DNA from: Alphaproteobacteria bacterium
Lineage (GTDB): Bacteria > Pseudomonadota > Alphaproteobacteria > Micavibrionales > CSBR16-224
DNA: 30,369 bases
Direction: 5' to 3'
Assembly: GCA_007116755.1 (NCBI GenBank)
Contig: SKHU01000053.1
Span: 1 to 30,369 of the forward strand
Made by a program: the position numbers and the translations under genes. The notes under the pieces are model-generated. The model saw nothing but the letters and a program-made list of their open reading frames with translations. It searched no databases and had not been told where the DNA came from. The stretch's first letter is position 1. Every line of letters begins with the position of its first letter. Below are positions 1 through 30,369 of this stretch, in pieces.

Positions 1-1971
1 AAGACCAATTTTACGCTCTGGCCCTGGCAGGCCGAACGCTTTCATCATCGGACGCGACAGCCAAGGATCATGGCCGGGATCGGGCGGCCATGTACCTTCG
101 TTCAGCCCGCCGAGAATGACCAGATCGGCACTGTAAAGCCGCGCCTCCATCTGGCCGAGAATTGCCAGCCGTGGATGCAGGCTGTAGCGCGGACGCACAA
201 CGGCGGTTTTCATCAGATTTTGCAGCAGTGACATATATTGCGTGACCCTCAGATCAGGGACATCACCGGCAAAATCGCTAATGTCCTGAAAAAAACGTGC
301 CGCCGCTTCCCCGTCATCGCCGCGCCAAAGGCGCTCCGCCCCCGCCTTTTCCGGCGTTGCGGCCAGCGTTTCGGCTGCCGCAAGATGCGCAGCAATCCAT
401 GACGGCAAAGGCTGCGTGTCGCCGCATACGCATAAATCACGGAAAGGTGCAAGCGCCTCCGTCACGGATGTCCAGCCGCGCAATGCGGCTTCTCCCGCTT
501 CCGGATTCTGCACCTTTATTTTTTCAAAAGCGGCAGGGATTTCAGCGGGCGTGACGCTGCGCAGCGTCCTGTCCAGCATGTTCTGCCATATTCTCATTTC
601 TTCGGGCTGCATAGCGGCTGTTGCAAGCGGATGGCGCAGGCAGGACAGAAGCGCGACGGGGCTGTTCATATCCCGCGCCGCATCGGCAGCCAGCAAAAGA
701 AATCGTCCTGCATCCGTTTCAGGCAGCGCCCGCCCCGCAGAATCGTCGCAGGTAATATCCCAACGGCGCAAACAGGCCTGCACGCGCGCCGAGAGATTGC
801 GGTCTGGCGTGACAAGAACGGCGGTTTTGCCCGGTGTTTCCAATGCACCGCGCATGGCCAGCGCAATCACAAAGGCTTCGTCCTGCGCGGTTTCGCAATC
901 GATTTTGCGCAAATTTTTCAGTGCGGTTTCCTTGATAATATCGCTGTTTTTTAGACGGCGCCAGCCATCGCTGGTCACGGCCGGACGCATGGCCTCGCTG
1001 ATAAAAGCCGCGACAGACGTTTCCGCCTCTGCACTTGGCCAGGGCGCGACATCACGGCGCTGCACCTCCAGATGTTCCAGCAGCAGTTTCAGATAAAATT
1101 GCGGATGGTCGTCGGCAATATGCGGCCAGTCCTCTTCTTCCGCCAGAACATCCAGCCCCGGCAAGACAAGCATGGCCTCCGGCAGATCGACAGCGGCCTT
1201 GATCAGGTCGCGCACGGCGGGAACAGAGCCGGTAATCCCCGCAACGACCAGTTTCTGGCGCGGCGGCTGCTTTTGCCAGAGACGCGTTTGCGCTTCCAGC
1301 AGACGGTTGCGGCGCTCGGCGGGATCAATCATACCAAGCTCGGCCAGAATATGAGGCCAGTGCTGCGTGACAATCGCAAGAAAATCCAGCGTCAATTGCC
1401 AGTGCGCGGCAAATTTTTCTTCTGTGACAAGTGTTTGCAACCTGTCAAAACCGCAGCGCTCCGTTTGCACCTCATCCAGAAATTTGCTGAGCTCCGCCGC
1501 AAGAGACAGTGCCTGTTCGTAAGAACCGGCGGCAGATGCGTCTTTTTTCGCCGCAGCATAAATGATACGTGCCAAAAGAATTTGGCGGTGCAGCGGCGTA
1601 ATCGCCGGCCGAACATCAAAAATATTTTTTGCCTCCGCTTCGCCGCCTTCGCCGTCATGTTCTGCCAGAGTTGCGGAAAGCAAAATCTCCAGCGCATCAT
1701 CATCGACATCACCGACAGATTGCATACGCGGCAGCAGCAGCGGTGCGCCGTCCGTCAGGCGCAAAAACGCCTCGCGCAGACTGCGGCAGGCGCGGCGACC
1801 GGGCAGCAGCACCAGATATTCGGTCAGGTGCAACGGATTGCCGTCCGCCCAGCCCAGCATGGTCTCCGCAAGCCTGTCCACAAAAGAGACACCGGGCGGA
1901 ATATTAAAGACGGGCGGCGCGCCTTTGTTCCGCTGTCCGGCAATCAGATCGTGAAAAGACGGTGTTGTCAT
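1..1971 (-). CDS. addB: Double-strand break repair protein AddB (5' part; runs off the left edge)
   Basis: Not in the ORF track because no stop lies in the window. Manual translation from ATG at 1971 gives MTTPSFHDLIAGQRNKGAPPVFNIPPGVSFVDRLA...LLPGRRACRSLREAFLRL...LLLPRMQSVGDVDDD. Positions 60->1 read LSRPMMKAFGLPGPERKIGL in the same frame. Both are typical alphaproteobacterial AddB segments. ATGA overlap with the upstream gene. Confidence 0.93.
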   Translation of the reverse strand, partial: MTTPSFHDLIAGQRNKGAPPVFNIPPGVSFVDRLAETMLGWADGNPLHLTEYLVLLPGRRACRSLREAFLRLTDGAPLLLPRMQSVGDVDDDALEILLSATLAEHDGEGGEAEAKNIFDVRPAITPLHRQILLARIIYAAAKKDASAAGSYEQALSLAAELSKFLDEVQTERCGFDRLQTLVTEEKFAAHWQLTLDFLAIVTQHWPHILAELGMIDPAERRNRLLEAQTRLWQKQPPRQKLVVAGITGSVPAVRDLIKAAVDLPEAMLVLPGLDVLAEEEDWPHIADDHPQFYLKLLLEHLEVQRRDVAPWPSAEAETSVAAFISEAMRPAVTSDGWRRLKNSDIIKETALKNLRKIDCETAQDEAFVIALAMRGALETPGKTAVLVTPDRNLSARVQACLRRWDITCDDSAGRALPETDAGRFLLLAADAARDMNSPVALLSCLRHPLATAAMQPEEMRIWQNMLDRTLRSVTPAEIPAAFEKIKVQNPEAGEAALRGWTSVTEALAPFRDLCVCGDTQPLPSWIAAHLAAAETLAATPEKAGAERLWRGDDGEAAARFFQDISDFAGDVPDLRVTQYMSLLQNLMKTAVVRPRYSLHPRLAILGQMEARLYSADLVILGGLNEGTWPPDPGHDPWLSRPMMKAFGLPGPERKIGL

Positions 1972-2708
1972 TGCGCCAGACTCTGCTGTTCCGGCAGTCT
2001 GCGATATGCGGCATCAATCTGTGCGAGATCCTCCGGCGTTCCGGCATGGTGCCACGCGCCCTGATGCACAAAACCGTAAAGCCGCCCTGCTGCTTCGGCT
2101 TTATGGAACAAATCGAGAAAAGAGAATGCGCCGTCCGGCACATCGTCGAACAGATGCGGCGCAACGATGCGGGGACCGGAAAACACGTATTCACCGCCGC
2201 TGCGGTGATGTATTTTCCCATCCGCATCCATATCATAATCTCCTTTTAAACCGCTGGAATCCGGCAGTTTTATACGCGGATACAGCATCAGGAGGAGATC
2301 GGCCTGTGCGGAATTCCAGCTTTCGGCCAAACCGTCCAAAGCCGGGACGCGCCCCGGAAAATCCTGCCAGATTACATCGCCGTTCAGAACATAAAAAGGC
2401 TGGTTATCAATGAATTGCATCGCGTTCTTCGTGCCGCCGCCTGTCTCCAGTATGTCCGGTTCGTAAACGGTCGTGATCTGCAAATCCGTGCGTTTTGCGC
2501 AATGTTCCGCAATCTGTTCGGCCAGATAATGCATATTGACAACGGCGTGTTTTACCCCTGCTGCAACAAGCGCGTCAAAAATGCGGTCAAGAATACTGCG
2601 TCCGCCGACCTCCAAAAGCGGTTTCGGACGATTTTCGGTCAAAGGCATCATGCGGCGGCCAAACCCTGCTGCCAGCACCACAGCCTGTTGCGGTTTTTCT
2701 GCCGTCAT
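1968..2708 (-). CDS. murU: Nucleotidyltransferase family protein, MurNAc-alpha-1-P uridylyltransferase (MurU-like)
   Basis: AVVLAAGFGRRMMPLTENRPKPLLEVGG signature, LETGGG, W-H-x-GTPEDL-type C-terminus (WHHAGTPEDL). Canonical position between tsaE and addB. Confidence 0.85.
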   Translation of the reverse strand: MTAEKPQQAVVLAAGFGRRMMPLTENRPKPLLEVGGRSILDRIFDALVAAGVKHAVVNMHYLAEQIAEHCAKRTDLQITTVYEPDILETGGGTKNAMQFIDNQPFYVLNGDVIWQDFPGRVPALDGLAESWNSAQADLLLMLYPRIKLPDSSGLKGDYDMDADGKIHHRSGGEYVFSGPRIVAPHLFDDVPDGAFSFLDLFHKAEAAGRLYGFVHQGAWHHAGTPEDLAQIDAAYRRLPEQQSLAQ

Positions 2709-3199
2709 CCTGCCCCGTCCCCGCTCTTGCCGTTAATTTCGCATCTTTCCGTCATTGCATCACCGCCCGAATAAACAAATATATCTCTTAAATCAGTATC
2801 TTGACTGGAAAACTTAAACTGAATTTTTAAAAAGTTATCCGGCATATATGCGCCAAGACGCTCCGGCCATTCTATCAGGGAAACAGCCGAGGTTAAAGCC
2901 TCATCCCAGCCGATTTCCAGCATTTCATCGGCATCTTCCAGCCGGTAGAGGTCAAAATGCCAGACCTCCCCCTTCGGCGTTTCATATTGCTGCACCAGTG
3001 TAAATGTCGGGCTGGGAACTTCCATCTCGGGATTTTGCGCAAGATGCCGCAGAAAAACACGGGCAAACGCCGTTTTCCCCGCGCCCAGATCGCCCTCGAG
3101 CAGGACAACGTCACCTTTTTGCACGATACCTGCCAGATTTTCAGCAATATACTGCAAATCCGCAAGCGTCTGGTTTTCGTAAATATATATATTTTTCAT
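2705..3199 (-). CDS. tsaE: tRNA threonylcarbamoyladenosine biosynthesis ATPase TsaE
   Basis: LLEGDLGAGKTAFAR (Walker A), EVPSPTFTLVQQY, HFDLYRL, LIEWPERL. Start reassigned to ATG at 3199 (MKNIYIYE); the ORF-track extension to 3700 is antisense to the neighbouring gene. ATGA overlap with murU. Confidence 0.95.
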   Translation of the reverse strand: MKNIYIYENQTLADLQYIAENLAGIVQKGDVVLLEGDLGAGKTAFARVFLRHLAQNPEMEVPSPTFTLVQQYETPKGEVWHFDLYRLEDADEMLEIGWDEALTSAVSLIEWPERLGAYMPDNFLKIQFKFSSQDTDLRDIFVYSGGDAMTERCEINGKSGDGAG

Positions 3200-3274
3200 A
3201 TTGATTTTACCCGCTCTGTCTGCTACACTGGCCGCGCAACCGGTACTATAGCGCAGAGATGTGAAAACGAAAAT

Positions 3275-3703
3275 ATGAATTGGCTGAAAGATATTTTTAA
3301 CTGCAACAGTTTCCCGCGGACGATTTCCGCCCTGCCCTCTGAAGGCCCCGGCTATGAGGTGCGCAATCTGTGTGGAAGAGATGTGACCGATTATAACTAT
3401 GACGACTATCGTTACCAGCTTTACGCGCGACGTAGCAAAGGGCGGGAATACGATATTTTTGTCAAATTTAATAACGGCAGTTTTGACAGTGGTCGCGCAA
3501 TGCTCCGTTGCGGCGTAGCACTGAATGACGCAATCGGGATTATCCGCGGATATGACGACAAGGTAACCGCAAAACGTTTGGGTAATTTGCCAAAACAGGA
3601 TCACGCAGCCTATGCTAAACGGTTTATCGATCCGAAACGCGGGCGCAACAACGTACGCCGCGTACAAAACCGCCTGACGATTGCCAACCCTTACGGGCAT
3701 TGA
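3275..3703 (+). CDS. Hypothetical protein, paralog 1 of 4-gene tandem family (142 aa)
   Basis: Start reassigned to ATG 3275 (MNWLKDIFNCNSFPRTISALP) because it aligns with the N-termini of the other three. Ends RGRNNVRRVQNRLTIANPYGH. Confidence 0.85.
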   Translation: MNWLKDIFNCNSFPRTISALPSEGPGYEVRNLCGRDVTDYNYDDYRYQLYARRSKGREYDIFVKFNNGSFDSGRAMLRCGVALNDAIGIIRGYDDKVTAKRLGNLPKQDHAAYAKRFIDPKRGRNNVRRVQNRLTIANPYGH

Positions 3704-3726
3704 AAATTTAAAAACACAGGAAATTG

Positions 3727-4152
3727 ATGTTTGATTTTATAAAAGACGCCTTCAACTGCAACGCCTATCCGCGCCGCATTACCTCTTTGCCAGAAACGCG
3801 CCGTGGGGAGGCTATTCAAGCGGAAACCGGCGCATTTTTACGCTGGAGCAGTCTGGATTATGAAATGCAGTTTTATGCGTCACGCAATGATGACCGTAGC
3901 TATGATATCAAATGTTTTTTTCATTCCACCGGACAGGATGCGCGCAGCACATTACTGCAAAAAAGCGTTCCGCTGGACAAGGCGATTACGATTATCCGCG
4001 GCTATGACGACCGGGCAACCAAAGCGCAAATGGAGCAAAACAAATATGTCGATTTCAGCCTGCGCCGTGAAAAAATCGACAAATTGCGTAAGCGCCACAA
4101 TGTGCGTCGTGTGCAAAGCCGTTTGACGCAATCCAACCCGATGCGGCATTGA
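3727..4152 (+). CDS. Hypothetical protein, paralog 2 of 4 (141 aa)
   Basis: MFDFIKDAFNCNAYPRRITSLP...RKRHNVRRVQSRLTQSNPMRH. AGGA RBS 5 nt before ATG 3727 (the track starts at TTG 3724). Confidence 0.85.
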   Translation: MFDFIKDAFNCNAYPRRITSLPETRRGEAIQAETGAFLRWSSLDYEMQFYASRNDDRSYDIKCFFHSTGQDARSTLLQKSVPLDKAITIIRGYDDRATKAQMEQNKYVDFSLRREKIDKLRKRHNVRRVQSRLTQSNPMRH

Positions 4153-4183
4153 TCATCGGAAGGGGAGAGAGAGAAATATTCAA

Positions 4184-4645
4184 ATGCTGAAAAATTTTTT
4201 TAAAGACATTTTCAATACGAATGCCTTTCCGCGCACTATTGCCGCGTTGCCGGAGCGCTATCACAGTGTTGCCGAAGTCAATGAGCGCGCAGGGAAGAAG
4301 CATTTTGTCAACTGGTACGGGCTGGACAGATATGACTGCCGCTTTTATGCCCGGCGCTGTAAGGACAATAAATACGAAATCCGGTTTTCCTGCGAATCCA
4401 TGGAGAACGTGATGGGGGAAAGCTATTACCACAAAAGAGTACTGCGCCTGATGAAAAATATCCCCTTAAGCGATGCCATCCGCATTATCCAGCAATTTGA
4501 CGAGGAGGCGCTTGAAATCAACCGCAAGCAACTCGAAACTCTGCCGGAGAAAAAAAGGGAAAAGAAAATCGAAAGGAAACGCGGGCGCAACAATGTCCGC
4601 CGCGCACAGAAACGTCTGACGGCCGCCAATCCGTACAGGCATTAA
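4184..4645 (+). CDS. Hypothetical protein, paralog 3 of 4 (153 aa)
   Basis: MLKNFFKDIFNTNAFPRTIAALP...RGRNNVRRAQKRLTAANPYRH. Purine-rich RBS region upstream. Confidence 0.85.
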   Translation: MLKNFFKDIFNTNAFPRTIAALPERYHSVAEVNERAGKKHFVNWYGLDRYDCRFYARRCKDNKYEIRFSCESMENVMGESYYHKRVLRLMKNIPLSDAIRIIQQFDEEALEINRKQLETLPEKKREKKIERKRGRNNVRRAQKRLTAANPYRH

Positions 4646-4676
4646 CTTATAAAAAAAGCAGCAAAGGGGAAGATAA

Positions 4677-5078
4677 ATGCTGAAATACTTGAAGAACCTG
4701 TTTAACAACAGCGCCTATCCGCGAAAGATCACCGCGCTGCCGGATTACAAAAACGGCCGCGCATTAAACAAACAATTCGGGCAGCGTGTTGCCGTCTATG
4801 AAAACGAACATTACCGCTGTCAGTATTACGCCAAACGCACAGGCAATAACAGCTATGATCTGCGGCTATCCATCAGTGCGGTTTATCTGGCCGGATACGG
4901 AACGACCGTTACAGACAGATCGACATTGCAGTTGAAAAGCAATGTCACGCTGAATGACGCGCTTGCCTTTGTTAAAAAACAGGATGCACGGGCGGAGAAA
5001 AATCGGCCGAATGACGGAAAATATCGTCCGCGCAACAATGTCCGCCGCGTCGAGGCACGTCTGCCGCCCCGCCACTAG
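4677..5078 (+). CDS. Hypothetical protein, paralog 4 of 4 (133 aa)
   Basis: MLKYLKNLFNNSAYPRKITALP...RPRNNVRRVEARLPPRH. AAGGGGA RBS upstream. Confidence 0.85.
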   Translation: MLKYLKNLFNNSAYPRKITALPDYKNGRALNKQFGQRVAVYENEHYRCQYYAKRTGNNSYDLRLSISAVYLAGYGTTVTDRSTLQLKSNVTLNDALAFVKKQDARAEKNRPNDGKYRPRNNVRRVEARLPPRH

Positions 5079-5090
5079 AATTGCAGAACA

Positions 5091-5136
5091 AAACATCCCG
5101 GAATGGTAGAGGAGATTTTTGCTGTTCCGGATTTTT
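5091..5136 (+). terminator. Putative intrinsic terminator closing the paralog array
   Basis: ATCC(C)GGAATGGTAGAGG-AGA-TTTTTGCTGTTCCGGAT forms a long helix with several G-U pairs on the + strand, followed by TTTTT, starting about 12 nt after the paralog-4 stop. Confidence 0.45.
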
Positions 5137-5187
5137 CTATGCCTCCCCCAAAAAATATATATTTATGAATCTGATAATTAGTCTGTT

Positions 5188-5202
5188 TGGCACGGAATTT
5201 GC
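5188..5202 (+). promoter_or_regulatory. Sigma54 (RpoN) -24/-12 promoter of the fliK-flgD-flgE operon
   Basis: TGGCACGGAATTTGC matches TGGCAC-N5-TTGC, with GG (5189-90) and GC (5201-02) 12 nt apart, 75 nt upstream of fliK. Hook genes are sigma54-dependent in Caulobacter-type hierarchies. Confidence 0.85.
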
Positions 5203-5276
5203 GTTTTATTTCCGTGCGGAGAGATTTTCTTACCCTCTTCGCGGAAAACTGAGAATATTTGAAGGAAGAAACATAA

Positions 5277-6641
5277 ATGATACCGGCAGATCACATGGCT
5301 GCGACTTTCTTTCCGGCGCAAAAATCAGGATCGCCCGCTCAGGCCGGAGCGCCCGGGAAAGAGCGCGCTGCGCCATCCGGTAACGGTTTGCCGGAATTTA
5401 TCGAGAGTCTGATTGAAAATCTGCAAACGGAGATCAATGTCGACAGCCCTTCCTCTCCTGCACCTGTTCCACAAAATTTAAAAGACAATCTTGACCTGCT
5501 GCACAAATTGCTGCGGGAAAATTTTGCCGGAGAATTGCCCGAGGAATATGCGGAGGGGGAATTTGATCGCGAGGCTTTGCTGAATGCATTGCTGGGAGCT
5601 TCCGGAATGAAGCTTGAGAATACGGGCACAGATGCAGATACGAAACCATCGCCCAAACCGGGGACGTACGGACAATTGAACGCTGTTCTTGCACAATTGC
5701 TTGCCCAAATGCAGACAGCCCCGCAGCAGCAGCCTTCTCCCGTCAGCACGGATGTGTCTGGGCAAAATCTGCCCCCTGCGTCGCAATCTCCTGCATTTTC
5801 GGCATTTCAGGCATTGGCGGCGGATGCCGGTCTTGATGCGGAATTGGCGGAGAAAATACCGCACACAGTCCCGGGGCAGAAAACAAAGGCGCAAATATCG
5901 GCGCAAACACAGTCTCAACCGGCGCAAATACTGCAACAGCAACCCTCGCCCGCGCCTCAGGCGCAAAATACGGGAAGCGGCCAGCAAATGGTGCAGCACA
6001 CCCCTGCCCCGCCGCCTCCGGCGCTGAATTTTGAGGGCAGTTTTTTTAGCGGTGAGGGTTTTAACGGAGATTTCCATCAACACAATGCCGGACAATACAC
6101 AATCGACGGGCAGAGCGGTGCGCAGCATGGTGTAAAAACCGGACAAAACCCCGCGCTTTCCACAATGGTTGCGGCGAAGGCCGCGGGAAGCTTTCAATCT
6201 CCCGCCAGTCACAGAATTATGCTGAATATCCAGCGCGGTGCGTCCGAGCATATCCGGCAAATGACATTGCATCTGGAGCCTGCCCTTATGGGGCGCGTGG
6301 CGGTCACAATGAATTTCGGCAAAAACGGCTTGATGAAGGCGCATCTTTTGGTCGAAAAGCCCGACACCTACAACTTGCTGCAAAAAGATGCCCAGGCTTT
6401 GGAGAAAGCTTTGAAAGAGGCGGGACTGGATCTGGAAGATAACGCGCTCAGCTTTGATCTCGCCGCAGGAGATAATCCGTTCGAGCAGGCGGAAAACGAA
6501 AAAGAAGGCGGGAAAGATTTTCTGTTGCATCTGCCCGCGGAAGACGGCGCGGATGATCTGCTCGACCCGCTTCTGGCTGCCCAGCAATCGGCCAATGAAA
6601 ACGGTTATATTTTAAGAGATAAGGTGAATATCCTCATATAA
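5277..6641 (+). CDS. fliK: Flagellar hook-length control protein FliK
   Basis: Q/P/A-rich low-complexity N-terminal region, then C-terminal domain MTLHLEPALMGRVAVTM...LLVEKPDTYNLLQKDAQALEKALKEAGL. Directly upstream of flgD-flgE. Confidence 0.9.
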   Translation: MIPADHMAATFFPAQKSGSPAQAGAPGKERAAPSGNGLPEFIESLIENLQTEINVDSPSSPAPVPQNLKDNLDLLHKLLRENFAGELPEEYAEGEFDREALLNALLGASGMKLENTGTDADTKPSPKPGTYGQLNAVLAQLLAQMQTAPQQQPSPVSTDVSGQNLPPASQSPAFSAFQALAADAGLDAELAEKIPHTVPGQKTKAQISAQTQSQPAQILQQQPSPAPQAQNTGSGQQMVQHTPAPPPPALNFEGSFFSGEGFNGDFHQHNAGQYTIDGQSGAQHGVKTGQNPALSTMVAAKAAGSFQSPASHRIMLNIQRGASEHIRQMTLHLEPALMGRVAVTMNFGKNGLMKAHLLVEKPDTYNLLQKDAQALEKALKEAGLDLEDNALSFDLAAGDNPFEQAENEKEGGKDFLLHLPAEDGADDLLDPLLAAQQSANENGYILRDKVNILI

Positions 6642-6666
6642 GAATATAAAAAAGGAGAGATGAGTT

Positions 6667-7344
6667 ATGGACGATATCAGTGCAATTTCAAATATCAATG
6701 TGCCGGGGGCAACATCCCGCGCTGATGCGGCAACGCTGAACAAGGATTTTGATGATTTCCTGCTTTTGCTGACAACGCAGCTGCGCAATCAGGACCCGCT
6801 GTCTCCGCTGGAGGCAACGGAGTTTACCAACCAGCTTGTCGCGTTTTCCGGTGTTGAGCAGCAGATCAAGACAAATGAAATGCTGTCCAATCTTCTGGCG
6901 CTGAATGTTCTTAACATTACACAGATCGGTCTCGGCTTTATCGGGCTGGATGTCGAGCGGGGCGGAAATTCACTGCTGTTTGACGGTGAAACGCCTCTGA
7001 ATATCGGCTACAGCCTCGACAGCAGCGTTGTCAAATCGACAATCAATATCATGGATGAAAACGGCAATACGGTGCTGAGCATTCCCGGCGAAAGTGGCGG
7101 CGGCAAGCACAGCTACACATGGAACGGTCTGAGCCCCGACGGCAGCCCGCTTCCTGCCGGAAAATACCGTGTCAGCGTTGCCGCCTTTGATGCGGAAAAC
7201 AAACCCGTGACCGTACAAACGACCGTTCCCAGCCGCATTGTCGGGATAGAATCCGGTGATAGCGGCGACGTTATCCTGATTACGGCCGGCGGCGAAAAAG
7301 TTTCGATTACCGAGGTGCGCAAGGCCATGTTGCCCGGCGCATAA
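6667..7344 (+). CDS. flgD: Flagellar hook assembly (cap) protein FlgD
   Basis: DFDDFLLLLTTQLRNQDPLSPLEATEFTNQLVAFSGVEQQIKTN; C-terminal Ig/Fn-like part with YTWNG...LPAGKYRVSV. Confidence 0.96.
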   Translation: MDDISAISNINVPGATSRADAATLNKDFDDFLLLLTTQLRNQDPLSPLEATEFTNQLVAFSGVEQQIKTNEMLSNLLALNVLNITQIGLGFIGLDVERGGNSLLFDGETPLNIGYSLDSSVVKSTINIMDENGNTVLSIPGESGGGKHSYTWNGLSPDGSPLPAGKYRVSVAAFDAENKPVTVQTTVPSRIVGIESGDSGDVILITAGGEKVSITEVRKAMLPGA

Positions 7345-7419
7345 CAGTATTCCATTAACTTAAAAATATGAACGCACACAGATAAAACGAACGACAAAAA
7401 CACAGAAGGAGACTAAAAA

Positions 7420-9039
7420 ATGAGTATATTCGGATCGCTGTTTACCGCAGTTTCAGGGCTGGCCTCACAAAGTCAGTCTATTTCCATGATCTCGAATAAT
7501 ATTGCCAATGTCAGCACGGTCGGCTTTAAGCGCACGGATGCGGCGTTTTCAAGTCTTGTCACAACGGCCAATAATTCGACGGCATTTACGCCGGGCTCCG
7601 TCCGCGCCGTCCAGAAAGGTCGCGTCGATCAGCAGGGGATTTTGCAACAAAGCAATTCCGCAACAGATGTTGCGATTTCCGGCAACGGCTTTTTTGTCGT
7701 GCGCAACGATCTTGGCGTGAACGGCGAAACGCTGTTCACCCGCGCGGGCTCTTTTGCGGAGGATCAGAACGGCATTCTGCGCAACAGTGCGGGGTTCTTC
7801 CTGATGGGCTGGCCTCTGGATCAGGACGGAAACCTTCCGGGGGCACAGGCGGATATCTCCTCGCTTGTTCCGGTCAATCTCGACACACTCAGCAGTCTGG
7901 CGCAGCCGACAACACGCGGTGGGCTGGGATTGAACCTGAACGCAAACCAGACACAGACAGACTACCTCACCATGGCGGGAGCACAGCCCGACTTCACACG
8001 CAATCTGCGCGTGTTTGACAGCCTCGGCTCGGCACAGGATCTGACGATCAATTTTGTCAAACATACCTCGCCGACAGCCACTGTCACCAGCACGGTTGAT
8101 ATTACAGAGGCCGCCCTTGTCGCAGGAGACCAGTTCACAATTGATGTCGGCGGAACCGGTGGCGTGACAATTACACTGGACGGCACGCTCGGCGGGTTGT
8201 TGAACGATCTGAACGCCATTGTTGATGGCGCGGGTGAGCCGCTTGTCTTTGCAAATACCAATGCAAACGGACAACTGCAAATCAAAGCCCGCAATCTTGG
8301 TCATGATATTACGCTGACCGACCAGCCTCCGGGCAACCCTCTGACCAGCTATATGGGACTGGGAACGGCTATCGGTACAACCGCAGCCCCCGCAGCCCCC
8401 GATATGCTGGCAGCCCTTGATACGACACCGAATACGGAAGGCTGGTGGCAGATGGAGATCGTCTCGCCGACCGGTGTCGTACTGGAAAGCGGATCGCTTA
8501 ATTTTACCGGAACAGGACAACTCAACACGGCCCCTGATGCGGATGGAAATGTTCTGCTCAATCTTGCAAATATTGATTTCGGCAACGGCTCTGCCCTGCA
8601 GGATATTGACCTGAATATTGCCGGTTTCACACAATTTTCCAGCCCGTTCAATGTCGTGTTCACCCAGCAGAACGGTGCGGAGCTTGGTATGCGGAACGGG
8701 GTCAGCATAGATGACAACGGTGTCGTTTCCGCACAGTTCAGCAACGGGCAAAGCCGCGCAATCTACAAACTGCCGCTGGCCACCTTCCCCAATCCGAACG
8801 GTCTGGATGCCGTGACGGGCACCGCGTACCGTGAATCCGACACATCCGGCGGATTTAATTTGCGCGAAGCCAATCAAAGCGGCGCGGGAATGGTCGAAGC
8901 CGGTGCGCTGGAAGGGTCAAATGTTGATATCGCGGAAGAGTTTTCCAAGATGATCGTGACGCAGCGCGCTTATTCCGCCAATACGAAAGTCATTACAACA
9001 ACAGACGAGATGACAGCGGAACTGCTGCGTCTCCGGTAA
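7420..9039 (+). CDS. flgE: Flagellar hook protein FlgE (539 aa, with extra inserted domain)
   Basis: AVSGL...ISNNIANVSTVGFK, VAISGNGFFVV, TRAGSF, VFDSLG, LEGSNVDIAEEFSKMIVTQRAYSAN. GAAGGAG RBS. Confidence 0.97.
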   Translation: MSIFGSLFTAVSGLASQSQSISMISNNIANVSTVGFKRTDAAFSSLVTTANNSTAFTPGSVRAVQKGRVDQQGILQQSNSATDVAISGNGFFVVRNDLGVNGETLFTRAGSFAEDQNGILRNSAGFFLMGWPLDQDGNLPGAQADISSLVPVNLDTLSSLAQPTTRGGLGLNLNANQTQTDYLTMAGAQPDFTRNLRVFDSLGSAQDLTINFVKHTSPTATVTSTVDITEAALVAGDQFTIDVGGTGGVTITLDGTLGGLLNDLNAIVDGAGEPLVFANTNANGQLQIKARNLGHDITLTDQPPGNPLTSYMGLGTAIGTTAAPAAPDMLAALDTTPNTEGWWQMEIVSPTGVVLESGSLNFTGTGQLNTAPDADGNVLLNLANIDFGNGSALQDIDLNIAGFTQFSSPFNVVFTQQNGAELGMRNGVSIDDNGVVSAQFSNGQSRAIYKLPLATFPNPNGLDAVTGTAYRESDTSGGFNLREANQSGAGMVEAGALEGSNVDIAEEFSKMIVTQRAYSANTKVITTTDEMTAELLRLR

Positions 9040-9102
9040 TCAATAGAGACAACACTTGAAAGGCCGCCGGAAAAGACGGCAACCTACCAAACAGCAAGAA
9101 AG

Positions 9103-9150
9103 AAAAGCGCCCCGTTTCAAGAAAGAAAGGGGGCGCTTTTTATTGTTTTT
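9103..9150. terminator. Bidirectional intrinsic terminator between convergent flgE and rne
   Basis: AAAAGCGCCCC (9103-9113) ... GGGGCGCTTTT (9130-9140), with T-rich tail on + and A-rich flank giving a T tail on -. Confidence 0.8.
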
Positions 9151-9164
9151 TTACAGGCCGGAGG

Positions 9165-11570
9165 CTATTCCTTCAATTTCTGCCACCAGCCTTTTTTCTT
9201 TTTTTCAGGTGGCGTTTCATTTTGCTGCTTCACATCGGCAGCGTTTTCCGCCTGCGTTTCGGATTTTTCTATTGCAACGACTTTATTATCCGCCGCCTTG
9301 TCATCCTTCGGCTTTTCTGTGGCGCTTTCAGCCTTTTCAGATTTTTCAGGCTTTGATGCGGCATCGTCTTCCTTTTTGCTTCCAGTCTTTTTCGTATCGG
9401 CCTTGCTGTCAACTTTCTTTTTGCGCGGCGCACGTTTTTTTGCCGGAGCTTTTTCTTTTGTTTCCGCTTTTTTGTCCTCCGTTTTATCTTTGTCGGCAGG
9501 CGGCTCGGTTTTCTGAGCTTCCTGCTGCGGTGCGGCTTCCTTGATTTCTATATCTTTCTTATCGGAGTTATCGGGCTTATCGGAAACAGCCGCATCTTCG
9601 CGTTTCTCATTGCCCGTTTCGCGGTTTTCTTCCCGTCCGTGTTCAGGGTTCCGGTCTTTGCGCCTGCGGCGTCCGCCGCGACTGCGTCCGGAACGCCCGC
9701 CGCGCTTACGGTTTCGTCCGCCTTCATTATTGCTGTCATCATCGCTGCCGCTCTCTTCAGACCGGTTGCGATTCTGGTTGCCGCTATCCGACGAAGCCGG
9801 CAGCGGGATTTCATGCTGCGGCGGCTGAACAGCCAGACGCTTGCCGGCTGCCGTAATAACCTCCAATGCAAAATTCTGATTGGTTCCGGTTTTATCGACT
9901 TCCAGCTCGATTTTTACATCATACAGCCCTTCAAGCTCGTGCAGACGGCGACGCTTTTTGTTCAAAAGATATAAAGCCACATCTGCGGAAACGGTTACGA
10001 TGAGATCCTTCGGCTTGCCGCGCATCAACTCTTCCTCGATATGCCGCAGCACCATCACGGAAGAACTTTCCACTGTCCGCACTACACCGCTGCCCGAGCA
10101 ATGCTCGCACGTCATGAAATTGCTTTCCACCAAAGACGGGCGCAAACGCTGACGTGATAATTCCAGCAATCCGAAAACCGAAATACGGCTGATCTGGATA
10201 CGGGCACGGTCACCCTGCATGGCTTCTTTCAATTTTCTTTCCACAAGGCGGTTGTTGCGGTTCTCTTCCATATCGATAAAATCGATAACGATCAAGCCGC
10301 CCAGATCGCGCAGGCGCAATTGCCGGGCTATCTCTTCTGCGGCTTCAAGATTGGTTTTCAGCGCAGTTTCCTCGATATGGCGGCCTTTTGTTGCCTTGCC
10401 CGAGTTGATATCAATCGCCACCAGAGCCTCGGTCGGGTTGATGACGAGATAGCCGCCCGATCTCAGACTGACTGTTGTGGAATAGGTTTCGTCAATCTGG
10501 TGTTCGACATGATAACGCGCAAAAATCGGTGTGTCGCCCTTGTCCAGCTTGACGCGGCGCGCGTGGCTGGGAATCAGGGATTTCATCAGTTTTTTTGCGG
10601 TTTCGTAGCCTTCCTCTCCGGCAACCAGAACTTCGTCAATTTCGCGCCGGTAAAGATCGCGGATTGCGCGTTTGATCAGGTTGCCTTCCTCGTGGACAAG
10701 CGCGGGAGCTGTAGATTGCAGCGTCAATTCGCGGATATCGTTCCACAATTGCAGCAGATAATCGAGATCGCGCTTGATCTCGGCCTTGCTACGCGAGACA
10801 CCGGCAGTTCTTAAAATCACCGACATCCCCTCGGGAATATTGATTTCGGACAGGATCTTTTTCAGTTTTTTTCTGTCTTTCATATTCGTTACTTTACGGC
10901 TGACGCCGCCGCCGCGTGACGAGTTCGGCATCAGAACGCAATACCGTCCCGGCAAAGAAATATAGGAAGTGACGGCCGCGCCTTTATTGCCGCGTTCCTC
11001 TTTGCTGATCTGTATCAGCATCACCTGACCGCGTTTGATGACTTCCTGAATTTTATAACGGCGCTTGATATTGGTTTTCAGTTGCGAGGGGCGGACATCC
11101 TCCTCGACATCATCACTGATCCCGCCAACCACCTGAACACCTTTGCCGTTTTCATCTTCCGAACCGGAAGTGTCATCGCCATCGCGCTTGTTCTTGCCGG
11201 TTTTGCGGTTCTGGCGGCGTTCTTTTTCCTCCGCCTCCGCATCTGCGCGCGCGTCGGCTTCTGCGGCTTCTTCTTTTGTCAAGCGCCGCTCTTCCTCAAT
11301 CAGCGCCTGCCGGTCTTCAATCGGAATGCGGTAATAATCGGGATGAATCTCGGGAAACGGCAGAAATCCGTGGCGGTTGCCGCCGAAATCAACGAAAGCC
11401 GCCTGCAAAGACGGTTCCACACGGGTTACTTTTACAAGATAGATATTGCCCTTCAGCTGTTTGCGTGAAGCGCTTTCATAGTCGAATTCTTCCAAACGGT
11501 TACGATCGGAAACAACAGCGACCCGTGTTTCTTCCTTATGGGTCGCATCAATCAACATGCGTTGTGTCAT
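9165..11570 (-). CDS. rne: Ribonuclease E (Rne/Rng family)
   Basis: MLIDATHKEETRVAVV, GNIYLVKVTRVEPSLQAAFVDFGGNRHGFLPF, AIDINSG, QLRLRDLGGLIVIDFIDM, Zn-link CEHCSGSG. Charged disordered C-terminal region ending in KGWWQKL. Confidence 0.97.
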   Translation of the reverse strand: MTQRMLIDATHKEETRVAVVSDRNRLEEFDYESASRKQLKGNIYLVKVTRVEPSLQAAFVDFGGNRHGFLPFPEIHPDYYRIPIEDRQALIEEERRLTKEEAAEADARADAEAEEKERRQNRKTGKNKRDGDDTSGSEDENGKGVQVVGGISDDVEEDVRPSQLKTNIKRRYKIQEVIKRGQVMLIQISKEERGNKGAAVTSYISLPGRYCVLMPNSSRGGGVSRKVTNMKDRKKLKKILSEINIPEGMSVILRTAGVSRSKAEIKRDLDYLLQLWNDIRELTLQSTAPALVHEEGNLIKRAIRDLYRREIDEVLVAGEEGYETAKKLMKSLIPSHARRVKLDKGDTPIFARYHVEHQIDETYSTTVSLRSGGYLVINPTEALVAIDINSGKATKGRHIEETALKTNLEAAEEIARQLRLRDLGGLIVIDFIDMEENRNNRLVERKLKEAMQGDRARIQISRISVFGLLELSRQRLRPSLVESNFMTCEHCSGSGVVRTVESSSVMVLRHIEEELMRGKPKDLIVTVSADVALYLLNKKRRRLHELEGLYDVKIELEVDKTGTNQNFALEVITAAGKRLAVQPPQHEIPLPASSDSGNQNRNRSEESGSDDDSNNEGGRNRKRGGRSGRSRGGRRRRKDRNPEHGREENRETGNEKREDAAVSDKPDNSDKKDIEIKEAAPQQEAQKTEPPADKDKTEDKKAETKEKAPAKKRAPRKKKVDSKADTKKTGSKKEDDAASKPEKSEKAESATEKPKDDKAADNKVVAIEKSETQAENAADVKQQNETPPEKKKKGWWQKLKE

Positions 11571-12060
11571 GGCCTAATCCTTATTAGCAAAACATCCGCG
11601 GGAGGAGTGACTCCATCACGGTGTCGGATACTCTTTGCGAAAGCTGTGCTTTCCTTAAATCAAAGAGTGTCCTTAGTTTTTACATTTTCAGGCCTGACAA
11701 AAAGTTACCGGATACGCCGGATGACAATCCGGCGCATATTGCTGATAAAGACAATCTCTCCACACGGCCGCCTTCAGAGCAGCCTGCATGTCCTGCATGA
11801 TCGTGGTAAGAGAAAATCATAATGTTCTTTTCCGCAAAATTCCTAAAACTTTCCGGGCGGGAAAACTGCTTTGCTCCGCTGCTTTAAGCGGTATGCGGCC
11901 TCCCGCCGGCCTGAAACCCTTTAATTTGCCGTTCTGTATACGATTAAAACAGACGGCCGTTCCTTCATATGCGCGCCTTCGGCAAAGACGGAGCCTCCGA
12001 AACGGAAAGCAGCTTTTGCAACCGTTTCCGGAGCGCTGTGCCAAAAAGCCGCGCAGTTAA
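11571..12060 (-). promoter_or_regulatory. Long, highly structured putative 5' leader of rne
   Basis: At least four inverted repeats by eye: 11626-11672, 11715-11734, 11928-11957, 11996-12032. No credible ORF. The transcription start is not located. Confidence 0.55.
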
Positions 12061-12093
12061 AAAACTCCATTGCACGGTACATGATTTACGGCT

Positions 12094-12121
12094 TTGATAC
12101 AATCAAAATCTTCTCTATAAT
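12094..12121 (+). promoter_or_regulatory. Putative sigma70 promoter of amiC
   Basis: TTGATA (12094-99), 16-nt spacer, TATAAT (12116-21). ATG lies 6 nt after the -10 element. Confidence 0.6.
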
Positions 12122-12127
12122 AAAGAA

Positions 12128-13438
12128 ATGTACAGGTTCCGCCGATACACTCTCCCGTTCCTGATCTTTGTTGTTTTTGCGCTGTTGCCGCAAAGCGCCT
12201 TTGCCGTATCCGTTCATGAAATCCGGCTTGGACAGCCTCAGCCCGATACATACCGCATCGTCGTTGAAACGGGTGCGGAAACCGATTTTTCGGCCTTCCT
12301 TCTTGATACGCCGCGGCGTCTTGTTCTAGATATTCCAAACGGGAGCTGGAAGGCCGCCGAATATACGGGAACAGGAAAGACGCCGATCGTCAATTACCGT
12401 TTCGGCACACCGGAAGACGGCACGGGACGGATTGTCTTTGATCTGCAATCCCCCGTCAGAATAGAAACGGCTTTTCTGCTGCCGAAAGCGCAATTCGGAC
12501 TGCCGGACAGAATCGTGATTGATCTGCAGAAAACCGATAATGCAGGATTTGCAGCAGAGCTTGAAACATTATGGCTGCGCCGCGCCGATACAGGCGACCG
12601 CGCAACAACCGTTCCGCGTATCGAGGCTGCGCTGACTGTCACCCTGCCTGTGCCGCAAGATCAAGACAGAGCCGTGCCGGATACGCGAGAGGCCGAGGCC
12701 GTCACGGTTGCTGTCCCCCTGCCCGCACGCAAACCCGTGATCAATCGCTATACGATTGTGATCGATCCCGGGCACGGCGGACGCGATCCGGGCGCGGTCA
12801 ACGGCAATATTTACGAAAAAAATATTACGCTGGCGCTAGCGCGGGAAATAAAAAAACAATTGGAGGCCACAGGACGCTACACAGTTACCTTGACACGGGA
12901 CAGGGATGTTTTTGTTGCCTTGCGTGAACGCGTGGCCATTGCAAGAAAAGCCGGCGCCGATTTGTTCATTTCCCTGCACGCCGATAAAATTGCGCGTACG
13001 GATGTGCGCGGCAGTTCGGTCTATACGCTCTCCCGCGAGGCATCGGATAAAGAAACGGCCAACCTTGCGGAAAACGCCAACCGTTCGGATATCATTGCCG
13101 GAATTGATTTGTCGGATCAGGATGAGGATGTCGCCAATATTCTGATTGATCTGGCGATGAGCAGCACGATGAATTATTCCAACGCTTTTGCCAATACGCT
13201 TGTCGAAACCTTTCGCAAGAATAATATGCGCCTGGTCGGCCGGCCGCACCGATCGGCAGGTTTTGCCGTTCTGACGGCGGCAGACACACCCTCCGTCCTT
13301 CTGGAGGCCGGATTTCTTAGTAATCGCGAGGAGGCCGTTTTGCTGAATTCTCCCGCACATCAGCGCCGCCTTGCCGGCGTCGTCCGCCAAAGTATCGATG
13401 CGTATTTCAATAAAGTCGAGGCGGCCGCCCTGCATTAA
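12128..13438 (+). CDS. amiC: N-acetylmuramoyl-L-alanine amidase (AMIN + Amidase_3)
   Basis: Signal peptide (…PQSAFA), AMIN-like RLVLDIP/RIVFDL/RIVIDL repeats, IVIDPGHGGRDPGA, FISLHAD, PSVLLEAGFLSN. Divergent from rne as is usual in Alphaproteobacteria. Confidence 0.93.
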   Translation: MYRFRRYTLPFLIFVVFALLPQSAFAVSVHEIRLGQPQPDTYRIVVETGAETDFSAFLLDTPRRLVLDIPNGSWKAAEYTGTGKTPIVNYRFGTPEDGTGRIVFDLQSPVRIETAFLLPKAQFGLPDRIVIDLQKTDNAGFAAELETLWLRRADTGDRATTVPRIEAALTVTLPVPQDQDRAVPDTREAEAVTVAVPLPARKPVINRYTIVIDPGHGGRDPGAVNGNIYEKNITLALAREIKKQLEATGRYTVTLTRDRDVFVALRERVAIARKAGADLFISLHADKIARTDVRGSSVYTLSREASDKETANLAENANRSDIIAGIDLSDQDEDVANILIDLAMSSTMNYSNAFANTLVETFRKNNMRLVGRPHRSAGFAVLTAADTPSVLLEAGFLSNREEAVLLNSPAHQRRLAGVVRQSIDAYFNKVEAAALH

Positions 13439-13451
13439 AATTCAATAAAAT

Positions 13452-14219
13452 TTAATAACGCCCTGTGATGCCGCGCAGATAAAGCCTGATACCGCTGAAA
13501 GGCACGGGCTGCAAGAGCCGCGCATCCCGCAAATCATAATTCACCGCGGCAATACGCTGCAAATTCTGCGCTGCCAGAGACAGGGAAAGCCATAGCGGCC
13601 GGCCGCTTTGCGGCGGCGCATTTTTTCGCCATTTTCTTCGCTGTTCCGTAATTTTTTCCCGTATTTGCTCCGCGCATGTCTTGACGGCCTGCCTGTCAGT
13701 CCAGAAGCTTTGCGGGACAAGCGGCTCTTTCTTTGCGGCGATGCGGCGCGGCACGGCAAGCAGAGCCTCCGTTCTGCCGCAGATTTCAGCTTGCTCCGAT
13801 ACGGGGGAGACTTTCAGAACAGCGGCCGCCAGCGCTTCTTCATATTTACAGCGCATCACGGTTGCGGCAATCCCCTCTTCCGCCGTTTCCGCCAGCAGCA
13901 TTTTCTGCATCGCTTCGATATAGTTTTGCGCATTCTCCTGCCCGTTTTCAGGCAGGTGCAGCGCGAATTCTTCCAGAACCGGATGTCCCGCCGGAGGTGT
14001 GCCGTTATAACAATCTGCAATACGGTCATACCACCATTTCAGACGTATCTGTAACGCCGAGGCATCTTCGGCATTTTCAAAAATGCGGTTGATTTCATCC
14101 AGCACCGCGTAAAGCGTGAAAAGCGTTTCGCGCTTTTCCGGCGAAGCAAAAAGGCAGAGAGTAAAACGCGGGGGATTACGGTCATGCAACAGACCGGCGC
14201 AATAAGACTGATCCGGCAT
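13452..14219 (-). CDS. Squalene/phytoene synthase-like protein (NDUFAF6-like, probably non-catalytic)
   Basis: FTLCLFASPEKRETLFTLYAVLDEINRI...LQIRLKWWYDRI...GHPVL resembles this family's N-terminal half; Asp-rich catalytic motifs are not evident. Confidence 0.7.
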   Translation of the reverse strand: MPDQSYCAGLLHDRNPPRFTLCLFASPEKRETLFTLYAVLDEINRIFENAEDASALQIRLKWWYDRIADCYNGTPPAGHPVLEEFALHLPENGQENAQNYIEAMQKMLLAETAEEGIAATVMRCKYEEALAAAVLKVSPVSEQAEICGRTEALLAVPRRIAAKKEPLVPQSFWTDRQAVKTCAEQIREKITEQRRKWRKNAPPQSGRPLWLSLSLAAQNLQRIAAVNYDLRDARLLQPVPFSGIRLYLRGITGRY

Positions 14220-14227
14220 AAAAGGTT

Positions 14228-14944
14228 TTACCGCCTGACGGAGGTTCCCAGCCCCGGATGCGGGATAACCTTATAGGGAGGATCTCCGAGGAAATCGCGG
14301 TAATAGCCCGTCGGGAACATCGTATAACGCTCATGCAGCGTCATAGAGGCCATGATACTGCCGAACAATTCCCCCCAGCGGTGGAATTTGTCCAGTCGCG
14401 AGGCGCAGGTCATGTCATAGCGCGTATCACCATAGACGCTGGTCAGAGTGACGCTGCGCATGCGAATCACATCGCCCTCAACACCGGAGCCTTCGGCTGA
14501 CGGCGTTCTTTCCGCAACATTCCAGTCATAGAGAATTTGGGCCATAGCCGCGTCCCCCTTATCCAGACCTGCCGGAAGCCGGACACGGAGAATTTGGGGA
14601 TTATCATAGCGGCGCGCGGCCTCTTTCTGCCAGAATCCGGCATCAAAATTTTCAGCCATCACCGTATGCATATGGCGTTTGGGATAAATCTGAAAGCGCC
14701 CGTCACGCTGCGTGGCAACCTCGCAGAACGCATGGTCTCCCGGAACAGGGCTGACAAAACGCACACGCGTATTGGGCAGATTCGGTACGCCGAGCGTCCA
14801 TGTATCGGGAACGGAGAATCTGAATTTGTAATCCGGATCGGTATAAATCAGCACATCCGCATGCGCGGCTTGCGGTGCGGCGGCCATCAGGCACAAACCC
14901 ACACCTATCATACTGAAGAAACGGGAAAATTTTATTCTGGCCAT
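14228..14944 (-). CDS. Hypothetical exported protein
   Basis: Sec signal peptide ending AAHA|D. YTDPDYKFRFSVPDTW start is reminiscent of PsbP/DcrB-like folds (tentative). Two Cys in the mature part. 8 nt from the next gene. Confidence 0.75.
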   Translation of the reverse strand: MARIKFSRFFSMIGVGLCLMAAAPQAAHADVLIYTDPDYKFRFSVPDTWTLGVPNLPNTRVRFVSPVPGDHAFCEVATQRDGRFQIYPKRHMHTVMAENFDAGFWQKEAARRYDNPQILRVRLPAGLDKGDAAMAQILYDWNVAERTPSAEGSGVEGDVIRMRSVTLTSVYGDTRYDMTCASRLDKFHRWGELFGSIMASMTLHERYTMFPTGYYRDFLGDPPYKVIPHPGLGTSVRR

Positions 14945-15141
14945 TGGGATTTTGCTCCTCCGTCTTTTTCGGTCACATGTGATTTCTCACTGCACCTTAC
15001 CATTTAGCCAGAATAACACCAAAAGTGCAAATAAATGCTTAAGCTTTTTTCTTCTTTTTCCGCCATTACCGCAAAATTAAACTTGTTTCCCCTCCCCGTC
15101 AGGAGATAAATTATTGCATATCGTTGATTCAAAAAACATAG

Positions 15142-16431
<1,290 letters not shown>

Positions 16432-16501
16432 CCTATCGCGCAGGGTGTAACCTTTTTGCACGACCATGTCGAACGACCCAACCTTCAGCGCCCTATGCGC
16501 A

Positions 16502-17665
16502 TCAAGGCTTTATTTGACGTAGCGAATGCTTCTTTTTCGTAGGTGAAGAGGTTGATGTCGCAAGCGCAGGTGTTTCAAAGCGCGTCAGATCGTAGGCGCT
16601 GAAAAAGCAGCGGTCACCCATTGCGGTAAGCGCAGGTGCTTCAAAACGCGTCAGGGCATCAGCGCTGAAAAGGCAGCATTCGCCCATTTCCGTGAGCGCA
16701 GGAAGATAAAGGGTTTTGATGCGTGATTTTTCAGCACCAATCAGGAGTTCATCGCCCAGATACAGGTTACCGCCTTTGACTGTCAATGCACGGTTTCCCC
16801 CGTAGCACCGGTTAAAATCATCCGCAAAGCTGTCGTTGTTTTCAGGATCGATTTTCTTCAAGGTCTTGGTTTTATTGTCAAACAGGAATCCCTCAAACAG
16901 GGCATCACCGGCGACTTTGTCGACGGTGTAGACATGGGCATTTTCAGCCCATGCCTGATCGCCGTAATATATGTTGTTATCCTCTTTATAATATTTGAAT
17001 ATCCGGTTTCCCATTAACACAAATCCCTCGGGCAAAGAAGATTTGGTGGCAGAGAATTCAACGTTGAAATAGTCTTTGAGTGCCGCCGAAAGCCCGTCAA
17101 TAATATTGTCCGGATTGCTATCGAACGTGTTATCACAACCGGAAACCGCATGGTTATAACGGTTTTTGATGCTGATAAACCCGCCTTCTTTCCACATCTG
17201 GATGGAAATCACCGAAGTGCCGTATTCATCCTGACGTTCCTCTTTTCCTTTGAAATCTTCGCGTTTGATTTGATCCACATCTTTTTTGACGGCATGGACA
17301 ATGTGATAGTTTTTGTAACGCGCATGGTCATTAAAGGTGCACAGCAGCTCGCCGCGTGCAAAATAGGGCTTGATACTGTTTTGTTTTTCCAGAGCATCGG
17401 CGTAAAAGGCTTTGTATCCGGCCTGATCCAGCAGAACAAACGGGTCTGACGGTGCAGGCGCAGGCGTATCATCGTTGGAGGCCAGCAGAGTCATAAGATA
17501 AGGCAGCAACGGTTCTGCATCCTGCCCTGCATGGCGAAGAATAACGTCAATATCGGGAATCTCCAGAATTCCGTTGTGGAAATTCCTGATTGTCTGCGCA
17601 AATTTTTCGCCGTTTTGCTTTTTCAGCGTCTTGTACATGGAAGCACCCGCCGTGTTTACCCTCAT
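16502..17665 (-). CDS. Hypothetical protein: uncharacterised N-terminal domain plus short 22-aa leucine-rich repeat array
   Basis: 387-aa ORF (alternative start ATG 17638, MYKTLKK). The C-terminus has IKTLYLPALTEMGECCLFSADA / LTRFEAPALTAMGDRCFFSAYD / LTRFETPALA. No signal peptide. Confidence 0.8.
   Translation of the reverse strand: MRVNTAGASMYKTLKKQNGEKFAQTIRNFHNGILEIPDIDVILRHAGQDAEPLLPYLMTLLASNDDTPAPAPSDPFVLLDQAGYKAFYADALEKQNSIKPYFARGELLCTFNDHARYKNYHIVHAVKKDVDQIKREDFKGKEERQDEYGTSVISIQMWKEGGFISIKNRYNHAVSGCDNTFDSNPDNIIDGLSAALKDYFNVEFSATKSSLPEGFVLMGNRIFKYYKEDNNIYYGDQAWAENAHVYTVDKVAGDALFEGFLFDNKTKTLKKIDPENNDSFADDFNRCYGGNRALTVKGGNLYLGDELLIGAEKSRIKTLYLPALTEMGECCLFSADALTRFEAPALTAMGDRCFFSAYDLTRFETPALATSTSSPTKKKHSLRQIKP
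16563..16702 (-). repeat. 66-bp intragenic tandem repeat (2 full units plus a partial third) encoding LRR units
   Basis: AGCGCAGG anchors at 16563, 16629 and 16695. Hand alignment of the two full units gives 52/66 identical. Confidence 0.9.
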
Positions 17666-17740
17666 ATCGCATTGAATAATATTACCAGAATCCTTTAATT
17701 ATGCCAAATAATGGGCGGTAAAAAAGCGGAACCCTTTTTG

Positions 17741-18283
17741 TTATTTCGCCAGTTGCAATGGTGACGCGACGGCACTGCTGGCCGATACCTGACTGACTCT
17801 GCCGTCTTTGATATGCATATGGATTTTGTAGCGCCGCTGCACAAACGGATTAAACCCGCCGTTTCTTTTAACGGCATAGATCACGGCTTCGGAAGAACCG
17901 TTACCGTTATAACGGCGCTCGTATTCTCTTGGATGATAGGCTTTAAACCCGCGTGACATCAGCAAATCAATCGCCTGTTCCGGTGTGACGATCTGATGCG
18001 CATCAAAATAGGCAATGACCGCACTGCTGATGACAAAATTCCGCCCCCGATCTGTTGTGGAGTTTCTGTCGGCAATATCACGCGCATTGCGAAACAGGCC
18101 GAGAAAATTATGTTCTGCAATCATTATCTCCACGTTTTTCTGTTTTGCATCCTCTGTTCCCTGAGACGGCGCGGTTTTCGCAACTCTTTCTGTTGATGCG
18201 CACCCCGATAAAACTGCTGCCAGAAAAACAACAACCAGCAAATTTTGCACGCCTCCGGCGGGAAAGTAAAAACTCTTATTCAT
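17741..18283 (-). CDS. Hypothetical lipoprotein (180 aa)
   Basis: Start reassigned to ATG 18283 (MNKSFYF…) with AAGGTG RBS. Hydrophobic stretch followed by lipobox LSG|C. Confidence 0.8.
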   Translation of the reverse strand: MNKSFYFPAGGVQNLLVVVFLAAVLSGCASTERVAKTAPSQGTEDAKQKNVEIMIAEHNFLGLFRNARDIADRNSTTDRGRNFVISSAVIAYFDAHQIVTPEQAIDLLMSRGFKAYHPREYERRYNGNGSSEAVIYAVKRNGGFNPFVQRRYKIHMHIKDGRVSQVSASSAVASPLQLAK

Positions 18284-18490
18284 AGCACACCTTAAAACCT
18301 TTCTTTTTTCAGTTAATATCAAACAAATCGCATAACGCGCACGAAACTCCCCCGGTGCTGTCCGCGTGGAAAGCACCTGTTGTCTTTTGCACAACTTCCC
18401 CAATGCGTTTTTGATTGAAGGCGTTTTTTCATCACAGCCCGAAGCGGGCATCAACGCCAAACGGCCCTACAGGCCGGACTTGTTTATTTT

Positions 18491-18955
18491 TTATTTATTT
18501 GCCGTAAAATTCATACTGCGCGAAAAAATCCAGCGCGCTGCCGTAACTTCAAGACCGCTGCCGGGCGTGTGCGCCATGGAAACCCGTGCAGAACGGGCAT
18601 TTTCACTCGGCATATTAACAAAACGCCCGCCCTGAAAACGGCTGTCGCCTTCATGACGCAGCCCTTCAATGATCCGCATGCCGCGCAGTTTTTCCGGCGA
18701 TTGCGTCAACCCAAAACGCTTTGCCGCTTCCGGCGTCGCGGTTTTTAAATAGCCGCAAAGCATTTGATCATTATCTTCACAGGGTCTGAATGCCACTGTC
18801 ATGCTTTGATCGACCGCCGTCCACTCTGTTGCGCTGATCTGCGTGATAACAACATTCTGCAGATTTTGAGCGGATACGGTTTGCGGAACGGCTGCAAACA
18901 GAAACAAGACTGCCGCGGATAACAATGCAAAACCTGTTTTGCCGTAAATCTGCAT
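18491..18955 (-). CDS. Exported protein, DUF2147-like
   Basis: Signal peptide (…TVSA|Q). Pattern W-T…V-x-F-x-P-C…LCGYL…G-x-x-II-x-GL…F-x-GG resembles DUF2147. A GTG at 18958 is an alternative start. Confidence 0.65.
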   Translation of the reverse strand: MQIYGKTGFALLSAAVLFLFAAVPQTVSAQNLQNVVITQISATEWTAVDQSMTVAFRPCEDNDQMLCGYLKTATPEAAKRFGLTQSPEKLRGMRIIEGLRHEGDSRFQGGRFVNMPSENARSARVSMAHTPGSGLEVTAARWIFSRSMNFTANK

Positions 18956-19082
18956 CACTGTTGCTCTTGAAAATTATTCATTTTACGTATTATCTTCTAT
19001 TGTAACACGAAACTCATAAAATTTCATGAAGAAAACAGCGGATTTCCGGTGCATTCAAACTGTTTTTGAAATATATATCCGG

Positions 19083-19949
19083 TTAATTTTTGATATCTTT
19101 CATTAAAACCGTCACGCGGCGGTTTTCCGGATGCGCAAGACCGTCTTCCGTGATAACAGCGGGTTGCGACTGCCCCCAACTCTCCACGGTTTTGATACGG
19201 TTGGCGGCTATCCCGCCGGATGTCAGGGTGCGCATAACCGTTTCCGCGCGGCGTTTGGACAGGTTCAGATTATACGCCTCGCCACCCGCAAGATCCGTAT
19301 GGGCATTGAGAATAAATTGCGTATCCGGGTGCCGCTCTGCCAGTTCCAGAATGGTGGCAACCGTTGTTGCCGCATCGTCGCGGAGATCGTCTTTTTTATA
19401 GTCAAAATATAACACCCATTCCTGCCGTCCGAACGGAGCAAAAATGATGCTCTCGACCTTTTTCAATGCCGTTTTAAAACCTTTGCGGCAGGCTTTGATC
19501 TGATCGTTTTGGAAGCTTTCTTCCTGTTTTTCCATCCAGCAATCAAATTGCGTTTGTGCCGTAGCCAGCTCTTTTGCAGTCCGGTCGTTCTTCGATTCCG
19601 GATGATCAATCGCGCGCATCAGCCGTTTGCGCGCTTTTGTTAACGGAATGACGGCATCCTGAGGCAGGCTGCGCGCCGAAATTTCTTCAGGCAAAACCGT
19701 TACGCCTCTTGCGACCGCAGCGGCGCGGGCGGCAAAAACATCGGAATCCCGCCAGTCTGACCGTGCGTTCTGTTCCCGCGCCAGTTCAAGATATTGCAGG
19801 AACAATGTTTTCTCATAAAGATGCGAAGGCGGGGTCATTTTTTCGACCCGCAGATATTTTGTGCCCTGCGCAGCACATCCCGCAACCAGCAATATCAGCG
19901 GAAAGCCGGCCAAGGCGATAAAAAGGCAAAAACGGGAAAACGCAGACAT
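19083..19949 (-). CDS. OmpA-family peptidoglycan-binding lipoprotein
   Basis: Lipobox VAG|C. N-terminal helical domain with AQTQFDCWMEKQEE…CR typical of alphaproteobacterial OmpA/MotB proteins. C-terminal LYFD…AHTD…YNLNLSKRRAETV…ENRRV. Confidence 0.9.
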   Translation of the reverse strand: MSAFSRFCLFIALAGFPLILLVAGCAAQGTKYLRVEKMTPPSHLYEKTLFLQYLELAREQNARSDWRDSDVFAARAAAVARGVTVLPEEISARSLPQDAVIPLTKARKRLMRAIDHPESKNDRTAKELATAQTQFDCWMEKQEESFQNDQIKACRKGFKTALKKVESIIFAPFGRQEWVLYFDYKKDDLRDDAATTVATILELAERHPDTQFILNAHTDLAGGEAYNLNLSKRRAETVMRTLTSGGIAANRIKTVESWGQSQPAVITEDGLAHPENRRVTVLMKDIKN

Positions 19950-20016
19950 AGAACACCCTTTCGGTTTCGATTACGTGCTGTTATGGCCGCCTCCGGATCC
20001 TGATAAATTTAGAACG

Positions 20017-21228
20017 CTAGGATACGAAATTACTGAGATATTCAAAGAATCGAAGCTGTACAAGGTCATTCCATGTTGCAAACAGCATCAAACCAAGAAC
20101 CATCACCAGCCCCGTGCGCAGAGCATATTCCTGAACCTTTGGCGAGACGGGCTTGCCTTTGATAGCTTCAATCGCGTAAAGCATCAAATGCCCACCGTCC
20201 AGCAAGGGTATCGGAAACAGGTTAATCAAACCTAAATTGACCGAGAGTAGAGCCGAGAAAGTGATAAATGCAATCAAGCCCGATTGCGCAAATTCTCCGG
20301 CATAAGCACCGATCCTGAGCACGCCGCCGAGTTCTTCTGCGCTGCGCACACCGGAAATCATCTGCCAGACCCCTTTCAGCGTCAAGGCTGTCAGGCGCAT
20401 GGTTTCTTTTGTCGCCGCCCAGGTCGCTGTTGCAATGTTGTGTTCCTGCATGGCCATTTGCCCGGGCGGACTAATAATACCGATCCGTCCGACTTCGTGC
20501 CGAAAACCGAAATTATCCTGTATCGACAGGACTTCAGGAGTGATACGAAGCGTAATCGGTGTCTCCATATCCCATTCATCATCACCGACAAACCGTACAA
20601 CCGTCACATCCATAGGCGTATTGAGATTCACGGACACCGCCTGAACAATGTCCTCGAAACGGTGTATCCGGCCGCCGTTGATGGCAATGATTTTGTCGTC
20701 AACCTGAATACCGGCACGTTCAGCAGGTGCACCCTCGACCAAAGTTCCGGCAACCGGCGGCGTGTAAGGTTGCCCCTGATAAACATACAGACCGGCAAAA
20801 AGTATAATCGCGAAAATATAATTAATGGCAGGGCCTGCAAAAACGATTGCCGCCCGCTTCCAGAGTTTCTGGGTGTAGAAAGCGACTTTTTTCTCTTTTG
20901 CGGTCATTTTACGGATTTTTCCGCCTTTTTCTTCGACCGTGTCTTCATACTGGGCACTGGCCGGATCGGTATCACCGAACATCTGCACATAACCGCCCAG
21001 AGGGATCAGGCTGAATTTCCAGCGCGTACCGTTTTTATCCGTATAGCCGAACAATTCCCGGCCAAAGCCGATGGAGAATTTTTCCACGCGCACACCGCAC
21101 ATGCGGGCAACGATGTAATGTCCCCATTCATGGACAAAAACCAGAACACTGATCACCAGAATAAACGGCAATCCGTAATTCATCATAAAATCCAATGGAG
21201 TTTGCAGCGCTCCCAAAACAGTTTCCAT
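20017..21228 (-). CDS. rseP: RIP metalloprotease RseP
   Basis: FVHEWGH, FSIGFG, AGPAIN, PDZ segment, NLGLINLFPIPLLDGGH. Confidence 0.97.
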   Translation of the reverse strand: METVLGALQTPLDFMMNYGLPFILVISVLVFVHEWGHYIVARMCGVRVEKFSIGFGRELFGYTDKNGTRWKFSLIPLGGYVQMFGDTDPASAQYEDTVEEKGGKIRKMTAKEKKVAFYTQKLWKRAAIVFAGPAINYIFAIILFAGLYVYQGQPYTPPVAGTLVEGAPAERAGIQVDDKIIAINGGRIHRFEDIVQAVSVNLNTPMDVTVVRFVGDDEWDMETPITLRITPEVLSIQDNFGFRHEVGRIGIISPPGQMAMQEHNIATATWAATKETMRLTALTLKGVWQMISGVRSAEELGGVLRIGAYAGEFAQSGLIAFITFSALLSVNLGLINLFPIPLLDGGHLMLYAIEAIKGKPVSPKVQEYALRTGLVMVLGLMLFATWNDLVQLRFFEYLSNFVS

Positions 21229-21271
21229 GTCAGTCCAACCCCTATTTTCTTATAACCGGTTTATCTTTTTA

Positions 21272-22483
21272 TTATAACTGCCTTTGACACAATTGTGCAA
21301 TCACATCCCGTGCACAGGCGCGGATTTCTTTATCTATCAATATAATATCCTCAACCCCCGACGGAGGCGACAGTGCATCTGCCTTCTCCATAACCGATGC
21401 GATTACGGATTCGATATCAAGAAAGCCGATGCCGCCTCGCAGAAAGCTGTCCACCGCGACCTCATTGGCGCTGTTGAAAACGGTCGGCATCGCGCCGCCG
21501 GCTTTAAGAACATCGCGAACCATGGACAGCGCCGGAAAACGCATTGTATCCGGCGGCAGAAAATCCAGTTGCAGCGCCTGTGACAGATCAAGAAACGCTC
21601 CCGTCGTTTCCATCCGCTCCGGCCATGCGAAGGCATAGGCAATCGGCGTGCGCATATCGGATGCCCCCATCTGTGCAAGAATGGACCCATCAATATATTC
21701 CACCATCGAATGCACAACGGATTGCGGATGCATCAGCACATCTATTTTTTCGCTTGAAAACCCGAAAAGATAATGCGCCTCAATAACTTCCAGCGCTTTA
21801 TTCATCATGGTCGCGCTATCGACGGAGATTTTCGCCCCCATCGACCAGTTCGGATGCGCCACTGCTTCCGCGGGCGTAATATGCTGCAACTCGTTGCGTG
21901 CGCGGTTTAAAAACGGCCCTCCCGAGGCGGTCAGCACCAGACGCCTGACATCTTCGGGGCGCTTTTGTTCCAGCACCTGAAAAATCGCATTATGCTCGCT
22001 GTCCACGGGCAGAATCGGACAGCCGTTTTTCTCTGCCGCACCGGTCATGAACACGCCGGCGCAAACCAGAGATTCCTTATTGGCCAGCGCCAGCGCGCCG
22101 CTGTTTTCCAGCGCCGCCAGTGACGGTTTCAATCCGGCAAAGCCGGAAATTGCGGCCACACAGACATCGCTCTCTATGGATGCCGCCTCCAGAACAGCGC
22201 TTTCTCCTGCGCCGCAGGCGATTCCTGTTCCCGCAAGCGCCTCTTTCAGCGCCGCATAGCCGCTTTCATCGGCCAGCGCGACAAATGCGGGGCGGAACAG
22301 GCGCGCCTGCTCCGACAACAACGCGACATTTTTGCCTGCGGTCAGCGCCGTCACGGAATATTTATGCGGCGAACCCGCCAGAAGATCCAGCGTGTTCGTG
22401 CCGACCGAGCCGGTACTGCCCAGAACGGTAACACTGCGTTTTGCAGTTTCCGGTTTTTCCGCGATATGCGTCACATTTTCCAT
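21272..22483 (-). CDS. dxr: 1-deoxy-D-xylulose-5-phosphate reductoisomerase
   Basis: LGSTGSVG, LANKESLV, PVDSEHNAIFQ, HPNWSMGAKISVDSATMMNKALE. Start reassigned to ATG 22483 (MENVTH…) to avoid overlap with cdsA. Confidence 0.97.
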   Translation of the reverse strand: MENVTHIAEKPETAKRSVTVLGSTGSVGTNTLDLLAGSPHKYSVTALTAGKNVALLSEQARLFRPAFVALADESGYAALKEALAGTGIACGAGESAVLEAASIESDVCVAAISGFAGLKPSLAALENSGALALANKESLVCAGVFMTGAAEKNGCPILPVDSEHNAIFQVLEQKRPEDVRRLVLTASGGPFLNRARNELQHITPAEAVAHPNWSMGAKISVDSATMMNKALEVIEAHYLFGFSSEKIDVLMHPQSVVHSMVEYIDGSILAQMGASDMRTPIAYAFAWPERMETTGAFLDLSQALQLDFLPPDTMRFPALSMVRDVLKAGGAMPTVFNSANEVAVDSFLRGGIGFLDIESVIASVMEKADALSPPSGVEDIILIDKEIRACARDVIAQLCQRQL

Positions 22484-22502
22484 TTCTTCCAAAAACCCCG
22501 CT

Positions 22503-23171
22503 TTATCCCGCTGCCAGTACAATGACGGCAAAAACCGGCACAGCCAGCAGCAATGCATCAATCCGGTCAAGAATGCCGCCGTGGCCGGGGATCAGATTAC
22601 CCGTATCCTTGATGCCGTATTTGCGTTTCAGTGCCGAGATCAGCAAATCGCCAATCTGGCCGATCACGGCAAATGCCGCGCCCAGAGCAGCCATACACAG
22701 CAGCGTCCATTCTGTAAACACGGCCGGCGTGAAGCCGCCCAACACAAATCCGGCCGCGACCGCCGCCGCGCCGACAAGACCACCGCCCAGACCTGCCCAT
22801 GTTTTATTCGGGCTGATCTTCGGTGCCATTTTCGGACCGCCGATCGCACGACCGGTAAAATAGGCGCAGATATCCGTTGCCCAGATCATTGCCAGCACCA
22901 TCAGCGTCAGCACAAAACCGTCATCATTTTTTAGCCGCAAAAACAAAAATGCGCTCATCGCCAGCAGAATATAGACATACCCCGCCGTCAACAGTACAAA
23001 ATCGGCGGCTTTCTTTTTGTCCGACAAAACCATTTTGCCCCATTCGTAAACAGAGGCAACCGTCAGCAGAACCACCAGAGCCAGAAACAGCCAGCCGCCC
23101 AGCCACAGCGCCGCCAGCGCCAAAGGCAGCATAACAAGACTGGAAAGAATGCGCTTTGTCAGTGATGTCAT
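22503..23171 (-). CDS. cdsA: Phosphatidate cytidylyltransferase
   Basis: WATDICAYFTGRAIGGPKMAPKISPNKTWAG, GDLLISALKRKYGIKDTGNLIPGHGGILDRID. Likely start ATG 23171 (MTSLTKRILSS). Confidence 0.96.
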   Translation of the reverse strand: MTSLTKRILSSLVMLPLALAALWLGGWLFLALVVLLTVASVYEWGKMVLSDKKKAADFVLLTAGYVYILLAMSAFLFLRLKNDDGFVLTLMVLAMIWATDICAYFTGRAIGGPKMAPKISPNKTWAGLGGGLVGAAAVAAGFVLGGFTPAVFTEWTLLCMAALGAAFAVIGQIGDLLISALKRKYGIKDTGNLIPGHGGILDRIDALLLAVPVFAVIVLAAG

Positions 23172-23179
23172 AACAGCGG

Positions 23180-23950
23180 TCAAACTCCGGACGCATGCTG
23201 TTTGCAAAGATCGGGAAGCGCGCCGTAACGCCGGTCGCGCGCCGCATAAACCGCAAGTGCCTTGTCCAGTTCCTTTTCATTGAAATCCGGCCAGGCCACA
23301 GGCGTAAAATAGAATTCCGTATAGGCAAGCTGCCATAAGAGAAAATTGCTGATCCGCTGCTCTCCGCTGGTTCTGATCAGAAGGTCAGGATCGGGAATAT
23401 CCTTTGTCATCAAGTTATTTGAGATCATTTCTTCATCTATATTCTCAAGAAGGCTTCTGCCGTTTTCAACATCGGCGGCTATATTGCGGACAGCGCGCAC
23501 AAGCTCCTGACGCCCACCGTAACTCAGCGCCATGACGACATCCATTTCATCATGGTGTTCCGTTGCCTTTTCCCATTTTTCAATACCCTCGACAATATCT
23601 TCGGGCAGGCGCGAGCGGTCGCCGATTACATGCAGTCGTGCCTTGTACTTGTTGAACTCCTTGACTTCATGCCCCAGATAGCGGCGCATCATATTCATCA
23701 AATCTTCGACCTCGCTGGCCGGACGCGCCCAGTTTTCGGAGGAAAACGCAAAAAATGTGACATAACGGATGCCGCGGCTGTGCGCCGCCTTGACAATATC
23801 GCGCGCCGCGTTGGAGCCGCGGCGATGCCCTTCGGCACGGGGCAGACCGCGCGCTGTGGCCCAGCGACCGTTGCCATCCATGATAAAAGCGATGTGCCGT
23901 GGTAAAGACTGTTCCTGTTCCGTTGCGCTCTCCTGCATAAATCCTGCCAC
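23180..23950 (-). CDS. uppS: Undecaprenyl diphosphate synthase (isoprenyl transferase)
   Basis: PRHIAFIMDGNGRWA, FAFSSENWARP, SYGGRQE, PDLLIRTSGEQRISNFLLWQLAYTE. Confidence 0.97.
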   Translation of the reverse strand: MAGFMQESATEQEQSLPRHIAFIMDGNGRWATARGLPRAEGHRRGSNAARDIVKAAHSRGIRYVTFFAFSSENWARPASEVEDLMNMMRRYLGHEVKEFNKYKARLHVIGDRSRLPEDIVEGIEKWEKATEHHDEMDVVMALSYGGRQELVRAVRNIAADVENGRSLLENIDEEMISNNLMTKDIPDPDLLIRTSGEQRISNFLLWQLAYTEFYFTPVAWPDFNEKELDKALAVYAARDRRYGALPDLCKQHASGV

Positions 23951-24010
23951 CGGTTCTTCGATACCTGTTTTTTTAAAAAAGACCCCGCAGGAATATCACA
24001 TACGTGTTTT

Positions 24011-24403
24011 TCAAACCAGTTTTTTCTGCATTGCGCCCGTAACACAGCGGCGCAACTCTTCCCGTGTGAAAGGTTTCCCGAGAATATCCGCAACCAGCGC
24101 ATCCAGATTATGTGCACGTCCGCGTTCTCCGGCATAGCCGGTCATCATAATAATTTTCATCTCCGGAAAATCCCGCGCCGCCTTCAGCGCCAAAGATATG
24201 CCGTCAAGATCGGGCATAACAATATCTGTCAGCAAAAGATCAAAAGCGCCGCCGTCCAGTTGACGGAGCGCGGCATAGCCGTCTTCGGCAACCGTAACCT
24301 CGTACCCTTCGTGTCCGAGACTGCGGCGCACAAAATCACGGATATCCGGCTCATCATCAACGACCAGTATCCGCCCTGCCCCACCGTCTTTGCCCATGCT
24401 CAT
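24011..24403 (-). CDS. Single-domain response regulator (CpdR-like receiver)
   Basis: RILVVDDE, LLLTDIVMPDLDG (phosphoacceptor D), MTGY, KPFT. No output domain. ATGA overlap with the upstream gene. Confidence 0.9.
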   Translation of the reverse strand: MSMGKDGGAGRILVVDDEPDIRDFVRRSLGHEGYEVTVAEDGYAALRQLDGGAFDLLLTDIVMPDLDGISLALKAARDFPEMKIIMMTGYAGERGRAHNLDALVADILGKPFTREELRRCVTGAMQKKLV

Positions 24404-25149
24404 CCGCTTCTCTCCGGTTTTGCGCGCGGAATACCGTAGAAACCGTAAAGATCGTAGCGAATGACAATCCGCTGCCCGTCCGGCGGAGCAGAGGACAGCC
24501 CGTAACGGATTAAAGAAGACGAATCTTCTCCCTCTTCAGCGCCGTAACCCGGAACGGACCAGTATTTCAGAACATCTCCGGTCGCGCCGAGCAGGAAAAT
24601 ATCCAGCGGCGCAAACGGACGCGTGCCGGCCGTTCCGTTCTCGACTTCCAGCTCAATATAAAGCCCGTATTCCCCGTCCGGCATTTTTTGATATTCCGCC
24701 GTCACCGGTCTGACTGCCGCCGGAGCCTCCAGAATATTCAAAGCGCGGTAAAGCGGATAAGTTTCGGGGGAATGATAGAGAACACGCGCCGGAAACAGAA
24801 CAAATACGGCTGCTGTTAAAAACATGAACGCAGCAAAGGATGCGGCAATATACCGCCAATCCGCGCCATCGTCCCCCGCAACGGCTTCTTCCGGTTCAGG
24901 TTCGACTATTTCGACAGCGTCCTCTTCAGGGGCGGATATGGCCTCTTCCAGCTCTTCGACCGTGATATTACTCCGCACCTCTTCAAAAACAAGTTCGACA
25001 TCGGCAGATTCGTCATCGATATCCTGTTTTGTCGCCGTCTGATGCCAGTGATTCCGGCAGCGGCCACACCTGACCTCCCGCCCCTTGATGCCAAGCAGCA
25101 GCGCCGAAACGCGGTATTTTGTATTGCATTCAGGGCATTGAACAATCAT
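24400..25149 (-). CDS. Zinc-ribbon (MJ0042-type finger) membrane protein, DUF3426-like
   Basis: MIVQCPECNTKYRV…GREVRCGRCRNHW, acidic linker, one TM segment, periplasmic Ig-like part (GLYIELEVENG…LDIFLLG…VLKYW). Confidence 0.85.
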   Translation of the reverse strand: MIVQCPECNTKYRVSALLLGIKGREVRCGRCRNHWHQTATKQDIDDESADVELVFEEVRSNITVEELEEAISAPEEDAVEIVEPEPEEAVAGDDGADWRYIAASFAAFMFLTAAVFVLFPARVLYHSPETYPLYRALNILEAPAAVRPVTAEYQKMPDGEYGLYIELEVENGTAGTRPFAPLDIFLLGATGDVLKYWSVPGYGAEEGEDSSSLIRYGLSSAPPDGQRIVIRYDLYGFYGIPRAKPERSG

Positions 25150-25243
25150 GGGCTACATCCGTTTCCTTTGCAAAATTCTATCATACTGCGGGGAGCGACA
25201 AAACTCTTTCGTTCACGCCGCAGATTTGATAATGTTTTTCGTC

Positions 25244-26740
25244 ATGACAACACAAGTACAACAGATCAACAAAGAACACGCGGATCGTGCCGAAACGGGA
25301 TATAAAACCATTCCGCACAATACCGAGGCGGAACAGGCGCTGCTTGGCGCGCTGCTTGTCAATAACAGCGCGCTGGAAAGGGTCAGCGATTTCCTGTTTC
25401 CCGAACATTTCTTTAACCCCGCCCACGGCAGAATCTATGCGGCAATCTGCAAGATGATCGACCGCGGGCAGGAAGCTAGCCCGGTGACGCTGAAGGAATA
25501 TTTCCACAAGGACGAGGAACTCGAACATGTCGGCGGCGGCGAATATCTGGCAGAGCTTGCCCATAATGTCATCAATATCGTCAATGTGCAGGATTACGGC
25601 CGGACAATCTATGACCTGCATCTGCGCCGCGCGCTGGTCGCGCTGGGCGAAGAAATTACCGGACAGGCTATGCAGCCTGATCTTGATCTTCCGCCCTCGA
25701 CGCAAATTGAAGCTGCGGAACAGCAGCTTTTCAACCTTGCCTCGGAAGGCTCGGCGCGGGGCGGTTTTGTGAAATTTGCATCGGCGCTGAGCAATGCGAT
25801 CAATACGGCGGAAAGCGCCTTTCGCAATCAGGGCAAAATCACCGGCGTGACCACCGGATTGACCGATATCGACCAGAAACTCGGCGGGCTGCACAATTCC
25901 GATCTTCTGATTGTCGCCGGACGGCCGTCGATGGGAAAAACCGTTATGGGGGTTAATATCGCCTTCAATGCCGCGCGCGCCTATCTGGAATCGGGCGGCG
26001 GCGAAGGCGCGGTTTCCGCGATTTTCTCGCTTGAAATGTCCGCCGAACAGCTCGCGGCACGTATTCTGGCCGATATCTCCTCTGTTTCTTCGGATAAAAT
26101 CCGCAAGGGCGAACTGATGGACAGCGATTTTCAAAAATTTATTGAATCCGGCCGATTGCTGTCGTCCCTGCCCCTGTTTGTTGACGACACTCCCGCACTG
26201 ACAGTCGGCGCCGTCCGCACGCGGGCGCGACGCCTGAAACGCACGGAAAATCTCGGCCTGATCGTGATCGATTATCTGCAACTGCTCTCCGGCAGCGGCG
26301 GTGGGCGCGGGTCGGAAAACCGCGTGCAGGAAATTTCAGAAATCACCCGCGGCCTGAAGGCGCTGGCAAAAGAGCTGAATGTTCCCGTCGTTGCGCTCTC
26401 GCAGCTCAGCCGTGCCGTCGAATCACGTGACAATAAAAGACCGCAACTGTCCGACCTCAGAGAATCCGGCTCGATCGAGCAGGATGCCGATGTCGTGATG
26501 TTCCTTTACCGTGAACAATATTATCTTGAACGTGAAGAGCCCAGCCGCAAAGCCGAGGAAAACGAAGAGAAATTCAACGACCGTTATGAACAGTGGCAGC
26601 AGCGCTGTGCCGTCACCCATAATATTGCGGAATGTATTATCGCCAAACAGCGCCACGGGCCGATCGGCACGATCAAGCTGTTCTTTGAAGGCCAGTACAC
26701 ACGATTCTCCGATCTGGATACGCATCATGATACCCGCTGA
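25244..26740 (+). CDS. dnaB: Replicative DNA helicase DnaB
   Basis: PHNTEAEQALLGALL, GVTTG, AGRPSMGKT, FSLEMSAEQL, IVIDYLQL, SQLSRAVE, RPQLSDLRESGSIEQDADVV, IIAKQRHGP. Likely start ATG 25244 (MTTQVQ). Confidence 0.98.
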   Translation: MTTQVQQINKEHADRAETGYKTIPHNTEAEQALLGALLVNNSALERVSDFLFPEHFFNPAHGRIYAAICKMIDRGQEASPVTLKEYFHKDEELEHVGGGEYLAELAHNVINIVNVQDYGRTIYDLHLRRALVALGEEITGQAMQPDLDLPPSTQIEAAEQQLFNLASEGSARGGFVKFASALSNAINTAESAFRNQGKITGVTTGLTDIDQKLGGLHNSDLLIVAGRPSMGKTVMGVNIAFNAARAYLESGGGEGAVSAIFSLEMSAEQLAARILADISSVSSDKIRKGELMDSDFQKFIESGRLLSSLPLFVDDTPALTVGAVRTRARRLKRTENLGLIVIDYLQLLSGSGGGRGSENRVQEISEITRGLKALAKELNVPVVALSQLSRAVESRDNKRPQLSDLRESGSIEQDADVVMFLYREQYYLEREEPSRKAEENEEKFNDRYEQWQQRCAVTHNIAECIIAKQRHGPIGTIKLFFEGQYTRFSDLDTHHDTR

Positions 26741-27854
26741 ACACGAATCGACGGAAATTTCGGCCGGATTATCCCTGACAGTCGATCTTGCCGCCGTTGC
26801 CGAAAACTACCGGATCATTTGCCAACATCTGGCCAAAGGCGCAACATCCGCCGCAGTCGTCAAAGCCGATTCCTACGGTTTGGGGATGGAAGAATGCAGC
26901 CGGACATTCCATCAGGCAGGCTGCCGTTTTTTTTTCGTCACTTCGCTTGACGAGGCGCTCGCCTTCCGCAAAACACAAAAAGACTGGCCGGTCGCCACAT
27001 TGCATGGCCTGGGAGGATTAAGAAATATTCATGATATTTCAGCCTACTACCAAAATAATATCATCCCCTGCCTGAACTCTCTTGAAGAGGTTCGACTCTG
27101 GCATGCCGCCGCAAAACAGACAGGGCAGCGCCTGCCGGCGTTGCTGCATGTCGATACGGGCATGAGCCGCCTCGGCCTGCCGCCGGAGGAATTTTCGCAG
27201 TTTAAAGAGCATCGCGGCGATTTTTCCGGAATTGCGTTCCTATACGTCATCAGCCATCTGGCCTGCGCCGACGAACCCGACAATCCGGTAACGGAAGATC
27301 AATACAAAAAATTCTGCGCCATCAAAGAGGCGCTGCCCGATATTCCGGGCTGTTTGGCCAATTCGGCCGGTGTGTTCTACGACCCGAAGTTGCATTTCGA
27401 TATGGTACGCCCCGGTGCGGCTTTATACGGGCTGCAGCTCAGCCCGCGCCAGCCGGAAATGCAGCCCTGCCTTTACCTGACTGCGCCGGTACTGCAACTG
27501 CGCAACCTGAATAAAGGCGATCCGGTCGGTTACGGCAGCACATGGCGCGTCAAAAAAAATAACAGCCTGATTGCAACGATTCCCGCCGGTTATGCGCAAG
27601 GCTATCTGCGCTGCCTCGGCAACAAAGGCCGCGTTTACGTCCACGGCAAGGAATGCCCCGTTGTCGGCCGCGTTTCGATGGATCTGGTCACCATCGATGT
27701 GACAGAGGTTGCAGACCGTATCAAATGCGGCGACCGTGTGGAAATTCTGGGAAAAAACCGCCGCGCCGATGCCGTCGCGGCCGAAGCCGGCACAATCGGC
27801 TACGAAATTCTGACATCACTCGGCAAAATCCGTCCGCGCCTTTATCTCCGCTGA
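26727..27854 (+). CDS. alr: Alanine racemase
   Basis: VDLAAVAENYR, AVVKADSYGLG (PLP Lys), HVDTGMSRLG, SHLACAD, VRPGAALYG, VGYG, GRVSMD, GTIGYEILT. Start ATG 26727 overlaps the dnaB stop by 14 nt. Confidence 0.97.
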   Translation: MIPAEHESTEISAGLSLTVDLAAVAENYRIICQHLAKGATSAAVVKADSYGLGMEECSRTFHQAGCRFFFVTSLDEALAFRKTQKDWPVATLHGLGGLRNIHDISAYYQNNIIPCLNSLEEVRLWHAAAKQTGQRLPALLHVDTGMSRLGLPPEEFSQFKEHRGDFSGIAFLYVISHLACADEPDNPVTEDQYKKFCAIKEALPDIPGCLANSAGVFYDPKLHFDMVRPGAALYGLQLSPRQPEMQPCLYLTAPVLQLRNLNKGDPVGYGSTWRVKKNNSLIATIPAGYAQGYLRCLGNKGRVYVHGKECPVVGRVSMDLVTIDVTEVADRIKCGDRVEILGKNRRADAVAAEAGTIGYEILTSLGKIRPRLYLR

Positions 27855-27952
27855 GTTTTTTGTCTTTATTATCAAAAAATGCTGGAAAAACGCATCAAAG
27901 CGCCTTACAAATAGGGCTTTAAAAAACCGACAAAAACAAAGATGATACACGC

Positions 27953-28738
27953 ATGATCACAACCGTACTCAAACCCGTCCGCACCATCGGCAAAACAACA
28001 CTGAACTTTCTGGCCGCCGTCGGGCGCTTATCAAGCTTTGCCGGAAAAGGGATATACCATTGCGTTGTGCCGCCGATTTACTGGCGGCTGCTTTTCCGGC
28101 AATTGATACAGATCGGCTATTACTCTCTGCCGGTCGTCGGGCTGACGGCGCTGTTTACAGGGATGGTGCTGGCGCTGCAAAGCTATACCGGATTTTCGCG
28201 CTTCAATGCCGAGGGTGCGGTGGCCACGGTTGTCGTCCTGTCAATGACGCGCGAACTTGCGCCCGTACTGGCCGGGCTGATGGTAGCCGGTCGCATCGGT
28301 GCCTCCATTGCCGCAGAAATCGGCACAATGCGGGTGACGGAACAGATTGATGCGCTGACAACGCTGTCAACCAACCCCTATAAATATCTGATCGCGCCGC
28401 GACTGATTGCGGGCGTTATCACCTTGCCGATGCTGGTTCTGGTCGGCGATGTTATCGGCGTTTTCGGCGGCTATATCGTCGGCGTTTATACGCTGGGCTT
28501 CGGACCGGAAAACTATCTGATGAACACATGGGAATATCTGGAAGCGATTGATGTGATCTCCGGCCTGATCAAAGCCGCTGTTTTCGGATTTCTGGTGACG
28601 CTGATGGGCTGCTATAACGGTTTTAATTCCGGACGCGGCGCACAGGGTGTCGGACGGGCGACGACGAATGCGGTTGTCTCCTCCTCCATTCTGATTTTGG
28701 TGTTTAACTTCATCCTGACGCGGATGTTCTTTTCTTAA
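27953..28738 (+). CDS. mlaE: MlaE-family ABC transporter permease
   Basis: RELAPVLAGLMVAGRIGASIAAEIGTMRVTEQIDAL, GAQGVGRATTNAVV. Confidence 0.93.
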   Translation: MITTVLKPVRTIGKTTLNFLAAVGRLSSFAGKGIYHCVVPPIYWRLLFRQLIQIGYYSLPVVGLTALFTGMVLALQSYTGFSRFNAEGAVATVVVLSMTRELAPVLAGLMVAGRIGASIAAEIGTMRVTEQIDALTTLSTNPYKYLIAPRLIAGVITLPMLVLVGDVIGVFGGYIVGVYTLGFGPENYLMNTWEYLEAIDVISGLIKAAVFGFLVTLMGCYNGFNSGRGAQGVGRATTNAVVSSSILILVFNFILTRMFFS

Positions 28739-28755
28739 AAAACAACGGGCAGACA

Positions 28756-29520
28756 ATGCAACAATACAAACTGAGACTGCATAACGTACACAAATCCTTC
28801 GGCAGCAACCGCGTGTTGCGCGGCGCGTCTCTGGACATCAAAAAAGGCGAATCCGTTGTTATTATCGGCGGTTCGGGAACAGGGAAATCCGTATTGTTGA
28901 AATGCGTTCTGGGGCTGATTATGCCTGATCGCGGCGAAATTACTGTGGATGGCCAAAACATCACGTTTCTGCCCGTTCACAAGCGTGATAATTTTATGCA
29001 TAAATTCGGCATGCTGTTTCAGGGCGGCGCACTTTTTGACAGCCTGCCGATCTGGGAAAACGTCGCTTTCGGCCTTTTGCAGAAACATAATTATTCGCGC
29101 AAGGATGCCTATGACGTGGCGATTGAAAAACTGCGCTCCGTCGGTCTGGGGGAACGCGTAGCCCAGCTTTTCCCTGCCGAGCTTTCGGGCGGTATGCAAA
29201 AACGTGTTTCGCTGGCACGGGCGATTGCCACCAATCCGGAAATCATCTTTTTTGACGAGCCGACGACCGGTCTTGATCCGATTATGGCCGATGTCATCAA
29301 TGATCTGATCGTCAAAGCCACAAAAGAACTTGGCGCGACAACGCTGACCATCACGCACGATATGGCCAGCGCCCGCAAGATTGCCGATGATATTGCCATG
29401 ATTTATGACGGAAAAATTATCTGGCGCGGTTCGGCCAAAAAAATTGAAAATTCCGGCAACGAATATGTTGACCAGTTTATCCACGGACGTGCGGACGGGC
29501 CGATTGCGCTGGCCGTATAG
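28756..29520 (+). CDS. mlaF: MlaF-family ABC transporter ATP-binding protein
   Basis: GGSGTGKS, LFQGGALFDSL, PAELSGGMQKRVSLARAI, FFDEPTTGLDP, ITHD. Confidence 0.93.
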   Translation: MQQYKLRLHNVHKSFGSNRVLRGASLDIKKGESVVIIGGSGTGKSVLLKCVLGLIMPDRGEITVDGQNITFLPVHKRDNFMHKFGMLFQGGALFDSLPIWENVAFGLLQKHNYSRKDAYDVAIEKLRSVGLGERVAQLFPAELSGGMQKRVSLARAIATNPEIIFFDEPTTGLDPIMADVINDLIVKATKELGATTLTITHDMASARKIADDIAMIYDGKIIWRGSAKKIENSGNEYVDQFIHGRADGPIALAV

Positions 29521-29532
29521 CCGCGCTATAAT
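29504..29532 (+). promoter_or_regulatory. Putative sigma70 promoter of the PBP1A gene
   Basis: TTGCGC (29504-09), 17-nt spacer, TATAAT (29527-32), 44 nt upstream of ATG 29577. Confidence 0.55.
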
Positions 29533-29576
29533 CCCACTGTAAATTCTATAAAGCGGAAAGCAGATCTAAAAAAACG

Positions 29577-30369
29577 ATGGCATGGATGTTTCGCGGTTTT
29601 ATTGCTTTGATTTCACTCGGCTTCCTTGGCCTGATCGCCGGGATTGCCGTGTTTGTCTGGATTCTGTTTTATTACAGCGAGGATTTGCCGGCCTACAGCC
29701 AGCTTGCGGATTATGAGCCGGCAATCATCACACGCGTCCACACTTCGGACGGACGGCTGATGGCGGAATTCGCGCAGGAAAAGCGTATCTTCCTGCCGAT
29801 CCGTGAAGTTCCCGAACATGTCATTCAGGCGTTTCTGTCTGCCGAGGACAAGAATTTCTACACCCATCCCGGCATTGATATTTTCGGTGTCGCACGGGCG
29901 CTTTACACCAATATCAGCAATATGGGCAGCGGCCGGAGGCCGGAGGGCGCGTCAACCATTACCCAGCAGGTCGCCAAAAACTTCCTGCTCAGCGGCGATG
30001 TCAGCTATGAGCGCAAAGTACAGGAGGCCTTGCTGGCCTTCCGTATTGAACGCGCCTTTACCAAAGATCAGATTCTCGAACTCTATTTGAACGAGATTTA
30101 TATGGGGATGGGAACATACGGCGTTGCGGCTGCCGCGCTGAATTATTTCGGCAAGACACTTGATCAGGTGACCGTTGAGGAAGCCGCCTATCTGGCTGCC
30201 CTGCCGAAAGCGCCGAATAATTATCACCCGCGCCGCAATTATGAAACCGCACTGGCGCGGCGCAACTGGGTATTGTCGCGCATGGCCGAAGACGGCCATA
30301 TCACGGAAGAGGAACGCGCAGAATTACGGGAAAAACCGCTGGAGACCGTACAAAGAGCGGAAGACGGAC
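29577..30369 (+). CDS. mrcA: Penicillin-binding protein 1A (transglycosylase part; runs off the right edge)
   Basis: Not in the ORF track. Manual translation MAWMFRGFIALISLGFLGLIAG…(TM)…EDLPAYSQLADYEP…FLSAEDKNFYTHPGID…GASTITQQVAKNFLL…RKVQEALLA…ILELYLNEIY gives the GT51 motifs. Confidence 0.95.
   Translation, partial: MAWMFRGFIALISLGFLGLIAGIAVFVWILFYYSEDLPAYSQLADYEPAIITRVHTSDGRLMAEFAQEKRIFLPIREVPEHVIQAFLSAEDKNFYTHPGIDIFGVARALYTNISNMGSGRRPEGASTITQQVAKNFLLSGDVSYERKVQEALLAFRIERAFTKDQILELYLNEIYMGMGTYGVAAAALNYFGKTLDQVTVEEAAYLAALPKAPNNYHPRRNYETALARRNWVLSRMAEDGHITEEERAELREKPLETVQRAEDG

Follow-up and report, generated by a model that had tools for sequence, protein, structure and literature searches.

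We describe a family of small basic proteins, encoded here by a tandem array of four diverged genes, that is real, conserved and specific to one lineage, and that may have a fold of the DNA-end-binding type according to structural models. The family had not been described before, and the function of its proteins is putative. We tentatively favor the interpretation that the four paralogues constitute a set of nucleic-acid-binding proteins, in which the folded domain would read a backbone feature of structured DNA or RNA, the basic tail would supply charge and the four types would either have distinct targets or make a mixed complex. Such proteins would act in the predator's own cytoplasm or, following export, in the prey.

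The window, meaning the whole stretch of DNA analyzed, spans 30,369 nucleotides (contig SKHU01000053.1 of assembly GCA_007116755.1). Its source is an uncultured Micavibrio-like (bacteria-eating) bacterium with a genome that is 88% complete, designated G000 below.

Organization of the array

The array consists of four co-oriented open reading frames of 133-153 amino acids, and all four frames listed in a preliminary description of the sequence are present on the forward strand at verified coordinates. Paralogue 1 (type 1; 3275..3703, open reading frame and translation) encodes 142 amino acids with a pI of 9.7, and paralogue 2 (type 2; 3727..4152) encodes 141 amino acids with a pI of 9.8 and has an alternative TTG start at 3724. 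Paralogue 3 (type 3; 4184..4645; 153 amino acids, pI 10.0) has a longer inter-strand loop, and paralogue 4 (type 4; 4677..5078; 133 amino acids, pI 10.2) is without the second C-terminal helix segment. The intergenic gaps of 23, 31 and 31 nt agree with the spacing first reported, as do the purine-rich, RBS-like stretches upstream of paralogues 2-4 (AGGAAA, GGAAGGGGAGAGAGAG and AAAGGGGAAG). A scan of the same genome, in which paralogue 1 was the top family member (E 6e-64), yielded two more, dispersed copies, both at contig ends. One (G000:C263:9-443) groups with paralogue 3 in the tree and the other (G000:C86:1-411) with paralogue 4 (support 100/99).

Pairwise identity among the paralogues is 32-40% (BLASTP at the scale of one proteome, E 1e-15 to 1e-27), and their alignment has 29 invariant columns and a mean column identity of 56%. 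Three common blocks and a terminal histidine occur in all four proteins. Their description as basic is borne out by a pI of 9.7-10.2 and by the last 40 residues, which carry a net charge of +7 to +12; they have GRAVY values of -0.8 to -1.0 and are without a hydrophobic segment. The tail of the family is a strongly basic, Arg-rich helix (R-x-R-N-N-V-R-R-V-Q-x-R-L), Glu is absent from the last 20 residues in types 1-3, and the C-terminal peptide ends in N-P-x-x-His. The short N- and C-terminal peptides are conserved and predicted to be flexible. Across 24 aligned members, residues F8, P14, A51, R53, Y59 and D94 are invariant. The middle of the proteins, initially regarded as variable, proved to be a loop, variable in length, that joins two strands of one folded domain, together with the helix that paralogue 4 lacks, with no hypervariable segment.

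Distribution and evolution of the family

The paralogues gave only chance-level matches in Pfam, NCBIfam, PHROGs and PADLOC (in the last, a single match with E 0.024), and a profile search of PDB sequences returned 0 matches at E <= 10, in line with the earlier statement that no family could be recognized. A feature search of the ESM Atlas gave no usable match, and Rfam gave only a chance snoRNA match over positions 2600-5400. The taxonomic range was established through the profile search proposed at the outset: when 1.84 billion proteins were searched exhaustively with an HMM, the 16 representatives recovered all came from Micavibrio-like genomes and metagenomes. The family is confined to a few (two or three) related Micavibrio-like genera, it is absent from related genera that possess tsaE, and its copy number varies across arrays (3, 4 or 5, plus dispersed copies).

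The different synonymous codons quoted for the conserved C-terminal block were confirmed in the sequence, and identity at third codon positions is only 35-41% between paralogues, which implies that the duplications are old and rules out recent gene conversion. Recent horizontal transfer was likewise ruled out, because the GC3 of the array genes equals that of their neighbors; their lower total GC stems from amino-acid composition. In the tree, array position corresponds to orthologous type across species (G000, G026 and G046). Between close strains, the dN/dS of array genes is 0.05-0.23 (0.07, 0.21 and 0.05 for paralogues 2, 3 and 4, respectively), as compared to 0.11-0.13 for the adjacent tsaE and murU genes. 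The correspondence between position and type, together with these dN/dS values, indicates that the genes are old, non-redundant and under purifying selection, and that they are not rapidly diversifying modules. The claim of old duplications kept by selection on the protein therefore holds, with dN/dS values like those of housekeeping neighbors.

Three of the four array genes are 96-99% identical at the protein level between these strains. Paralogue 1 departs from this pattern, with 83% protein identity and a dS of 0.41, about four-fold higher, and this elevated dS points to allele replacement through recombination rather than to positive selection.

These data bear directly on the suggestion that a fixed scaffold with a variable middle denotes diversified effector, immunity or specificity modules. 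Its effector component survives as an alternative that we weigh below, whereas diversification and immunity find no support in them. A stand-alone array of immunity or specificity modules would account for paralogues that lie in tandem and combine conserved blocks with stretches of differing length, and for a paralogue 1 that differs sharply between close strains. We nonetheless deem it highly improbable. The types are orthologous and keep their order across species, dN/dS is low, the divergence of paralogue 1 reflects recombination instead of diversifying selection, and what varies is a loop and a helix within a single domain. An immunity array is further disfavored by the lack of any PADLOC match beyond chance level and of any toxin or defense gene nearby; the window does indeed hold no toxin, transposase or enzyme partner for the array, as first noted.

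Genomic context and transcription

The tsaE gene (2705..3199, reverse strand; Pfam TsaE, E 1e-36) lies divergent to the array and is the sole neighbor kept in all arrays studied, always in divergent orientation; the arrangement recurs in G026, in the EA357 strain, in a distant three-gene array and in genus g4. With regard to a functional link, we count tsaE as genomic context of conserved position. The neighborhood in the window comprises tsaE, murU and fliK/flgD/flgE, and the genes downstream differ between arrays: a convergent DotI/IcmL-like gene and ndk follow the array in the strain with 96-99% identical proteins, and glmS follows a distant one. A synteny breakpoint falls immediately 3′ of the array.

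Since the array is co-oriented with, and directly upstream of, fliK (5277-6641), flgD and flgE, both here and in G026, its products could be envisaged as accessory proteins (chaperones, regulators or export substrates) of this hook operon. The synteny just described and the promoter evidence largely refute a flagellar role, which we regard as barely credible. A sigma-54-type promoter (TGGCAC-N5-TTGC) precedes the fliK-flgD-flgE genes on the forward strand at 5188..5202; it is the one match to this motif in the whole window, against 0.12 expected by chance, and the same motif lies upstream of fliK in G026. This promoter sets the boundary of the array's transcription unit, showing the array to be independent of the flagellar operon. 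A terminator-like hairpin with a T-run (5098..5140, forward strand), 20 nt 3′ of the paralogue 4 stop, also separates the two, but is weak evidence by itself, terminator-like sites in the region being no commoner than in shuffled sequence. Moreover, related genera with tsaE lack the array family, and the paralogues have no Pfam match to FlbT, FlaF, FliS, FliT or FlgN.

Upstream of paralogue 1, the 75-nt gap separating it from tsaE contains a candidate sigma-70-like promoter (3201..3229, forward strand; TTGATT, 17 nt, TACACT), read by eye and suggested by sequence alone. It agrees with 8 of 12 consensus positions, which places it below the threshold of the promoter scanner, so the scanner did not report it. 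The equivalent gap of a distant array (L024) contains TTGACA-17-TATATT. We infer that the four paralogues are co-transcribed as an operon. Expression is hinted at by metatranscriptome contigs of a relative, which cover paralogues 2 and 4 at a depth like that of flgE and are assembler contigs carrying no strand or transcript-end information; a second RNA run yielded nothing.

Predicted fold and nucleic-acid binding

Two confident AlphaFold models, obtained with AF2 for paralogue 1 (pLDDT 85) and for the domain of paralogue 2 alone (residues 12-104; pLDDT 93.6), depict a beta-sheet-plus-helix domain. As modeled, about 95 residues would form a compact five-stranded antiparallel sheet packed on helices, and the Arg-rich tail is predicted to be helical at residues 127-137. 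The structure search that the preliminary description had recommended returned the WGR domain as its most recurrent match, a weak one, over two models and four libraries: Z scores never reach 6, with 3.9 at rank 50, and in the Atlas the same TM is attained by unrelated folds.

The WGR domain binds DNA ends and nicks. Family members resemble the WGR domains of PARP1/2/3 and the stand-alone WGR domains of bacteria and phages in size (~80-100 residues) and, in the model, in a strand-strand-strand-helix core with an N-terminal hairpin, and many bacterial WGR proteins are likewise small and stand-alone (~100-150 amino acids). Unlike WGR proteins, the family adds an arginine-rich two-helix tail and conserved terminal peptides, and forms a fixed four-type tandem array beside tsaE. 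Sequence and profile similarity are also absent. No paralogue matches Pfam PF05406 even at E <= 1 (22-bit cut-off), and scanning the whole genome with this profile gave one unrelated match of 11.7 bits on another contig. Homology at the profile level was rejected by hhalign, with which the alignment of 24 family sequences was compared to 21 bacterial WGR domains (probability 0.2%, E 0.29, 22 columns aligned); the aligned columns correspond to a topologically equivalent strand and helix. The 24 aligned members include none with a W-G-R motif and vary at the position equivalent to it.

The weak structural resemblance to WGR is what suggests nucleic-acid binding, and several properties of the proteins are consistent with it: their basic pI, positively charged tail, hydrophilic composition and lack of a hydrophobic segment, selection as in tsaE and murU, the non-redundancy apparent from the match between array position and orthologous type in G000, G026 and G046, GC3 values that mark the genes as native, and the hint of expression in a relative. 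The family helix, with its R-N-N-V-R-R-V-Q-x-R-L segment, is short and dense in Arg and Asn, like the arginine-rich RNA-binding helices (ARM peptides) of lambda N and HIV Rev; the resemblance is compositional. Against nucleic-acid binding stand the weakness of the structural matches and the uniformly negative Pfam, hhalign and motif results for WGR. A core function would also be unusual for a family with a range of only two or three genera, and binding leaves the strict conservation of the disordered termini unexplained.

Those termini could instead dock a partner, with the paralogues serving as protein-binding adaptors or chaperones, for instance of a secretion or assembly machine, with no role in nucleic-acid binding. 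The conserved, predicted flexible terminal motifs fit this proposal, as do the weak similarity of paralogue 3 to the NCBIfam model for IcmW (NF038222; 14.7 bits, E 0.026) and an Atlas fold neighbor of the TubC docking-domain type (TM 0.60). The IcmW score, limited to paralogue 3, is far below the 100-bit cut-off, a genome scan found nothing, and IcmS and IcmW structures are absent from the fold-search results. Secretion chaperones are usually acidic, whereas the paralogues have a pI of about 10, and overall we consider an adaptor role improbable.

Export from the predator cell

A further alternative, which overlaps with nucleic-acid binding because the proteins may still bind nucleic acid in the prey, is that they are effectors exported by the predator, most plausibly through a Dot/Icm-type (type IVB) machine, with the basic Pro-x-x-His C-terminus as an address tag. 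We judge export to be rather unlikely, yet a serious contender, on the evidence that follows.

In the genome's crude ORF set, basic tails end in His in 26/271 cases, compared with 40/1697 among the remainder (odds ratio 4.4, p 1e-7), a statistic inflated by paralogy among the tailed proteins. Basic His tails occur on at least 12 orphan clusters that are unrelated by BLAST, none with a Pfam match, but most of the other His-terminated tails come after a hydrophobic segment and may therefore be mere cytoplasmic stop-transfer tails. One such membrane-protein family is distributed like the array family (it was found in genera g1 and g4 but in neither g2 nor g3), and in G021 both families end in Lys-Tyr in place of His, although this joint change amounts to one event.

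Tandem arrays of orphan genes typify effector repertoires, and variable copy number together with a synteny breakpoint directly after the array would agree with export; selection as strict as that on housekeeping genes would not. Described Dot/Icm signals (Legionella, Coxiella) are rich in Glu and have a hydrophobic residue close to position -3. The family C-terminus may be compared with these and with the positively charged C-terminal transport signals of VirB/D4 (type IVA) substrates in being conserved, predicted flexible and arginine-rich, on small lineage-specific proteins, but a C-terminal signal of the Dot/Icm kind, with its Glu-rich block, its small polar residues and its hydrophobic residue near -3, was not found in the paralogues, whose tail is strongly positive and His-terminated and has no Glu-rich block.

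The array's host order carries Dot/Icm-type genes, and in a published survey seven marine Micavibrionales had Dot/Icm-type systems (PMC9418006). We found dotI, dotH and a trbI/dotG-like gene throughout the taxonomic family, with a dotI-dotH-trbI-like cluster in G026 and six DotI/IcmL-like genes in G000, although dotH was not found in G000 (88% complete). Among the relatives tested, dotH is present in 9/9 regardless of whether they have the array family, so a phyletic link between the family and type IVB genes is uninformative. Scans found no VirD4/TraG-type coupling protein (PF02534) and no IcmW, and TrwB-type (PF10412) matches were marginal, with none in this genus. The likeness to type IVA signals is further limited in that the machine present is of type IVB, and neither a coupling protein nor IcmSW turned up in this genus.

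The most specific form of this alternative holds that the four proteins are nucleic-acid-binding effectors that this epibiotic predator injects into prey by its Dot/Icm-type machine via a lineage-specific, basic, His-terminated C-terminal tag, which dozens of unrelated orphan proteins of the genome would also carry; we consider it unlikely.

Significance

Micavibrio-type predators stay attached to the exterior of the prey as they feed, and the relevant question is by what means the prey cell is manipulated or drained. A concrete and cheap experimental target is offered by the four proteins, each about 140 residues long, and by a tail type that recurs across the genome. Should the proteins bind only the predator's nucleic acids, as our preferred reading allows, they would make a modest addition, namely a WGR-like family that has diverged very far. 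Should they be exported, they would give access to the effectors that a type IVB system delivers in a predator of bacteria, and to the signal that it recognizes; and if they are injected effectors, that signal would be unlike any described, and no cargo of a machine of this kind would have been named earlier in a bacterial predator.

Composition and distribution of the family

The array of four paralogues is confirmed. Paralogue 1 (3275-3703, 142 aa), paralogue 2 (3727-4152, 141 aa, with a TTG at 3724 as alternative start), paralogue 3 (4184-4645, 153 aa) and paralogue 4 (4677-5078, 133 aa) all lie on the forward strand, separated by spacers of 23, 31 and 31 nt, and genes 2-4 are each preceded by a purine-rich, ribosome-binding-like stretch. 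The proteins can be aligned over their full length, with 29 invariant columns and pairwise BLASTP E-values of 1e-15 to 1e-27 at proteome scale; they are basic (pI 9.7-10.2) and hydrophilic (GRAVY -0.8 to -1.0), contain no hydrophobic segment and carry most of their charge in the C-terminal 40 residues (net charge there +7 to +12). The preliminary description of the array, comprising its orientation and spacing, the ribosome-binding-like stretches, three shared motif blocks, a terminal His in all four proteins and different synonymous codons in the C-terminal block, holds in all these respects. Third-codon-position identity among the paralogues is only 35-41%, indicating that the duplications are old and free of recent gene conversion. 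The GC3 of the array genes (0.54-0.62) equals that of neighbouring genes, so they are native in composition, and the dip in total GC over the array reflects amino-acid composition.

The preliminary description recognized no family, and the proteins indeed prove undescribed: Pfam, NCBIfam, PHROGs and PADLOC yielded chance-level matches only, and neither PDB sequences nor an ESM Atlas feature search returned a match. Searching 5.8 billion proteins by a word index identified 14 members, and 16 were identified when 1.84 billion cluster representatives were searched exhaustively with an HMM, nine of these 16 with E <1e-30; the sole name on matched proteins was 'hypothetical protein', from Micavibrio sp. 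and Pseudomonadota MAGs, and the runs carrying family DNA were soda-lake, lake and freshwater metagenomes. Among 201 sampled genomes of the same order the family occurs in five, all in genera g1 and g4 of one taxonomic family, and three further genera of this taxonomic family in the same sample yielded no member. The window's own genome (G000) holds six copies, four in the array and two dispersed (G000:C86:1-411, reverse strand, and G000:C263:9-443, forward strand; loci L005 and L006), both at contig ends, where the contig breaks may conceal more. An ABC-F-like ATPase lies next to one dispersed copy, and a 229-aa gene without annotation next to the other.

Genomic context and transcription units

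Within the genus, the complete genome G026 (CP053449.1) has addB/addA-murU-tsaE followed by five family genes and then fliK-flgD-flgE, an order like that of the window. In a maximum-likelihood tree, array position corresponds to orthologous type, with types 2 and 4 as strongly supported clades, type 1 doubled in G026 and in the relative G046, and the dispersed copies emerging as duplicates of type 3 (C263:9-443) and type 4 (C86:1-411). The only neighbour kept at every array checked (the window, G026, the close strain L057, two g4 genomes and a distant three-gene lake-metagenome array) is tsaE, which is always divergent. Genera that lack the array family have a FAD-dependent reductase and an nfuA-like gene directly divergent from tsaE, and the array thus occupies the tsaE-divergent site in a lineage-specific manner.

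The downstream neighbour is fliK in the window and G026 and glmS in the distant array. In L057 (GCA_007693615.1), a strain whose proteins are 96-99% identical, the place of fliK-flgD-flgE is taken by a DotI/IcmL-like gene in convergent orientation and by ndk (6895-8031). Synteny breaks directly after the array (5078-5100), and relatives' contigs in two runs depart from the window exactly at 5078; judging by these comparisons, the array adjoins a recurrent rearrangement point. A flagellar role for the array is essentially excluded. At the edge of the window, an open-ended 657-aa ORF (1-1971, reverse strand) has no Pfam match at 1e-5 and is probably addB, since its L057 counterpart carries PDDEXK_1.

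The 75-nt gap between tsaE and paralogue 1 holds TTGATT-17 nt-TACACT (3201-3229), a promoter-like candidate that falls below the threshold of a promoter scanner and is mirrored by TTGACA-17-TATATT in the equivalent gap of the distant array. A terminator-like hairpin with a T-run (5098-5140, forward strand) lies 3' of paralogue 4, and a sigma-54-type site (TGGCAC-N5-TTGC, 5188-5202, forward strand) lies 75 nt before the fliK start; the window contains this motif once (chance expectation 0.12), and the motif also precedes fliK in G026. Based on the gap site, the hairpin and the separate site before fliK, we read the array as a putative operon of its own, apart from the sigma-54-type hook operon, and from spacing only we infer that paralogues 1-4 would be co-transcribed. 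In one freshwater metatranscriptome, paralogues 2 and 4 are partly covered by contigs of a 95-98% identical relative, with a depth comparable to that of flgE; as assembler contigs without strand information, they give only a hint of expression of these genes in the relative.

Selection and predicted fold

Nei-Gojobori comparison of window genes with L057 yielded dN/dS values of 0.23, 0.07, 0.21 and 0.05 for paralogues 1-4, 0.11 for tsaE and 0.13 for murU, in agreement with the earlier proposal of old duplications maintained by selection on the protein; between species dS is saturated and dN/dS is at most 0.35. Paralogue 1 is an outlier in dS (0.41, versus 0.08, 0.08 and 0.13 for paralogues 2-4, 0.10 for tsaE and 0.12 for murU, or 0.08-0.13 for all other genes compared), which fits replacement of its allele by recombination rather than positive selection. 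In a lake-water run, a 100-nt block of this gene (3346-3447) is equal in length and strongly diverged, and together with the high dS this suggests allele exchange.

The full-length model of paralogue 1 (pLDDT 85, pTM 0.77; residues 1-10 and 139-142 of low confidence) starts with a hairpin and a short helix, continues with three long strands in antiparallel arrangement and closes with three helices, the first of them long. When only the domain of paralogue 2 was modelled (residues 12-104), pLDDT reached 93.6 and pTM 0.82. The variable middle of the proteins corresponds to an inter-strand loop, which is extended in types 3 and 4, and to a helix missing in type 4. Rapidly diversifying specificity or immunity modules do not fit this location and dN/dS values of 0.05-0.23, and the initial suggestion of diversified modules is thus not supported; its effector part may still hold.

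No strong structural match was found in any library searched (among them Foldseek PDB, AFDB clusters and ESM Atlas), but WGR domains stood at or near the top in each: the PARP2 WGR in PDB (probability 0.8-0.9, E ~0.5), several 'WGR domain-containing' entries in AFDB clusters and 4 of 10 rows in ESM Atlas (TM by query 0.55-0.57, rmsd 2.8-2.9). The predicted arrangement resembles that of WGR domains, whereas the W-G-R motif is missing from the family, the Pfam WGR model does not match it and hhalign of the family alignment against 21 bacterial WGR domains, collected by scanning a whole phylum, gave a probability of 0.2%. The models thus point to a WGR-like arrangement, and membership in the WGR family is not established.

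Basic tails and the question of export

In a crude set of 1,968 ORFs from G000, terminal His occurs in 26 of 271 basic tails (net charge at least +4) and in 40 of 1,697 others (odds ratio 4.4, p 1e-7, a figure inflated by paralogy). After BLAST clustering, basic His-tails are still distributed over some 16 distinct groups, and 12 or more of these show a hydrophobic segment followed by R-R, K-P-K-K-P and K-H; these orphans (e.g. C264:27204-28988, C191:224-1691, C265:850-2474 and C194:609-2007) are BLAST-unrelated, several occur in tandem pairs, and ten tested His-tailed proteins had no significant Pfam match. One His-tailed membrane family is present in g1 and g4 and was not found in g2 and g3, the same pattern as the array family. 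In the relative G021, Lys-Tyr takes the place of the terminal His in both families, a single event that is no more than suggestive. Within the window, a 387-aa protein with LRR-like repeats (16502-17665, reverse strand) has a basic, Pro-containing tail ending in ...SSPTKKKHSLRQIKP and is another candidate member of the basic-tail class.

The His enrichment and shared genus pattern would accord with export of paralogues 1-4 as effectors, a role compatible with nucleic-acid binding, and components of a Dot/Icm-type system are at hand: six DotI/IcmL-like paralogues each in G000 and G026, dotH in 9 of 9 relatives tested and a dotI/icmL-dotH/icmK-trbI(dotG)-like cluster in G026 (G026:C1:1564270-1567585; L074 12271-15586), which sits among housekeeping genes and is followed by an unannotated 419-aa gene. 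We regard export as a rival reading, less probable than our main one, and several observations speak against it. The basic array-family tail is opposite in charge to described Dot/Icm signals, a membrane segment precedes most other His-tails, and selection on the array genes resembles that on housekeeping genes; moreover, dotH was not found in the 88% complete G000 assembly, searches for a PF02534 coupling protein and for IcmW gave none, and TrwB matches were marginal and outside the window's genus. According to a published survey, seven marine Micavibrionales have Dot/Icm-type systems (PMC9418006), and the genome paper of the M. aeruginosavorus type strain ARL-13 reported no type IV system (PMC3189940). 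Beside a DotI-like gene of G026 (L069 11412-21053), an integrase-like gene and a relaxase gene occur together with one for a 2,009-aa cadherin/Big_9 repeat protein, suggesting an integrated mobile element.

Conclusion

The best mechanistic reading of the array, which we put forward tentatively, is nucleic-acid binding, in which the WGR-like domain would act together with the arginine-rich tail. The array family itself is confirmed as real, old, under purifying selection, extremely narrow and undescribed.
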